DNA of 64,000 nt from Acidimicrobiia bacterium (GTDB taxonomy: Bacteria > Actinomycetota > Acidimicrobiia > Acidimicrobiales > Aldehydirespiratoraceae): positions 71,923 through 135,922 of the forward strand of contig JAJEEV010000037.1 in the NCBI GenBank assembly GCA_022820805.1, written 5' to 3'. The translations under genes were made by a program, and so were the position numbers. Under the pieces are notes generated by a model. It had not been told where the DNA came from. It saw only the letters and a list, made by a program, of their open reading frames with translations, and did no database searches. Position 1 is the first letter of the stretch. Each line of letters starts with the position of its first letter. Positions 1-64,000 of the stretch are shown here, piece by piece.

Positions 1-1834
1 GGTCAAGCAGATACCCGCTCCGGTCGAGTTCCGGATGCAGGACGGGCGCTTGGTGCGGGACGGCGTGCCCCTGGAGGTCAACGCCTACTGCCGCCGGGCC
101 AACGCCAAGGCCGTCGAGTTGGCCGGCTCCGGCGGCGAGGTCGTGGTGTTCACCATGGGCCCGCCCGCGGCCGCCGATGCCCTGCGCGAGATGATCGCCT
201 GCGGCGCCCACCGGGGGGTGCACCTGTGCGACCCCGCGCTCGCCGGCGCCGACACCCTCGCCACCGCGGTGGCGCTGGCGGCCGCCGTCCGGCGCGAGGG
301 ACCGTTCGACCTGGTGCTGGCCGGACTCAACTCGCTCGACTCCGACACCGGCCAGGTGCCCGTCGAGGTCGCCGAGCTGCTGGACCTGCCCTTCGCGGCC
401 GGGGTCCGCGAGCTCGATGTGGACGGAAGTGCCTTCACCGCCCGGTTGGAGACCGACGACGGCTACTGCACCGTCACCGGCGAGCTGCCGGTGGCGCTGT
501 CCACCGCGGAGCGGCTCTGCGCGCCCTCCAAGGCACCGCCCGAGGAGTACGCCGCGGTGGCCGACGCTCGCATCACGCGGCTGACCGCAGCCGACCTCGA
601 CGTAGCCCCCGGGCAGCTCGGCGCTCCGGGCTCGCCCACTTCGGTCGGCCCGATCCGGGTGCTGACGGCCAGCCGGAGGGCCTTGCGGGCCGCCTCGGTC
701 GCCCATGCGGTGGACCTGCTCGAGGAGTTCGGCGCCTTCTCGGACCCTGAAGAGTCCGACGACGCCGCTGAGGACGACGCCTCGCGGGCCAGCGCGGCCC
801 TGCTGAGCACCGGCAGCGACGGCGAGCACCTCGCGGGCGAGCGGTCGGTGTGGTGCTTCTTCACCGAGCCGGGGGTTGGCGCCGAGCTGCTGGGCGAGGC
901 GGCCGAGCTGGCTGCCTGGATCTCCGGGACGGTGACCGCGGTCACCACCGACGCCAACGCCGACACCGCGGGGCTGGGCGCGGCCGGCGCCGACCGGCTG
1001 CTGGTGATCGAGTCGGCATCGGAGCCCTCCGAGCAGGCCGACGCCCTGGCCGCGGCCGCGTCCCGCAGCCTGCCCTGGGCGCTGCTGGTGGAGGGAACCC
1101 GCTCCGGCCGGGTGGTGGCCTCCATCGTGGCGGCTCGCTGCGGCTGGGGGCTCACCGGCGACGCGGTGGGACTCGAGGTCAGCCCCGACGGTCGTCTGGT
1201 GGCCTGGAAGCCTGCGTTCGGCGGCCGTCTCCAGGTGCCGATCCTGTCGCGCTCGCCGGTGCAGATGGCCACGGTCCGGCCCGGCGTTCTGGCCACGCGC
1301 CCACCCCGGGCCGACGCCGTCGATCCCACCGCCGAGATTCTCCCGGCCCCCGCGCCGTCCCGGATCCGCACGGTGGAGGTCGAGCGCGACGACGACGACA
1401 CCGGCGAGCTGCGCCGGGCCCGCACCGTGGTGGCCGTGGGCGTGGGTGTCGACCCCGACGGCTACCCCGTGATCGACGACTTGCGGGCCGCGCTCGGGAA
1501 CGCCGCGCTGGGCGCCACCCGCAGGGTCACCGACCAGGGCTGGGTGCCCCGCGGCCGCCAGATCGGGGTCACCGGTCATGCGGTGTCGCCCCGGCTGCTG
1601 GTGGCGGTCGGTTCCAGCGGCCGGTTCAACCACACCGTCGGCATCCGCAACGCCGGGGTGCTCATGGCCGTCAACTCCAACCCCGACGCCGAGATCTTCG
1701 ACCAGGTCGACATCGGCCTGGTCGGCGACTGGCAGACGGTCGTGCCCGAGCTGACCGCCGAGCTTCAGGCCCGGGGCGTCGCCGACCGCATGCGCCACGA
1801 GGAGTCGGCCGCCGTCGCCGGAGTCGGCGCCTGA
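1..1834 (+). CDS. Fused electron transfer flavoprotein (EtfB-like half + EtfA-like half in one polypeptide), 5' end cut by window edge
   Basis: Frame open from nt 2 (VKQIPAPVEF). N-half EtfB-like (VVVFTMGPP, DLVLAGLNSLDSDTGQV), acidic linker, C-half EtfA-like with FAD-binding region (GATRRVTDQGWVPRGRQIGVTG, AVGSSGRFNHTVG, AVNSNPDAEIF). Confidence 0.85.
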   Translation, partial: VKQIPAPVEFRMQDGRLVRDGVPLEVNAYCRRANAKAVELAGSGGEVVVFTMGPPAAADALREMIACGAHRGVHLCDPALAGADTLATAVALAAAVRREGPFDLVLAGLNSLDSDTGQVPVEVAELLDLPFAAGVRELDVDGSAFTARLETDDGYCTVTGELPVALSTAERLCAPSKAPPEEYAAVADARITRLTAADLDVAPGQLGAPGSPTSVGPIRVLTASRRALRAASVAHAVDLLEEFGAFSDPEESDDAAEDDASRASAALLSTGSDGEHLAGERSVWCFFTEPGVGAELLGEAAELAAWISGTVTAVTTDANADTAGLGAAGADRLLVIESASEPSEQADALAAAASRSLPWALLVEGTRSGRVVASIVAARCGWGLTGDAVGLEVSPDGRLVAWKPAFGGRLQVPILSRSPVQMATVRPGVLATRPPRADAVDPTAEILPAPAPSRIRTVEVERDDDDTGELRRARTVVAVGVGVDPDGYPVIDDLRAALGNAALGATRRVTDQGWVPRGRQIGVTGHAVSPRLLVAVGSSGRFNHTVGIRNAGVLMAVNSNPDAEIFDQVDIGLVGDWQTVVPELTAELQARGVADRMRHEESAAVAGVGA

Positions 1835-1894
1835 GCAGCTGCACGACCCCGAACGGCACAACGACACCCACCGATCAGATCAGGAGGCACCGGA

Positions 1895-2761
1895 ATGAGA
1901 GTCGGCATCGGGCTGCCGGTCACTACCAAGGGCACCAGCGGCGAGCTGCTGCTGGCCTGGGCCCGCCGGGCCGAGGAGGCCGGGTTCGACGCCCTCACCT
2001 CCATCGACCGGATCGTGTACCCCGGGTTCGAGTCGATGACGGCCATGGCCGCGGCTGCGGCCGTCACCAGCCGCATCGGTCTGCGCACCAACGTGCTGCT
2101 GGCCCCGGCCCGCAGCGCGCCGATGGTCGCCAAGCAGGCCGCGGCCGTCGATCAGATCAGCGGCGGCCGTTTCATGCTGGGCATCGGCGTGGGCCGCCGC
2201 GCCGACGACTACGAGGCCACCGGCCGCGACTTCGGTACCCGGGGCCGCCGCCTCGACGCCGACCTGGAGGCCATGCACGCCGAATGGCGGGGCCGCCCCG
2301 CCGGCGACCGATCCCGGCCGTCGACCCTGCCGCCGGTGCGCGACGGCGCGGTGCCGGTCTTCTTCGGCGGCAGCCTGGATGCGGCCATCGGACGCATCGT
2401 GCGCTGGGGCGTCGGGTGGAGCGTCTCATCGAGGGGCCCCGGCGAGACTCACGACAGCGCCGAGCGGGTGCGGGCCGCGTGGAGGGAGGCGGGCCGCGAG
2501 GGCTCGCCCACCATCATGGTGATGCACTACTTCGCCCTCGGTGAGGACTCCAACGTCGACTACCTGCTGGACTACTACGGCTACCAGGGCGACCGGGCCC
2601 GCATGTTCGCCGACGGCGCCTACCGCCGCGCCGCCGACGTGACCGCGGCGGTGCGGGACTTCGCGGCCGTCGGCGTGGACGAGTACGTCTTCATCCCGAC
2701 CATGGCCGACCTCTCCCAGGTGGAGCTGCTGGCCGACGCCGTAGCTGCGGCCGATGTCTGA
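1895..2761 (+). CDS. Luciferase-like (LLM class) F420-dependent oxidoreductase
   Basis: AGGAGG 7 nt before ATG; LLM-type motifs (AEEAGFDALTSIDR, QISGGRFMLGIGVGRR). Confidence 0.8.
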   Translation: MRVGIGLPVTTKGTSGELLLAWARRAEEAGFDALTSIDRIVYPGFESMTAMAAAAAVTSRIGLRTNVLLAPARSAPMVAKQAAAVDQISGGRFMLGIGVGRRADDYEATGRDFGTRGRRLDADLEAMHAEWRGRPAGDRSRPSTLPPVRDGAVPVFFGGSLDAAIGRIVRWGVGWSVSSRGPGETHDSAERVRAAWREAGREGSPTIMVMHYFALGEDSNVDYLLDYYGYQGDRARMFADGAYRRAADVTAAVRDFAAVGVDEYVFIPTMADLSQVELLADAVAAADV

Positions 2762-4193
2762 CTCCCAGGCTCCCGGCGCAGCGGGCCCGCCCCCGGGCGG
2801 GCGAGCCGACCTGATCATCGAGGGCGCCTATGTCGTGACCCTCGATCCCCGCCGCCCGGTGATCGACAACGGATCGGTGGCGGTGGTGGGCACCAAGATC
2901 GCCGCCGCGGGCCCCGCAGGCGAGATCAGGGCGTCGTTCCCGGAGGCAGCCGAGCGGATCGACGCCTCGGGGTGCCTGGTGATGCCCGGGCTGATCGACA
3001 CCCACACCCACCTGTTCCAGGTCCTGGGCCGGGGGCTGGGCGACGGGCTGGAGCTGATGGCCTGGCTGGCTGACTTCATGCTCCCGATGGCGGTGCACAT
3101 GACCACCGACGACGTCGTGGCCGCGGTGAGGTTGAGCTCCCTTATGTCGGTCCTGGCGGGGACCACCGCGGTCGTCGACAACCACTACGCCCCCACCGAC
3201 ACGGCCACCACGCTGGCCGTGGCCGAGTCGGTGGAGAGCGTCGGGCTGAGGGGCGCCATCGCCCGCGGGGTGTTCGGCAGCCGCGTCGAGGGCAGCGACC
3301 GCATGGGCGTGCCCGACGAGCTGCACGCCTTTACCGCCGCCGAGGAACTGCAGATTCTCGACGAGTGCCTCGAGCAGCGCCCTCCCGGCTCCCGCGTCGA
3401 GGTCTGGCCCATGCCCGAGAACGTCGTCTACGTCGACCTGGACCTGATCGCGGCGTGCGCCGACCTGGCCGAGCGGCGCGACCTGCGCTGGCAGGCGCAC
3501 TGCAGCGAGGCCCAGGAGGAGGTCGTGATCTTCGGCGAGGTGCACGGCGAGCGGCCGGTCGAGTGGCTCAGCCGGGCCGGTCTGCTCGGGCCGCGGGCCA
3601 CCCTGGCCCACGCCATCTGGCTCGACGACGACGAGGTGGCCGCCATGGGCGCCTCCCGGGCGTGCGCGTTGCACCAGCCGGTGTGCAACCAGGTGATCTC
3701 ATCGGGGGTGATGCGGCTGCGCGAGCTCGTCGACGCGGGCGCCACCGTGGGGTTGGGCACCGACGGCCTGGCCGTCAGCGGTCAGAGCATGTTCGAGGCC
3801 ATGAAGTCGGCCTATGGCCTTCATCGACTGGCCCGCATGGATCCCACATGGCCTCCCGTAGAGCAGCTGCTCGAGCTGGTGTGCCGGCACGGGGCCCGGG
3901 TGCTGGGCAGGCCCGCGGGGGTCGTCTCCGAGGGTGCGCTGGCCGATCTGGTGGTGATCGACCTCCAATCGCCGAGGTTCCAGCCGGCGCACCGGCCGGT
4001 GGCCATGCTCGCCCTCGTGGGCCACGGCTCCGACGTGCGCGACGTGGTCGTGGACGGCGCTGTGGTTGTGCGCCGGGGCCGGCCCACCCTCGTCGATCAG
4101 GACGAGGTGATGGCCAAGGCGCGGGAGGCCGCCGAGCGTGTGGCCGGTGCTGCGGGCCTGGAGCCCTTGAGGGCTGCCTGGATCGACCGGTAG
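2754..4193 (+). CDS. Amidohydrolase, TRZ/ATZ-MtaD-SsnA-like deaminase family
   Basis: ATG overlaps upstream stop by 8 nt; HxH metal motif in PGLIDTHTHLFQ, later WQAHCSEA and GLGTDG motifs typical of this branch. Confidence 0.8.
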   Translation: MSDSQAPGAAGPPPGGRADLIIEGAYVVTLDPRRPVIDNGSVAVVGTKIAAAGPAGEIRASFPEAAERIDASGCLVMPGLIDTHTHLFQVLGRGLGDGLELMAWLADFMLPMAVHMTTDDVVAAVRLSSLMSVLAGTTAVVDNHYAPTDTATTLAVAESVESVGLRGAIARGVFGSRVEGSDRMGVPDELHAFTAAEELQILDECLEQRPPGSRVEVWPMPENVVYVDLDLIAACADLAERRDLRWQAHCSEAQEEVVIFGEVHGERPVEWLSRAGLLGPRATLAHAIWLDDDEVAAMGASRACALHQPVCNQVISSGVMRLRELVDAGATVGLGTDGLAVSGQSMFEAMKSAYGLHRLARMDPTWPPVEQLLELVCRHGARVLGRPAGVVSEGALADLVVIDLQSPRFQPAHRPVAMLALVGHGSDVRDVVVDGAVVVRRGRPTLVDQDEVMAKAREAAERVAGAAGLEPLRAAWIDR

Positions 4194-4229
4194 CCGACCC
4201 GGCGTCCCGCGGTCGTATCGGCGGCGAAA

Positions 4230-4853
4230 ATGCGGTTGAATAGGGGCATGAGGCTCCCGGTGTGGGCACGTGTCGCACCGCTGGTGCTGGCGGCGGCCGT
4301 GATGGTCGCGGGTTGCGGCCGGTCGGGTTACCAGTACGTCGAGAACACCGACGACACCGTCTTCATCAAGATCCCCGACGACTGGAGCGTCGTGTCCGAG
4401 GGGACCGTCAACTTCGTCCTCACCCCCGACGACGACATACAGCCGATACCCGGCGAGTTCGTCCTGCCCTGGAGGGCCGAGTTCGACGCCGCCCCGGGCG
4501 GCCTGCAGAGCTCGTCCGAATACGTTCGAGGATCGGTGGAGATCCAGCCCGTCGATCGGCGCATCCAGGAGAAGCTGCCGCTCACGTTCTTCTTCCCGGA
4601 GGTCTCCGGCGAGCAGGAGGGAGTGGAGCAGGTGCTTCACCACCTCGTCACCATCGGCGACGTCTCAGGCCACCGCTTCATCTGGACGGAGGCCACCGCG
4701 GACGGCCAGGTGCTGATGGGCGACCGGCTGGTCCTGACCGACAGCATCAACAGCGTGGTGTACAGCGTCGACGTCCAGTGCAGCGTCGGCTGCTACCAGG
4801 CCAACGCCGCCTCGATCGAGGAGATCATGAGCACCTTCACGGTGGAGGGCTGA
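4230..4853 (+). CDS. Putative lipoprotein, function unknown
   Basis: Signal peptide with lipobox (LVLAAAVMVAGC-GRS); alternative ATG at 4248; stop is 4 nt before the FtsH-like gene. Confidence 0.6.
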   Translation: MRLNRGMRLPVWARVAPLVLAAAVMVAGCGRSGYQYVENTDDTVFIKIPDDWSVVSEGTVNFVLTPDDDIQPIPGEFVLPWRAEFDAAPGGLQSSSEYVRGSVEIQPVDRRIQEKLPLTFFFPEVSGEQEGVEQVLHHLVTIGDVSGHRFIWTEATADGQVLMGDRLVLTDSINSVVYSVDVQCSVGCYQANAASIEEIMSTFTVEG

Positions 4854-4857
4854 GACG

Positions 4858-7350
4858 GTGCGGTTGTGGCCTAGACGTTCCCGGTCCTCGGCCCGGCCGG
4901 CCGAGCACGAGATGACTCTCGGCTCGACCACGTCGCGTCCCCGCGACGCCGACCGCAGGACCCGCCGGAAGCTCGATCCGTGGGACCGCTCCAAGTACCT
5001 GATCCTGGGGTCGATCCTGTTCGCCTTCTTCTGGTGGCAGAAGCTGAACGGCAACCCCATCAAGTCGGTGGCCGACGGGTTCTGGGAGACCATCGAGAAG
5101 CAGTCCTGGGTGTGGGTGCTGCTGGGACTGGAGGTTCTGCGCCAGCTGCACTTCGTGGTGGCCGAGCACTGGTCGGGCTACTACCGGTTCTGGAAGTTCA
5201 AGGTCTTCGCCCGGGTCGAGAACCGCCAGTCCCGCATGGACCCGTGGATCCGGTTCCGGATCGGCCGGGTTCTGCGGATCCTGTTCTGGGTGCTGCTGTT
5301 CGGGGTGATCGTCGGCCAGTTCACCGACCAGAACCCCGTGGCCGCCCTCATCGGCCTGCCCGGCCTGCTCCACAGCTGGCTGCCGTGGGCGGGCCGGCTG
5401 ATCATCTACCCGCTGCTGTTGATCAGCCAGTTCGTGCTGCTGTTCTGGTTCCTGTCCCGGGGCGGGGTGGAGACCTACTTCCCCGACGACATCGACACCC
5501 GCTTCGAGGACGTGTGGGGCCAGGACCCGGTGAAGGAGCGGGTACGGGAGAACCTGATCTTCCTGGAGAACCCCGAGGCCATCGAGGAGGTCGGGGGTTA
5601 CGCCCCCGGCGGGATCCTGCTGTACGGCCCGCCCGGCACCGGCAAGACGCTGCTGGCCGAGGCCGCCGCGGGCGAGACCGGCAAGCCGTTCGTGTTCGTG
5701 GAGCCCGGCGCGTTCATGAACATGTTCTTCGGGGTGGGCATCCTCAAGGTGAAGGGGCTGTTCCGCAAGCTGCGCAAGCTGGCGTTGCGCTACGGGGGCG
5801 TGGTGGCCTTCTTCGACGAGGCCGACGCGCTCGGCAACCGGGGCGCCGCGGTGGGCGGCGACGGCGGGTTCGGCTCGGAGCGGTTCGCAGCGTTCCTGCG
5901 CGACGCCACCGAGGCCGGTTCGTCGTACCCGTACCTGTCTCCGGGAGCGCAGCGGGCCCTTCAGGAGGTCGCGCTGGGCGGCTACGACCGGGCCGGCTCG
6001 ATGGGCGCCTACGGCGGCGACGGGTGGGGCGGCCCGCGGCGCGAGTCGATCATGATGATGGGCGGAGGCGGCGGCATGGGCACCCTGCAGGCGCTGCTGG
6101 CCGAGCTGTCGGGCCTCAAGAAGCCCCGTGGCTTCTTCAACCGGATCATTCGCAAGATGCTGGGCATGCGGCCCAAGCCGCCCCCGAAGTACCGCATCCT
6201 GGTGATGATGGCCTCCAACCTGCCCGAGGCCCTGGATCCGGCCATGCTGCGGCCGGGCCGCATCGACCGGATCTACAAGGTGGGCTATCCCACCCAGGAG
6301 GGCCGCAAGCGCACCTACGAGGGCTACCTCGAGAAGGTCGAGCACGTCCTCACCGACGACGACATCGAGAAGCTGGCCACCATCACCCCCTACGCGACGG
6401 GGGCCACCATCAAGGACATGGTCAACGAGGCTCTCATCACCTCCATCCGCGACGGCCGGCGGGTCATCACCTGGGCCGACATGATCAAGGCCAAGCAGCT
6501 CAAGGAGCACGGCCTGGCCGACGACTTCGACTACGTGGAGCACGAGCGCCACGCTCTCGCCATCCACGAGGCCTGCCATGCGGTCGCCCTGCACCGGGTG
6601 AGCCGCCACCGGATGATCGACCTGGCCACCATCGAGCGCCGGGGCAATGTCGGCGGTTTCGTGTCGCACATCCCGCCGGAGGACCGGTTCACCCATTGGC
6701 GTTCGGAGTACGAGGCCGATCTGGAGGTCTCGCTGGCGTCGCTAGCCGGGGAGCGCATGTTCTTCGGCGACGACAACTCCTCGGGCGTGGGCGGCGACCT
6801 GCGCAACGCCACCCAGCTGGCCACGATGATGGCCGGCTACTGGGGGATGGGCGACACGTTCGCCAGCCACGCGGTGCAGCGCCAGTTCGGCATCGGCGGC
6901 GGCCAGCGCAAGGGCGACGAGGACGACCCTGAGCGCGAGCTGCTGCGTTCCGGGCTCGGCGACCAGATCGAGCAGCGTCTGGCCGACCGCTACGACGCGG
7001 CCAGGGCCTTGCTGGAGGCCAACCGCGTCGAGGTCCTGGCCGTGGCCCACGCGCTGGAGACCCACAAGACCATCACCGGCGAGGACGTGAGCGCCATCGT
7101 CGAGCGCAAGGTCGGCCCCTTCCTGGACGGCCGGGGCTACTACACCCCCGACGCGGTCAGGGCTCTGGAGGAGTACCACGCCGCGGTGCTGGAGCTGCGC
7201 CGCACCGGCGGGATGGAGCTCCCGCCGCTGCCCAGGATCGCGGGCATCACCGGCCGCCTCGTCGAGGCCGTCGCCGTCCCCGTAGGAGCCGGCGCAGCAG
7301 CCGGCGCCGACTCCTCCACCACCAACGGCTCCCCCGACCAACCCGACTGA
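4858..7350 (+). CDS. Atypical FtsH-like membrane AAA+ zinc metalloprotease
   Basis: GGAGGG upstream of GTG; about four N-terminal hydrophobic segments; Walker A GPPGTGKT, Walker B FFDEAD, LRPGRIDR, protease HEACH (HExxH) and GVGGDLRNAT; long Gly/Met-rich insertions inside the AAA module. Confidence 0.85.
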   Translation: MRLWPRRSRSSARPAEHEMTLGSTTSRPRDADRRTRRKLDPWDRSKYLILGSILFAFFWWQKLNGNPIKSVADGFWETIEKQSWVWVLLGLEVLRQLHFVVAEHWSGYYRFWKFKVFARVENRQSRMDPWIRFRIGRVLRILFWVLLFGVIVGQFTDQNPVAALIGLPGLLHSWLPWAGRLIIYPLLLISQFVLLFWFLSRGGVETYFPDDIDTRFEDVWGQDPVKERVRENLIFLENPEAIEEVGGYAPGGILLYGPPGTGKTLLAEAAAGETGKPFVFVEPGAFMNMFFGVGILKVKGLFRKLRKLALRYGGVVAFFDEADALGNRGAAVGGDGGFGSERFAAFLRDATEAGSSYPYLSPGAQRALQEVALGGYDRAGSMGAYGGDGWGGPRRESIMMMGGGGGMGTLQALLAELSGLKKPRGFFNRIIRKMLGMRPKPPPKYRILVMMASNLPEALDPAMLRPGRIDRIYKVGYPTQEGRKRTYEGYLEKVEHVLTDDDIEKLATITPYATGATIKDMVNEALITSIRDGRRVITWADMIKAKQLKEHGLADDFDYVEHERHALAIHEACHAVALHRVSRHRMIDLATIERRGNVGGFVSHIPPEDRFTHWRSEYEADLEVSLASLAGERMFFGDDNSSGVGGDLRNATQLATMMAGYWGMGDTFASHAVQRQFGIGGGQRKGDEDDPERELLRSGLGDQIEQRLADRYDAARALLEANRVEVLAVAHALETHKTITGEDVSAIVERKVGPFLDGRGYYTPDAVRALEEYHAAVLELRRTGGMELPPLPRIAGITGRLVEAVAVPVGAGAAAGADSSTTNGSPDQPD

Positions 7351-7381
7351 CCCTCCCGGGTCACCGGGAGTAGGTTGGGGG

Positions 7382-7948
7382 TTGGTGCTTTCGTCGGCGG
7401 GTTCGGTCCATGTGGACGCCTCGCCGCGGGAGGTGCTGGAGTTCGTCTGCGATCTGCGGGCCTACATGCTGCTCGACCACAAGATCGTCAACGTCTACGA
7501 GTGCTCGCCGCCCGACGCCGCCGGCGACGGACACATCGTGATGCGGGGATCGATGCGAGGGATCCGCAGCCCCAAACAGCGGATGTCGCTCAGGCTCGAC
7601 CGGTGGAGATCGGTGGTCTTCGAGAGCGACGGACCCTGGTTGACGGATCGGGTCTTCTGGATGCGGGGTGAGGTTGACGCCGACCAGTACGGCGGCGGGT
7701 CGTTCGTCAGGCACAGCTATCGCTTCCGGTTCAAGGGCCCCTCCGGTCCCCTGATCGAGCGCTACCTGCGGGCCTGGTTGCAGCGCGACCTCGGCGACGA
7801 GCTCCAGCGGATCAAGACCCACTTCGACCGCCGGGCCGCTGGATTACCGCCGCTCGAGGTCGCACCCCGCCGGCCCGACCCCAGCGAGGAGCAGCGGACG
7901 CGGGCCAGGATCGGCCGCTGGAAGGACTACCGCCCGCCCACCGTGTAG
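7382..7948 (+). CDS. SRPBCC (START/Bet v1-like) superfamily protein
   Basis: N-terminus VHVDASPREVLEFVCDLRAYMLLD typical of SRPBCC/polyketide-cyclase-like proteins; high GC3; TTG/GTG start. Confidence 0.55.
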   Translation: MVLSSAGSVHVDASPREVLEFVCDLRAYMLLDHKIVNVYECSPPDAAGDGHIVMRGSMRGIRSPKQRMSLRLDRWRSVVFESDGPWLTDRVFWMRGEVDADQYGGGSFVRHSYRFRFKGPSGPLIERYLRAWLQRDLGDELQRIKTHFDRRAAGLPPLEVAPRRPDPSEEQRTRARIGRWKDYRPPTV

Positions 7949-7980
7949 CGCAGGCAATCACCCAGGCGGGCGGCGCGCCC

Positions 7981-9174
7981 TCAGGGGTTCGCGCCGATAC
8001 GGATGAGGCGGCGCCTGCTGGCGTCGATGGCGATGGCGGCCAGCAGGGCGCAGCCCGCCATGGCCAGAAACCCCGCCGCGTAGGAGACCTGGTCCACCAG
8101 CAGGCCGACCGCGAAGGGGCCGGCAACCCCGCCGACGTTGAGTCCGCCGAAGGTCATGCCGGAGGCCGCGCCGGGGGAGTCCCGGTAGGCCCGGATCACG
8201 GAGTGCAGCATCAGGCCGCTCCAGCCCCATCCGACCCCGAGTGCGAAGATCGCGCCCACCGGCACCAGCACCGTCGCGCCGGTGGCCGCGGCCACGTATC
8301 CTGCGGTGCTGGTGCCGAGCAGCACCGAGACGACCCGCAGATGGCCGGATTCGAAACGGTCCGCCAGGTATCCCGCCGCGATCCTCGAAGCGACCGGCGC
8401 ACCGCTTGCCACTGCGAGCAGGTTCCCGGCCAGGCCCTCGGCCAGACCGGCCTCGATCGCGGCGGACACGAAGAACGCGGCCATGGCTGTCGTCGCCGCG
8501 GAGCCGAGCCCCGCCGCCAGCCCGATCAGGTTCAACGGCCCGTAGTCGATCTCGCTGAGGCCCCGGGCCGCGCCCGCGGTCTTGACATTGGGAGCGGGCC
8601 GGGTCTCGTATGCCGGTGCCAGCACGAATCCTGCAAGCGGCATGGCGATTGCGATCCCGAAGGCCCAACGCCATCCGAGTGTGAGCCCGATCGTGGGAAC
8701 GGCCAGGCCGGCCAGCAGCACCGACAACGGCGCCGCAGCCGCCAGCACCCCGAACCCGGCGCCGTGACGGCGGACTGGGACGCCCTGGGCCACCATGGTG
8801 GAACACCCGGGGCCGGTGATGGCCAACCCGATCGCGCCGACCGCCAACGCCGCCAGCAGACCCCAGTACGAGTGCACGACGGTGGCAACGGCCAGCAGTG
8901 CCGCGCCGGAGAGGATGTTCGCGGCTCGCAGCGACCGCTGGGGACCGAGGCGGTCGGCCAGAGTTCCGGCGTGTGGCGACGCCACCGCGGCCAGCAGGAA
9001 CATGAAGGCGACCGCTGAGCCCAGGCCGGCCGCGCCGAAGCCCAGATTCTCGCCCATCAGCGGCGCCAGCGCGCCCACAGCGAACGCGGGAAACAGCGCG
9101 GCCGTCTGCGACGATGCCGACGACACGAGTGCGAGGGTCGGTCGGGCGCCGCCGCTGCGGGATGGGCTCGGCAT
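7981..9174 (-). CDS. MFS transporter (downstream paralogue of tandem pair)
   Basis: Multi-helix hydrophobic protein; ATG 9172-9174 shares one nt with TGA (9174-9176) of the upstream paralogue; the 626-aa track ORF is an upstream read-through. Confidence 0.85.
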   Translation of the reverse strand: MPSPSRSGGARPTLALVSSASSQTAALFPAFAVGALAPLMGENLGFGAAGLGSAVAFMFLLAAVASPHAGTLADRLGPQRSLRAANILSGAALLAVATVVHSYWGLLAALAVGAIGLAITGPGCSTMVAQGVPVRRHGAGFGVLAAAAPLSVLLAGLAVPTIGLTLGWRWAFGIAIAMPLAGFVLAPAYETRPAPNVKTAGAARGLSEIDYGPLNLIGLAAGLGSAATTAMAAFFVSAAIEAGLAEGLAGNLLAVASGAPVASRIAAGYLADRFESGHLRVVSVLLGTSTAGYVAAATGATVLVPVGAIFALGVGWGWSGLMLHSVIRAYRDSPGAASGMTFGGLNVGGVAGPFAVGLLVDQVSYAAGFLAMAGCALLAAIAIDASRRRLIRIGANP

Positions 9175-10370
9175 CAATTGGCGCTTGTCCTCAGGCGGCG
9201 CCGGCCGGCGTCCGCGGCAATGGCGGCCAGCAGGGCGCAGGCCGCGATCGTGAGGAACCCGGCGGTGTATGAGACCCGCTCCGCCAGCAGCCCGAACGCG
9301 AACGGTCCGACCACCCCGCCGACGTTGAGCCCTCCCGAGGTCATGCCGGTGGCCGCGCCGGGGGAGTCCCGGTAGGCCTTCACCACGGCGTGGACCATCA
9401 GCCCGCTCCAGGCCCACCCGACCCCGAGCGCGAACATCGCTCCCGCCGGGACCAGGACCTTGGAGCCGGTGGCCGCGGCCAGATACCCCAGCGTGCTGGT
9501 GCCCAGCAGCAGCGACACGATCCGCAGATGCCCGGACTCGAAGCGGTCGGCGAGGAATCCCGCCGCGATCCGGGTGGCGATGGGCAGCCCGCTGGCCACC
9601 GCCAGCAGGCCCCCGGCCAAGCCCTCGGCCAGGCCGGCGTCGGTGGCGGCCGACACGAAGAACGCGGCCATGGTGGTGGCCGCGGCCGAGCCCAGCGCGG
9701 CGGCCAGCCCGATCAGGTTCAGTGGCCCGTAGTCGATCTTGCTCAGGCCCCGGGACGCGCCCCCGGTCCGGACCGTATGGCCGGGCCGGGCCTGGTATCC
9801 GGGGGCGAGCAGCAGGCCGGTCAGGGGCACCGCCACCGCGAACCCGAACGCCCACCGCCATCCCAGCGTTCGCCCGATGGCGGGCACGGCCAGGCCGGCC
9901 AGCAGAACCGACAGGGGCACCGCTGCGGCCTGGATGCCGAAGAACAGGCCGTGCCGTCTGGCGTCGGTGCCTCGGGCCACCATGGTCTTGGTCCCCGGTC
10001 CGGCGATGGTCAGCCCTATCGCTCCGACGCCCAGCGCGGCCAGCAGCATCCAGTAGGACTGCACCACCAGCGCCATCCCCAGCAGCGCGGCGGCGCTGCA
10101 GGTGTTGGCCACCCGCAGCGACCGCTGCGGTCCGAGGCGGTCCGTGAGCGTCCCGGCGTGGGGGGACGTCACCGCGGCCAGCAGGAAGTAGAAGGCCACC
10201 GCCGAGCCCAGGCCGGCCTCGGTGAATCCCAGGTCGTCGCCCATCTGCAATGCCAGCGCGCCCGCCCCGAACGCCGGGAACATGGCCGCGGTCTGCGACG
10301 ACACCGACGATACGAGTGATGTGACCGGCCGCGTCGGCTCGCCGGCCAGCCCGCTGCCTGTCAGGGTCAC
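9174..10370 (-). CDS. MFS transporter (upstream paralogue of tandem pair)
   Basis: Collinear similarity along the full length to 7981-9174 (e.g. DRLGPQRSLR, LGWRWAFG, YGPLNLIGLAA, LADRFESGHLR); GTG start. Confidence 0.85.
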   Translation of the reverse strand: MTLTGSGLAGEPTRPVTSLVSSVSSQTAAMFPAFGAGALALQMGDDLGFTEAGLGSAVAFYFLLAAVTSPHAGTLTDRLGPQRSLRVANTCSAAALLGMALVVQSYWMLLAALGVGAIGLTIAGPGTKTMVARGTDARRHGLFFGIQAAAVPLSVLLAGLAVPAIGRTLGWRWAFGFAVAVPLTGLLLAPGYQARPGHTVRTGGASRGLSKIDYGPLNLIGLAAALGSAAATTMAAFFVSAATDAGLAEGLAGGLLAVASGLPIATRIAAGFLADRFESGHLRIVSLLLGTSTLGYLAAATGSKVLVPAGAMFALGVGWAWSGLMVHAVVKAYRDSPGAATGMTSGGLNVGGVVGPFAFGLLAERVSYTAGFLTIAACALLAAIAADAGRRRLRTSAN

Positions 10371-10419
10371 CGGGGAGATCTTGTTCCCTGGCGGCCGGGG
10401 ACGCGGTAGTGGGCGACCC

Positions 10420-11400
10420 TCATTCGGAGGGGTCGCGGTCGCCGAAGTTCTCCTGCAGCACTGTGCCGATCTCGGCGATGGCGCCGAGGTCGGTGGCGTC
10501 GTGCACGTTGAAGATCAGGCCGTCGAGTCCTGCCTCGAACAGGGCGGCCACCTGCTCGCACACGCTGTCGCGGTCGCCCTCCAGCGCGTACCCGCTGTAC
10601 TTGTCCATGCTCATGTTGCGGGTGGCTCGCAGCTCCGCGCCGAGGCGGGCGGCGTCGTCGGCGGTGTCGGCCATGACTATCGCGCCGAGGCGGGTCTTGG
10701 AGATCTCGGCCGGGTCGCGGCCGGCCTTCTCGCAGTGGGCCTCGAGCACGTCGAGTTTGTGGCGCACGCCGGCCGGGTCGCCGAAGATGTTGCAGGCGTC
10801 GGCGTGGCGGGCCGCGATCTGCAGGGTTCGCCGCTCGCCGCCCCCGCCCACCAGGATGGGAGGCCCACCGTCGGAGATGGGCCGGGGACGGTTCAGGGCT
10901 CCGGCCACCCGGTGGTGCGGGCCCGACACGGTTGCCGGGCCGCCGTCGAACATGGCCCGGCAGATCCGCACCGCGTCCTCCAGCCGGTTCATGCGCTCGC
11001 CCACGGGCGGGAAGTCGAAGCCGTAGGCGATGTGTTCGGCCTCGAACCAGGCCGCGCCGATGCCGAGCACCGCTCTGCCCCCGGACACGACGTCGAGGGT
11101 GGTGACCGTCTTGGCCAGCAGGGCGGGGTTGCGGTAGGTGACGCCGGTGACCAGTGCGCCCAGCCGGGCGGTCCGGGTCCACGGCGCGAGGGCGGCCAGC
11201 AGGGTGTAGGGCTCGAGCATCGGTTCGTGGTCCGAGCCCATCGCCGGTATCTGGTGGAAGTGGTCCATCACCCACAGCGAGTCGAATCCGCTGTTCTCGG
11301 CCGTGGCCGCGGCCGCGCACACCGCGTTGAACAGGTCGGCGTCGTCGATGCCGAGGTACGTGAAGCTGGGAATGTTGAACCCGAACCGAGTAAGCGTCAT
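10420..11400 (-). CDS. Luciferase-like (LLM class) F420-dependent oxidoreductase
   Basis: FGFNIPSF, ENSGFDSLWVMDHF, VSGGRAVLGIGAAWFE; start taken at MTLTRF (alternative ATG 11418). Confidence 0.85.
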   Translation of the reverse strand: MTLTRFGFNIPSFTYLGIDDADLFNAVCAAAATAENSGFDSLWVMDHFHQIPAMGSDHEPMLEPYTLLAALAPWTRTARLGALVTGVTYRNPALLAKTVTTLDVVSGGRAVLGIGAAWFEAEHIAYGFDFPPVGERMNRLEDAVRICRAMFDGGPATVSGPHHRVAGALNRPRPISDGGPPILVGGGGERRTLQIAARHADACNIFGDPAGVRHKLDVLEAHCEKAGRDPAEISKTRLGAIVMADTADDAARLGAELRATRNMSMDKYSGYALEGDRDSVCEQVAALFEAGLDGLIFNVHDATDLGAIAEIGTVLQENFGDRDPSE

Positions 11401-11405
11401 GATGC

Positions 11406-11415
11406 CTGTATACAG
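11406..11415. promoter_or_regulatory. Perfect palindrome CTGTATACAG in a 47-nt divergent intergenic region (candidate operator)
   Basis: One of four TGTATAC-core palindromes found in catabolic promoter regions of this window. Confidence 0.35.
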
Positions 11416-11447
11416 CATTCGGATCGACGCCTGAACCGTTACGGCCC

Positions 11448-12458
11448 ATGAGGACGGATCCGCGGACCCTTGATGAGCTCCCGACGCCGAGCCTGGTCGT
11501 GGAGCGCAGCCTGTTCGACGCCAACGTCGCGGCCATGGCCGCGGCCTGGCCCGGGTCGTCGCTGCGGCCCCATGTGAAGGCGTTCAAGTCCAGCGCCATC
11601 GCCCGGATCCTGGCGGCCGCAGGCCACGAGGGCTTCTGCGCGGCCACCGTCCGGGAGATGGAGGGCCTGGCCGCGGCCGGGCTCGGGCACGACCTGCTGC
11701 TGGCCAACGAGGTTCTGGACGCGTCGCGGCTCGGTCGTCTGGTCGATGCCGGTCACCGGGTGACGGTGGCTGTCGACTCCGACGCCACCGTCGCGGCTGC
11801 GGCTGCCGGGGGCGTGCGAGAGGTGCTGGTCGACGTGAACGTCGGTCTGGCGCGCTGCGGATGCGACCCGAGCGACGCCGGACGCCTTGCCGACACGGCC
11901 CGGGCCGCGGGGCTCGAGGTCCGCGGCGTGATGGGCTACGAGGGCCATCTGATGATGGTCGACGCCGACGCCAAGGCGGCCGGCGTGAAGGCTTCGATGG
12001 AGCTGCTGATCCAGGCCCACTCTGAGGTGGGGGGCGACGTGGTGTCGGGCGGCGGCACCGGCACCTTCGCGGTGAACCGGTGGGTGACCGAGCTCCAGGC
12101 CGGCTCCTACTGCCTGCTCGACACCGACTACGCCCGCCTCGACAGCCCCTTCGAGATTGCGGTGTCGGTGCTGGCCACCGTGATCTCGGTGACCGGCGGC
12201 CGGTGGGCTGTCGCCGATGCCGGCCTCAAGGCGTTCGGCATGGACCACGGCCCCCCGTCCTGGCCCGGCGGCGAGGTGATGTTCGTGTCGGACGAGCACA
12301 CCACCCTGCTCGACCCCGACCGCACCCTGGCCGTCGGCGACCGGGTGAGGCTGCTGCCCGGGCACCTCGACCCGACCGTGGCCCGCCACCAGTGCTTCTG
12401 GGTGGTGGACGGAGACGACGTGATCGACCGCTGGCCCATCGACCTGCGCCACTGGTGA
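11448..12458 (+). CDS. PLP-dependent D-serine deaminase / D-threonine aldolase-like enzyme (alanine racemase N-terminal fold)
   Basis: LPTPSLVVERSLFDANV and PLP-lysine context RPHVKAFKS; C-terminal HLDPTV-type domain. Confidence 0.8.
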   Translation: MRTDPRTLDELPTPSLVVERSLFDANVAAMAAAWPGSSLRPHVKAFKSSAIARILAAAGHEGFCAATVREMEGLAAAGLGHDLLLANEVLDASRLGRLVDAGHRVTVAVDSDATVAAAAAGGVREVLVDVNVGLARCGCDPSDAGRLADTARAAGLEVRGVMGYEGHLMMVDADAKAAGVKASMELLIQAHSEVGGDVVSGGGTGTFAVNRWVTELQAGSYCLLDTDYARLDSPFEIAVSVLATVISVTGGRWAVADAGLKAFGMDHGPPSWPGGEVMFVSDEHTTLLDPDRTLAVGDRVRLLPGHLDPTVARHQCFWVVDGDDVIDRWPIDLRHW

Positions 12459-12541
12459 CCGCCCTCAAGTTCTCTGACAGCTACACCGATAGGGTCCTCG
12501 GGCCGATCGCCTGAGGGCGCGAGTCAACCCAGGAGCCCACC

Positions 12542-12997
12542 ATGAACACCGCAGCCGCCGAGGGCCTGAACGCCGATCAGCAGTCCCTCAAGGAGTGGGT
12601 GGACCGGTTCTCGGGTCATGTGGCCGATCTCCGCTACGAGGACGCCGCGGCCATGATGGACGCTGAGGTGAACAGCTTCAGCACCTGGACCGATGTGGTG
12701 GTGGGGGTGGAGCATTTCGTCAACGCCCAGTGGCGCAACGTCTGGCCCACCATGACCGACTTCGTGCTGCTGACCGACAAGATGCGGTCCCGCGTCTCAC
12801 CGGACCGGCTTATGGCCGCGGTGATGGTCACCTGGACCTCGACCGGCTACGCGCAGGACGGCACACCGTTCGACCGCCCGGGCCGCTGCTCGTTCGTGCT
12901 GGTCCGGGACTCGCTCGACGGTCCGTGGCGGGGCGTCCAGGGCCATTTCTCGCTGATGCGAGGCGTCCCCCAACAGTCCTTCGGCCCCCGCGACTGA
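12542..12997 (+). CDS. SnoaL-like / NTF2-fold protein
   Basis: AGGAG 6 nt before ATG; 151 aa with the size and pattern of SnoaL/DUF4440-like proteins; function unknown. Confidence 0.55.
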   Translation: MNTAAAEGLNADQQSLKEWVDRFSGHVADLRYEDAAAMMDAEVNSFSTWTDVVVGVEHFVNAQWRNVWPTMTDFVLLTDKMRSRVSPDRLMAAVMVTWTSTGYAQDGTPFDRPGRCSFVLVRDSLDGPWRGVQGHFSLMRGVPQQSFGPRD

Positions 12998-13065
12998 TCC
13001 GATTGATCATCACGATACGGGCACCTCTGGGGTCCACCGGTGCCGGTAGCCTCGCTGCGTGCGTA

Positions 13066-13947
13066 GTGGTCTTGCCGGTGTTCGGCCGGATTGGGTGTCT
13101 GAGGAGTTGTTCCCCCTTCGAGAGTCGCTTCTCCACAACGCCCCGCGGCCAGGTCATGCACTATGTCGATGAGGGCTCGGGGGAGCCGATCGTCTTCGTG
13201 CACGGCAATCCGGCATGGTCTTTCGAGTTCCGGCACCTGATCGAGGGACTGCGGTCGGAGTTCCGTTGCGTCGCGCCCGATCACATCGGCTTCGGCCTCT
13301 CGTCCCGCAGTGACCGCAGGGACGACCACCATCCGGCGGCACACGCGGAGGCGTTCGCGGCGCTGCTGGACAACCTGGACCTGCGGGATGTGACGCTGTT
13401 GCTGACGGATTGGGGCGGGCCGATCGGGCTCGACTTCGCCCGCCGGAACCGGCACCGCGTCAAGCGACTGGTCCTCACCAACACCTGGTGCTGGCCTGTG
13501 AATCGCGACGCCCACTTCTGGTTCTTCAGCAGGATGATGGCCAGCCCGCTCGGGCAGTACCTCATCAAGCGGCGCAACTTCTTCGTCAACGGCGTCATGC
13601 CCAGAGCGGTCGGCAACAAGCAGGTGCTCACGTCGGAGGTGATGGAGCACTATCGCAACGCTCAGCCCAGCGCGGCGGCCCGCGCCGCCAACGCCGCCTT
13701 GCCGGGTCACATTGTCGGCGCCACCGGATGGCTGCAGGAGATCTGGCAGGATCGCGCCGCCTTCTGCGACAAGCCGGCGCTCATCTTCTGGGGCTCCAAG
13801 GACATCGCCTTCCGCACGAAGGAACTCGACCGCTGGCGCTCAGAGCTTGCCGACGTTGAGGTGCACGAGTTCGCCGACTGTGGCCATTTCCTCGCCGAGG
13901 AGGCCCCAGAGCGGATGCTGCCGGCCCTGCGGGCGTTCTTGGGATAG
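13066..13947 (+). CDS. Alpha/beta hydrolase, haloalkane dehalogenase-like
   Basis: FESRF..MHYVDEGSGEPIVFVHGNPAWSFEFRHLI, nucleophile elbow LLLTDWGGPIG; start uncertain (GTG 13066), possible frameshift at C5 run 13112-13116. Confidence 0.8.
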   Translation: MVLPVFGRIGCLRSCSPFESRFSTTPRGQVMHYVDEGSGEPIVFVHGNPAWSFEFRHLIEGLRSEFRCVAPDHIGFGLSSRSDRRDDHHPAAHAEAFAALLDNLDLRDVTLLLTDWGGPIGLDFARRNRHRVKRLVLTNTWCWPVNRDAHFWFFSRMMASPLGQYLIKRRNFFVNGVMPRAVGNKQVLTSEVMEHYRNAQPSAAARAANAALPGHIVGATGWLQEIWQDRAAFCDKPALIFWGSKDIAFRTKELDRWRSELADVEVHEFADCGHFLAEEAPERMLPALRAFLG

Positions 13948-13954
13948 GAACGCG

Positions 13955-14641
13955 GTGGTGGAGTCACATTTCACTCCCGAATTGTTCGAGTTCCTCCTCG
14001 ACCTGCGGGCCAACAACAACCGTGAGTGGTTCGGTGCGAACAAGGGGCGTTACGAGCGGCACCTGAAGGAGCCGCTGCTGGCGTTCATCGAGGACTTCGA
14101 GCCCCATCTGCACTCGATCAGTGAGCACTTCGTGGCCGATACCCGGGCCAACGGTGGCTCCATGTTCCGGATCTACCGGGACGTACGCTTCTCCAAGGAC
14201 AAGACGCCATACAAGACCCAGGCTGCTGTCCAGTTCCGTCACGAGGCCGGGAAGTCGGTCCACGCACCGGGCTTCTATCTGCATCTGGCTCCCGACGAGG
14301 TCTTCGCCGGGGTCGGTCTGTGGCGGCCCGACTCGGCGGCGCTGGGACGGATACGCGAGCGCATCGTCGCCGATCCGCCGGGCTGGGAGGCGGCGGTCAC
14401 CGATTTCGGGTTCGTCGAGGAGTTCGACCTGGAGGGTGACTCGCTGAAGCGCCCGCCCAAGGGGTTCGATGCCGAGCACCCCCGCATCGAGGACCTCAAG
14501 CGCAAGGACCACGTGGCCACATGCTTCTTCGACGAGGAGGAGGTCACCCAGCCGGGATTCATCGACTACTTCGCCGACGCCTGCCGCACGGCCTCGCCCT
14601 ACATGGAGTTCCTGACACAGGCGGTAGACCTGCCGTTCTGA
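13955..14641 (+). CDS. DUF2461 (TIGR02453-like) family protein
   Basis: FTPELFEFLLDLRANNNREWF, GGSMFRIYRDVRFSKDKTPYKT; GTG start 8 nt after upstream stop. Confidence 0.8.
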   Translation: MVESHFTPELFEFLLDLRANNNREWFGANKGRYERHLKEPLLAFIEDFEPHLHSISEHFVADTRANGGSMFRIYRDVRFSKDKTPYKTQAAVQFRHEAGKSVHAPGFYLHLAPDEVFAGVGLWRPDSAALGRIRERIVADPPGWEAAVTDFGFVEEFDLEGDSLKRPPKGFDAEHPRIEDLKRKDHVATCFFDEEEVTQPGFIDYFADACRTASPYMEFLTQAVDLPF

Positions 14642-14650
14642 GCCTTGCGA

Positions 14651-14679
14651 ATCGGCCGGCCCAACGTCGGGCGGCCGAT
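14651..14679 (+). terminator. GC-rich hairpin after DUF2461 gene
   Basis: ATCGGCCG...CGGCCGAT inverted repeat starting 10 nt after the stop, followed by an AT-rich tract (ACATTTTGTG). Confidence 0.4.
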
Positions 14680-14829
14680 CCTTACCACATTTTGTGATCA
14701 AAAAAGACAGAATAAGTGGCAAACAGTGATTCTTGCTGAGTTATTGACAGCAAATATGTGGAGACGGGACGGCCGTGCATATGGCGAATGGGATCCAGAG
14801 TGTTCGCAGGACCTGTGAAGGGCCCTCGT

Positions 14830-15252
14830 TCAGGCGAGGGCGGCTTGAAGGCCGGCGGCGTACTTCTTGCGCTGGGCCTTGACCATCATCGGCACGAACG
14901 GCCGCATGACGATCCACGGACCGGACGGCGTCATCTCGAGGTCCATGGTGATACGGGTGCCGCCGTCGCCGGTGTCGCTGAGCCGGTAGGTGCCCGCCAC
15001 GGGCCACGATGTTTCCTCGGCGCACACCCAGGTGATCGACGAACCGGCCTCCACGGCGGTGATGCGGAACTCGACCTCCTGGCCGCGGTTGGTCTGGCGG
15101 TAGACGGCTCCCACCGTGCCGGCGGTGCCCGACGTCAGCTCGCAGGTGCCGATGTCGTGGCGCCACTCGGCCTGGTTGGCTGCCTCGGCCAGGTAGGCGA
15201 ACGTCCGCTCCCGGTCGGCGGCCACATCGATCTCGACAGTGCAGGTGCTCAT
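14830..15252 (-). CDS. SRPBCC (polyketide cyclase/dehydrase-like) protein
   Basis: 140 aa; ATG overlaps the upstream stop (ATGA at 15249-15252); last gene of the operon. Confidence 0.65.
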   Translation of the reverse strand: MSTCTVEIDVAADRERTFAYLAEAANQAEWRHDIGTCELTSGTAGTVGAVYRQTNRGQEVEFRITAVEAGSSITWVCAEETSWPVAGTYRLSDTGDGGTRITMDLEMTPSGPWIVMRPFVPMMVKAQRKKYAAGLQAALA

Positions 15253-16193
15253 GCGGTGGAACCGTACCGGCCTTCGGCCCGCTGGTGGGCGAGAGTGGCG
15301 ATCACCACGTCCTGGAGCGCCACCCCCTGCGACTCGAACAGCACGATGCCGCTGCCGGGTTGCGGCGGGGTGACCGTGCCTGCGATCACGTCGGCCAGGT
15401 CGGCCAGATCGTCCCAGTCGAAGATCCCGTCGGCCGCGGCGTGTGTCAGGTCTCCGGCTTCGGTGCGGGCCCCCTCGGCGCTGTCGCTCACCACGAAGGA
15501 GGCCCGCTCCACGGTGGCGCCGTCCACCTCGCGGCGGTCCGCCTTGGTGGATCCCACCGCGCACACCAGCGCGCCGTCGTGCAGCTTGGTGCCGTCGAAG
15601 ACGGGGGTGTAGCTGGCGGTCACGGTGGCCACCACCGCGGCGCCGGCGACGGCCTCGTCGGCGTCGCCGACAGCTCGGGCCGGGATGCCGCGGTCCCGAC
15701 CCCAGGACGCCACATCCTCGGCCTTGTCGGGATTGCGGCCCCACACCCGCAGGTCGCGCAGCGGCAGCTCCTGGGCCAGGGCCTCCAGGTGCGGCCTGCT
15801 CTGGATGCCGGTTCCGAACACGGCCGCAGTGCCGGCGCCGGGCGGCGCCATGTGCCTCACGGCCAGCGCGGAGGCCGCCGCGGTGCGGATGGCGGTGAGG
15901 CCCAGCCCGTCGAAGGTGGCCACCAGGCCTGCATCGGGGCTGAACAGGCCCACCAGGAAGGCGAACCCGTCGGGATGGGTGAGGTAGAGCTTGCCGCCCA
16001 CCACCCGGTGCCGGGGCCACGACGCGGCCATGGCGCTGCCCATCAGCCCGCCGGCTGCGGCCCGCACCCGCAGGGTGGTGGCCGCCTCGCCCGAGCCGAG
16101 GTCCCGCCAGGCCTGCTCCAGCCAGTCGGTGACGGTGGCCAGGTCGCACAGCTCGGCGATCCGCTCCTCGGTGTAGTGGGGCACAGCGCTCAT
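15249..16193 (-). CDS. Ornithine cyclodeaminase / mu-crystallin family protein
   Basis: Family-typical length and pattern (AAVFGTGIQSRPHLEAL Rossmann region, VCAVGSTKADRREVD). Confidence 0.85.
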   Translation of the reverse strand: MSAVPHYTEERIAELCDLATVTDWLEQAWRDLGSGEAATTLRVRAAAGGLMGSAMAASWPRHRVVGGKLYLTHPDGFAFLVGLFSPDAGLVATFDGLGLTAIRTAAASALAVRHMAPPGAGTAAVFGTGIQSRPHLEALAQELPLRDLRVWGRNPDKAEDVASWGRDRGIPARAVGDADEAVAGAAVVATVTASYTPVFDGTKLHDGALVCAVGSTKADRREVDGATVERASFVVSDSAEGARTEAGDLTHAAADGIFDWDDLADLADVIAGTVTPPQPGSGIVLFESQGVALQDVVIATLAHQRAEGRYGSTA

Positions 16194-16239
16194 GTCTGCT
16201 CCTTGGCGATCAGTTCGGCGGTGAAGAGGGGCTCGGCGC

Positions 16240-17346
16240 TCACAGCAGCTCCTCCAGGCGGGGGAGGGCCCGGGCGTTGACGGCGGCCGCGAACGACTCG
16301 GTGGTGGCCGGATCGGTGCCCGCGGGCGCCAGGTCGTAGGTGAGCGGACCGGCCTGGAGCGCCTCCGAGAGCGCCCCGGTGACCACGGGACCGAGCTCTG
16401 CGGTCTCGTTGAACCATTCCAGCAGCGCGGCCAGCGCCAGGTAGGCCCCCGACGGGTTGACCCGCCCCTGACCGGCGTGGCGGGGCGCGGAGCCGTGCAC
16501 CGGCTCGAACAGACCCACGCAGCGGCCCTGCACCGGCTCGCCCGGGTTGACGCTGGCCGATCCGCACAGCGCGATCGAGCCGGCCCGGCCTGCGGCCAGG
16601 TCGCTGAGCATGTCGCCGAAGATGCCCTCGGTGAGCACGACCGTGTCGGCCACCACGTCGTCGTGGGCCAGCTCGAAGGCCATGCGGTCGACGTAGGTGT
16701 GGCGCAGCGGCACCCCCCGGTCGCCGGCCACCGTGCCGGTGATCGAGCGCCACAGCCGGCTGGTGGCCATCAGGTTGGCCTTGTCGGCCGACACGATGCT
16801 CGAGGCCAGACCCCGCTCGACCAGGTCGCAGGCCATCGCGGCCAGCTCGGTGATCTGGTCGGGGGTGAGGATCACCTCGTCGCAGGCGGCTTCGGACCCG
16901 TCGCTCTCGGTGCGGGTGGAGGCCGCGCCGTAGGCGCCTCCCAGCAGGTTGCGCAGCACGATCAGCGGGCGGGCCGCCGCGCCGTCGCTGCTGGTGCCGG
17001 AGTCGACCCGCACGATGTTGCGGATGCTGACCCGCAGGTCGTAACGCTGGCGCAGCCCGATGATGGAGTGCTCGGGCCGGTAGTCGTCGAGTGACACGCC
17101 CGGATGCTCCCCGGCTGCGCCGAAGAACATGGCGTCGCTGTCGTCGCAGGCGGCCAGGGTGGGCTCGGGCAGCCCGGTGCCCAGCTCGCCGAACGCCGAA
17201 GCGCCGACGGGCCACGGTCCGGTCAGCTCGATGCGGCCCGCGGCCGCGATGGCCTCCAGCAGCTCGGCCGGCCCGGCCACCACCTCCGCGCCCACGCCGT
17301 CGCCGGGCAGCACCGCGATGCGCCGTACTCTCCCGTCGCCGGTCAT
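16240..17346 (-). CDS. Isocitrate/isopropylmalate/tartrate dehydrogenase family protein
   Basis: RIAVLPGDGVGAEV, LTEGIFGDMLSDLAA, FEPVHGSAP; ATG overlaps upstream stop (ATGA). Confidence 0.85.
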   Translation of the reverse strand: MTGDGRVRRIAVLPGDGVGAEVVAGPAELLEAIAAAGRIELTGPWPVGASAFGELGTGLPEPTLAACDDSDAMFFGAAGEHPGVSLDDYRPEHSIIGLRQRYDLRVSIRNIVRVDSGTSSDGAAARPLIVLRNLLGGAYGAASTRTESDGSEAACDEVILTPDQITELAAMACDLVERGLASSIVSADKANLMATSRLWRSITGTVAGDRGVPLRHTYVDRMAFELAHDDVVADTVVLTEGIFGDMLSDLAAGRAGSIALCGSASVNPGEPVQGRCVGLFEPVHGSAPRHAGQGRVNPSGAYLALAALLEWFNETAELGPVVTGALSEALQAGPLTYDLAPAGTDPATTESFAAAVNARALPRLEELL

Positions 17347-18164
17347 GCCAGCATCGCCTCGGCGCTGGAGCGGGCGACCATCTCGAGCCCGGTGTCGCCC
17401 AGGATCGGGTCGAGCCGCTCCACCCAGTCCTTGATCCCCTGCGAGATGGGCGGGTAGTCGCGGTGCCCGAGATCGCTGCCGAACACCAGCAGCTCGTGGG
17501 GGTAGGAGGCCACGAGGTCCTCGGTGCGGGGCCCGGCCTCGCTGGCCAGGATGTCGGCCAGCACCCCGATCTCGAGGTGTGCGTCCAGGGCCCGGAACTG
17601 CTCCAGGTGCTCGTCGCGCCAGTTGAGGAACGCCATGCCCGGGTGGTTGACCATCAGCCGTTGCACGCCCCGCCGCCGGGCGGTGTCCAGGGCCACCACC
17701 GCCTCGTCCATGGTGACATGGCCCGATGCCAGCACCATGTCGTTGCGGGCGATCTCGTCGAACACCTCCAGCCACTCGGCACGCACCTCGCCGTCCTCCA
17801 CCACCGGGACCTCACGGAACGAGATGCCCTTGTGCGGGCTCAGCTCGGGGTTGCTGCTGGCCGCGATGTGAGCCGGCGACGAGATGGTGGGCAGCCACAC
17901 CACCCGGGCCCCGAGGGCGGCGGCCACCGCCACCGCGTCGGGGTTGGCTCCCCCGACCGGTGAGTTGAGCACCACACCGCCGATGGCCTCGTCGCCGAGC
18001 AGCGCGGCTCGCTCGGCCGAGGACCCCTCATGGGCCTTGAGCACGAACTTGGCGACTCCCGCAGCCCGGGCCTCGTCCAGGGTGACGGGGTCGTGGCTGT
18101 GGCGCGGCGCCAGGCTCGGCGCCGAGTGCACGTGGAAGTCGATGATCCCGTCGATGACCGTCAC
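17343..18164 (-). CDS. Amidohydrolase-fold (TIM-barrel metal hydrolase-like) protein
   Basis: N-terminal IDFHVHSAP HxH motif; GTG overlaps ligase stop (GTGA 18161-18164). Confidence 0.65.
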   Translation of the reverse strand: MTVIDGIIDFHVHSAPSLAPRHSHDPVTLDEARAAGVAKFVLKAHEGSSAERAALLGDEAIGGVVLNSPVGGANPDAVAVAAALGARVVWLPTISSPAHIAASSNPELSPHKGISFREVPVVEDGEVRAEWLEVFDEIARNDMVLASGHVTMDEAVVALDTARRRGVQRLMVNHPGMAFLNWRDEHLEQFRALDAHLEIGVLADILASEAGPRTEDLVASYPHELLVFGSDLGHRDYPPISQGIKDWVERLDPILGDTGLEMVARSSAEAMLA

Positions 18165-19684
18165 GAGCGGGCTGCCTCCAGGTCGATCCACTCCACCACG
18201 GCCACGTCGTTGAGCAGCCGCCGCCGGACCTTGCCCACGCCCGAGTCGCGGGGGATCTCGACGACCCGCGCCGCCGCCGACGGCTGCATGAACCGCGGCA
18301 GGCCGTCGCTCACCGCCATTATCGCCTCGGTCGGGATGGCGTCGCCGGTGAGGTAGAGCACGATCTCGTCGTCGACCAGCTCGTTGCTGCGGCGCCAGAC
18401 GGCCACGTCGCGGATGCCGTCCACGGTCCCGAAGCGCTGTTCCACGTAGCCGATGGGCACGAACTCGCCCTTGACCCTGATCGACTCGCTGGCCCGCTCG
18501 ATGAACACCAGGTTGCCGTTGTCGTCCACCCGGCCCAGGTCGCCGGTGGCGAACCAGCCCTGGTCGTCGAAGGGCCGCACCAGCCCGTCCGGCCGCCGGT
18601 AGCCCGAGAACAGCACGCCGTCGCGGTCGGCTCGCACGTGGATCTCGCCGCCGGCGTCGACCCGCCACTGGACCTCGTGGCGGGGCCGGCCGCCGTAGCG
18701 CGACATGCCCTCGGCCAGGTCGGGACGCTCGCCCCGCCGCCAGTTCCAGATGTGGCACAGCCCGCCTGCCTCGGTGGAGCCGTAGGCCGAGAACCCCAGC
18801 GGCACGCCGAAGGTCTCCAGGAAGTCGGCGTCGGCGAAGAACACCCGGCTCACCCGGTGGCCGGCCGCGTCGGCCGCGGTGGTGGCCCGCTTGAGGATCT
18901 CCACCGGAGGAGCGTGGAGGATCAGCACCGTCGCTCCGGTCTCGCGCACCAGCGGCCAGAAGCCGCTGGCCGAGAAGCGTTCCAGGCCGAGCACGTCGAC
19001 CCCACCGGTGAGCCCGCCGATCACCCCGTAGCCGAGGGGGTTGATGTGGAACATCGGCAGCGGCGCCAGCACCGTGTCGGCCTCCGAGAAGCACATCGAG
19101 TCGGCGATGAACCGGCCGAGGCGCAGGAAGTACTCGTGGGTCTGCTCGCAGAACTTGGGCAGGCCGGTGGTTCCCGACGTGTGCATCCAGCCGGCCACGT
19201 CGAACCGGTCACGGGCCAGTCCCGGCGCGCCGGCCAGGTCCTCGAACCCGTCCGTCAGCTGGATCTCGGACCCCGGCCCGTCGCCAAGTCCCAGCAGGCT
19301 CCGGTCGAGGCGGCCGGCGTCGATGTGGGCCGCGCCCGGGGCCACCGCCGTCGAGACCTCCCGGCCCACCCACACCACCGCTTCGGGTGCGAGCTGGGCC
19401 AGCATCTCGGCCAGCAGCTCGTCGGGGTAGTCGGGGTTGACCATGGCCACCTCGGCGCCGGCCAGCACCAGCGCCATCCAGGCCGTCAGGTAGGAGTCCG
19501 AGGTGGTCCCTATCAGCGCCACCCGCCGGCCGAGGCCGGCGCCGGCGGACTCCAGCGCGCCGGTCGCCCCCATCGCCCGGCCGGCGGCCTGCTCCAGCGT
19601 GGGGGTGGTGCCGCCGGCGATGCCGAAACGGGCCCCGGGACGGCGCCGCACCCGGTCACAGACCAGCTCGGCCAGGTTCCTCAT
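18161..19684 (-). CDS. AMP-dependent acyl-CoA synthetase/ligase
   Basis: AMP-binding motif HTSGTTGLPKF, AYGSTEAGG, GDLGRVDDNGNLVFIER. Confidence 0.9.
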   Translation of the reverse strand: MRNLAELVCDRVRRRPGARFGIAGGTTPTLEQAAGRAMGATGALESAGAGLGRRVALIGTTSDSYLTAWMALVLAGAEVAMVNPDYPDELLAEMLAQLAPEAVVWVGREVSTAVAPGAAHIDAGRLDRSLLGLGDGPGSEIQLTDGFEDLAGAPGLARDRFDVAGWMHTSGTTGLPKFCEQTHEYFLRLGRFIADSMCFSEADTVLAPLPMFHINPLGYGVIGGLTGGVDVLGLERFSASGFWPLVRETGATVLILHAPPVEILKRATTAADAAGHRVSRVFFADADFLETFGVPLGFSAYGSTEAGGLCHIWNWRRGERPDLAEGMSRYGGRPRHEVQWRVDAGGEIHVRADRDGVLFSGYRRPDGLVRPFDDQGWFATGDLGRVDDNGNLVFIERASESIRVKGEFVPIGYVEQRFGTVDGIRDVAVWRRSNELVDDEIVLYLTGDAIPTEAIMAVSDGLPRFMQPSAAARVVEIPRDSGVGKVRRRLLNDVAVVEWIDLEAARS

Positions 19685-19705
19685 GCGACTACCGCGGCCT
19701 TGGGC

Positions 19706-20848
19706 TCAACCGAGGCCCTCGTAGTCGTCGGCTCTCAACACCCGGCGGGCCACATAGTTGCGCAGCACCTCCAGCGAGCCGCCGGCCACCCGCAGCACCT
19801 TCATGTCGTGCAGGATCTGGCCGTAGTCGGTGTCGGTGTACAGGCCGTGGCCCCCGGTGAGGGCGAACGCCTCGTTCACGGCGTGCTCCGACGCCCTGAT
19901 GGCCATCTTCTTGGCCAGCGTGGTGGCCAGGGCGACGTCGGTGCCGGCGTCGTGCAGGTTGGCTGCGTGGTCGCGGGCCAGCGACGCCCCGTAGAGGTCG
20001 CTGTAGCAGTCGGCCACCGTCCACTGGATGCCCTGGAAGTCGGTGACCACCGAGTCGCCGACCTCCCGGCCGGACCCGTAGGCGATGGCGTCGGCCAGGG
20101 CCCTCCGCCCGAAGCCGATCAGCTCGGAGGCGTTGCCCAGCCGGCTCATGTTGAAGGTGGAGAAGAACGTGTCCATACCCCTTCCGGCCTCTCCCAGCAG
20201 GGCCGAGTCGGGCACCCGCACGTCGTCCAGCCACACATCGGCGGTGGGGATGAGGCGCAGCCCGATCGGGTCGGTGTGGCGGGTGGACACGCCGGGCAGG
20301 TCGGTGTCCACCAGGAAGGCTGTGATTCCCTCCGGTGCGATGGCGTACACCAGGGTCACCTGGCTCTCGGCCCCCAGGTTCACGTGGGTCTTGGCGCCGT
20401 TGATGATCCAGTCGTCGCCGTCAGGGGTAGCGGTGGTGCGCATCAGCTTCATGGACGAGCCCACACCCGGCTCCGAGATCGACTCCGAGAAGATCAGCGT
20501 GCCCTGGGCCATGCCGGGGAGGTAGCGCTCCCGCTGCTCCGGTGTGGCCCAGTCGATCAGCCACCGCTGGCCCTGGATCGAGATCTGGGGGGACACCAGT
20601 CCCAGCCGTCCCACCTCCTCCTCGATCAGGCAGTATTCGGCCACGCCGAGCCCGCTGCCGCCCTCGGTGACCGGCGTGAACGGGCCGACCCAGCCCCGGG
20701 TGCCCATCGCCGCGTAGATCTCGGCCGGGAAGCGGGCCTCGCGCTGGCAGGACCGCAACTCCTCCCGGTGCTCCTCCGCGAAGCCGGCCATGGCCGCGAT
20801 CGTGGACTGGGGCCAATCCGGGTCCTTGAAGGTCAGGTTCACGTACAT
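19706..20848 (-). CDS. Acyl-CoA dehydrogenase
   Basis: ISEPGVGSS, WIINGAKTHV, ALTGGHGLYTD; start at MYVNL (track ORF begins 42 nt upstream at TTG). Confidence 0.85.
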   Translation of the reverse strand: MYVNLTFKDPDWPQSTIAAMAGFAEEHREELRSCQREARFPAEIYAAMGTRGWVGPFTPVTEGGSGLGVAEYCLIEEEVGRLGLVSPQISIQGQRWLIDWATPEQRERYLPGMAQGTLIFSESISEPGVGSSMKLMRTTATPDGDDWIINGAKTHVNLGAESQVTLVYAIAPEGITAFLVDTDLPGVSTRHTDPIGLRLIPTADVWLDDVRVPDSALLGEAGRGMDTFFSTFNMSRLGNASELIGFGRRALADAIAYGSGREVGDSVVTDFQGIQWTVADCYSDLYGASLARDHAANLHDAGTDVALATTLAKKMAIRASEHAVNEAFALTGGHGLYTDTDYGQILHDMKVLRVAGGSLEVLRNYVARRVLRADDYEGLG

Positions 20849-20879
20849 CGGTCGTCCTGCGGGGCGGGTTCGACCCATG

Positions 20880-20890
20880 TTGTATACCAA
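20880..20890. promoter_or_regulatory. TTGTATACCAA near-palindrome upstream of the ACAD operon (candidate operator)
   Basis: 32 nt upstream of ATG 20848; shares the TTGTATAC core with 28010, 33550 and 11406. Confidence 0.3.
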
Positions 20891-20971
20891 CCCGCGAGCC
20901 GACAGCGAAGCGCGGTCCGTCCGCGGTCGCGGTGCCGCAGGAGTGCCGTGGTTCTCTCGGATCGTGCGGAT

Positions 20972-21517
20972 TCATGCCTCGGAAAAGCCCGACAGCATGG
21001 TCATGCGATCGGCGAGACGCTTGCGGGCCCGGTGGACCCGGATGGCCACCGCGTTGGGCGAGATGCCCATGGCCTCTCCGATCTCGGCGTGCGACATCTC
21101 CTCCCACGCCACCAGCATCAGGATCTCGCGGTCCGTCTCGCGCAGGCTCTGCAGCGCCGGCAGCAGGGCGCTGGCCCGGTCGGAGATCTCCGATGCGCAG
21201 GCAGCCCAGGGCGGCAGGATGGTGCTGCGCATCTTGTCCCTGAGCCTGGTGAGACGGCGCGCGGACCGCGCTGCGGTCAGGATGGTGTTGCGGGCCACTC
21301 CGAACAGCCAGGCACGCTCGAACCCCTCGGGTACCTCGTCGCGCCGGCGCCAGGCAACCAGAAGGGTGTCGGCGACGACCTCGTCGGCCGTCTGTTCATC
21401 GACGCGCCTTCTGGCGTAGGCGAGCAGCGTCCGGTAGTTGTCGTGATACAGGTCGGTGAACCAGTCCTTGTCTCGACCGTCGGTCGTTCCGACGCCCATC
21501 ACTTCTGCTCTGTCCAC
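20972..21517 (-). CDS. ECF-type sigma-70 family RNA polymerase sigma factor
   Basis: Region 2 (DWFTDLYHDNYRTLLAYARRRV, AWLFGVARN) and region 4 HTH (EMSHAEIGEAMGISPNAVAIRVHRARKRL). Confidence 0.85.
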   Translation of the reverse strand: MDRAEVMGVGTTDGRDKDWFTDLYHDNYRTLLAYARRRVDEQTADEVVADTLLVAWRRRDEVPEGFERAWLFGVARNTILTAARSARRLTRLRDKMRSTILPPWAACASEISDRASALLPALQSLRETDREILMLVAWEEMSHAEIGEAMGISPNAVAIRVHRARKRLADRMTMLSGFSEA

Positions 21518-21767
21518 TCTTCTTCCCTACCTTTCTCCTCCGACCGTCGAGCCGGCGCGGCGCGCCGACTCGCTGGCATCCCCCTCTCCAGGCTCCGTGA
21601 GGGTTCCGACCGGGTTCACTGCCGCGGCTGCCGCCTTCTGGCCGCGGTGTCCGCCCGGCTCTCGGAAGCAACATCGAGAGAGGCGGTGTTCGGTCGTGGC
21701 CTCAGTCTTTCTGATGCCCCGCCTGACGTAAACGTGTCATTCGTCACACGGCCTTGTCACAGGGCCT

Positions 21768-21902
21768 AGAGGCCGAGCGGATAGGCGGGACACGCAGCCC
21801 ATACGCCGCGAGGCCGTGGCCCGAGCGGCCCGTGAGCGCAGCGAACAAGAGCGGGAATGACACCGCTGCGGCGCGACAGGCTCACACCCAGCCGCGTGGC
21901 CC
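21768..21902. mobile_element. MITE-like 135-bp dispersed element, copy A
   Basis: Shares left end AGAGGCCGAGCGGATAGG and an identical 53-nt core (21809-21861) with copy B; bracketed by direct repeat GTCACAGGGC(C)TAG (21756-21769, 21910-21922). Confidence 0.5.
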
Positions 21903-21910
21903 AGTAGGCG

Positions 21911-23443
21911 TCACAGGGCTAGGGCGGCGCCTCCCGAGCGGGGGTCGCTGGCCAGCTCGACCTCGGTCCGGCTTCCGTGGCCGGCGGTGCTCGAACCGGT
22001 GACCACCTGCAGACCGCCGCCGACGTTTGCGCTGGCGCGCACCTCGTAGCCGGACAGGCGGGCGTCGTCGCGCCATTCGATGCCGGGTTCCGCGAAGGCG
22101 TACCACGGCTGGCCGATCCCGGCGGGCACGCCGAAGCGGTCGCCGGTGGGGCAGACGAACCAGCGGGACCCGGACGCGATCTCGGCTGTGTCCGCCCCCC
22201 TCCGGAAGCGCTGGATGGCCTGGGCCAGCCACTGCACCTGCCGGTCGCCGCCCGGCGTGGCCAGTGTCATCCAGCCCGGTCCGGAGCGGCGCCGCACGTG
22301 AGCCGCGCTGAGCGTGTGGGGCAGGACCGCACCGGGTCGGGGGTTGCAGGCGGGCAGGTCGGCACGGTCCGACAGCGCGGTGCCCACCCGGTTGCTGAAC
22401 GCCACGCCGGTGTCGCCCGCCACCCAGCCGGTACCGAACTGCACCCCGGCGAGGCTGTGGACCACCGTCGCGGAGAGCCCGTGCCGGTCCAGCGCGGTGG
22501 CCACTGCGGTGCCGGAAGCCAGTGCCGGACCCTGCCGGCAGAACTCGGTGAGCTCGTTCTGGGCGAGCGGCGCGGTCGCCTCGGCGTACTCCCGCGATGC
22601 CGGGTCGGCGCCCGGTGGCGCCGTGGCCAGCAGCGCCGCAGTGATGGCGGCCTGGCTCGGTGCCGGCGTCAGCCATCCCTCTATGTCTTCGAGTTCGAAG
22701 TGCCGGGCCGGCTCGACGGCCGCTTCCACCGCCTGCAGGTCGTCGTGGGTCAGAGCCGCACCCTCCCGGCTGGCCGCGGCCACCAGCCGGTCGGCCAGCT
22801 CGCCGCGGTAGAAGGCGTCGGGTCCTCGCTGCGCCACGGTCTCGAGGGTGGCCGCCAGGTCCGGCATGCGGATGGTCGCGCCCTGCTGAGGCGCTTCGTC
22901 GGCCCCCAGCATCCTTTGCAGAGCCTGGACGTGGCCCCGGCTCTCCACCCGCCGGTACACGTCGGCCATGCGGGCCGTCACGATGTGGCCTGCGGCCGCG
23001 GCTCGGGCGCCGGTGAACAGCTCAGCCCAGTCGAGGCGCCCGTGGGCCTGCCAGGCCGCTTCCGCGCCCCGCAACGAGCCGGGTACCACCGCGTTGCGGG
23101 GACCGCTGGTCGGCGGCCACGGACCGCTGTCTCCGTCGCCTGCCGCCGCCGGGGCCCGCCCGTCGCGGTCTGCTGGAGCCGCCCGGCCCAGCGGCGTCCG
23201 CGACCAGCCGCCGTAGGCCTGCACACCGGAGTCGGTCCGGTCGTCCCCGGGGGCCACCAGGGCCACCATCTCCCCGCCGGGGCCGCTCTGGGGGGCGTTC
23301 ACAACCCACTGGGTGAACGCTGCGGCCAGCACGGCATCGACCGCCGAGCCGCCGCTGCGCAACGCCTCGATCCCGGCCTGGGTGGCCAGCCGGTGCCCGC
23401 TGGCGACCCCAGCCGCCCCGCTCACCGACCGGGCGGGCTGCAT
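21911..23443 (-). CDS. Gamma-glutamyltransferase family protein
   Basis: N-terminal GHRLATQAGIEALRSGGSAVDAVLAAAF and overall GGT-like pattern; starts 7 nt after the AAA ATPase stop. Confidence 0.8.
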   Translation of the reverse strand: MQPARSVSGAAGVASGHRLATQAGIEALRSGGSAVDAVLAAAFTQWVVNAPQSGPGGEMVALVAPGDDRTDSGVQAYGGWSRTPLGRAAPADRDGRAPAAAGDGDSGPWPPTSGPRNAVVPGSLRGAEAAWQAHGRLDWAELFTGARAAAAGHIVTARMADVYRRVESRGHVQALQRMLGADEAPQQGATIRMPDLAATLETVAQRGPDAFYRGELADRLVAAASREGAALTHDDLQAVEAAVEPARHFELEDIEGWLTPAPSQAAITAALLATAPPGADPASREYAEATAPLAQNELTEFCRQGPALASGTAVATALDRHGLSATVVHSLAGVQFGTGWVAGDTGVAFSNRVGTALSDRADLPACNPRPGAVLPHTLSAAHVRRRSGPGWMTLATPGGDRQVQWLAQAIQRFRRGADTAEIASGSRWFVCPTGDRFGVPAGIGQPWYAFAEPGIEWRDDARLSGYEVRASANVGGGLQVVTGSSTAGHGSRTEVELASDPRSGGAALAL

Positions 23444-23450
23444 GGTGTCG

Positions 23451-25526
<2,076 letters not shown>

Positions 25527-25566
25527 CGCTCCGTCGCCTTCCGGTCTGCCGGGGCCGCGGAGCCCG

Positions 25567-26058
25567 CTAGCCGTGCTGGGCCTGCCACTCCGGGCACGGC
25601 TCGAGCACGTCCATGGCGACGCCGCCCTCCGGGCTGATGGCCGAGTCGAGGTTGGCCCAGCACACCAGCATCCGGGTGGGCCCCACCCCCGTGTTGAAGT
25701 GCTGGTAGGTCACGCCCGACTCCCTGATCGGGATGGCGATCACGTCGCCCTCCTCCCATTCGTGGGCCCGGCCGTCGAGCACGGTGTGGCCGCTGCCGGC
25801 CATCACGAAGTGGATGATCCCGCCCTGGCAGTAGAGCTTGCCGCTGTTGGATCCCTGCGGGATCTCGAGCTCGTGGAAGTACAGGGCCCTGGTGCTGGGG
25901 GTCTCCAGGTGGGGGTGCAGGTACCACCGCATGGTCCCCATGCGGTTGAGTTCGGGCTCGCAGTCCTCGCGGCCGATCAGGTTCTTGGCCGCGGCCCGGC
26001 GGTCGCGCTCGGCCCGCGACTCTGCGAAGGTCTTGTCGTAGAGCGTCTGATCAGCCAT
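25567..26058 (-). CDS. Cupin protein (C-terminal-like half of a split bicupin dioxygenase; lacks HxH)
   Basis: Cupin core GKLYCQGGIIHFVMAGSGHTVLDG..WEEGDVIAIP; ATG 26058 overlaps upstream gene by 8 nt. Confidence 0.7.
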   Translation of the reverse strand: MADQTLYDKTFAESRAERDRRAAAKNLIGREDCEPELNRMGTMRWYLHPHLETPSTRALYFHELEIPQGSNSGKLYCQGGIIHFVMAGSGHTVLDGRAHEWEEGDVIAIPIRESGVTYQHFNTGVGPTRMLVCWANLDSAISPEGGVAMDVLEPCPEWQAQHG

Positions 26059-26677
26059 CGCCGGCCCTCTCGCCGATGATGCGGGTGACGGCCACGATCG
26101 GGTCCTCGGCGGCGTCATCGGAGCCGTCGCCGCCGTCGTCGCTGCCGGTGTCCTTGGCCGCCATCTCCCGCCAGTTCGACTGCTCCTTCACCTGGGCCAG
26201 CATCGAGCCGGTCTGGAACAGGAAGGGGATGTAGATGAAGGCGATCCACTGCGAGCTCTGGGAGTCGTCGTAGTTGAAGTGCTGGTGCTCGACGCCGCCG
26301 GGCTTCACCGGCAGGATCAGCAGGTCGCCGGGCTTCCAGTGGTACTCGACCCCGTCGAACACGCTGTAGCCCGCGCCCCGGGTCACGTAGATCACCAGCC
26401 CGCCCTGGTGGGTGTGGGCCCCGGACTCGGTCTGGATGTCCTTGCGGAACACCATCCAGTCCTGCACGGCCCGGTTCTCGGCCCGCATGTGCAGGTAGTA
26501 CTTGCTGCGGCCCTGGCGGGACTGCTGCCAGGGCAGGTCCTTGCCCTTGATCACGACCTGGCCGTCGTTGGCCAGGTCGCGCCTCTCCTTGAACGTCGAG
26601 AAGAACACCTCGTAGGGGTGGCGGTCCTCCTCGCTGCGGTCACGCTCCCGCAGCCGCGTCTGCTCTCGTTCGACCAT
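26051..26677 (-). CDS. Cupin protein (gentisate 1,2-dioxygenase-like catalytic half)
   Basis: Cupin metal motif SGAHTHQGGLVIYVTRGAGYSVFDG..WKPGDLLILP..HQHFN; start at MVEREQ. Confidence 0.7.
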   Translation of the reverse strand: MVEREQTRLRERDRSEEDRHPYEVFFSTFKERRDLANDGQVVIKGKDLPWQQSRQGRSKYYLHMRAENRAVQDWMVFRKDIQTESGAHTHQGGLVIYVTRGAGYSVFDGVEYHWKPGDLLILPVKPGGVEHQHFNYDDSQSSQWIAFIYIPFLFQTGSMLAQVKEQSNWREMAAKDTGSDDGGDGSDDAAEDPIVAVTRIIGERAGDG

Positions 26678-26747
26678 CGCTTGCAGTCCTGTCTGTTGGT
26701 TTGGTGCTACTGGGCGCACGGCAGCGCCCCGGCCCCGGCGCAGGAAG

Positions 26748-27944
26748 TCAGGCTGCCATGCGCAGGAATCGGGTGGCGTTGCCTGAGAACAGTTTCTCGC
26801 GTTTGGCGCCGTCTTCAATGCCCCATGCCAGCGCGGCTCCCGGTGAGTCGGGGAAACGGCACTGGGCGTGGGGGAAGTCCGACTGGTACATGAGCACGCC
26901 GTCGCCGAGCACGCTGTCGACGTAGTCGTAGATCTTGCGGCCCTCGTACAGCTCGATCCCGCAGTAGACGTGGCCGGCCTGCGCGTACTCCGAGGGCAGC
27001 ATCGACAGTGCCGGGCCCTTGCTCTTGAGGTGGCGGGACTGGCCGTCGAGGCGCAGCAGCCACTCCGGCAGCCATCCGCAGCCGGTCTCGGAGAACCCGA
27101 CCCGGAAGTTCGGGTGCCGGTCGAACACGCCCGACAGCAGCAGGTAGGCCAGGCGCAGTTGCGCGCCCCACGGGTGGGCCGCGGTGCGGGCCACCACGAT
27201 GTTGTCCCAGACGTCGCGGTATCCGGGGAAGTAGGGGGGCTCGTAGAAGAACGAGTGGTGCAGCAGCGGCAGGTCGGCGGCGGCCATCGCGGCCCAGACG
27301 GGCTCCAGGTCGGGATCGTCGATGGGGTAGCCCTCGGCCAGCGCCAGCATGGCCCCGGCCACCGACGGCTGGTCGGCGCACTCCTCGATATGGCGCACCG
27401 ACCATTCGACGTCCTCGCCGGTGAGTTGCAGCAGGCTCTTGAGCCGGCCGGTGTCGATGGAGCAGAAGTCGTCCATGTAACGGGCGTAGGACTCGTACAG
27501 CCCGGTGGCCACGTCGGTGGGGCAGACCGTCACCGACTGGGGCCAGGTGCCGGGGATCAGCAGGTGGACGTCGACGCCCTCGCGGTCCATGTCGGCGATG
27601 CGGCCCTCGGCGTTGTCGTGGCCGACGCCGTAGCGGGGGGAGTCCTCGGTCACCACCAGGCCCCGGATCTTGCCCTCGAGGGCGGCCCGGCCACCCGCGC
27701 CCAGCTGCTCCTCCAGGTGCGACTTCTCACCGATCTCGCGCAGGTAGCCCCGAGGCTCGATGCTGAGGTTGGTCCACGGGCCCTCGGGGTCGCCGTAGGT
27801 GAGCGGCAGCTCCACCCGGCGCTCGTAGTGGGCCAGCTCGTCGTCCCAGCGGTCGAGCAGTCTCCGGTCGGCGTAGCGCTTGAGCACCTCCACCGACGGC
27901 CACACATGGGTGTCGGTGTCGATGATGGTCAGCCCGTCGCGCAC
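26748..27944 (-). CDS. Amidohydrolase_2 (ACMSD-like decarboxylase/hydrolase) family protein
   Basis: IIDTDTHVWP N-terminal metal motif, family-typical C-terminus (YQSDFPH); AGGAGGAG before GTG. Confidence 0.8.
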   Translation of the reverse strand: MRDGLTIIDTDTHVWPSVEVLKRYADRRLLDRWDDELAHYERRVELPLTYGDPEGPWTNLSIEPRGYLREIGEKSHLEEQLGAGGRAALEGKIRGLVVTEDSPRYGVGHDNAEGRIADMDREGVDVHLLIPGTWPQSVTVCPTDVATGLYESYARYMDDFCSIDTGRLKSLLQLTGEDVEWSVRHIEECADQPSVAGAMLALAEGYPIDDPDLEPVWAAMAAADLPLLHHSFFYEPPYFPGYRDVWDNIVVARTAAHPWGAQLRLAYLLLSGVFDRHPNFRVGFSETGCGWLPEWLLRLDGQSRHLKSKGPALSMLPSEYAQAGHVYCGIELYEGRKIYDYVDSVLGDGVLMYQSDFPHAQCRFPDSPGAALAWGIEDGAKREKLFSGNATRFLRMAA

Positions 27945-28009
27945 GAGGCTCCTCCTGGTTTCGCTTTGCGCTCCGGCAGCCCCAGCTCCCGGCCGACCCG
28001 CAGCAGCGG

Positions 28010-28020
28010 ATTGTATACCG
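28010..28020. promoter_or_regulatory. ATTGTATACCG near-palindrome in divergent promoter region (candidate operator)
   Basis: Between amidohydrolase_2 start (27944) and FAD oxidoreductase start (28133). Confidence 0.3.
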
Positions 28021-28132
28021 TTTGCTCCGGCACGCTTAATCGGGACCGGATATCCCCAGCTAACGGGGCCTATGGGCCGGCGTTCGGCTCGACAACGACC
28101 GCGTGCGCCGGTGGGCGTGGCAGGCTGATCCG

Positions 28133-29245
28133 ATGCGGGTGGTTGTCATAGGTGCCGGGATTGCCGGCGCGGCCGCGGCCTGGCATCTGGCTGAGCACGC
28201 CTCGGTCGTCATGGTCGAGCGGGAGGCACACCCGGGCGCCCACGCCACCGGCCGGTCCGCCGCCCTGCACACCGAGACTTCGGGCGCCCCGGTGGTCAGC
28301 GCGCTGGCCGCGGCCAGCCGCCCGTTCCTGGTCGAGCCGCCCGACGGGTTCGCCGACCATGAACTGCTGTCGCCCCGGGGCCTTCTGTGGATCGCCCGGG
28401 CCGGCGAGCAGGACCGGCTGGAGGACAAGGCGACCGCCGCCGAGGCTCACGGGGTGGAGGTCCATCGCCTCGACTCGTCCCGATGCTGCGAGCTGGTCGG
28501 CGTGCTCCGCCCCGAGGCTGCGGTCGCCGGGGTCTTCGAGCCCGGTGCCATGAACATCGATGTGGACGGGCTCCTGCAGGGGTTCATGCGGGGTGCTCGC
28601 CGCCGGGGCGCCGAACTGCATGTGAGCGCCGGGGTCACAGCGCTCACGCCCCGGACCGGCGGTTGGCGGGTTGAGGCGGGCGACCAGCTTTGGGACTGCG
28701 ACGTGGTGGTGAACGCGGCGGGGGCGTGGTGCGATCCGGTTGCCGAGTTGGCCGGCGTGCCGCCGTTGGGCCTGAGGCCGCTGCGGAGATCGGTGTTCGT
28801 GTTCCCCCCGCCGGAGGGCGTCTCCGTTTCGGGCTGGCCGATGGCGTGGGACATCGGCAACCGCTTCTACTTCGAGCCGGAGGGACCGATGCTGCTGGTG
28901 TCGCCCGTCGACGAGACCCCGAGCGAGCCCTGCGACGCCCGGCCGGAGATGGAGGACATCGCCCTGGGGGTCGAGGAGCTGGAAGCGGCCACCACCCTCG
29001 AGGTCCGTGGAGTGCGCCGCACGTGGGCCGGTCTGCGCACCTTCGCCGCCGACAGCGTTCCCGCGGCCGGCTTCGACCCGGACCATCCGGGCTTCTTCTG
29101 GCTGGCCGGCCAGGGCGGTTACGGCATCAAGACGTCACCGGCGCTCGGGCGGCTGTGCGCGGCCCTCATCCTGGGCCAGGAGCCGCCGCTGAGGCCTGAT
29201 GACGTGAAGGCGCTGGACCCGGCCCGCTTCCGAGCCCGCGCCTAG
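28133..29245 (+). CDS. FAD-dependent oxidoreductase (DAO/glycine oxidase-like)
   Basis: MRVVVIGAGIAGAAAAWHL dinucleotide-binding motif; C-terminal GQGGYGIKTSPA. Confidence 0.8.
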   Translation: MRVVVIGAGIAGAAAAWHLAEHASVVMVEREAHPGAHATGRSAALHTETSGAPVVSALAAASRPFLVEPPDGFADHELLSPRGLLWIARAGEQDRLEDKATAAEAHGVEVHRLDSSRCCELVGVLRPEAAVAGVFEPGAMNIDVDGLLQGFMRGARRRGAELHVSAGVTALTPRTGGWRVEAGDQLWDCDVVVNAAGAWCDPVAELAGVPPLGLRPLRRSVFVFPPPEGVSVSGWPMAWDIGNRFYFEPEGPMLLVSPVDETPSEPCDARPEMEDIALGVEELEAATTLEVRGVRRTWAGLRTFAADSVPAAGFDPDHPGFFWLAGQGGYGIKTSPALGRLCAALILGQEPPLRPDDVKALDPARFRARA

Positions 29246-29259
29246 AGGCGTCGCCCCTC

Positions 29260-29396
29260 AGAGGCCGAGCGGATAGGCACGCGAATCCGGCCCATACGGG
29301 CGAGGCCGTGGCCCGAGCGGCCCGTGAGCGCAGCGAACAAGAGCGGGAATGACCCCGCCACACCGCGACCGGCCCTCACTTATCCGCGTGGCCCCT
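29260..29396. mobile_element. MITE-like dispersed element, copy B
   Basis: Terminal inverted repeats AGAGGCCGAGCGGATAGG / CTTATCCGCGTGGCCCCT (14 of 18 complementary); 53-nt core 29301-29353 identical to copy A; 9-nt direct repeat GCCCCTCAG at 29253 and 29391. Confidence 0.55.
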
Positions 29397-29408
29397 CAGG
29401 CCGCGGGG

Positions 29409-29780
29409 TCAGTCCTCGTCGTCCGGGTCGGCGAGCGGCAGTCGGGTCACTTCCACCGGGTCGTGCTCCGCCACATCGTGGTGCCGGCTGCTGGTGATGA
29501 GCGAGCGGGCCACGGCTCGGGCTGCAAGCTCCTCCAGGTCGTCGCGGCGCGGGTCGGTGAGGTAGGCCTCGACGGCTTCACCGGTGGGGAATGACAGCAC
29601 CAGCACGGTGTCGGGGGCGCGGCGGCCGGTGGCAACTTCGCTGGCCCTGCGCTCGGTCCTGCCCTCATGCTCGCGCGCCAGCTTCAGCAACCGCCGCACG
29701 TACTTCTCGAACTGGCGCTTCGACCCGCTGCGCCAGAGTCGGAGAGTCAGCTCCACTCGCTGGTCGGCGACGGCGTTCAC
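29409..29780 (-). CDS. Small protein, tentatively DUF1330-like (dimeric alpha/beta barrel)
   Basis: High GC3; LVLSFPTGEAVEAYLTDPRR resembles the DUF1330 FPS..a..wy.sp.Y pattern; 36 nt downstream of the FrhB-like gene. Confidence 0.5.
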   Translation of the reverse strand: MNAVADQRVELTLRLWRSGSKRQFEKYVRRLLKLAREHEGRTERRASEVATGRRAPDTVLVLSFPTGEAVEAYLTDPRRDDLEELAARAVARSLITSSRHHDVAEHDPVEVTRLPLADPDDED

Positions 29781-29816
29781 GTACCGATTCTAAGTGCTGG
29801 CCGCTGCGGGGAATGG

Positions 29817-31016
29817 CTAGTGCAGCCGGGCGGCCCGGCGGCTGGCGCCGGCCCGCTCGTGGTCGAAGTGCTCGGGGTCCAGTCGCCGTCCGAGCTCCTC
29901 GATGCGCAGGCCCCGGGTCTCGATGGGGGCGACGCCGGAGTCGGCCAGGCCCTGGTAGCGGGCCGCCAGCGCCTCCTTCTTGCGCACCTGGTGGGGCTGG
30001 AAGTCGTCGAACTCCCCGGTCGTGATCGGCCCGCCGAGCACCAACTCGCCCGCGGTCACCGCCGAGGCCACCAGTTCCTCGCCGGCCGCGGTGCGCACGA
30101 TGATCCCGTTGAACCCCTCGTCCTCGCCGGTGGGGGCGCCGCCGGGCCAGATGTCGGCCGCGGCCACGTCGGCGGCCTCGCCCAGGGCGTCGGGGCAGAA
30201 CTTGCAGCGGGTCTCGACGTCCCAGCCGGCCTCGTCTTCCCACAGCTCCAGATACGTCTTGGAGAACCGGCGCCCGTCGAGGGTCTCCACCGCCGTGGGC
30301 CCGGGGTTGCCGTGCCCCCGGTACCGGAACAGGGCCAGATCGTCCTCGTCGAGGTCGAACTCGTCCAGCACGGCCTGTGACTTCGACAGCCGCGACTGGC
30401 CGCCGCACACCAGGGCTAGGCGGAGCGTGCACAGCTCGTCCACCCGGGGGTCCGACCTCGACAGCGAGTGCACCGCGCCCAGGTCGCAGGGCTTGGCGAT
30501 GATGGCGAAGGGCTGGCCCCGGTCCAGGGCGGCGGCCATGCCCGCCAGCGGCGCCGTCGGCCCGTAGCGCGACCCGGTGCTGGCCCTTACCGACTCCGGC
30601 GTCTCCGAGATCACCCAGCGGCTGCGCATCGGCTGCTGCGGGTCGGCGCCCACGTGGAGCACGAAATCGACCCGGCCGGTGTCCAGGGCGTGCATGCCCA
30701 GCGCGGTGAGCACCCCGCCGGTGGCGGCCTCGTAGCGCACGTCCGGATCGCCGGCCCAGGCTCGGGCCATCGAGCGGAAGGCGCCCCACACCGGGTCGGT
30801 GCTGTTGCCGTCCTCGACCCGGGCCTCGGCCACCGCGCCCGGGCAGGCCTCCACCAGCAGGGCCTCCTCGCGGGCCGTGAAACCGTCGGCCGGCGAGGGT
30901 CGCAACGATCCGGCGGAGGTCATGGCCATCTTGACCCGGCCCCCGCTGAGCGCCTCGCACAGCCCGCAGCCGATACACATGTCGGTGGCGACGATCTGGG
31001 CGATGGTGTGCTTCAC
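29817..31016 (-). CDS. Coenzyme F420 hydrogenase/dehydrogenase beta subunit (FrhB/FdhB)-like protein
   Basis: N-terminal Fe-S motif CIGCGLCE, GGVLTALGMHALDTGRVDFVL, IAKPCDLGA, C-terminal KFCPDALGEAADVAAADIWPG. Confidence 0.75.
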   Translation of the reverse strand: MKHTIAQIVATDMCIGCGLCEALSGGRVKMAMTSAGSLRPSPADGFTAREEALLVEACPGAVAEARVEDGNSTDPVWGAFRSMARAWAGDPDVRYEAATGGVLTALGMHALDTGRVDFVLHVGADPQQPMRSRWVISETPESVRASTGSRYGPTAPLAGMAAALDRGQPFAIIAKPCDLGAVHSLSRSDPRVDELCTLRLALVCGGQSRLSKSQAVLDEFDLDEDDLALFRYRGHGNPGPTAVETLDGRRFSKTYLELWEDEAGWDVETRCKFCPDALGEAADVAAADIWPGGAPTGEDEGFNGIIVRTAAGEELVASAVTAGELVLGGPITTGEFDDFQPHQVRKKEALAARYQGLADSGVAPIETRGLRIEELGRRLDPEHFDHERAGASRRAARLH

Positions 31017-31071
31017 GTTCGGCCGGTTCAGAGGTCGCGGGCCGCGATCTCCGCGATGGTGCGGCCGGCGG

Positions 31072-31860
31072 TCATCCCAGCGTCGACAGGAGGTGCCCGT
31101 AGCCGGGCGCGGCGGCCAGCCCGAGATGCTTGAGCATGGCCCAGTAGAGGGCCCCGTCGGAGGCCACCAGGGGCGTGCCGGTGTGGCCCTCGACCATGTC
31201 CAGCACCCGCACCATCCGCATGCCGGCTCCGGTCTGCACGATGGCGTCGGCCTGCGGGGCCCGGGCGTGGGCGTCGACCGCGGCCGCGAACATCATGTGG
31301 TCGGGGTAGTCCCACAGCGTCTCGTCCTCGAGTCGCAGCATCTCGTCGTGGTCGGCGACGAAGCCCTGGTCGATGATGTTGCCGGCCCACAGCACCCGGA
31401 ACCCGGCCGCCTCCAGGTAGCCGTTGATGCCTGCGGACCAGTCGGGCCGGAAGTATCCGTTGGCGATGGTGATCGTCTCGGCGCCGAGCTCGCGCAGGCC
31501 CTCCACGATGGCCTGGCCGGCCATCACGAACGGCGCGCCCGCCTTGGCCGAGATGTCGGCGCAGATCCGCTCGATGTCGCTGGGGCTGGTGCCGGTGCAG
31601 TGCACCCAGTTGGTGCCCACCTGGCCGATGACCTGGCAGTAGGAGCGGCCCAGGCAGACGGCCGACTCCTCCAGCACCCCGAAGTTGCGGGCCCGCTCGT
31701 CGAGGGTGTACTCGTAGCTGTCGATGTGGTTGACCCGCTGGATGATCCCGGTGCCCGGCGGGGCGACCTTCACGAACTGGCTGGGCGAGTCGTCGAAGAA
31801 CTGCGGCGTGGTCACGAACCCCGCAAAGGCCCGGTACTGGCGGCGCGCCGATGAGTCCAT
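31072..31860 (-). CDS. Asp/Glu/hydantoin racemase superfamily protein (maleate isomerase / arylmalonate decarboxylase-like)
   Basis: AAGGGGAG 7 nt before ATG 31860; family-like pattern with two conserved Cys regions (ESAVCLGRS, NWVHCTGTS). Confidence 0.7.
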   Translation of the reverse strand: MDSSARRQYRAFAGFVTTPQFFDDSPSQFVKVAPPGTGIIQRVNHIDSYEYTLDERARNFGVLEESAVCLGRSYCQVIGQVGTNWVHCTGTSPSDIERICADISAKAGAPFVMAGQAIVEGLRELGAETITIANGYFRPDWSAGINGYLEAAGFRVLWAGNIIDQGFVADHDEMLRLEDETLWDYPDHMMFAAAVDAHARAPQADAIVQTGAGMRMVRVLDMVEGHTGTPLVASDGALYWAMLKHLGLAAAPGYGHLLSTLG

Positions 31861-31941
31861 GGCCAGGCTCCCCTTCACGATCCGGTAGTCGGGCCGCACC
31901 TTATCCGCGGGAGCCGCCGCCCCTGACGAGAGCTAGGCCCG

Positions 31942-32286
31942 TCAGTCTGGCGTGTCGGGGCCTCGCTTGGCGGGCAGCTCTATGAAGATCTGGCCGTCGC
32001 GCACTTCCAGCGAGTAGCGGGGCTGGTAGCGCTCCCGGGCCGCGCAGTAGCCGGTGGTCACCTCGTAGGCCCACTGGTGGCCGGCGCACACGAGCCGGGT
32101 GCCCAGCATCACGCCCTCGGTCAGCTTGCGGCCCCGGTGGATGCACACGTTGGACAGCGCCACCGGCTCACCGTCGTTCCAGAGCAGCAGGATCTCGTGG
32201 CGGTGCAGGCTCACCACCAGCTTCCCCGCCGAGGCCAGGGCCTCCGCGGTGGCCTCGGTCTCGAACCATCCCCTCGGTGGCGCCAT
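31942..32286 (-). CDS. Rieske [2Fe-2S] ferredoxin
   Basis: 114 aa with CIHRG ... CAGHQW (CxH...CxxH). Confidence 0.85.
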   Translation of the reverse strand: MAPPRGWFETEATAEALASAGKLVVSLHRHEILLLWNDGEPVALSNVCIHRGRKLTEGVMLGTRLVCAGHQWAYEVTTGYCAARERYQPRYSLEVRDGQIFIELPAKRGPDTPD

Positions 32287-32315
32287 GGCCCGGTCCGTCC
32301 CCGCCCGTCAGCCGC

Positions 32316-32669
32316 TCAGCCGGTGCCGGCCCAGCCCGCCCGCGACCCGCCGCCGCTGCCCGGCTCGTCGTCGAGGCCGACCTGGTCGGGGTCCCAGCTG
32401 AAGGTCACGTCGCCGCGGGTGTAGGTCTGGCAGGCCAGGCGGTAGCCGGCATCCACCAGGTCGCCCAGCCGGGCCCGTTCTCTCCGTCGGGGCGGGTCGA
32501 GGTTCTCGGCCCCGTCCTCAACCAGCAGCCGGTCGGTGCCGCAGTTGCCGCTGGCGCACTGCCAGGGCACGTCGCAGTGCTCCCGGATGGCCATCCGCAG
32601 CACGTTGACCTCTTCGCCCTCGGCGAACTCGACGTAGCGGTCGACGGTCTTGAAGTAGATGCGCGGCAC
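32316..32669 (-). CDS. Fer2-type [2Fe-2S] ferredoxin-like protein with non-canonical ligand spacing
   Basis: QCASGNCGTD...LACQ: Cys38, Cys43, Asp46 (in place of the third Cys), Cys80, plus Cys32; AGAAGG before GTG. Confidence 0.6.
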   Translation of the reverse strand: MPRIYFKTVDRYVEFAEGEEVNVLRMAIREHCDVPWQCASGNCGTDRLLVEDGAENLDPPRRRERARLGDLVDAGYRLACQTYTRGDVTFSWDPDQVGLDDEPGSGGGSRAGWAGTG

Positions 32670-32705
32670 GCCTTCTGGAGCCCCGCGCCCGTGTTCCTGG
32701 CTTGA

Positions 32706-33455
32706 TCAGCCGACGAGCGCGGGCTGGCGCTCGTCCTCTTCCACCCACGGGCCGAGGTCGGGCTCGACGTACGTCTGGTACAGCGCCCTGGTGTAGGCGA
32801 AGCGCATGTCGGCCGCCTCCCGCACGTAGTGCAGGCACCGCTGCTGCAACTCGGGGGTGTCGGCGTACTTGAGCACGATCTGGTAGCCCCGCTCGCCGTG
32901 GATCTCGTCGGAGGTGATGTGCAGGTCGAAGAACTCGGCCTCCCACTCGGAGAACCCGTACTCGTTGATCAGGGTCGGGTACTGGGTGCGGTAGATGGAC
33001 GGGACCTGCGACTCCAGGCCGACGATCAGCGCGGCCGACGACACCACGAAGTTCTCCCGGCCCGACACGTAGTACATCCAGCCCTGCATGCCCTTGGCGA
33101 ACGGCATGGCGTTGTTGCGGTCCTGCACGTAGGCCCGGGTGCCGCCGCACGCCTCGGCGAAGCGGATCAGCAGGTCGGTGTGGCGGTCGTCGCTCAGCTC
33201 CTCCTCGTACATGTTCTGCAGCAGGAAGTCCTTGGCGTCGCGGGCGTGGTCGGGGGTGTTGGCGTACATGAGGCCGAGGTAGTCGCCGAACGGGCCGATG
33301 TAGTGGTAGTGGTTGGTGGCCCAGTGCACGAAGTGCTGCTTGTGCAGCTTGCCGGCGGCCCAGGCGCGGCTGAAGGAGGCGTCCTTGGCCATCGTGCCGG
33401 CGAAGGCCTGCTCGAGAGCCACTCGAAAATCGCTGTGGGACATCAGTTCAGCCAT
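32706..33455 (-). CDS. Heme-oxygenase-fold PqqC/TenA-like (iron-containing redox enzyme family-like) protein
   Basis: AGGAG 5 nt before ATG 33455; PqqC/TenA-like helical pattern (WAAGKLHKQHFVHWATNHYHY, YEEELSDDRHTDLLIRFAEACG, FFDLHITSDEIHGE). Confidence 0.7.
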   Translation of the reverse strand: MAELMSHSDFRVALEQAFAGTMAKDASFSRAWAAGKLHKQHFVHWATNHYHYIGPFGDYLGLMYANTPDHARDAKDFLLQNMYEEELSDDRHTDLLIRFAEACGGTRAYVQDRNNAMPFAKGMQGWMYYVSGRENFVVSSAALIVGLESQVPSIYRTQYPTLINEYGFSEWEAEFFDLHITSDEIHGERGYQIVLKYADTPELQQRCLHYVREAADMRFAYTRALYQTYVEPDLGPWVEEDERQPALVG

Positions 33456-33549
33456 GGCACTGCTCCTGGTTCGGCTGGTTCGGCTGCTAGGTGGGGGTTG
33501 CTGGAACGGAAGGGGCGCCGGGGAGAGGTCGGAATCCCCGGCGCCCGCC

Positions 33550-33561
33550 ATTGTATACAAT
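33550..33561. promoter_or_regulatory. Perfect 12-bp palindrome ATTGTATACAAT in divergent promoter region (candidate operator)
   Basis: 95 nt upstream of 33455 (minus operon) and 55 nt upstream of 33616 (plus operon); AT-rich palindrome in about 70% GC DNA. Confidence 0.4.
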
Positions 33562-33615
33562 ACTGAGCGTTCGGATCGGGCTCAAATCGGGCGGGCTCGG
33601 GAGACGGAGACGGCC

Positions 33616-34578
33616 GTGCACGAGACCCAGGTTGCCTTCTTCAGCGAGGGTGTCAAGCTGAGCGGGCTGCTCCGCTCCCCGGACCGGGTCGCCGGCCCGG
33701 CGCCGGCCATTGTGCAGGGACCGGGATGGCTCGGGCTCAAGGACGCCAAGCTCTACCTGCCGTACCACGAGGCCCTCACCGCGGCCGGCTTCCACGTGCT
33801 GATCTTCGACTACCGGGGCTTCGGCGACTCCGGGGGCGACCGGGGGATCCTGCTTCCCCAGTACCAGCTCGAGGACCTGGTCAACGCGGTCACCTACCTG
33901 TGCACCCGCGACGACGTCGACTCCGACAACATCGGGGCCTTCGGCAGCGGCGGCACCGGCGGCGGCAACGCGGTGCTGCTGGCCGCGGCCGACCGCCGGG
34001 TGCGGGCCGCGGTGTCGCAGGTGCCGGTGGCCGACGGCAGGGACTGGCTGCGGCGGATGCGCCGCGAGTACGAGTGGTACGAGTTCCTGGACCGCCTCGA
34101 GGCCGACCGCAACCGGCGGGTGCTCACCGGCACCGGCGAGATGGTCCATCCCCGCGAGGACATCATGGTCCCCACCCCCGAGCGCAGGGCCTCGAAGGTG
34201 AAGGCCGACGTCGACGACCGGATCCCGTCGTCGGTGCCGCTGCGCTGCGCCGAGGCGATCATGGACTACCGGCCCATCGACGTGGTCCACCAGGTGGCCC
34301 CGGCCGCGCTGATGATCATCGCGGTGGCCGACGACGCCACCACCCCCACCGACCACGCCGAGCGCCTCTACGAGCGGGCCAACGCCCCCAAGAAGCTGGT
34401 CATGCAGCGCCACACCACCCACTATGCGGCCTACAAGCAGTACGGCGACGCGGTGATCCCCCAGATGGTCGACTGGTACCGCACCCACTTCTGTGGCGGC
34501 GCGGTCGAGGTGCACGCCAGCACACCCGCCGAGCCGGCCGAGCTGCTGGTCAAGGACCCCGACGGCGCCTCCGGCTAG
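33616..34578 (+). CDS. Alpha/beta hydrolase
   Basis: GTG start after GGGAGACGGAGACGG; HVLIFDYRGFGDSGG, nucleophile region GAFGSGGTGG. Confidence 0.8.
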   Translation: MHETQVAFFSEGVKLSGLLRSPDRVAGPAPAIVQGPGWLGLKDAKLYLPYHEALTAAGFHVLIFDYRGFGDSGGDRGILLPQYQLEDLVNAVTYLCTRDDVDSDNIGAFGSGGTGGGNAVLLAAADRRVRAAVSQVPVADGRDWLRRMRREYEWYEFLDRLEADRNRRVLTGTGEMVHPREDIMVPTPERRASKVKADVDDRIPSSVPLRCAEAIMDYRPIDVVHQVAPAALMIIAVADDATTPTDHAERLYERANAPKKLVMQRHTTHYAAYKQYGDAVIPQMVDWYRTHFCGGAVEVHASTPAEPAELLVKDPDGASG

Positions 34579-34597
34579 CTGAACGGAGGCTTTGCCT

Positions 34598-35992
34598 GTG
34601 ACTTCTTCCTTGCCCACTGTCGACCGGGTCGTGGCCGGCGGCACTGTCGTGTCGGGGACGGGCACCCAGGTAGCCGACGTGCTGATCGCCGGCGAGCAGA
34701 TCGCGGCCATCGCCGCCCCCGGGGTGGTCCCGCTTCCCGATTCGGTCGAGCGCATCGACGCTGCCGGCAAGTGGGTTTTGCCCGGCATGGTCGACGTGCA
34801 CGTGCATCTGCGTGAGCCCGGCTACGTCCACAAGGAGGACATCTCCACCTGCACCGCCGCGGCCGCGGCCGGGGGAGTGACCACCGTGTTCGGGATGCCC
34901 AACCTGAACCCGGTCACCAAGAACCTGCAGGTGCTCGAGGAGCTGTTCGACCTCTACGACTCCAAGAGCATCGTGGACTGGAACCACAACCCGGTGCCCA
35001 GCGTGCTGCACGAGGTGGAGCCCATGGCCGGCGCCGGGGTGGCCGCCTTCAAGATCTACATGGTGGTCGACACCGGCCGCGACTACCCCCATCCCAGCGG
35101 CACCGGCATCCACGACCACGGCCACCTGCTGCGCATGTTCGAGGCCATCGGCCCCACCGGGCTGCCGTTCATGATCCACCCCCACGACCAGGCCATCATG
35201 GACGTCACCGAGCAGACCCACTGGGACCGGGGCGACCGCAGCCCGGCCGCCTACGCCCAGACCCTGGCCACCCACAACGGGCTGATCTGGGACGCCGCCA
35301 TCGCGGTGATCCTCCAGATGGCCGAGGCCACCGGCACCAAGCTCCACATCGTGCACATGCAGACCGAGGGCTCGGTCGAGCTGGTGCGCCGGGCCAAGGA
35401 GCGGGGCGTGCCGGTGAGCTGCGAGGTCAACCACTGGGCGCTGTTCCTGTCGCGCTGGCAGGACATCGAGAAGCTCGGCCCCTACGCCCTGTCGTACTGG
35501 GTGCCCGACCACCACCGCGAGGCTGTGTGGGGCGCCCTCAACGACGGCACTATCGACATGCTGTCGTCGGACCATGCCCCCCATACCCGGGCCGAGAAGG
35601 AGGTCGGGTGGGAGGACTGCTGGGCCTGCCACACCGGCACTCCCGGCATCCAGGAGCAGTACCCGATGCTGCTGGACTGCCACATGGACGGGATGATCTC
35701 GCTGCCGAGGGTGGCCGAGGTGGTGGCCGAGGAGCCGGCCACCGAGTTCAGGCTGCCGTCCAAGGGCTTCCTGCGGCCCGGCTACGACGCCGACATCGTG
35801 ATCTTCGACCCGAACGACCAGACCCGCCACTCGGCCGACACCGTGCTGTCGAAGTGCGGCTGGACTCCTTATGACGGCCGGGTCACCAAGGGCCGGATCC
35901 ATCGCACGATCGTGCGGGGCCGCGACGTGTACGTCGACCGCAAGGTGGTCGGCGAGCCCGGCTGGGGCCGCCTGGCCCGCCCCTCACTGTGA
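34598..35992 (+). CDS. Cyclic amidohydrolase (dihydroorotase/allantoinase/hydantoinase-like)
   Basis: GGAGG 8 nt before GTG 34598; PGMVDVHVHLREPG, GGVTTVFGMPN, SSDHAPH. Confidence 0.85.
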   Translation: MTSSLPTVDRVVAGGTVVSGTGTQVADVLIAGEQIAAIAAPGVVPLPDSVERIDAAGKWVLPGMVDVHVHLREPGYVHKEDISTCTAAAAAGGVTTVFGMPNLNPVTKNLQVLEELFDLYDSKSIVDWNHNPVPSVLHEVEPMAGAGVAAFKIYMVVDTGRDYPHPSGTGIHDHGHLLRMFEAIGPTGLPFMIHPHDQAIMDVTEQTHWDRGDRSPAAYAQTLATHNGLIWDAAIAVILQMAEATGTKLHIVHMQTEGSVELVRRAKERGVPVSCEVNHWALFLSRWQDIEKLGPYALSYWVPDHHREAVWGALNDGTIDMLSSDHAPHTRAEKEVGWEDCWACHTGTPGIQEQYPMLLDCHMDGMISLPRVAEVVAEEPATEFRLPSKGFLRPGYDADIVIFDPNDQTRHSADTVLSKCGWTPYDGRVTKGRIHRTIVRGRDVYVDRKVVGEPGWGRLARPSL

Positions 35993-36048
35993 CCCGGGCC
36001 GTGACCCGCGCTGTGACCCGGGCCGTGACCCGGGCTAGACCGTGACTC
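35989..36048. repeat. 12-bp tandem repeat GTGACCCGGGCC x4-5 that reiterates the stop codon
   Basis: Units at 35989, 36001, 36013, 36025 (+ degenerate 36037); the first contains the TGA of 34598-35992 and each later unit has an in-frame TGA. Confidence 0.8.
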
Positions 36049-36070
36049 TGCTCAGGAGGACACCACTGCC

Positions 36071-37066
36071 ATGACTGACACTTCTGCCATGAAGTTCGGC
36101 CTGCTGATGCCCCATTTCGGCGGCCATGCCAGCCGCCGGGCCGTGCTCGACGGGGCCGTGCTGGCCGAGAGCTTCGGCTTCGACTCGCTGTGGGTGCGCG
36201 ACCACCTGGTGTTCGAGCCCCACTCCGAGATGGAGGCGGCCAACATCACCTTCTACGAGGCTCTCACCACCCTCACCGCCATCGGGGCGGTCACCGAGAG
36301 CATCACCCTGGGCACCGGTTCGCTGATCCCGTTCCGGCACCCGGTCCACACCGCCATCAGCATCGGCACCCTGTGCAACCTGGTCGGCGACCGGGTGGTG
36401 CTCGGCTTCGGGGCCGGCACCTTCGACCACGAGTTCGACGTGATCGACATGGCGGGCATCGACCGGGTGGGGCTGGTGCGGTCCAACGCCGAGATCCTGC
36501 GCCGCCTGCTGGCTGAGGACGGCGTCACCTACCACGACGACGTGTACTCCTTCGAGAACATCTCCATCGAGCCCAAGCCGGGGGCGCCGGTGCCGTTCTG
36601 GTACTGCGGGGCCACCCCCCGCTCGGCCCGCCTGGCCGCCGAGTACTGCGACGGCTGGATGCCGGGGCGCACCACCCTGCTCACCATCGCCGAGCGGGTG
36701 GCCACCATGCAGCGGATGACGGCGGACAACGGCCGGCCCATGCCGACGGTGGCGGTGATCCCGCCCACGTCGATCGCGGCCACCCATGACCTCGCTCTGG
36801 AGGGCGTGAACCTGGAGGGCCTGCTGGCGTGGGCCAACCTGCGGGGCAAGTGGTGGGCCAAGCCCCCGTCGGGCAGTTTCGCCACCGCCACCGACATCGA
36901 GGGCTCGCTCATCGCGGGCACCCCCGACGAGGTTGTCGAGCAGGTGGGGCGCTTCGCCGATGTGGGCGTGGAGCACCTGGTGTTCGACCTGCGCATGAAC
37001 TTCGACCGCTGGTTCGCCTCCGTCGAGCTGCTCGGCCGGGAGGTCCTCCCCGCCCTGCGAGCCTGA
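36071..37066 (+). CDS. Luciferase-like (LLM class) F420-dependent oxidoreductase
   Basis: AGGAGGA 10 nt before ATG; ESFGFDSLWVRDHL, LVGDRVVLGFGAG. Confidence 0.85.
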   Translation: MTDTSAMKFGLLMPHFGGHASRRAVLDGAVLAESFGFDSLWVRDHLVFEPHSEMEAANITFYEALTTLTAIGAVTESITLGTGSLIPFRHPVHTAISIGTLCNLVGDRVVLGFGAGTFDHEFDVIDMAGIDRVGLVRSNAEILRRLLAEDGVTYHDDVYSFENISIEPKPGAPVPFWYCGATPRSARLAAEYCDGWMPGRTTLLTIAERVATMQRMTADNGRPMPTVAVIPPTSIAATHDLALEGVNLEGLLAWANLRGKWWAKPPSGSFATATDIEGSLIAGTPDEVVEQVGRFADVGVEHLVFDLRMNFDRWFASVELLGREVLPALRA

Positions 37067-37130
37067 CCCGGCTGGCTGCCGGCACGTGTGCAGCTTGCAT
37101 TGAAACTCAGCGGCGAGCCTTGTCTTAGGG

Positions 37131-37159
37131 TTGCACTACAATAAATCTGAAGCTATTTT
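37131..37159 (+). promoter_or_regulatory. Candidate sigma-70-type promoter TTGCAC-17-TATTTT in an AT-rich island
   Basis: Hexamers at 37131-37136 and 37154-37159, about 100 nt upstream of ATG 37264. Confidence 0.35.
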
Positions 37160-37263
37160 AGCTGAGGAGCTTCGCCACCGGGCCATACAGCGGTGCGCCA
37201 CCGTCCTTCGTTAGCGTACGACATGCATCGCATCCGTACCGCTTGGCCCCGGGGAGAAGCCCC

Positions 37264-37830
37264 ATGACAGCAACCGCCCCCGCCCACCGGGTAGCGCCGC
37301 AAGTGACCCAAACCCCCGATCCGGACACACCCCCGCAATCGCAGGCCGCGGGCTCGGCCGTGGAGGCCGGGACCGCCAGGCCCAGGCTGCGAGACCAGAT
37401 CGCAGAGAACCCCCTGCTGAGCCTCGTCGGTGCATTGCTGACGCTCGGCGGCACTGCGATAGTCGCGCTGCTTCTCTTCACACTGACCAGCATCAACACC
37501 CGCATCGACGGTGTTGAGGTGAGCCTCGGTGACCGCATTGATCGTCTGGACGCGAGGCTCAGTGACCGTATCGATGGTGTTGTGGTGAGCCTCGGTGACC
37601 GCATTGACGGTGTTGAGGTGAGCCTCGGTGAACGTATCGATCGCGTCGAGATGAGGCTCAGCGCACGCATGGACCGCCTTGAGGACAAGATGGACGCCGG
37701 CTTCGCGGCCCAGGGCGCCGCGATCGCCGAGAACGACCGGAAGTTGACCGCGCTGGTCGCCATGCTGAACGTGACTGCTGAAGTCGACGCCGCGCTCGAA
37801 GGCAGGCTGCTGATCCCCGGCGGGAGCTGA
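37264..37830 (+). CDS. Membrane-anchored coiled-coil repeat protein (Pro-rich N-terminus, one TM helix, RIDxL repeats)
   Basis: GGGGAGAAG before ATG; TM LLSLVGALLTLGGTAIVALLLF; repeats SLGDRIDRLDARLSDRIDGVVVSLGDRIDGVEVSLGERIDRVE; RMDRLEDKMD resembles 56555-57067. Confidence 0.65.
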   Translation: MTATAPAHRVAPQVTQTPDPDTPPQSQAAGSAVEAGTARPRLRDQIAENPLLSLVGALLTLGGTAIVALLLFTLTSINTRIDGVEVSLGDRIDRLDARLSDRIDGVVVSLGDRIDGVEVSLGERIDRVEMRLSARMDRLEDKMDAGFAAQGAAIAENDRKLTALVAMLNVTAEVDAALEGRLLIPGGS

Positions 37831-37873
37831 TCGAGCCTGCTCCCGGTTGTGTGCCAATGCGTACAATCGTGAG

Positions 37874-38353
37874 GTGAAGGAAGCAGTTGACCGGGAGTTC
37901 GTGGTAGCGGCCGCCCGTGACGAGGTGTGGCCCCGCCTGCTGGACGTGCAGGCGGTGGCGTCGTGGCTGCCGATCATGCACTCGGTGACCGAGATGTCGT
38001 CGAGCCCCGCCGGGATCGACGGCTCCAGCTTCCAGGCCGCTTTCGAGGACAAGGTCGGCCCGTTCTCGCTGCGAGCCGACCTGCACATCGAGGTTGCCGG
38101 TGTGAGCGAGCCCGAGGAGGTGGCCATCCGTGCCCGGGGCGAGGACCGCCAGATCCGCTCCCGCATCATGATCGACGCCGCCTGCCGCCTGTCCGACGCC
38201 GGTCCCAAACAGACCCGGGTCCGACTCAGCGGCTCCTACGAGATCACCGGTCGGGTCGCCACCCTCGGCGCCGGCGTCATCCGCTCCAAGGCCAACAAGC
38301 TAATAGACACCTTCTGCACCAACGCCGCCTCGGGCCTCGCCACTGGGGGCTGA
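37874..38353 (+). CDS. CoxG-like SRPBCC protein
   Basis: CoxG pattern (VDREFVVAAARDEVWPRLLDVQAVASWLP, GRVATLGAGVIRSKANKLIDTF); start GTG 37874 (ORF opens at TTG 37847). Confidence 0.75.
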   Translation: MKEAVDREFVVAAARDEVWPRLLDVQAVASWLPIMHSVTEMSSSPAGIDGSSFQAAFEDKVGPFSLRADLHIEVAGVSEPEEVAIRARGEDRQIRSRIMIDAACRLSDAGPKQTRVRLSGSYEITGRVATLGAGVIRSKANKLIDTFCTNAASGLATGG

Positions 38354-38365
38354 CTCCCTGAGCTG

Positions 38366-38430
38366 AGAGGCCGAGCCGCGCAGGCACGCGAATCCGGCCT
38401 GCTCCGACTCCGCTCTCGCAGGAATACGCC
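38366..38430. repeat. Degenerate partial copy (C) of the MITE-like element
   Basis: AGAGGCCGAGC and AGGCACGCGAATCCGGCC shared with copy B; starts 12 nt after the coxG-like stop. Confidence 0.4.
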
Positions 38431-38461
38431 ATTCGGGCCGTTCTCGACAAAGATCGGGCCT

Positions 38462-39253
38462 GTGACGGTGTTGCCTGAGTTGGGGCTGGTCCGGTCTGAC
38501 GACCTGGACGGGGTGCTGGCTGCGGTCGACTACGACCATGCCCCCTACGCCGGCGGGACCGAGTTGGTGCCGGCCATGGGGCTGGGTCTGCGCCGTCCGG
38601 CGGCCGTTGTGGACCTCAAGCGGGTCGAGGCCCTGAGGGGGATCGACGTCGACGCCGGGGCCGCCACGGTGACTATCGGGGCGGCGGTGACCCATCGCCG
38701 GCTGTCGGACCATCCGGCTGTCCGCGAGCACCTGCCCACGCTGGCCGCCGCGGCGTCCCGGGTGGGCAACGCCCGGGTGCGCTCCACCGGAACCGTGGGC
38801 GGCAACCTCTGCTTCGCCGAGCCCCGCTCCGACCTGGGCTGCGTGCTGGTCGCGCTGGGTGCCACCGCCGAGGTTCGCTCCGCCCGGGTCACCCGCACCC
38901 TCAGCATCGACGAGCTGATCGTGGGCGCATTCGAGACCTCGCTAGAGCCGGACGAGATCCTCACCACCATTGCTGTGCCGTTCGAGCCGCCCGGCATGTC
39001 GTACTGGAAGCTCCAGAGCTACGAGCGGCCCACCCTCGGCGTCGCCCTGGTGGTCTCCGAGTCCCGGTGGGAGGTCACTGTGGGCGCGGCCACCGAGCGG
39101 CCCACCCGGGCCGTGCTCGCTGCGGGCGACACTGCCGGGCTGGCCGCCTTCGTCGACGGGTTGGAGCTCAGCGACGACATGACCGGCCCGCCCGAGTACA
39201 AGCGTTCGGTGTTGCGGTCCCACCTCGGACGGAACCTGGGGGCGACGGCATGA
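38462..39253 (+). CDS. Molybdenum hydroxylase FAD-binding (medium, CoxM-like) subunit
   Basis: YAGGTELVPAM, TVGGNLCFAEPRSD, PPEYKRSVL C-terminus. Confidence 0.85.
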   Translation: MTVLPELGLVRSDDLDGVLAAVDYDHAPYAGGTELVPAMGLGLRRPAAVVDLKRVEALRGIDVDAGAATVTIGAAVTHRRLSDHPAVREHLPTLAAAASRVGNARVRSTGTVGGNLCFAEPRSDLGCVLVALGATAEVRSARVTRTLSIDELIVGAFETSLEPDEILTTIAVPFEPPGMSYWKLQSYERPTLGVALVVSESRWEVTVGAATERPTRAVLAAGDTAGLAAFVDGLELSDDMTGPPEYKRSVLRSHLGRNLGATA

Positions 39254-39393
39254 CCGCCCTCGCGGCTACAAGCGATCGGTGCTGTGGGTTTGTCTCGAAC
39301 GGAACCTGGGGGCGACGGCATGACCGCCCGCCCGAGTACAAGCGCTCAGTGTTGCGGACCCACCTCGAGCGCGCATTAGGGGCGACCCGATGA
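39179..39393. repeat. Junction minisatellite: coxM 3' end repeated 3x (71/70/70 bp)
   Basis: Units start 39179, 39250, 39320 (ATGACCG..CCCGAGTACAAGCG..GGGGCGAC..), a fourth ATGACCGCC at 39390. Confidence 0.85.
39250..39393 (+). CDS. Junction-repeat mini-ORF (47 aa), stop/start-overlapped on both sides
   Basis: ATG overlaps coxM TGA (ATGA 39250-39253); its TGA overlaps the next ATG (39390-39393); C-terminus PPEYKRSVLRTHLERALGATR mimics the coxM end. Confidence 0.3.
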   Translation: MTALAATSDRCCGFVSNGTWGRRHDRPPEYKRSVLRTHLERALGATR

Positions 39394-39485
39394 CCGCCGC
39401 ATCTCACGTGCGTGGGGTTGGTGCCGGCCCAACAGGCAGCCAGTGGCCGAACCACGGACCCAGCAGCCCCGGAGCGGTTCGGTGA
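39390..39485 (+). CDS. Junction-repeat mini-ORF (31 aa)
   Basis: ATGA overlap at 39390-39393, GTGA overlap with the coxS start at 39482-39485. Confidence 0.3.
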   Translation: MTAASHVRGVGAGPTGSQWPNHGPSSPGAVR

Positions 39486-40000
39486 CCGGTTCCCCGGCCG
39501 CGACCTCGACTGTGGTCCGGGTGCGGGTCAACGGCCGCGCCATCGAGATGTTGGTGCCGGTGCGGCTCACCGTGGCCGAACTGCTGCGGGACCGGCTCGG
39601 GCTCACCGGTACCAAGGTCAGCTGCGAGATGCAGGTGTGCGGCGTGTGCACGGTGCTGGTGGACGGCAACCCGGTCAGTTCATGCGCCACCCTGGCCTGC
39701 GACCTCCACGGCTCCGAAGTGCTCACCGTCGAGGGCCTGGCCCGGGGCCGGGACCTGCACCCGGTGCAGGAGGCCTTCATGGCCGCCAACGCCCTGCAGT
39801 GCGGCTTCTGCACGCCCGGTCTCATCATGATGGCCGTCGCCCTACTCGAGGATCATCCCGGCGCCGAGCCCGACGAGATCCGCGAGTGGATGGACGGGAA
39901 CCTGTGCCGCTGCACCGGCTACGCGCCCATCGAGACCGCAGTAACCGTCGCCGCGGCGCGCATGGCCGCCACTACCGCTCCGCCGGAGGGCGACCAGTGA
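39482..40000 (+). CDS. Molybdenum hydroxylase [2Fe-2S] (small, CoxS-like) subunit
   Basis: CEMQVCGVCTV, CGFCTPG, CRCTGY; start set at GTG 39482 (coupled); ORF opens at 39443. Confidence 0.85.
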   Translation: MTGSPAATSTVVRVRVNGRAIEMLVPVRLTVAELLRDRLGLTGTKVSCEMQVCGVCTVLVDGNPVSSCATLACDLHGSEVLTVEGLARGRDLHPVQEAFMAANALQCGFCTPGLIMMAVALLEDHPGAEPDEIREWMDGNLCRCTGYAPIETAVTVAAARMAATTAPPEGDQ

Positions 40001-40041
40001 TCGCGGCGGTCGGCGCGGCGTGTTGGGACGGCGACCGGTGA
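39997..40041 (+). CDS. Junction-repeat mini-ORF (14 aa)
   Basis: GTG overlaps coxS TGA (GTGA 39997-40000); ends ..CWDGDR with TGA overlapping the next GTG (40038-40041). Confidence 0.25.
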   Translation: MIAAVGAACWDGDR

Positions 40042-40133
40042 GGGTACGGCTCCGGCTCCGGTGGCGGCTCGCACCGGCGCGGTGGTCGACTGGGTGCCCG
40101 ATGGGCGCGGCGTGTTGGGAGGGCGACCAGTGA
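40038..40133 (+). CDS. Junction-repeat mini-ORF (31 aa)
   Basis: Ends ..CWEGDQ-TGA overlapping coxL GTG (GTGA 40130-40133); 40104-40133 repeats 40012-40041. Confidence 0.25.
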   Translation: MRVRLRLRWRLAPARWSTGCPMGAACWEGDQ

Positions 40134-42478
40134 GCGTCCCCACTGGCAGCGTGCCTCGCAGCGACGGCTGGGAGAAGGTCACCGGCCGGGCCCGTTACGC
40201 CGTCGACATGGCCTTGCCCAACATGGCCCACGCAGCGGTGGTGCGCTCCGAGCGGGCCCACGCCCGCATCACCGGCATCGACCGGGCCGAGGCCCAAGCC
40301 GCCCCGGGTGTGATCGCGGTGGTCACCGCCGACGACCTCGGCTACCTCGGCCGCCGCTTCGGCCACATCGTCTGTGACCACCCGATCCTGGCCGTCGACA
40401 AGGTCCGCTACTACGGCGAACCGGTAGCGGTGGTGGTGGCCGAGACCCCCCAACAGGCCGCCGACGCGGCCGAGCTGGTGTGGGTCGACTACGACGACCT
40501 GCCCGCCCTCACCGGCGCGGCCGGCGCCCTCGCCTCCGATGCCCTCATCCACGAGCAGTCTTATCCCCCGCCCGGCGAGGCGTTCCTGGGCGTGGCTCCG
40601 GCCGCCTCCACCGACAACGTCGCCCACCATGACGAGCTGGCCTGGGGCGACGCCGGGGCCGCCCTGGCCGCGGCCGCCACCGTGGTCGAGACCACCGCCA
40701 GCTTCCCGCTGGTCTACGGCTACGCCATGGAGACCTACAACGCGGTGGCCGACTGGCAGCACGGCTCCCTGCACGTGATCTCCACCGCCCAGCACCCGCT
40801 GATGGTCCGCAAGGAGCTGGCCCGCATCTTCTCGCTGCCGCTGGCCGCGGTGCGCGTCGAGGTGCCCTACATCGGCGGCGGCTACGGCTCCAAGTCCTAC
40901 ACCAAGCTCGAGCCCCTGGCGTCGGTGGTGTCGTGGGCCGCGGGACGGCCCATCAAGGTCACCACTGACATCGAGGGGGCCATGAACACCACCCGGGCCG
41001 ACGGCGCCGTCGTCACCGTGCGCACCGGCTTCGACGCCGGCGCCCGCATCTGCGCCCGCGACATCGAGATCCGTTTCGACACCGGCGCCTACGCCGACAA
41101 CAGCCCTCTAGTGCTCACCAAGAGCATCAACCGCAGTTTCGGCCCCTACCGGGTGCCCAACCTGCGGGTGCGGGGGACCGCGGTGTACACCAACACCTCC
41201 CCGGCGTCCTCGTACCGGGGTTTCGGCGCGCCCCAGGGTGCGCTGGCCGGCGAGCTGAACATGGACATGGCTGCCGAGCGGCTCGGCATCGACCCCGTCG
41301 AGCTGCGCCGCCGCAACCTGCTTGCCCCCGGCGACACGATCATCGACGGCAAGCGCCCCCTCGACGCCGACCTGGTCGCCGACCTCGACGCCATCGTCGC
41401 CGCGCTCGAACGCCCCGCCCCCAGCGGTGCGCACGCACCCGCTGATGTGGCCGGCAGGGTCCGTGCCGCTGATTCCGCTTCGGCCCCGGCCACAGATGGC
41501 GGCCACGACGCTGGCAGCGGCCCTCTCCGGGGTTGGGGGGTGGCCGTGTCCGCCAGCGACGCCGGCGCGTCGCCGATCTCCACCGCCCAGGTCCGCATGC
41601 ACGCCGACGGGTCGGTCACGCTGCTGGTGAGCAGCACCGAGATGGGTCAGGGCAGCCGCACCGCGCTGGCCCAGATCGCGGCCCGGGAGCTGGGCGTGCC
41701 GATGGAGGCGGTGGCCGTCGGCCAGAGCGACACCCGGTTCACGCCCTTCGAGTGGACCACCGGCGCCAGCCGCACCACCACCGTGGTCGGCCTGGCCGTG
41801 CAGGCCGCCTGCACCGACCTGTGGAACAACCTGCGAGCCAAGGCCGCCGAATCCGCCGGCGTCTCCCTCGACCGCACCGAGGTCCACGACGGCCGGGTCT
41901 ATGTCGACGGCGAGGCGCTGACCCCGGCTGAGGTGATCCGGCAGTGGTTCGGCGCCGACGCCGGCGAGGTCGTGGGCGTGGGGGTGATCCGCCGTGACGG
42001 CGCCACCGAGATGCTGCCCCCGTTCTGGGAGATCGGCGCCGTCGGGGTGGAGGTGTCGGTCGATACCGCCACCGGCGAGGTCACCGTCGAGCACCTGGTG
42101 ACCGTGGGCGACGTCGGCCATGCCGTGAACCCCGACCTGGTCAAGGGCCAGGATTTGGGCGCGGCCACCCAAGGTCTGGGCATCGCCCTGTGGGAGGAGA
42201 TGGTCTACGACGGCGAGCAGCTCACCAACCCCAACCTGATCGAGTACCGGGTGCCCCGCCTGCGCGACACTCCCCGCCGGATCACGTCGGTGCTGGCCGA
42301 GCGGGGCGACGGGGCCGGACCCTACGGCGTGAAGGGCGCCGGCGAGGGCGCCCTCAACCCGGTCCCGGCCGCTGTGGCCGCCGCCGTCGGCCGGGCCGTC
42401 GGCGTATGGCCCACCGAGGTGCCCCTGACCCCGCCGAGGGTCTGGTCCCTCCTCCAGGAAGCCGCCAACGAGGTCTGA
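40130..42478 (+). CDS. Molybdopterin-binding (large, CoxL-like) subunit of a xanthine dehydrogenase-family hydroxylase
   Basis: EKVTGRARYAVDM, SSYRGFGAPQGA, GAGEGALNPVPAA; no CO-dehydrogenase VAYRCSFR-type signature seen. Confidence 0.9.
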   Translation: MSVPTGSVPRSDGWEKVTGRARYAVDMALPNMAHAAVVRSERAHARITGIDRAEAQAAPGVIAVVTADDLGYLGRRFGHIVCDHPILAVDKVRYYGEPVAVVVAETPQQAADAAELVWVDYDDLPALTGAAGALASDALIHEQSYPPPGEAFLGVAPAASTDNVAHHDELAWGDAGAALAAAATVVETTASFPLVYGYAMETYNAVADWQHGSLHVISTAQHPLMVRKELARIFSLPLAAVRVEVPYIGGGYGSKSYTKLEPLASVVSWAAGRPIKVTTDIEGAMNTTRADGAVVTVRTGFDAGARICARDIEIRFDTGAYADNSPLVLTKSINRSFGPYRVPNLRVRGTAVYTNTSPASSYRGFGAPQGALAGELNMDMAAERLGIDPVELRRRNLLAPGDTIIDGKRPLDADLVADLDAIVAALERPAPSGAHAPADVAGRVRAADSASAPATDGGHDAGSGPLRGWGVAVSASDAGASPISTAQVRMHADGSVTLLVSSTEMGQGSRTALAQIAARELGVPMEAVAVGQSDTRFTPFEWTTGASRTTTVVGLAVQAACTDLWNNLRAKAAESAGVSLDRTEVHDGRVYVDGEALTPAEVIRQWFGADAGEVVGVGVIRRDGATEMLPPFWEIGAVGVEVSVDTATGEVTVEHLVTVGDVGHAVNPDLVKGQDLGAATQGLGIALWEEMVYDGEQLTNPNLIEYRVPRLRDTPRRITSVLAERGDGAGPYGVKGAGEGALNPVPAAVAAAVGRAVGVWPTEVPLTPPRVWSLLQEAANEV

Positions 42479-42858
42479 CCCGCCCCGAGATTGGGTCCCT
42501 CAGATCTCGGGTGCGCAACCTGTCGTATACCCGGACAACTCGCCCCGAGATTGCGTCCCCCCAGATCTCGGGTGCGCAACGTGTCGTATACCTGTGCTGC
42601 TCGCCCCGAGATTGCGTCCCCCCAGATCTCGGGTGCGCAACGTGTCGTATACCCGTACTGCTCGCCCCGAGATTCTGTCCCCCAGATCTCGGGTGCGAAA
42701 CGTGTCGTATGCCCGCATTACTCGCCCCGAGATTGCGTCCCCCAGATCTCGGGCGCGAAACGTGTCGTATGCCCGCATTACTCGCCCCGAGATTGGGTCC
42801 CTCAGATCTCGGGCGCGATACCGGTTGTATGCCTGTGCTGTTCGCCCCGAGATTCTGC
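42479..42858. repeat. Tandem array, 6.3 copies of a 60/61-bp hairpin-containing unit (family 2a)
   Basis: Units start 42481, 42541, 42602, 42663, 42723, 42783, 42843; each has inverted repeat CCCGAGAT..ATCTCGGG and GTGTCGTAT(A/G)CC. Confidence 0.9.
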
Positions 42859-42867
42859 GGGGGACGG

Positions 42868-43998
42868 TTACGGGTCGCTCTCCAGCAGGGCCAGCGCGGC
42901 TCCCAGGTACTGCTCGGCGGCCTGGGTCATGCGGATCAGCCCGTACGTGTCGAGCACGGCCCGCTTGAGCCGGTCGGGGCTGGCCCGGCGCAGCGCGGCC
43001 TGCTGGATCACGCCGGCCACCGCATGGGCCGGCTGCTCACCGCTACCGGCCCGCCCCAGCAACTCCTGGCGCTTGTGGCCCATGAGCTCGGCGATCTCGT
43101 TGAGGGGCACCTCGTACAGCGACCGCTCGCCCAGTTCCCGGACCACCACCGCAGCGGTGCCGGTCATCCGCAGCACCTGCTGGACCTCGCCCGCGTTGTC
43201 GAGTTCGTCGACCTCCACCTGCCCTCGCAGCTTGAGCCGGCCGAGGGCCTGCTCCATCGGGGCCCGGGCCCTCTGCGTGACCTTCGAGGACCCGGACGCC
43301 CGGATGTACAGCCGGTAGGCCCGGTCGGCGGTGACCGGTCCCTCCGTGCCCACGATCTCGAGCAGGAACGAGGCCACCTGAGCCACCGCCGCGGTGCGAG
43401 GGTCGGGGAGTTCGCTGCCCTGCCACGCCACATGAGCCCGCGGCGCGCCATCAGCGGCCGGGTCCGGGGTCCCCGGGCCGGTTGCCGCCGGTTGGGCTGC
43501 AGTCCCGGGGCCGATCGCCTCTCCGAGTGCAGCGTCACCACCGGATCGGGCCTCCGAGTCGGGCACTCGCTCCATGAACCGCCCGGGCTGGGGCAGTTCG
43601 GAGAACCCCGCAGGCCGGTACAGCTCGTGGGCGTCGGCGGTGATGAGCATCAGCCGCCTGATCCCGGCAACGGACGGGTGCTCGCAGGCCGCCGCCACCA
43701 GCGCCTTGCCCAGCCCTCGCCCCCGGTGCTCAGCCAGCACGTACACGTCGGCCAGCCATCCGAACGTGGTCCGGTCGGTCACGATCCGGGCCCCGCCCAC
43801 CATCGAACCGTCGGCCCCGTAGATGCCGATTACCACGCTGTTGGCCGCGGCCACCTCGGTCTCCTGCCGGCTGCGGTCCCGGGCCCAGTACGCCTCTCGC
43901 ACCAGGAAGTCGTGCATGGCACCGGCGTCGAAGCGCGCCGGGTCGTCGGAGATCAGATACTCCCCGCACTGCCGCTGAAACAGACCCGCCGCACTCAC
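42868..43998 (-). CDS. GNAT N-acetyltransferase fused to a C-terminal domain of unknown function
   Basis: GNAT core VYVLAEHRGRGLGKALV; C-terminal about 200 aa (LLEIVGTEGPVTADRAYRLYIRASGSSKV..) unassigned; start GTG 43998 tentative. Confidence 0.7.
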   Translation of the reverse strand: MSAAGLFQRQCGEYLISDDPARFDAGAMHDFLVREAYWARDRSRQETEVAAANSVVIGIYGADGSMVGGARIVTDRTTFGWLADVYVLAEHRGRGLGKALVAAACEHPSVAGIRRLMLITADAHELYRPAGFSELPQPGRFMERVPDSEARSGGDAALGEAIGPGTAAQPAATGPGTPDPAADGAPRAHVAWQGSELPDPRTAAVAQVASFLLEIVGTEGPVTADRAYRLYIRASGSSKVTQRARAPMEQALGRLKLRGQVEVDELDNAGEVQQVLRMTGTAAVVVRELGERSLYEVPLNEIAELMGHKRQELLGRAGSGEQPAHAVAGVIQQAALRRASPDRLKRAVLDTYGLIRMTQAAEQYLGAALALLESDP

Positions 43999-44227
43999 GG
44001 CGCCAGACGCTACCCGTTGCCGCGGTCCGACCTGGGCCTGGCGCTTGCTCTGTAGCGCGAGATCGGTAGTATCGAAGCGGGTAAGCGGGCCGTTTTGGCC
44101 GTAGTCCGGCGCGACCGTCTGCACACCACCCCGACCAGCGGCGCCGATCTTGGTTGATGTGTCGAATGACACGAATGGAATACTAAACAGTACCAATCCA
44201 TGCTAAATTAGTAGTTACGGTGGCTGG

Positions 44228-45052
44228 CTAGAGGGTGGGGAGTAGCTCGTCGAAGAGGGCGCTGAAGCGTTCGGAGGCGGCGGCTGCGGTCTCGATGACC
44301 TCGGTGTGCGACAGCGGCTGATCGGAGATGCCGGCGGCCAGGTTGGTGCACAGCGAGATGCCCAGCACCTGGGCGCCCATGTGGCGGGCCGCGGTGGCCT
44401 CGGGCACCGTCGACATGCCCACCATCGACCCGCCCAACGCCTTGGCCATGCGGATCTCGGCCGGGGTCTCGAACATCGGGCCGTGGAACCAGAAGTACAC
44501 GCCCTCCCGCAGCGTCTGACCGAGCCGGGCCGCGGCCGCGTGGGCCTTGGCCTGCAGCGCGGGCGTGTACACGTCGGTCATGTCGGTGAAGCGGGGGCCG
44601 AGCCGCTCGTCGTTGGGTCCGGCCAGCGGGCTGATCCCGGCCAGGTTCACGTGGTCGGTGATCACGGCCAGGTCGCCTGCGGCCATGCCGTCGCCGCAGG
44701 CTCCGGCCGCGTTGGTGAGCACCACCACTCGGCATCCGGCCGTGATCGCGGTCCGCACCGCGAACGTGACGGCGTCGATGTCGTAGCCCTCGTAGGCGTG
44801 GGCCCGGCCCGACAGCATCAGCACCCGGTTGCCGCCCATCTGCGTCGAGTAGGCCGTGCCCGCATGGCCCACTGCGGTGGGGATCGGGAATCCGGGCAGG
44901 TCCCGGTACGACACCGCCACCTTGTCGCCGATCCGGTCCGGATAGCTGCCCAGCCCCGACCCCAGCACCACGCACACGTCGTGGCCCGCGCACCCGGCCC
45001 GCTCGGCCAGCACCCCCGCAGCCGCCTGCAACCGCTCATACAGATCCGTCAT
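44228..45052 (-). CDS. punA: Purine nucleoside phosphorylase / MTAP-family phosphorylase
   Basis: GGAGGAA 4 nt before ATG 45052; VVLGSGLG, RAHAYEG, GMSTVPE motifs. Confidence 0.85.
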   Translation of the reverse strand: MTDLYERLQAAAGVLAERAGCAGHDVCVVLGSGLGSYPDRIGDKVAVSYRDLPGFPIPTAVGHAGTAYSTQMGGNRVLMLSGRAHAYEGYDIDAVTFAVRTAITAGCRVVVLTNAAGACGDGMAAGDLAVITDHVNLAGISPLAGPNDERLGPRFTDMTDVYTPALQAKAHAAAARLGQTLREGVYFWFHGPMFETPAEIRMAKALGGSMVGMSTVPEATAARHMGAQVLGISLCTNLAAGISDQPLSHTEVIETAAAASERFSALFDELLPTL

Positions 45053-45090
45053 CGGTTCCTCCAATCACTTCGGGCTCGCAGCCGTTGTGG

Positions 45091-45543
45091 TCACGGGGTG
45101 GGGTGGGTGAAGCGGGCGATGTCGGTGGCGGCCTCCGGGTAGGTGGCGGTCAGCTCATCGCGGTCGCCCAACTCGAAGCCGTCGTCCTGGTAGGCGGGGG
45201 CCAGGGTGGCGCCGGTCAGCGACCAGTCGCCGGTGGTGGTGGCCGCCATCCACACCCCCGCGGGCACGGCCACCATCGGTCGCTGGCCCTGGGCCAGGTC
45301 GTCGCCCAGCACGGGCCGGCTCACGGCGCCGTCGGGCGCCAGCAGCAGCATCTCCACGGCCGCGCCCGCGTAGTGGTGCCACAGCTCGGGCCCCGGCAGG
45401 CGGTGCAGGGCCGAGAAGTCGCCCGGCCTCATCACGAAGTAGATGGCCGACGAGTGCTCGTCACGCCAGGTCTGGGTCCACATCCCGCCCTCCTGCAGCA
45501 GCGGCTCCAGTCCCAGCAGTTCGATCACGTCGTCAGCGTTCAT
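45091..45543 (-). CDS. Cupin_5 (DUF985) family protein
   Basis: LLQEGGMWTQTWR, AIYFVMRPGDFSALHRLPGPELWHHYAG, ATLAPAYQDDGFEL. Confidence 0.8.
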   Translation of the reverse strand: MNADDVIELLGLEPLLQEGGMWTQTWRDEHSSAIYFVMRPGDFSALHRLPGPELWHHYAGAAVEMLLLAPDGAVSRPVLGDDLAQGQRPMVAVPAGVWMAATTTGDWSLTGATLAPAYQDDGFELGDRDELTATYPEAATDIARFTHPTP

Positions 45544-45614
45544 GGTTGTGTCCTTGCCGCGGTTGCTGTGGGGTGAGGGGCGGACGGGGGCTCGATCACG
45601 TCGTCAGCGTTCAT
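45540..45614 (-). CDS. Junction-repeat mini-ORF (24 aa, MNADDVIEPPS..)
   Basis: ATGA overlaps at both ends (45611-45614 and 45540-45543); N-terminus copies the cupin N-terminus. Confidence 0.3.
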   Translation of the reverse strand: MNADDVIEPPSAPHPTATAARTQP

Positions 45615-45694
45615 GGTTGTGTCCTTGCCGCGGTTGCTGTGCGTTGAGCGTTGAGGGAGGTGGACGGCAGTTCGATCACGTAGTCAGCGTTCAC
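45611..45694 (-). CDS. Junction-repeat mini-ORF (27 aa, VNADYVIEL..)
   Basis: GTGA overlap at 45691-45694, ATGA overlap at 45611-45614. Confidence 0.3.
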   Translation of the reverse strand: MNADYVIELPSTSLNAQRTATAARTQP

Positions 45695-45717
45695 GATGCG
45701 CTCTGCCGGCCGGTCAT
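45691..45717 (-). CDS. Junction mini-ORF (8 aa)
   Basis: ATG overlaps mtaD TGA (ATGA 45714-45717); its TGA overlaps the next GTG. Confidence 0.2.
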   Translation of the reverse strand: MTGRQSAS

Positions 45718-47039
45718 CGGGCCAGTCGCCGGGCCCGGGCCTGGGCGTCGGCCACGGCCGCGGCCACGTCCACCGTCAGCACCCGGTCGCCGTCCACCAC
45801 CTTGCGTCCGGCCACCCACACCCCGCTGACCGCGCCGGGCGAGCCCGACCAAACGATCCTCGAGAGCGGGTCGTCCTCGCCGTCGATCACCGGGTTCAGC
45901 GCGGGCTCGGACCCCGACAGTTCCATCATGTCGGCCCAGCATCCCGGCGCCAGCCGGCCCAGCTCGTCGCCCCAGCCCAGCACCTCGGCGGCCCCGGCAG
46001 TCGTCATCCGCAGCGCCTCGGCCGGAGGCAGGGTCTGGGCGTCACCGGAGCGGATCCGGGCGGTGCGGATGGCGGTGCGCATCTCCTCGAACAGGTCGAG
46101 GCGGTGATGCGACGCCGGCCCGTCGGTGCCGATCGCCACCCGCAGTCCGGCCGCCCGCATCTGGGTCACCGGCGCCACCCCCGAGGCGTGCTTGGCGTTG
46201 GAGCACGGGCAGTGGACCACGGCGGTGTCGTTGCGGGCCAGCACCTCGATGTCGTCGGCGGTGAGCCACACGCCGTGGGCCGCGATCACGTCGCCCTCCA
46301 GCAGCCCGAGCGACTCCAGGTACTCGGGTGCGGCCAGCCCCCCGGACCGTTCCCGCACGGCGGCGTCCTCCCACTGCTGCTCGGCGAGGTGGATGTGCAC
46401 CGCCATGCCGGTGTCGGCGGCCCGGGCCGCGATGGCGCTGAGGCACTCCTTCGACACCGAGTAGGCCGCATGGGCCGCGATCCCGGCCCTGATCCGGTCG
46501 CTGGCGGACCAGCGGTCCCGCAGCGCCACCATCTCGTCGAGCTGCTCGGGCCACGGTCCGGTCAACGTGAAGTCGGCGTCCTCGATCACGCCCGGGGTGA
46601 CGAGGCATCGCATCCCGGCCTGATCGACGGCTTCGGCCATGGCCTGCCCGGCGAAGTACATCTCGACGGAGGTGGTGATGCCGTTGGACAGCATCTCGGC
46701 CGCTCCCAGCAGCATCCCGGCTCGCACGTCGTCGTCGGTGAGCTTCGACTCGCGGGGCCACATCACCTCGTGCAGCCACCGGTCCACCGGCAGCCCCTCG
46801 CCCGCGCCCCGCAGCAGCACCATCGGGGTGTGGCAGTGGGCGTTGATGAGGCTGGGCATGAGGATCCCGGCCCGGTGCACGTTGGTGCCGGGTTCGAGCC
46901 GGGGCGCGTCGGCGGCCGGTCCGCACCAGGTGATGCGCCCGTCGTCGTCGACGTCCACGGCCCCGCCCGTTACCGGCGCGGGCACTCCGCCGGCCGGCCC
47001 GTCCATGGTGACGAGCACGTCGCACAGGTACCGGTCCAT
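45714..47039 (-). CDS. mtaD: 5'-methylthioadenosine/S-adenosylhomocysteine deaminase-like amidohydrolase
   Basis: LINAHCHTPMVLLRGAGEGLPVDRWL, GTDGPASHH; adjacent to mtnA and a PNP-family gene. Confidence 0.8.
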   Translation of the reverse strand: MDRYLCDVLVTMDGPAGGVPAPVTGGAVDVDDDGRITWCGPAADAPRLEPGTNVHRAGILMPSLINAHCHTPMVLLRGAGEGLPVDRWLHEVMWPRESKLTDDDVRAGMLLGAAEMLSNGITTSVEMYFAGQAMAEAVDQAGMRCLVTPGVIEDADFTLTGPWPEQLDEMVALRDRWSASDRIRAGIAAHAAYSVSKECLSAIAARAADTGMAVHIHLAEQQWEDAAVRERSGGLAAPEYLESLGLLEGDVIAAHGVWLTADDIEVLARNDTAVVHCPCSNAKHASGVAPVTQMRAAGLRVAIGTDGPASHHRLDLFEEMRTAIRTARIRSGDAQTLPPAEALRMTTAGAAEVLGWGDELGRLAPGCWADMMELSGSEPALNPVIDGEDDPLSRIVWSGSPGAVSGVWVAGRKVVDGDRVLTVDVAAAVADAQARARRLAR

Positions 47040-47133
47040 CGCCCCACCCTAGAGAACCGCTAGCCCTCCGGATTCCCTGCGAGCGCGATTGGCAGCGGGT
47101 TGCACGCATACGGCGCATATCCTCCCGCGGCCC

Positions 47134-47258
47134 TCCCCTCAGATCTCGGGTGTGGAACCGGTTGTATGCCGGTGCTGTTCGCCCCGAGATTGCGTCCCTC
47201 AGATCTCGGGTGTGGAACCGGTTGTATGCCCGTGCTGTTCGCCCCGAGATTACGTCCC
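47134..47258. repeat. Family-2 hairpin repeat, about 2 units (60-bp period)
   Basis: CAGATCTCGGGTGTGGAACCGGTTGTATGCC at 47140 and 47200; CGCCCCGAGATT at 47180 and 47240. Confidence 0.85.
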
Positions 47259-47347
47259 CGGGCTGCCAGTTCGTGTGGGCCGTGGGCGGGCCGTTCCGAG
47301 GTCGTCGGCCGGGATTTCGGCGACATCCGGGCGACAACTAGCCTGCC

Positions 47348-48373
47348 GTGCGCATGAACGAGAGCGGGCTGAGGACGCTGGACTGGGTCGGCGGGGCCGG
47401 CGGCGCGGTCGAGATGGTCGACCAGACCCGGCTGCCGGCCGCCTACACCGTGCTGCGCATCGACACCGTGCCCGACATGGTGGCCGCCATCCAGCGGCTG
47501 TCGGTGCGGGGCGCTCCCGCCATCGGCGTGGCCGGCGCCTTCGGGGTGGCGCTGGCGGTGCAGGCCCACGGCACCAGCGGTCCGGCCTTCGACACCGCCG
47601 TCGCCTCGTTACGCCAGGCCCGCCCCACCGCCGTGAACCTGGCCCGAATGGTGGACCGGGCCGCGGCCCGTGCCCCCGACGGCTTCGACGCAGTCCTGGC
47701 CGAGGCCCAAGCCATCCGCGACGAGGAGTTGGCCGCCTCGGTCGCCATGGGCAACCTGGGCGCCGACCTGGTGCTGGACCTGGTGGGCCGCCCCGACGTG
47801 CGGGCCATGACCATCTGCAACACCGGCGGGCTGGCCACCGTGGAGCGGGGCACCGCCCTGGCCGTGATCCAGACCCTGCATGAGCGGGGCCGGCTGGCCG
47901 AGGCCCTGGCCCTGGAGACGAGGCCGCTGCTCCAGGGCGCCCGGCTCACCGCCTGGGAGCTCGACCGCATGGGCGCCCCCCACCGCCTGCTGGTGGACTC
48001 GGCCGGGCCGTTCATGCTGGCCAGGGGCCAGGCCGACGTGGTGCTCACCGGCGCTGACCGGGTGGCCGCCAACGGCGACACCGCCAACAAGATCGGCACG
48101 TTCTCGCTGGCGCTGGGAGCCCGCCACGCCGGCGTGCCGTTCATCGTGGTCGCGCCCGAGTCCACCGTCGACGCCGACACCCCCGACGGCGCTGGCATCG
48201 CCATCGAGGACCGGGGCACCGACGAGGTGGTGTCCCTGGCCGGCGTGGCCACCGCCCCCGACGGCACCGAGGCCGCCAACCCCGCCTTCGACGTCACCCC
48301 GGCCGACCTGATAACCGCGGTCGTCACCGACCAGCGCATAGTCCGCTTGGACCAGAACCAAACCCCCGCCTGA
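47348..48373 (+). CDS. mtnA: S-methyl-5-thioribose-1-phosphate isomerase
   Basis: VRGAPAIGVAGAFG, TICNTGGLAT, GADRVAANGDTANKIGT; GTG 47348 or ATG 47354. Confidence 0.9.
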   Translation: MRMNESGLRTLDWVGGAGGAVEMVDQTRLPAAYTVLRIDTVPDMVAAIQRLSVRGAPAIGVAGAFGVALAVQAHGTSGPAFDTAVASLRQARPTAVNLARMVDRAAARAPDGFDAVLAEAQAIRDEELAASVAMGNLGADLVLDLVGRPDVRAMTICNTGGLATVERGTALAVIQTLHERGRLAEALALETRPLLQGARLTAWELDRMGAPHRLLVDSAGPFMLARGQADVVLTGADRVAANGDTANKIGTFSLALGARHAGVPFIVVAPESTVDADTPDGAGIAIEDRGTDEVVSLAGVATAPDGTEAANPAFDVTPADLITAVVTDQRIVRLDQNQTPA

Positions 48374-48427
48374 CCGCACCGCGCCCGCCCCCCGAGGAGC
48401 ACCGGATCACCTAGCGCTGAGGCCCTC

Positions 48428-49606
48428 TCAGTCGCTGGCCTTCGGCCTCGTGTACTCCGCTAGGCCCATGCCCCTCCATAGCAGGCCGCCGATCAGCGTC
48501 AACGCCATCAGCGCCGGGATCACCGTCCACACCAGGCCCCGGCCGGAGATGTCGTAGAGCCAGGCCCCCAGTACCGACGCCACCCCGCCCAGCAGCACCT
48601 CGGTGGCGCCCATGAGCCCCTGCGACGACGCCTGGCGGTCGTTGCTCACCGTCTGCGAGTAGGCGTAGAGGCCGGCGGTGAAGCCCATGCCCGCGCCGAT
48701 GCCCATCACCATCGATGCCGCCACCAGGGTCCACATCGAGTCGAACACGCCCAGCAGCACTCCCACCGCGGCCGACGCCAGCAGCCCACCGGCGCACAGC
48801 CGCGTCCCGCCGGTGCGCTGGCCCCATACCCCCGCCACCGGGGCCAGGACTCCCATCGGGATGGCGAACAGGGTGAAGCTCACCCCGACCTCCCACGTGG
48901 CCGCGCCGAGGTCGACGAGGCTGACCGCCCACACCGCCTCCCACGCCCCGACCATCACGAACTGGCTGGTGACCAGCACCAGCGTGCCGGCCACCACCCG
49001 GTCTCGCAGCAGCCGCAGCGAGCTTGTGGTGCGGGTGCCGACGGCGCCCTCGTCGGTCTCGAGGCGGCCCATCATCACTACGGTCGCACCGGCGACGACC
49101 GCCAGCACATAGAAGGGCACGTCCAGGTTGAAGGCGTCGGCCAGCAGGGCCGCCGCGGCCGGGGTGAGCGCGAACCCGATGATCTCGACCACGCCGAGCC
49201 GGCCGAGGTTGCGGCCGGTGTGGGCCGGGTCGGCCAGGATGACGGTGCGGCGGATGGCGGGCTGGGCCGCCCCGATGGCGATGCCGAGGACCGCTCTCGC
49301 CCCGAGCATCGTCCAGAAGCCGGTGCTGGCCGCGAACCCGACCATGCTGACCGCCGCGGCCACCAGCCCGAGCCGTACCATCAGGGGCGCATGCCCCCGG
49401 TCGGCTACCCGGGCCAGGGTGATCTGGGTGACGAAGGCGGTGAAGAACCCGGCGCCGACGATCAGCCCGAGCTGGGTCTCGCTCAGCCCGAACTCGTCCC
49501 GCAGGTCGCCGAGCAGGGTGACGACCGAGGCCAGCGACCCTATGCACAGGCCCTGGGCCAGGTAATAGGAGAGCAGCCGAGGCTCCCGAGCCCTCTCGGT
49601 CAGCAT
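48428..49606 (-). CDS. MFS transporter
   Basis: 12-helix-type hydrophobic profile, ARVADRGHAP loop motif. Confidence 0.8.
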   Translation of the reverse strand: MLTERAREPRLLSYYLAQGLCIGSLASVVTLLGDLRDEFGLSETQLGLIVGAGFFTAFVTQITLARVADRGHAPLMVRLGLVAAAVSMVGFAASTGFWTMLGARAVLGIAIGAAQPAIRRTVILADPAHTGRNLGRLGVVEIIGFALTPAAAALLADAFNLDVPFYVLAVVAGATVVMMGRLETDEGAVGTRTTSSLRLLRDRVVAGTLVLVTSQFVMVGAWEAVWAVSLVDLGAATWEVGVSFTLFAIPMGVLAPVAGVWGQRTGGTRLCAGGLLASAAVGVLLGVFDSMWTLVAASMVMGIGAGMGFTAGLYAYSQTVSNDRQASSQGLMGATEVLLGGVASVLGAWLYDISGRGLVWTVIPALMALTLIGGLLWRGMGLAEYTRPKASD

Positions 49607-49644
49607 GTCGCGGCGTCAGCGGGACTGCTTGCGGGGCCTCACGG

Positions 49645-49715
49645 AGCGGATGACGAGAATCGAACTCGCATTCTCAGCTTGGGAAGCTGATGTTCTACCA
49701 TTGAACTACACCCGC
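49645..49715 (-). tRNA. tRNA-Gly (anticodon CCC)
   Basis: Cloverleaf read by hand: acceptor GCGGGTG/CATCCGC, D arm GTTC-AATGGTA-GAAC, anticodon arm TCAGC-TTCCCAA-GCTGA, T arm GCGAG-TTCGATT-CTCGT, discriminator T; CCA not fully encoded. Confidence 0.9.
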
Positions 49716-49753
49716 GGAAGGCCCCGATCGTAGCCATCGCAGAGTCCCCTGCA

Positions 49754-50030
49754 CCGTCCTGGGCTGGTTCTCGGGTGTGTTGTGTGTCGTACACCCGCCG
49801 CTGCGCTCCCGAGAATTGGTGGGTCCGTCCTCGGCTGGTTCTCGGGTGTGTTGTGTGTCGCACACCCCCTGCTGCGCTCCCGAGAATTGGTGGGTCCGTC
49901 CTCGGCTGGTTCTCGGGTGTGTTGTGTGTCGTACGCCCGCCGCTGCGCTCCCGAGAATTGGTGGGTCCGCCCTCGGCTGGTTCTCGGGTGTGTTGTGTGT
50001 CGCACGCCCCCTGGTGCGCTCCCGAGAATT
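49754..50030. repeat. Tandem array, 4 copies of a 71-bp hairpin-containing unit (family 2b)
   Basis: GGCTGGTTCTCGGGTG at 49762, 49833, 49904, 49975; each unit also has GTGTGTCG(T/C)AC(A/G)CC and CTCCCGAGAATT. Confidence 0.9.
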
Positions 50031-50050
50031 CGTCGGCCGGCGGCGAACCG

Positions 50051-50830
50051 CTAGGTGTAGCGGACGTAGACCGGGCGATCGGTGGACGAGCGGTCGGCGT
50101 CGAACCCGTAGCCGAGGCCGTCGAAGTCCCGCAGGCCCCGCACCGACTTCACCCGGTTGCGGATGATCCAGCCCGCCATCGACCCCCGGGCCCGCTTGGC
50201 GAAGAACGAGATCATCTTGGGCTCCTTGTCGCCCCGCCCGTCGAGGAACGCCGGCGTCACCAGCCGCCCCTCCAGCCGCCGGGTGTCCACCGAGCGGAAG
50301 TACTCGTTGGACGCCAGGTTCACCACCACCGCCGGCCCCGGGCTCTCGGCCAGGTCGGCGTTGAGCATGTCGGTGATGCGCTCGCCCCAGTAGTCGTAGA
50401 GGTCGCGGCCCCGGTCGGTGGCCAGCTTCGACCCCATCTCCAGCCGGTAGGGCTGCATCAGGTCCAGTGGGCGCAGCACCCCGTACAGCCCCGACAGGAT
50501 GCGCAGCACCTTCTGGGCGTGGGTGTAGTCGCGCTCGGTGAAGGTGGCCGCCGCGTCCATGCCCTGGTACACGTCGCCGGCGAAGGCCAGCAGCGCGGGC
50601 CGGGCGTCGGCGGTTGTGAAGGGCTCCTGGAAGTCCTGGTATCGCTCGAAGTTGAGCTCGGCCAGCTCGGCGGAGATGTCCATGAGCCTGGCGATCTCGT
50701 CGGGAGACTTCTGGCGCATCACGTCCACCAGCGGCGACGCCTCGTCCAGCATCCGGGGCTGGGAGTGCTTGCGGGTGGGCAGCGCCGAGCTGTAGTCGAG
50801 CGCCTTGGCCGGTGAGACCACGATCAGCAT
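50051..50830 (-). CDS. yaaA: Peroxide stress protein YaaA (DUF328/UPF0246)
   Basis: MLIVVSPAKALD, PALLAFAGDVYQG, NLASNEYF. Confidence 0.9.
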   Translation of the reverse strand: MLIVVSPAKALDYSSALPTRKHSQPRMLDEASPLVDVMRQKSPDEIARLMDISAELAELNFERYQDFQEPFTTADARPALLAFAGDVYQGMDAAATFTERDYTHAQKVLRILSGLYGVLRPLDLMQPYRLEMGSKLATDRGRDLYDYWGERITDMLNADLAESPGPAVVVNLASNEYFRSVDTRRLEGRLVTPAFLDGRGDKEPKMISFFAKRARGSMAGWIIRNRVKSVRGLRDFDGLGYGFDADRSSTDRPVYVRYT

Positions 50831-50913
50831 CGTGCCGTTATACCCCGACCAACGCCCGTCCCCGAAATTGGTGCGGATTGTGGGTGTCCAGTAGCCGTTT
50901 CGTCGCCAGTTTC

Positions 50914-50970
50914 GGGGGGGGGGACCGGTTCGGGCTGGGCTGGTTCGGGCTGGGCTGGTTCGGGCGGGAC
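50914..50970. repeat. G10 homopolymer followed by a short GGGCTGGTTCGGGCT-type tandem repeat
   Basis: G run 50914-50923; GGTTCGGGCTGGGCT repeated 2.5x; lies between the aminotransferase stop and the yaaA start. Confidence 0.8.
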
Positions 50971-50974
50971 CGGT

Positions 50975-52225
50975 TCAGGCGGCGGTGGCCTTCTCCGCGT
51001 CGGCCTTGTCGGCGCCCGACTCCCCGGCACCGGCACCGGCCCCGGCGCTCGGCTCTAGCTCTGGCAGGCAGCGGCGCAGGTTGCGGATCCCCTGGCCGAT
51101 GCGCTGGCGGTTCTCGATCAGCGCGAACCGCACATGACCCTCACCGCCGGGCCCGAACCCCACGCCCGGCGAGACGGCCACATGGGCCTCCCGCACCAGC
51201 TTCGACGCGAACTCGATGGAATCCATGTGCTGGTACGGCTCGGGGATCCTGGCCCACACGAACATGGTCCCCTTGGGCGGCTCCACCTCCCAGCCGATGC
51301 GGTTGAGGCCCTCGCACAGGGCGTCCCGCCGGCGCTCGTACACCGCGCACGCCTCCAGCGGGTAGTCGGGCTGCTCCAGCAGCGTGACCGCCGCCGCGAT
51401 CTGGATCGGTTGGAACGACCCGTAGTCGAGGTAGCTCTTGAGCTTGGCCAGCGCGGCCACCACCTCGGCGTTGCCCAGCATGAACGCCATCCGCCACCCG
51501 GCCATCGAGAACGACTTGGTGCACGAGTAGAACTCCACCGCGCACTCCTTGGCCCCGTCCACCTGCAGGATCGACGGCGGCTGGTACCCGTCGAAGCCGA
51601 GGTCGGCGTAGGCGTTGTCGTGCACGATCAGCATGTCGTGCTCGCGGGCCCAGTCCACCACCTTCTGCATGAAGTCGAGGTCGACGCAGGTGGTGGTGGG
51701 GTTGTGCGGGAACGAGATCACCGCCACCCGGGGCTTGGGCCGGCTGTAGTGCCAGGTGAGCTGCATCCGGTGGACGAACTCGTCGCCGCCGGCGAGGGGC
51801 ACCTCCCGGATCTGGGCGCCCGCGAACAGCGGTCCGTAGATGTGGATCGGGTAGCTGGGGGTGGGCACCAGGCAGGTGTCGCCGGGCTGGAGCAGCACCC
51901 ACATAAGGTGGCTGAACCCCTCCTTGGCGCCGATGGTGTTGATGACCTCGGTGTCGGGGTCGAGCTCCACCCCGAAGCGGCTCTGGTACAGCGCGGCGAT
52001 GTTGCGGCGCAGCGCGGGCAGGCCCCGGCTGGACGAGTAGCGGTGGTTGCGGGGGTTGCGGGCCGCCTCGCACAGCTTGTCGACGGCGATGTCGGGCGAC
52101 GGCAGGTCGGGGTTGCCGAACCCGAGGTCGATGATGTCGGCGCCGTCGTGGCGGAGCTTGATCTTCAGGTCGTTGATGATCGTGAAGACGTATGGGGGCA
52201 GGCCGTTGATCCGGCGGAACTCCAT
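50975..52225 (-). CDS. Class I/II PLP aminotransferase, AlaC-like
   Basis: FRRINGLPPYVF, DLGFGNPD, SYPIHIYG, SCTKSFSMAGWR (PLP lysine); codons between 52225 and ATG 52267 have low GC3, so the start is set at 52225. Confidence 0.85.
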   Translation of the reverse strand: MEFRRINGLPPYVFTIINDLKIKLRHDGADIIDLGFGNPDLPSPDIAVDKLCEAARNPRNHRYSSSRGLPALRRNIAALYQSRFGVELDPDTEVINTIGAKEGFSHLMWVLLQPGDTCLVPTPSYPIHIYGPLFAGAQIREVPLAGGDEFVHRMQLTWHYSRPKPRVAVISFPHNPTTTCVDLDFMQKVVDWAREHDMLIVHDNAYADLGFDGYQPPSILQVDGAKECAVEFYSCTKSFSMAGWRMAFMLGNAEVVAALAKLKSYLDYGSFQPIQIAAAVTLLEQPDYPLEACAVYERRRDALCEGLNRIGWEVEPPKGTMFVWARIPEPYQHMDSIEFASKLVREAHVAVSPGVGFGPGGEGHVRFALIENRQRIGQGIRNLRRCLPELEPSAGAGAGAGESGADKADAEKATAA

Positions 52226-52260
52226 CAGCCGAAAACTAACAGCCCGCTTGCGGCGATCAA

Positions 52261-52274
52261 GTGACATTTGTCAC
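52261..52274. promoter_or_regulatory. Palindrome GTGACATTTGTCAC (GTGA-N6-TCAC, CRP/GlxR-type core)
   Basis: 36-49 nt upstream of the aminotransferase start 52225. Confidence 0.3.
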
Positions 52275-52366
52275 GGCTCGCCGGGCCTGGCGGCGGATCC
52301 GGGGGGCCGGCGGCGCCGTGCTGGCCTACGCTCCTCGCATGGACGGCGGATCGATGAGCCCGGCCC

Positions 52367-52430
52367 GTGCTGGTGATGGCGGTGCTGGTGATGGCGGTGC
52401 TGGTGCTGGCGGTGCTGGTGCCGGCGGTGG
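52367..52430. repeat. 15-bp tandem repeat GTGCTGGTG(A/C)(T/C)GGCG x4
   Basis: Units at 52367, 52382, 52397, 52412. Confidence 0.85.
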
Positions 52431-52449
52431 GCTCCGCTGCACCTCCCCC

Positions 52450-52584
52450 GGCTGGTTCTCGGGAGTGTTGGGTGTCGTACACCCCCCGGTGCGCTCCCGA
52501 GAATCGGTGGCCCCGCCCTCACCTGGTTCTCGGGAGTGTTGGGTGTCGTATAGCCGCCTCCACGCTCCCGAGAAATCTCGGGGC
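52450..52584. repeat. Family-2 hairpin repeat, about 2 units (71-bp period, family 2c)
   Basis: CTGGTTCTCGGGAGTGTTGGGTGTCGTA at 52452 and 52523; ends in tight palindrome CCCGAGAAATCTCGGGG. Confidence 0.85.
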
Positions 52585-52631
52585 GGTGGAGCGGCCGGTG
52601 CCGGCGTCGGCTGCGGGCCGGGAGCGGCTCG

Positions 52632-53195
52632 GTGATCCTGTCGGACCGCTCGATCCGGGAGGCGCTCGACGCGGGCCGCATCGTCATCGACCCGCTCGGC
52701 GAGGGCGCGGTGCAGCCGTCGTCGGTGGACCTGCGCCTCGACGACAGTTTCCGGGTGTTCCGCAACCACTCGCTGGGCCACATCGACGTGAAGCGGGACC
52801 TGTCGGAGCTGACGACGCTGGTGGGCGCCGACGACGACAACCCGTTCATCCTGCATCCGGGCGAGTTCGTGCTGGGGGCCACCCTGGAGCGGGTGGCGCT
52901 GGCCGACGATCTGGTGGCCCGCCTGGAGGGCAAGTCGTCGCTGGGCCGCCTGGGCCTGCTGATCCACTCGACCGCGGGGTTCGTCGATCCCGGCTTCGAG
53001 GGGCAGCTCACCCTGGAGTTGTCGAATGTGGCCAACCTGCCGATCACCCTGTATCCGGGCATGCGCATCGGCCAGATCAGCTTCCAGATGATGACCACTC
53101 CGGCCGACACGCCATACGGGTCGGGGGAGTTGGGTTCGAAGTACCACGGCCAGCGGGGGCCGGTCCCGTCCCGCTACTGGGAGAACTTCAGCTAG
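52632..53195 (+). CDS. dcd: dCTP deaminase
   Basis: [40 protein letters not shown]. Confidence 0.9.
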
Positions 53196-53199
53196 CGCA

Positions 53200-53395
53200 G
53201 CCCGCAGCCCGGAGCCCGTGGCCTGTGGCCGGCAGCCTGTGGCCGGCAGCCCGTGGCCTGTGGCCGGCAGCCCGGAGCCCGTGGCCTGTGGCTCGGAGCC
53301 CGTGGCCTGTGGCCGGCAGCCTGTGGCTCGGAGCCCGGGGCCTGTGGCCGGCAGCCCGTGGGCCGGCAGCCCGTGGCCCGGCTTGGCCTGGGTGG
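53200..53395. repeat. Degenerate GC-rich short tandem repeats (GCCCGTGGCCTGTGGCCGGCA-type)
   Basis: Fills the convergent gap between the dcd stop (53195) and the P450 stop (53409). Confidence 0.8.
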
Positions 53396-53408
53396 GCCGG
53401 GCCGAGGG

Positions 53409-54626
53409 TCAGCCGGTGAGGACCGGCAGGCTCTCCCAGCCTCGTACCGTGGACGTGCGGGCCTGCACCGCGTTGTCCCAGTCGACGTCCCATTCGGGCC
53501 AGCGCTTGAGCACCTCGTCGAGCACGATCCGTCCCTCGATGCGGGCCAGGGCCGCGCCCAGGCAGAAGTGGATGCCGTAGCCGAAGGCCAGGTGGAAGTC
53601 GATGGCGCGGTGGATGTCGAAGGTGTCGCCGTTGACGAACTTGCGGTCGTCGCGGTTGGCTGATCCGTTGATCAGCAGCATGACGCTGCCGGCGGGCACC
53701 GTCTGGCCGTGGAGCTCGATGTCGGCGGTCACCCAGCGGCCCTGTACCGGCGAGGGCGACTCGTAGCGGAGGATCTCCTCGATGGCCTGGCCGATGAGGC
53801 TGCGGTCGTCGACCAGGTCCCGTCGCTGGTCGGGGTGTTCGGCCAGCAGCATGCCGGTCCAGCCGATGAGGCGGGTGGTGGTCTCGTGGCCGGCGCCGTT
53901 GAGGAGCGCCACGAAGTTCAGGACCTCTTTGCGGGTGAGCCGGCGCAGGGTGCCGGTCTCATCCTCGAACTCCGCGTGGAGCAGCTCGGTCATCAGGTCG
54001 TCGGCGGGGTGGTCGGTCCGCCAGTCCATGTACTCGCGCAGGAGCTCGGCCGAGTTCTTGTTGCCGTCACGCCGGTAGGTGAAGTCCGGCATCGTGCCGT
54101 CGTCGAGTTTGATGCTGTCGTCGACCCGGTCGCGCAGCGTGTCCTGGTCCTGCTCGGGGATGCCCAGCAGCATGCCGATGGCCCGCATGGGCACCTGGGC
54201 GCCGAGGTCGGCGATGAAGTCGAAGCGGCCGGTGCCGACGTGGGGGTCGAGGCTGCGGGCGCAGAACTCGCGCAGCTTGGCCTCCAGGGCGTTCATCTTC
54301 TTGGGGGTGAACACTCTCGACACGAGGCCGCGGTGGTAGTCGTGCACGGGCGGGTCCTCGAAGATGATCATCCCCGGGGGGACCCGCAGCCCGCTCCGCA
54401 TGATCTCCAGGACGGTGCCCTTGGCCGAGCTGTAGGTACGCCAGTCCTTGAACGCCGCGGCCACGTCGTCGAACCGGCTGAGCGCATAGAAGTCGTAGCG
54501 CTCGTTGCGGTACAGCGGCTCCTCCTCGCGCAGCCGGCGCCAGACCGGGTACGGGTCGGCGTCGATCTCGAAGTCGAACGGGTCGTAGTACGGGCCGGGG
54601 GCGACCGCTGCCTCGGTGGTAGACAT
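53409..54626 (-). CDS. Cytochrome P450
   Basis: Heme-binding FGYGIHFCLG, EILRYESP (ExxR), AGHETT I-helix. Confidence 0.9.
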   Translation of the reverse strand: MSTTEAAVAPGPYYDPFDFEIDADPYPVWRRLREEEPLYRNERYDFYALSRFDDVAAAFKDWRTYSSAKGTVLEIMRSGLRVPPGMIIFEDPPVHDYHRGLVSRVFTPKKMNALEAKLREFCARSLDPHVGTGRFDFIADLGAQVPMRAIGMLLGIPEQDQDTLRDRVDDSIKLDDGTMPDFTYRRDGNKNSAELLREYMDWRTDHPADDLMTELLHAEFEDETGTLRRLTRKEVLNFVALLNGAGHETTTRLIGWTGMLLAEHPDQRRDLVDDRSLIGQAIEEILRYESPSPVQGRWVTADIELHGQTVPAGSVMLLINGSANRDDRKFVNGDTFDIHRAIDFHLAFGYGIHFCLGAALARIEGRIVLDEVLKRWPEWDVDWDNAVQARTSTVRGWESLPVLTG

Positions 54627-54632
54627 TTCCCC

Positions 54633-54812
54633 GGTCACGCTAGGCAGGAAGGGTTGATTGTCGCAATGAGCGCCTCGGGGACGACCAGGTCCCGGCAGGC
54701 GTGCGGTCACGCTAGGCAGGAAGGGCTGATTGTCGCAATAGACGCCTCGGGGACGACCAGGTCCCGGCAGGCGTGCGGTCACGCTAGGCAGGAAGGGTTG
54801 ATTGTCGCAATG
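54633..54812. repeat. 72-bp tandem repeat x2.5 of the SDR gene 5' region in the P450/SDR divergent promoter
   Basis: GGTCACGCTAGGCAGGAAGGG(T/C)TGATTGTCGCAAT at 54633, 54705, 54777; the third copy ends in the SDR ATG. Confidence 0.9.
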
Positions 54813-55637
54813 GCGCTGTTCGATGCGTTCCGGTTCGACGGCAGGCGGGTGCTGGTGGTGGGGGGTGCCACCGGGATGGGCGCCGCCGCGGCTGAGCTGG
54901 CCCTGGCCGCCGGTGCGGAGGTGGTGGTCATGGACCGGGCCGAGGTGACCCTGGCCGGGGCGACCGCCATCGGCTTGGACTTGGCCGAGCAGGCGTCGAT
55001 CGAGGCCGCGGTGGACGCTTGCGGCGGGCCGGTGCACGCCCTGCTGGCGTGCGCGGGAGTGGCCGACGGCACGCCGGGCCTCGAGCGGATCAACTTCGTC
55101 GGGCATCGTCACCTGATCGATCGCATGCTCGATGCCGGGATGCTGGCTGCGGGCTCGGCCATCGGCTTCATCTCGTCGTCGGCGGGCCTGGGCTGGGAGT
55201 CGAACCTCGAGGAGTTCAAGGAGGTGCTGGCCATCACCGACTTCGACGAGGCCGCGGCCTGGTTCGTGGCCCATCGCAAGGCCGACTACTTCCACACCAA
55301 GCAGGCGGTGTGCGCCTATGTCGCTGCCCAGGCCTACCCGATGCTTCAGCGGGGGGTTCGCATCAACGCCATCTGCCCGGGCCCGACGGTGACCCCGCTG
55401 GCCGAGGCCAACAGGGATCTGTGGCTGGAGTTCGGCGCCGACTACCGGTCCGACGCGGGGGTGGAGGCTTCCACGCCCATGGAGCAGGCCTACCCGCTGC
55501 TGTTCCTGTGCAGTGACGCCGCCGCGTACGTCACCGGGGTGACGTTGATCAGCGACGCCGGCTACATCAGCGCGGGAGTCACGGGGTCGTATCCCTCGGC
55601 CACCGACCCGGCCAACTTCCTCCTGGGCCGTTTCTGA
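54810..55637 (+). CDS. Short-chain dehydrogenase/reductase (SDR)
   Basis: VLVVGGATGMG cofactor motif, YFHTKQAV (YxxxK), INAICPGP; in-frame alternative ATG at 54666. Confidence 0.85.
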   Translation: MALFDAFRFDGRRVLVVGGATGMGAAAAELALAAGAEVVVMDRAEVTLAGATAIGLDLAEQASIEAAVDACGGPVHALLACAGVADGTPGLERINFVGHRHLIDRMLDAGMLAAGSAIGFISSSAGLGWESNLEEFKEVLAITDFDEAAAWFVAHRKADYFHTKQAVCAYVAAQAYPMLQRGVRINAICPGPTVTPLAEANRDLWLEFGADYRSDAGVEASTPMEQAYPLLFLCSDAAAYVTGVTLISDAGYISAGVTGSYPSATDPANFLLGRF

Positions 55638-55696
55638 GCGTGGGCGTGCCGGGCGTCAGCTTCTTGTTGGGCTGTTTTTGAGCGTGGGCGTGCCGG
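55624..55696. repeat. 44-bp duplication of the SDR stop region
   Basis: TGGGC(C/T)GTTT(C/T)TGAGCGTGGGCGTGCCGG at 55624 and 55668. Confidence 0.8.
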
Positions 55697-55739
55697 AGGC
55701 CGGTCACGGCCGGACCCGGTGGCGTCTATCCTCGGTGCC

Positions 55740-56021
55740 ATGCCGAGACCCACCAAGCGCCGTGTGCCGGCTGGTCGTGTGACGGCCAAGGGCACCCGCC
55801 CCGACAACTACAAGCCCGACCAGCAGAGCCACACCGGGTTTGATGCGCAGCCTCCGAGCCCGATCTGGGTGCCGATCCTGCTGTTCAGCCTGCTCGGGGC
55901 AGGCGTGGCACTGATCATCGTCAACTACCTGGCCGTGTTCTGGGACACCTCGAACGTGGTGCTGCTCGGAGGTCTGGCCCTGATCCTGGCCGGGATCGTC
56001 ACAGCCACCCAGTACCGCTGA
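55740..56021 (+). CDS. crgA: Cell division protein CrgA
   Basis: MPRPTKRRV basic N-terminus, two TM helices (IWVPILLFSLLGAGVALIIVNYL, VVLLGGLALILAGIV), about 93 aa. Confidence 0.8.
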   Translation: MPRPTKRRVPAGRVTAKGTRPDNYKPDQQSHTGFDAQPPSPIWVPILLFSLLGAGVALIIVNYLAVFWDTSNVVLLGGLALILAGIVTATQYR

Positions 56022-56132
56022 CGCTCCGTCCCCTCGGGGGTAGCCGGACGGCAGGGGCCTGATCACACCCTTGTAATTTTCCCCCGATTTGCCCACAGCC
56101 TGTGGATAACTGTCGGATCGGGTATCGGGTCG

Positions 56133-56459
56133 TCACTCAATGGGAGTGACCAGGTCCATCTCGTCCTGGCAGTGACGAGGCGGTTCGGGGTCCTCGTCGG
56201 GGGCGACGGTCATGCGCACCTCGGCGCCGCAGATGCTGCACCGGTACTCGATCTTGACCTTGCGCAGGATGCCCGGGTCGGGTGGCTCGGGCAGCGGCCG
56301 GGCCAGGTTGCGCAGCATGGCCAGCCCCAGCCGCAGCACCGCGTAGGCGATCACCACCGCGATCAGAACCTTCAGCAGGTCGGCCAGGACGGCGCCGAGC
56401 ACCAGGCCGCCAAGCGCCAGCACGATCAGCCCGATGTTGACGGCCTTCTCTCGCTGCAT
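56133..56459 (-). CDS. Small membrane protein with C-terminal CxxC..HC zinc-ribbon-like tail
   Basis: Two hydrophobic helices, then YRCSICGAEV...PRHCQDE; high GC3. Confidence 0.55.
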   Translation of the reverse strand: MQREKAVNIGLIVLALGGLVLGAVLADLLKVLIAVVIAYAVLRLGLAMLRNLARPLPEPPDPGILRKVKIEYRCSICGAEVRMTVAPDEDPEPPRHCQDEMDLVTPIE

Positions 56460-56554
56460 CCCTGTGACGGCCTCCCGCCTGCGGACGACCCGCCGCCCCG
56501 ATGCTACGCCACGGTCCGCCGGCGGCCCTAGCGATTGCTCCCGGCCCCGTCGAG

Positions 56555-57067
56555 TCAGGCAGGCGCCGCCGTGGGCCCAAGCGGGTCGGCCGGTGGGGAT
56601 CGGAACGGTTGCTCCACTGACGGCCGATCGTCCGCCATTGGTGGCGCCCGGGGAGGATCAGCGATCTCGGTGCCCGCCTCAGGTGGCAGTGGCCTCTCCG
56701 TGAGCGCCTCCGTGGGTGCCGGGTCGGGCTCCTGCAGTTGTGGGGCCACCGTGGGCTCGGGTGCTGGCGACGGTGGTCGAGGTGCTGCATGCCGAGGCTC
56801 GATCGAGAGCCCGCCGCGGGCCAGCGCCGTGATCAGTTCGTCGACCTTTTGCTCGAGTCGGTCGAACCTGTGTTCAAGTCTGTCGAGGCGTGTGTTGACT
56901 TCGCTGAAGCGTTCGTTGGTGGTCGTGATCTGTTCGGTGAACCGGGTGTCGACGTGGCTGCGCAGGTCGCGGAAGTCAGTACGCATCCACCGGAAGCCCG
57001 CGCCGCATGCTGCTACGAGCGCGGCTAGCGCAACTCCCAACAGCGTGGTGAGGACTTCGACTTCCAT
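56555..57067 (-). CDS. Membrane-anchored coiled-coil protein with Pro-rich C-terminus (paralogue type of 37264-37830)
   Basis: TM LLGVALAALVAACGAGF, coiled coil NTRLDRLEHRFDRLEQKVDEL; ATG 57067 lies 7 nt after a TACGGT -10-like hexamer (possible leaderless start); ORF opens at GTG 57076. Confidence 0.6.
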   Translation of the reverse strand: MEVEVLTTLLGVALAALVAACGAGFRWMRTDFRDLRSHVDTRFTEQITTTNERFSEVNTRLDRLEHRFDRLEQKVDELITALARGGLSIEPRHAAPRPPSPAPEPTVAPQLQEPDPAPTEALTERPLPPEAGTEIADPPRAPPMADDRPSVEQPFRSPPADPLGPTAAPA

Positions 57068-57074
57068 AGGGGCC

Positions 57075-57103
57075 ACCGTAACAGATCACTATGACATAGA
57101 CAA
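57075..57103 (-). promoter_or_regulatory. Candidate promoter TTGTCT-17-TACGGT in an AT-rich island
   Basis: Hexamers at 57098-57103 and 57075-57080 (minus strand), just upstream of ATG 57067. Confidence 0.3.
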
Positions 57104-57122
57104 CTTGAAAATGACTTAAATA

Positions 57123-58265
57123 TCAGGAATGCCACATTATGGCGACGGAACCGGTGGGGCCGGCGCTGATGGTGAGCAGCAGCCGCCCCGCGCCCGGTCC
57201 GGTCAGCCCATCGGTGATGAGGCGCAGTTCCTCTGCCGCTGCCGCGTTGCCGGTGGCCACCGCCCCGCCGGACCGGTTGAGACGGCTCGCATCCGTCCCC
57301 AGAGCGCGGGCAACCAGCTCGACAGTGGCCGCGTCGTGCTCGACGACCGCGATGTCGTCCACGTCGTCGAGCTCCCCGCCAGCCTCTGCGACCGCCTGTG
57401 CTACTGCCGCGGCCACATTGCCGGTCGGATCGAACGGGTCGCCCGCAGCCCGCCCCGTTCCCGTCACTCTGGCAACCCGGTCGGACGGTGCGGGCGAGGT
57501 GACGGCTTGCAGCAGCACTGCGGCCACCGCGTCGGCGGGGGGAGCGAAGGTGGCCGCGGTCAGCAGGCCTTCGTCGTCGAAGGCCGGGGGCAACTCCGCG
57601 GTGTCGCCCCAGGCGCGCACCACATCGACAGCCACCGGATCGCCCGGGTACACGCCTGGCCCGGCCGCGTCGCCCGGCCGAGCCGCCACCGCCACGATGG
57701 CCGGGCTGGCCCCGGCGGCCGACCGCCTCCGCCGGGACTCCCCGGCCGCGCCATCAAGATCGATCCGGCCGATGCCCGCCGCCACAGCGGCACGCTCCGA
57801 CAGCCGGGGCGCGGGCAGCAGCCCGCCCGTCGCCGCGAACCGTTCGGCCACCCCGCCCCACGGCGCGCCGTAGGTGCGGTTGAGGGCGGCCGCGCCCGGC
57901 GGCACCACCGAGCACAGGCCCAGCCCGACCACCAGCACCGTGCGGACCTGCCCGGCCCGGATCGACGCCGCCGCGGTCTGCACCGCAGCCAGGCCGCTGG
58001 TCTCGCCCCGGTCGACTACCAGGCCGCCTACCGCCACCGGCCAGCCGGCGGCCAGCACGATCGCCCGGGCTGCGTCGGCTCCGCAGGCCCCGACCGGGTC
58101 GGCGCAGCCCACGACCAGCTCGTCCAGGTTCTCGGCCGAGAGCCGGGCACGTTCCAGTGCTTCCCGGCCCACCACGCCAGCCAGCTCCACCGGGGTCCAC
58201 CCGGCCAGCTCGCCGTCCACCGGCCGCACCGCAGTCCGGGCCACCGCCACCGCCGCCACGCTCAC
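57123..58265 (-). CDS. Thiolase-fold protein lacking the canonical catalytic residues
   Basis: Thiolase-like pattern (ETSGLAAVQTAAASIRAG, NRSGGAVATGNAAAAEE, LTISAGPTGS) but Cys/His/Cys positions read as Glu-Thr/Asn/Ser; GTG start tentative. Confidence 0.65.
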   Translation of the reverse strand: MSVAAVAVARTAVRPVDGELAGWTPVELAGVVGREALERARLSAENLDELVVGCADPVGACGADAARAIVLAAGWPVAVGGLVVDRGETSGLAAVQTAAASIRAGQVRTVLVVGLGLCSVVPPGAAALNRTYGAPWGGVAERFAATGGLLPAPRLSERAAVAAGIGRIDLDGAAGESRRRRSAAGASPAIVAVAARPGDAAGPGVYPGDPVAVDVVRAWGDTAELPPAFDDEGLLTAATFAPPADAVAAVLLQAVTSPAPSDRVARVTGTGRAAGDPFDPTGNVAAAVAQAVAEAGGELDDVDDIAVVEHDAATVELVARALGTDASRLNRSGGAVATGNAAAAEELRLITDGLTGPGAGRLLLTISAGPTGSVAIMWHS

Positions 58266-58314
58266 GTCCGCACCCACGGACTGAATGTCTACTCCCCGCC
58301 GTCGCCCGGCTGCT

Positions 58315-58439
58315 CTGTGTGTCGTCGGGTCGTCCCGCACCGACCTGGACGGCCTGGCGCCGTGCGTCGTCGGGTCGTACCGAGCCCGCATTGATCTGTG
58401 GTGGCGCTGTGTGTCGTCGGGTCGCCCCGGCACCGACTC
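58315..58439. repeat. About 46-bp tandem repeat x3 (TGTGTCGTCGGGTCG..CCGCACCGAC)
   Basis: TG(T/C)GTCGTCGGGTCG at 58318, 58363, 58410, in the divergent intergenic region. Confidence 0.75.
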
Positions 58440-58612
58440 CGCACGGGACCCGTGGTGGCTTGGCCCCGGTTGCCAGCACCACCCGAGGCCACCGGCCCAG
58501 CCGATGCTGCACGCTGCACGGCGGCCGGGGGACCACGGCGGTGAGCGCTAAGGCGCCGTGCCTACACTCGCACCGTCCGCCGCCCGTCGACGCACGCAAC
58601 CAGGAGGTCACC

Positions 58613-59230
58613 GTGAGCAAGCGCACAGCCGACATCGTCATCAGGGCGCTCACTGCGCTCACGATCCTCGGCCTGGTCCTGGCTGCGGTCCTGTACGAGC
58701 CGTCGGACGCCGCCCGGGAGGTCGACATCGCCCTGATGATCCTGCGGGCCGGGCTGGGGATGATGATCTTCGTCCACGGCTTCAACAAGGCCTTCAGGGG
58801 CGGCAAGCTCGCCGGCACCGGCCGCTGGTTCGAGTCGATGGGGATGCGACCAGGCAGGGTCCACGCCACCTTGGCGGCCGGCTCCGAGATGGGTGTGGGC
58901 GCACTGCTCGTGGTCGGCCTGATCACCCCGGTGGCCGCGGCCGGCCTGATCGGCCTGATGGTGGTGGCGTTCTGGACCGTCCACCGTGACAAAGGCTTCA
59001 TGATCACCGGCGAGGGCTGGGAGTACGTCGCCCTGATCGCGGTCATGAGCCTGGTGTCGGCCGTGCTCGGCCCCGGCGACATATCCCTCGACGCCGCCCT
59101 GGACATCACCGCCAACCTCGACGGCTGGACCGGCCTGTGGATCGCCCTGCTGCTCGGCGTCGGCGCCGGAGCGGCCCAGCTCCTGCTCTTCTTCCGCCCG
59201 CCCGAACCCGAACCCGCCGAGGATGGCTGA
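58613..59230 (+). CDS. DoxX family membrane protein
   Basis: AGGAGG 6 nt before GTG; ILRAGLGMMIFVHGFNK, four hydrophobic helices. Confidence 0.8.
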   Translation: MSKRTADIVIRALTALTILGLVLAAVLYEPSDAAREVDIALMILRAGLGMMIFVHGFNKAFRGGKLAGTGRWFESMGMRPGRVHATLAAGSEMGVGALLVVGLITPVAAAGLIGLMVVAFWTVHRDKGFMITGEGWEYVALIAVMSLVSAVLGPGDISLDAALDITANLDGWTGLWIALLLGVGAGAAQLLLFFRPPEPEPAEDG

Positions 59231-59498
59231 CGCTGCGGAAGTGCTCAGGAGTTTGCGGCGGCTCCTCATCGGGAGGTTGAAGTACCGGAGCCGCCGGGAG
59301 CGGGTGGGTCACGGCATCAGCACAGGCGCGGTGTTCGCGTTCATCATGTTCCCGGCCGCCCACTTCGAGTGGTTCGACTCAAGCATCTCGCTGGCTCTGT
59401 GGGCCATATTCGCGAGCGTCGGCCTGAACGCCATCGGCTGGCTGTTGTGGGAGTTCTGGGGTCGCCAGCGGTTCCCCCTGAGCCCTGGCGACGGCTAG
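59223..59498 (+). CDS. Small two-helix membrane protein
   Basis: ATG overlaps the DoxX stop region by 8 nt; high GC3; two hydrophobic segments. Confidence 0.5.
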   Translation: MADAAEVLRSLRRLLIGRLKYRSRRERVGHGISTGAVFAFIMFPAAHFEWFDSSISLALWAIFASVGLNAIGWLLWEFWGRQRFPLSPGDG

Positions 59499-59505
59499 CG
59501 CACTC

Positions 59506-60462
59506 CTAGACCCTGGGGCGGGTCCGGGGACGTAGCCACGGGCGGCTGACCCGGCCGGCGGCAAGGTCGGCCCCGGCGTGGCCGAAGATGGCCCCCAGCA
59601 CCAGCAGCCCGCCGGCCACGGTCACCAGCGGGGGCGCCTCGGCCAGCACAATCCACGCCAGCAGGATCGAGAACGGCGTCTCGCTGGAGGTCAGCAGCCC
59701 GGCCTCGGCGGCCGGGATCAGCCGCACCCCCTCGGTCCACAGCACCAGCGACACCGCGAACACCGTCCCGAAGAACACCAGGAGCGGCATCTGGTCGGCG
59801 GCCACCCCCAGCGGGTCGGCCACCGCCAGCGCCACCACGAACAGCAGCACGCCGGCCGAGCCCAGAGCGAGCACCGCGTCGGCGCCCTCGAATCGGCGTA
59901 TCAGCACGATCAGCAGGGCCAGGGTCAGCGCCAGGATGACGGCCCGCAGGTTGCCGTCGAGGTCGCCGGGTCCGAGGTTGCCGGCCACGGTCAGGGTCAC
60001 GCCGCCCAGGGCCACCAGACCCGCCACCACCGTCGAGCGTCGCAGCCGCTCACGCAGGATCAGCCACGCCAACCCGGCGGCCAGGAACGGAACGGTGGCC
60101 GCGATCACGCTGACGTTGGCCACCTCTGTCCTCTGGAGCGCGTCGATGTACAGGATCATCGAAAGGCCCGACAGGCCGACCAGCAGCAGGCCCTGGGGTC
60201 CCAGGGTGGCGCTCACCCGCAGGCGGGCATGCGAACCACTCATGCGGCCCCGCAGCCACACGTAGACCAGCGTGCCGCCGCCGCCGATCAGGCTCCGCCA
60301 GCTGGCGAGCTGCCAGGCGTCGGCGTCGATGCTGCGGGAGATGGCGCCGGTGGCGCCGAACCCGAACCCCGACACCAGCATCATGGCCACGCCCAGCCGG
60401 CGCGACCGTTGCGACCGCGCCGGGGGCGTCCCCCGACCTGCGGCCCCCGACTCGGCCGTCAA
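59506..60462 (-). CDS. DMT (EamA-like) family transporter
   Basis: Ten-helix hydrophobic profile with duplicated EamA-type halves. Confidence 0.8.
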   Translation of the reverse strand: MTAESGAAGRGTPPARSQRSRRLGVAMMLVSGFGFGATGAISRSIDADAWQLASWRSLIGGGGTLVYVWLRGRMSGSHARLRVSATLGPQGLLLVGLSGLSMILYIDALQRTEVANVSVIAATVPFLAAGLAWLILRERLRRSTVVAGLVALGGVTLTVAGNLGPGDLDGNLRAVILALTLALLIVLIRRFEGADAVLALGSAGVLLFVVALAVADPLGVAADQMPLLVFFGTVFAVSLVLWTEGVRLIPAAEAGLLTSSETPFSILLAWIVLAEAPPLVTVAGGLLVLGAIFGHAGADLAAGRVSRPWLRPRTRPRV

Positions 60463-60466
60463 CTAC

Positions 60467-60664
60467 AGGACCGGCCGTCGACTCGGGCCCGGCGGTCCAT
60501 CGAGGACCGGCCGTCGACTCGGGCCCGGCGGTCCATCGAGAACGGGCGGTCCATCGAGGACCGGCCGTCGACTCGGGCCCGGCGGTCCATCGAGAACCGG
60601 CGGTCCATCAAGAACCGGCCGTCTGTCAAGAACCGGTCGTCTGTCAAGGACCGGTCGTCATCTA
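60467..60664. repeat. 18-bp-based tandem repeat (AGRACCGGNCGTC...), about 11 units, some paired into 36-bp units
   Basis: AGGACCGGCCGTCGACTCGGGCCCGGCGGTCCATCG x3 interleaved with AGAAC(C/G)GGCGGTCCATC(G/A) etc. Confidence 0.85.
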
Positions 60665-60680
60665 CGGGCTCGACGGACGG

Positions 60681-61337
<657 letters not shown>

Positions 61338-61371
61338 GTCTGGACTGTACTCGCCACCACAACCCCCCATA

Positions 61372-61492
61372 TTTCTCGGGAGTTCCGGCCCCGCTGTGTG
61401 ACACGCAGCGCTCCCGAGATCCAGCGGGGTGCGGTGTGGCGGTTTCTTGGGAGTTCTGGCCCCGCTGTGTGACACGCAGCGCTCCCGAGATT
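61372..61492. repeat. Family-2 hairpin repeat, 1.7 units (71-bp period, family 2d)
   Basis: TTTCT(C/T)GGGAGTTC(C/T)GGCCCCGCTGTGTGACACGCAGCGCTCCCGAGAT at 61372 and 61443. Confidence 0.85.
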
Positions 61493-61540
61493 CGGCGGCA
61501 GACGGATCGGGCCAACGCGGCCACGGCTACCCTCTGCGCA

Positions 61541-63289
61541 ATGCTTGACACGCTGATAACCGGCGGCACGCTGATAGACGGCACCGGCGCCCCCGCCCGC
61601 CCGGCCGACATCGGAATCGCCGACGGCCGGATCGTGGCCGTGGCCGACCCCGGCACCCTCGCCGCCACCGGAGCCACCGACACCATCGACGCCACCGGCC
61701 TGGTGGTGTGCCCCGGCTTCATCGACCCCCACACCCACTACGACGCCCAGATCTTCTGGGACCCCAGAGCCACCCCGTCAAACCTGTTCGGCGTCACCAG
61801 CGTGGTCGGCGGCAACTGCGGCTTCTCGCTGGCCCCGCTCACCCACCCCGACGACGGCGAGTACCTCAAGCGCATGATGGTGAAGGTCGAGGGCATGGAG
61901 CTGGCCGCGCTGGAGGAGGGCGTGCCCTGGGACTGGGAAAGCTTCGCCGACTACCTGCGGGCCGTCGAGTCCCGCGGCATAGGCGTGAACGCCGGCTTCA
62001 TGGTGGGCCACTGCGCCCTGCGCCGGGCCGTGATGCGCGACGACGCCGTGGGCCACGAGGCCAACGACGACCAGATCGCCCTGATGCGGGCCCTGCTGGC
62101 CGAGTCGCTGGCCGCCGGCGGGCTGGGCTTCTCCACCGGCCGCAGCTACACCCACAACGACTGGGACGGTCAGCCCGTGCCCAGCCGCTGGGCGTCCGAG
62201 CACGAGGTGCTGGAGCTGTGCCGGGAGACGTCCGCCCACCCCGGCACCACCCTGGAGTGGGTGGCCGACGGCTGCATGAAGGGCTTCAGCGACGACGAGG
62301 TCGACCTGATGACCCGCATGTCGCTGCAGGCTCAGCGCCCCCTCAACTGGAACGTGCTCACCATCGACTCGGCCCGCCCCGACGACTACCGCAACCAGAT
62401 CGCCGCCTGCGAGCGGGCCGCCGAGGCGGGGGCGGTGGTGGTGGCGCTCACCATGCCGATCCTGGTGGGGATGAACATGAACCTGGGCACGTTCTGCGCG
62501 CTGCACATGCTGCCGGACTGGCCCGACACGTTCGGCCTCCCGATCCCCGAGCGCATGCAGGCCCTTCGCAACAAAGAGACCCTGATCGCCCTGGAGAACT
62601 CGGCGGCCAGCCCGGAGGCCGGCGTGTTCAGCCGCCTCACGGGCTGGTCGGACTACCGCATCGGCGACACCTACTCGGCCGCCAACGAGGGCCTGAAGGG
62701 CCGCCGCATCGGCGACATCGCCCGCGAGCGGGGCCAGCGGGATTTCTTCTGCCTGGTGGACATCTGCCTGAACGACGACCTGCGCACCGTGCTGTGGCCG
62801 GCCCCCACCGACGACGATCCCGAGAGTTGGCGCCTGCGGGCCGAGGCCTGGGAGCATCCGGCGGTGATGATCGGCGGCAGCGACGCCGGGGCCCACCTCG
62901 ACCGCATGGCCGGCGCCTGCTACACCACCGCCTGGATCGACGACTGCCTGCGGGGCCGGCGGCTCACCACCCTCGAGAACGCCGTCCATCACCTCACCGA
63001 GGCACCGGCCCGGCTGTTCGGCCTCAAGGGCCGGGGCCGCATCGCCGAGGGCTGCTTCGCCGATGTGGTGCTGTTCGATCCCGACACCGTGGGCGCCACC
63101 GAGCCGGTGCTGGTGGCCGACCTGCCCGGCGCGGGCCGGCGCCTGTGGGCCGAGGCCACGGGTGTGCGCCGGGTGATGGTCAACGGGGTCACCACCGTGG
63201 TGGACGGCGAGGCCACTGAGGCGCTGCCGGGCACGGTGCTGCGCTCGGGACGCCACACCGACACGGTGCCGGCCGGAGCCGCCGCCTAG
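61541..63289 (+). CDS. N-acyl-D-amino-acid deacylase (D-aminoacylase) family amidohydrolase
   Basis: ITGGTLIDGTG, PGFIDPHTHYD, GGSDAGAHLD. Confidence 0.85.
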   Translation: MLDTLITGGTLIDGTGAPARPADIGIADGRIVAVADPGTLAATGATDTIDATGLVVCPGFIDPHTHYDAQIFWDPRATPSNLFGVTSVVGGNCGFSLAPLTHPDDGEYLKRMMVKVEGMELAALEEGVPWDWESFADYLRAVESRGIGVNAGFMVGHCALRRAVMRDDAVGHEANDDQIALMRALLAESLAAGGLGFSTGRSYTHNDWDGQPVPSRWASEHEVLELCRETSAHPGTTLEWVADGCMKGFSDDEVDLMTRMSLQAQRPLNWNVLTIDSARPDDYRNQIAACERAAEAGAVVVALTMPILVGMNMNLGTFCALHMLPDWPDTFGLPIPERMQALRNKETLIALENSAASPEAGVFSRLTGWSDYRIGDTYSAANEGLKGRRIGDIARERGQRDFFCLVDICLNDDLRTVLWPAPTDDDPESWRLRAEAWEHPAVMIGGSDAGAHLDRMAGACYTTAWIDDCLRGRRLTTLENAVHHLTEAPARLFGLKGRGRIAEGCFADVVLFDPDTVGATEPVLVADLPGAGRRLWAEATGVRRVMVNGVTTVVDGEATEALPGTVLRSGRHTDTVPAGAAA

Positions 63290-63329
63290 CCGCCTAGCCA
63301 CCACCCTCAGAGCAACCAGGAGGACCGCC

Positions 63330-64000
63330 ATGGCCGAAGGGTCGATCGAGATCTACGAGACCGAGGACCGCACCTTCCCGCCGCCGCCGGACTTCGCGGC
63401 CAGAGCCCAGGCGCAGGACCGGTCCATGTACGACGAGGCCGACGCCGACTTCGAGGCGTTCTGGGCCGGCCAGGCCCGCGACCTCCTCGACTGGGACGAC
63501 GACTTCCACACCACCCTGGAGTGGGACCTGCCCTTCGCCCAGTGGTTCGTGGGCGGCAAGCTCAACGTGTCCTACAACTGCCTCGACCGCCACGTCGCCG
63601 CCGGCAGGGGCGACAAGGTGGCCTTCCACTGGGAGGGCGAGCCCGGCGACACCCGCACCATCACCTACGCCGAGCTCCTCGACGACGTGCAGCGCTTCGC
63701 CAACGTGCTGCTGCGCCTGGGCCTGCGCCAGGGCGACCGCATCGCGGTGTACATGCCGATGATCCCCGAGCTGGCGGTCACGATGCTGGCCTGCACCCGC
63801 ATCGGGGTGGCCCATTCGGTGATCTTCGGCGGGTTCTCGCCCGACGCCATCACCGACCGCTGCGCCGACGCCGAGGCCCGGCTGGTGGTCACCGCCGACG
63901 CCGGCTACCGCCGGGGCGCCCCGTCGGCCCTGAAGCCCAACGTGGATCTGGCCCTGAGCGCAGGCGCGCCGTCGGTGGAGCATGTGGTGGTGGTGGACCG
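63330..64000 (+). CDS. acs: Acetyl-CoA synthetase, 3' end runs off the window
   Basis: AGGAGG 6 nt before ATG; FWAGQARDLLDW, WFVGGKLNVSYNCLDRH, ITYAELL; frame open to the window end. Confidence 0.85.
   Translation, partial: MAEGSIEIYETEDRTFPPPPDFAARAQAQDRSMYDEADADFEAFWAGQARDLLDWDDDFHTTLEWDLPFAQWFVGGKLNVSYNCLDRHVAAGRGDKVAFHWEGEPGDTRTITYAELLDDVQRFANVLLRLGLRQGDRIAVYMPMIPELAVTMLACTRIGVAHSVIFGGFSPDAITDRCADAEARLVVTADAGYRRGAPSALKPNVDLALSAGAPSVEHVVVVD

Follow-up and report, generated by a model that had tools for sequence, protein, structure and literature searches.

The gap between a TRZ/ATZ-family amidohydrolase gene and a Cupin_5 gene, on the minus strand of a sponge-symbiont Acidimicrobiia genome (GCA_022820805.1, contig JAJEEV010000037.1; the window, that is, the whole stretch of DNA analysed, is 64 kb long), is filled by three mini-ORFs of 8, 27 and 24 codons, which hand over to one another and to the flanking genes through four NTGA overlaps in series. 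The ancestral junction was a direct overlap of the two genes. It has been expanded recurrently and independently in related species, in units that are chimeric for the flanking genes, and intact relays are found in excess of the chance expectation. This recurrent, relay-preserving expansion of the junction across the clade is real and appears to be undescribed in the literature that we searched. The explanation that we consider probable, although well short of certain, is that the array is a locally generated junction minisatellite, whose duplications were filtered by selection preserving translational coupling.

Architecture of the amidohydrolase-cupin junction

The upstream gene had been labelled mtaD in the initial annotation, and this label stands at the level of the TRZ/ATZ family only: TRZ/ATZ hydrolase is the best sub-threshold match in NCBIfam, and an mtaD identity is plausible, but all equivalogs fell below their cut-offs. 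In the downstream gene, the PF06172 match begins at residue 5 of the protein. The cupin gene is followed on its 3' side by a purine-nucleoside phosphorylase gene (PNP, above the NCBIfam cut-off) and then by a gene for a GNAT protein, and mtnA, above its own NCBIfam cut-off, is divergently transcribed; this neighbourhood is a methionine-salvage-like cluster. A scan limited to sigma-70-type sites found no promoter of this type and no intrinsic terminator consensus within or around the gap. The features of the junction are given in Table 1, together with those of the other relayed junctions in the window.

Table 1. Positions of genes, mini-ORFs and repeat units at the relayed junctions of the window
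Feature	Position	Strand	Length	Details
Amidohydrolase, TRZ/ATZ family ("mtaD-like")	45714..47039	-	441 aa	Pfam Amidohydro_1, 3.2e-64; 3' end ...CGATGA; TGA stop 45716-45714
Mini-ORF A, MTGRQSAS	45691..45717	-	8 aa	ATG 45717-45715 overlaps the amidohydrolase TGA (ATGA); TGA 45693-45691
Mini-ORF B, VNADYVIELPSTSLNAQRTATAARTQP	45611..45694	-	27 aa	GTG start 45694-45692 overlaps the TGA of mini-ORF A; TGA 45613-45611; ORF table and direct sequence check
Mini-ORF C, MNADDVIEPPSAPHPTATAARTQP	45540..45614	-	24 aa	ATG start 45614-45612 overlaps the TGA of mini-ORF B; TGA 45542-45540; ORF table and direct sequence check
Cupin_5 (DUF985) protein	45091..45543	-	150 aa	Pfam PF06172, 3.8e-31; ATG 45543-45541 overlaps the TGA of mini-ORF C
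Repeat unit 1	45615-45694	-	80 nt	Copy of cupin codons 1-9, then C/A-rich tail ending in SD-like AAGGA (45626-45622)
Repeat unit 2	45544-45614	-	71 nt	Unit 1 minus 9 nt; AAGGA 45555-45551
Third, partial repeat copy	45516-45543	-		First ~28 nt of the cupin gene; alignment
coxM (FAD_binding_5) to coxS	stop 39253, start 39482	+		Mini-ORFs of 47 aa and 31 aa
coxS to coxL	stop 40000, start 40130	+		Mini-ORFs of 14 aa and 31 aa
Amidohydrolase (34583-35992) to luciferase-like monooxygenase	start 36071			Mini-ORFs of 18 aa and 10 aa (through GTGACCCGGGCC x4)
Luciferase-like gene to MFS transporter	stop 10420, start 10370	-		Mini-ORF of 18 aa

The start-to-start hops along the relay measure 23, 80 and 71 nt, each of them 2 mod 3, and a unit length of 2 mod 3 makes every unit a mini-ORF whose stop falls on the next start. 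These hops, as well as the coordinates, lengths and overlaps, had been given in the initial annotation and proved right to the base when compared with the ORF table and checked directly on the sequence. Its description of the two longer mini-ORFs as tandem copies of the cupin 5' end and leader is likewise confirmed by alignment and by an independent repeat search, which returned three copies at spacings of 71 and 80; TRF had no entry for the array at this junction. According to the alignment, the copy of the first ~28 nt of the cupin gene is followed in each unit by a C/A-rich tail of ~45-52 nt, whose final 27 nt, CACAGCAACCGCGGCAAGGACACAACC, are the same in both units, and units 1 and 2 differ by one 9-nt indel and several substitutions. 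The AAGGA motif stands 7 nt ahead of each ATG, including that of the cupin gene.

All six stops in the gap are TGAs that lie within the duplicated cupin 5' motif ATGAACGCTGACGACGTGA. At the cupin start, ATGAACGCTGA places TGAs in both other frames at most 11 nt from the start (45542-45540 and 45535-45533), the second of them because cupin codon 3 is GCT, a codon that makes up only 4.5% of the Ala codons among window genes. Mini-ORF A is probably what is left, in degenerate form, of the ancestral start of the cupin gene, given that outgroups have ATGACCGCCGAC (MTAD) at the same position. By eye, the tail and the 3' end of the amidohydrolase gene show ~50% ungapped identity, with AACGC-CAG in common. 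This similarity is too weak for a claim that the tail was derived from that end in the window lineage; such a derivation is clear in four relatives, L014, L017, L021 and L022.

Expansions of this and other junctions in the clade

Related loci were collected in a one-genome-per-species scan, which gave 80 loci, and in a metagenome scan, which gave 80 more; at each locus the amidohydrolase stop and the cupin start were placed by tblastn and the chain of overlapping ORFs was then followed. The cupin homologues come almost all from sponge-associated Acidimicrobiia, the closest genomes being 'Ca. Aldehydirespirator' MAGs. Database homologues of the cupin carry N-terminal extensions of 4-30 residues, spurious or real.

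In about 30 more distant relatives the amidohydrolase and cupin genes overlap directly, mostly as ATGA or GTGA and in a few cases at -1. A -4 overlap is present at 16 genome loci with amidohydrolase identities of 53-86%, and a -4 or -1 overlap at ~11 more metagenome loci; the direct arrangement is found in relatives of ~41-63% amidohydrolase identity and also in the close-clade members L011, L016 and L020. The presence of the direct NTGA overlap in distant relatives identifies it as the ancestral state of the junction. In the 'Ca. Aldehydirespirator' clade (amidohydrolase identity of at least 76%), the gap measures 10-335 nt and holds varied tandem duplications of the junction, with unit lengths of 80/71, 74, 68-71, 50, 40, 39, 20 and 16 nt. 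The junction has thereby been expanded independently in ~13 ways among related species. The gap contains 3 x 74 nt units in L005, a closed chromosome, 8 x 40 nt in L007, 10 x 16 nt in L023 and 2.4 x 39 nt in L013; units of 68-71 nt occur in L008, L017, L021 and L091, a 50 nt unit in L012, L014, L019 and L022, and 20 nt units in L010 and L090. Young units reveal plainly what they are made of. In the L014 mini-ORF VNADEAAPVTCPRRLAQ the N-terminus of the cupin runs directly into the C-terminus of the amidohydrolase (...RRLAQ*), and the units of L017, L021 and L022 are chimeric in the same way. Such cupin/amidohydrolase chimeras are the exact product expected from a tandem duplication across an NTGA junction.

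The make-up of the array varies between species and also between near-strains, with hops of 23/80/71, 104 or 23/74 nt. In L083 (cupin identity 98%), one additional nucleotide in hop 1 fuses 24+80 nt into a single 35-aa ORF (hop 104), which still terminates on the cupin ATGA, and L084 and L085 (95%) have hops of 23 and 74 nt. The hops of L003 (97%) measure 23 and 82 nt, and its second ORF runs past the cupin start to a GCTGA stop 8 nt within the cupin gene. Those of L004 (91%) measure 25 and 73 nt; here the chain is broken at hop 1, where the ORF overruns the second ATG by 8 nt and ends at the GCTGA stop of that ATG; an ORF from the second ATG would overshoot the cupin start likewise. The initial annotation had named a break of the chain in related strains as part of what would count against its reading, and such breaks occur in a minority of alleles, those of L003, L004, L007 and L027 (L004 and L007 being long-read assemblies), while perfect relays make up 17 of 25. 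In L003, L004 and L007, the last traced by hand from the sequence, termination takes place 8 nt inside the cupin gene (a -11 overlap), at the second of the two out-of-frame TGAs in ATGAACGCTGA, and thus a strict -4 hand-over is unnecessary for persistence. Homologous units mostly differ in length by a multiple of 3 (80/71/74, 68/71), or else the difference is compensated, as in the 24+80 nt of L083.

Relays occur at five junctions of the window, the amidohydrolase-cupin junction and four others between Pfam-supported genes. Gene starts are not reliably callable from ORFs in 71% GC DNA, which makes a window-wide denominator of same-strand junctions unusable, and spurious NTGA chains occur (one such chain runs from the cupin stop through 9 aa and 10 aa and lands in the wrong PNP frame). 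Among the four are the coxM-coxS and coxS-coxL relays on the plus strand, where the same architecture with unrelated sequence had been noticed earlier. In relatives, the junction between the cupin gene and an SDR gene (Pfam adh_short) is likewise expanded. The closed 3.5-Mb chromosome of L020 has there ten consecutive 23-aa mini-ORFs with 68-nt hops and GTGA joins, in each of which an SDR N-terminus is followed by a cupin C-terminus; the same junction shows four hops (65/71/71/68 nt) in L011, three in L022 and two in L016. The minisatellite load of the clade is strongly elevated, with 18 arrays of period at least 30 nt in 127 kb of clade loci versus 1 in 157 kb of outgroup loci. Taken together, the ~13 independent expansions, the cupin-SDR arrays and the five window junctions strongly bear out the earlier suggestion of a general process instead of a single accident.

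Chance, selection and alternative explanations

It is highly improbable that short-read assembly made the repeat copies or miscounted them, an artefact that the initial annotation had allowed for. The ENA assemblies of two samples (SAMN22237342 and SAMN22237343) contain the exact cupin and amidohydrolase proteins separated by an identical 170-nt gap, an artefactual duplication would not yield the substitutions and the 9-nt indel that distinguish the units, and analogous arrays lie within the closed long-read chromosomes of L005, L007, L020 and L023. The Logan k-mer contigs of the same study agree better with an artefact: that of SRR16351691 has one unit (71 nt) fewer and a gap of 99 nt, still with a perfect two-hop relay, and that of SRR16351690 stops within the repeat. 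De Bruijn graphs behave in this way at a 50-nt exact repeat, and the 99-nt gap, which is the sole variant in the source population and comes from a k-mer assembly, may be a collapse. We also regard as very unlikely that a mobile, MIRU-like dispersed repeat landed at the start codon and was amplified there. The geometry resembles that of MIRUs, with 40-100 bp units, internal ORFs and -4 overlaps (PMC12548453; PMC3184786), and the empty (-4) sites among relatives and the NTGA flanking each unit would suit a MIRU-style insertion, which is marked by a tetranucleotide direct repeat. However, blastn-short of the units against the 64-kb window and ~0.5 Mb of related loci matched the tail nowhere but at this junction, in the window itself and in the closest relative, and an exact 25-mer scan of JGI metagenomes gave no match to it; moreover, the units are unrelated across junctions and species and can be seen to consist of end pieces of the flanking genes, which indicates duplication rather than insertion. 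With no further copies in the window, the related loci or the JGI metagenomes, the dispersed-element reading is largely refuted. As little credit as to the assembly artefact can be given to a role of the mini-ORFs as functional micropeptides, or of the region as leader-peptide attenuator or RNA switch for the cupin gene: the reading frames are intact and an SD is present for two of them, but their peptide sequences are unconserved even among close relatives and their GC3 is 0.63-0.67 versus 0.93 in genes. Folding of 45500-45740 was no better than that of shuffled sequences (z = +0.65) and an Rfam search of 44900-47500 at E<=1 gave no match, results that rule out the RNA element.

The window locus taken alone is only mildly improbable (P about 0.03-0.19), and significance arises only across alleles and junctions. 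A complete relay was obtained in 3.3% of dinucleotide shuffles of the window gap, and in 19% of the versions randomised in frame, in which the NTGA motifs and the sequence were retained and each spacing between motifs was lengthened randomly by 0-2 nt. Stops are rare because T is scarce in the tails (4 T in 52 nt), and the start motif is copied in every unit, so that a relay is cheap by chance. Across the 25 expanded alleles there are 17 perfect relays, 4 in-frame N-terminal extensions and 4 broken chains; if shared ancestry is ignored, the frame-randomised null predicts 6.9 relays (P about 9e-6) and ~10 broken alleles, and the dinucleotide-shuffle null 7.6 relays, against 16 of 24 found (P about 3e-7). 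When the alleles are pooled into ~13 origin groups, 8 are relays, 4 are in-frame and at most 1 is broken, which at a chance of 0.41 for each group corresponds to P about 0.013 by our own arithmetic. Periods of 2 mod 3 are enriched among the junction arrays (about 9-10 of 15, by our own tally).

These figures bear on the possibility that the array is a neutral by-product, in which a high minisatellite rate throughout the clade supplies the repeats and the relay follows automatically from the copying of NTGA in stop-poor, high-GC DNA. We find this doubtful, although it deserves to be taken seriously, and to the same extent doubt that the relay is irrelevant to cupin expression, with the cupin gene using its own SD. 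The high density of arrays in the clade, many of them at non-coding sites, is what such a process would leave; the relay probability already reaches 0.19-0.35 per allele under frame randomisation, a random 1-nt indel leaves the relay of the window junction complete in 35% of cases, an AAGGA precedes the cupin ATG at 7 nt, and four broken alleles persist. Against it, the excess of relays and the deficit of broken alleles survive the most conservative null, the lengths of homologous units mostly differ in steps that keep the frame, and the periods are enriched for 2 mod 3.

In the explanation that we favour, a locally generated minisatellite under selection for coupling, the amidohydrolase stop and the cupin start overlapped directly (NTGA) in the ancestor, and a segment across the junction was tandemly duplicated in the sponge-symbiont clade, presumably by slippage or unequal recombination. 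Each unit thus bears the first codons of the downstream gene, a tail with the SD-like AAGGA and a new NTGA, the tail descending from the 3' end of the upstream gene or replacing it. A ribosome ending the amidohydrolase would reinitiate three times, on 8, 27 and 24 codons, and so reach the cupin AUG; it is the geometry, and this only, that suggests such serial reinitiation along the relay. Units bearing AAGGA may also load ribosomes de novo, and as the final unit gives the cupin gene an AAGGA of its own, its translation may be independent of the relay. The mini-ORF peptides would be by-products, because they are unconserved among relatives and are without the codon bias of the genome. Duplications that uncouple the downstream gene would be selected against, as is implied by the persisting alleles, most of which keep an intact hand-over or an in-frame fusion; selection, rather than mutational bias, would thus lie behind the excess of relays. 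The number of copies may affect the cupin:amidohydrolase ratio. With a reinitiation efficiency r<1 and a de novo loading d per unit, downstream translation would approach d/(1-r) as copies accumulate, and the array would progressively insulate the cupin gene from the translation rate of the upstream gene.

A broader and more speculative proposal, which we think rather improbable, is that a process specific to the lineage of the sponge-symbiont Aldehydirespiratoraceae generates arrays of self-derived initiation/termination modules that function as 'ribosome relays or landing pads'. The modules, typically of 68-74 nt, would be derived repeatedly from -4 coupled junctions, each hop would shift downstream translation from dependence on the upstream gene towards the SD of the unit itself, and the number of copies, from 1 to more than 10, would tune or insulate subunit or enzyme stoichiometry in operons. 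If true, this would constitute a heritable and fast-evolving translational rheostat, apart from the dispersed MIRU family.

Comparison with known systems

The NTGA (-4) overlap is the commonest and most efficient geometry of translational coupling, and coupling falls off faster with growing overlap than with growing spacing (PMC12548453). The ORFs described here are co-oriented and overlap stop to start as coupled pairs do, and every hop as well as the ancestral junction uses the NTGA geometry; unlike ordinary coupled pairs, they form four hand-overs in series, and up to eleven in relatives, via non-functional mini-ORFs. Ribosome-delivering uORFs and synthetic bicistronic designs are similar in that a short, SD-bearing ORF of no other function ends on the start of a gene and delivers ribosomes to it (PMC12548453), whereas the array is natural and multi-copy and goes back to a duplicated initiation region of the gene itself. 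Should the relay prove functional, nature would have supplied a set of experiments on serial termination-reinitiation in which the number of hops ranges from 1 to 11, the overlap is -4 or -11 and the SD is present in some units and absent from others. The series found in closed genomes of one clade would be suited to discriminating between the scanning and unfolding models of coupling, called unresolved in a 2025 review (PMC12548453). In practical terms, gene callers will mis-set starts at such junctions and miss or mis-annotate them.

The closest known systems are the MIRUs, which contain short ORFs with -4 overlaps to their neighbours (Supply et al. 1997, as summarised in PMC12548453 and PMC3184786); they are 40-100 bp long, occupy about 40-50 sites, contain ORFs that overlap the genes next to them, and are known from filled as well as empty sites, with tetranucleotide repeats (PMC3184786). 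The likeness is considerable. In both cases tandem units of this size (80 and 71 nt here) separate genes of a high-GC actinobacterium that are co-transcribed, or here co-oriented and presumably so, the stop and start of the unit ORF overlap those of the neighbouring units and flanking genes at -4 (four NTGA overlaps here), related species have empty sites, and copy number varies, or here appears to vary. Unlike the array described here, MIRUs are one dispersed family that shares a consensus at ~40-50 loci and is thought to be mobile; in our case the unit is peculiar to each junction and was put together from the ends of the genes on either side of it, and the host is an uncultured sponge-symbiont Acidimicrobiia, not a Mycobacterium. 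As no dispersed copies were found in the window, the related loci or the JGI metagenomes, we do not class the junction array as a MIRU.

A further parallel is the rnc-fpg junction, which measures a few bp in most mycobacteria, whereas the M. tuberculosis complex carries repeats of 279-358 bp there (PMC2734929). There, as here, a junction of a few bp has grown to hundreds of bp of repeats in one clade and the array runs up to the downstream start codon; the rnc-fpg repeats differ in that they begin 40 bp past the upstream stop, and a stop-start relay is undescribed there (PMC2734929). Within the limited scope of the literature searched, we found no description of self-derived junction-duplication relays outside MIRUs. 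The arrays show that duplication of a coupled junction is enough to give a MIRU-like architecture, with no mobile element involved, and this bears on the origins of MIRUs themselves.

The start of the cupin gene and its homologues

The cupin gene begins in a short motif that recurs twice within the amidohydrolase-cupin junction (see table). Its alanine codon is GCT, which is rare (4.5% of Ala codons) and places TGA stops in both non-cupin frames, at most 11 nt from the start. Thus, ribosomes arriving in any frame are predicted to halt at or just past the start codon. Repetitive N-terminal extensions are found on four database homologues of the cupin, P0007, P0020, P0033 and P0039, examples among the homologues being MNGAMNGAM... 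and a MNAD repeated after 17 residues. They resemble junction duplications of this kind that are in frame (0 mod 3), or else over-extensions by the gene caller.

Relayed junctions and gene content around the cupin

Other junctions in the window are also bridged by pairs of mini-ORFs with NTGA overlaps. Between coxM and coxS the repeat unit measures 70 nt (1 mod 3); every other ATGA is therefore passed over by the chain, and one hop spans 140 nt. The bridge at 35987-36074 consists of mini-ORFs of 18 and 10 aa joined by GTGA and ATGA. In relatives, the next junction after the cupin, towards an SDR gene, carries up to 10 consecutive mini-ORFs of 68 nt with GTGA at every join, each combining the N-terminus of the SDR with the C-terminus of the cupin. 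In the relatives' loci L011, L016 and L020 this downstream junction is expanded and the upstream one is not.

In L083-L085, loci of close relatives, an HTH_66 gene and then a PIN_10 gene, a toxin-antitoxin-like pair, lie 3' of the cupin; the pair is missing from the window.

Features of the window and of relatives' loci
Feature	Location	Strand	Remarks
Cupin start motif ATGAACGCTGA	window 45533-45543	-	two further copies, 45604-45614 and 45684-45694
Amidohydrolase / luciferase-like monooxygenase junction	window 35987-36074	+	GTGACCCGGGCC x4 inside
coxM-coxS junction	window 39250-39485	+	two bridging mini-ORFs, NTGA overlaps
coxS-coxL junction	window 39997-40133	+	two bridging mini-ORFs, NTGA overlaps
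Expanded cupin-SDR junction	L020 3450-4133		
Expanded cupin-SDR junction	L011 3450-3728		
Expanded cupin-SDR junction	L022 3450-3657		
Expanded cupin-SDR junction	L016 3450-3589		
HTH_66/PIN_10 pair	L083 1906-2830		
HTH_66/PIN_10 pair	L084 2298-3150		between cupin and PNP gene
HTH_66/PIN_10 pair	L085 857-1895		
HTH_66 gene	L019 3541-4311		3' of cupin; only the HTH_66 gene looked at in L019
60-bp unit array	window 42481-42854		6.2 copies
60-bp unit array	window 47136-47258		2 copies
71-bp array	window 49754-50030		3.9 copies; internal inverted repeats TTCTCGGG/CCCGAGAA
Tandem array	window 54632-54816		72 bp x 2.6; TRF
Tandem array	window 53209-53382		14/21/35/49-bp composite; TRF
Tandem array	window 60467-60659		18/36/54 bp; TRF
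Tandem array	window 37504-37659		66 bp x 2.4; TRF

Non-coding arrays and minisatellite load

The amidohydrolase-cupin-PNP-GNAT operon of the window is bordered on both sides by arrays of a related 60-bp unit. Folded singly, these units give strong hairpins (z = -3.3 and -3.9); they are a dispersed, hairpin-type repeat class, distinct from the coding-junction units. The 71-bp array is non-coding and has no relay, lying between a tRNA gene (49645-49715, minus strand) and the 3' end of a 259-aa ORF (50051-50830, minus strand) whose stop codon is TAG.

In the loci of the sponge-symbiont clade (L003-L027) and the TRF table of the window, minisatellite periods are concentrated at about 68-74 nt, and also at 80-82 and 111 nt, whether the array sits at a coding junction or at a non-coding site. 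Counting arrays whose period is 30 nt or more, the 127 kb of clade loci contain 18, as opposed to a single one in 157 kb of outgroup loci.
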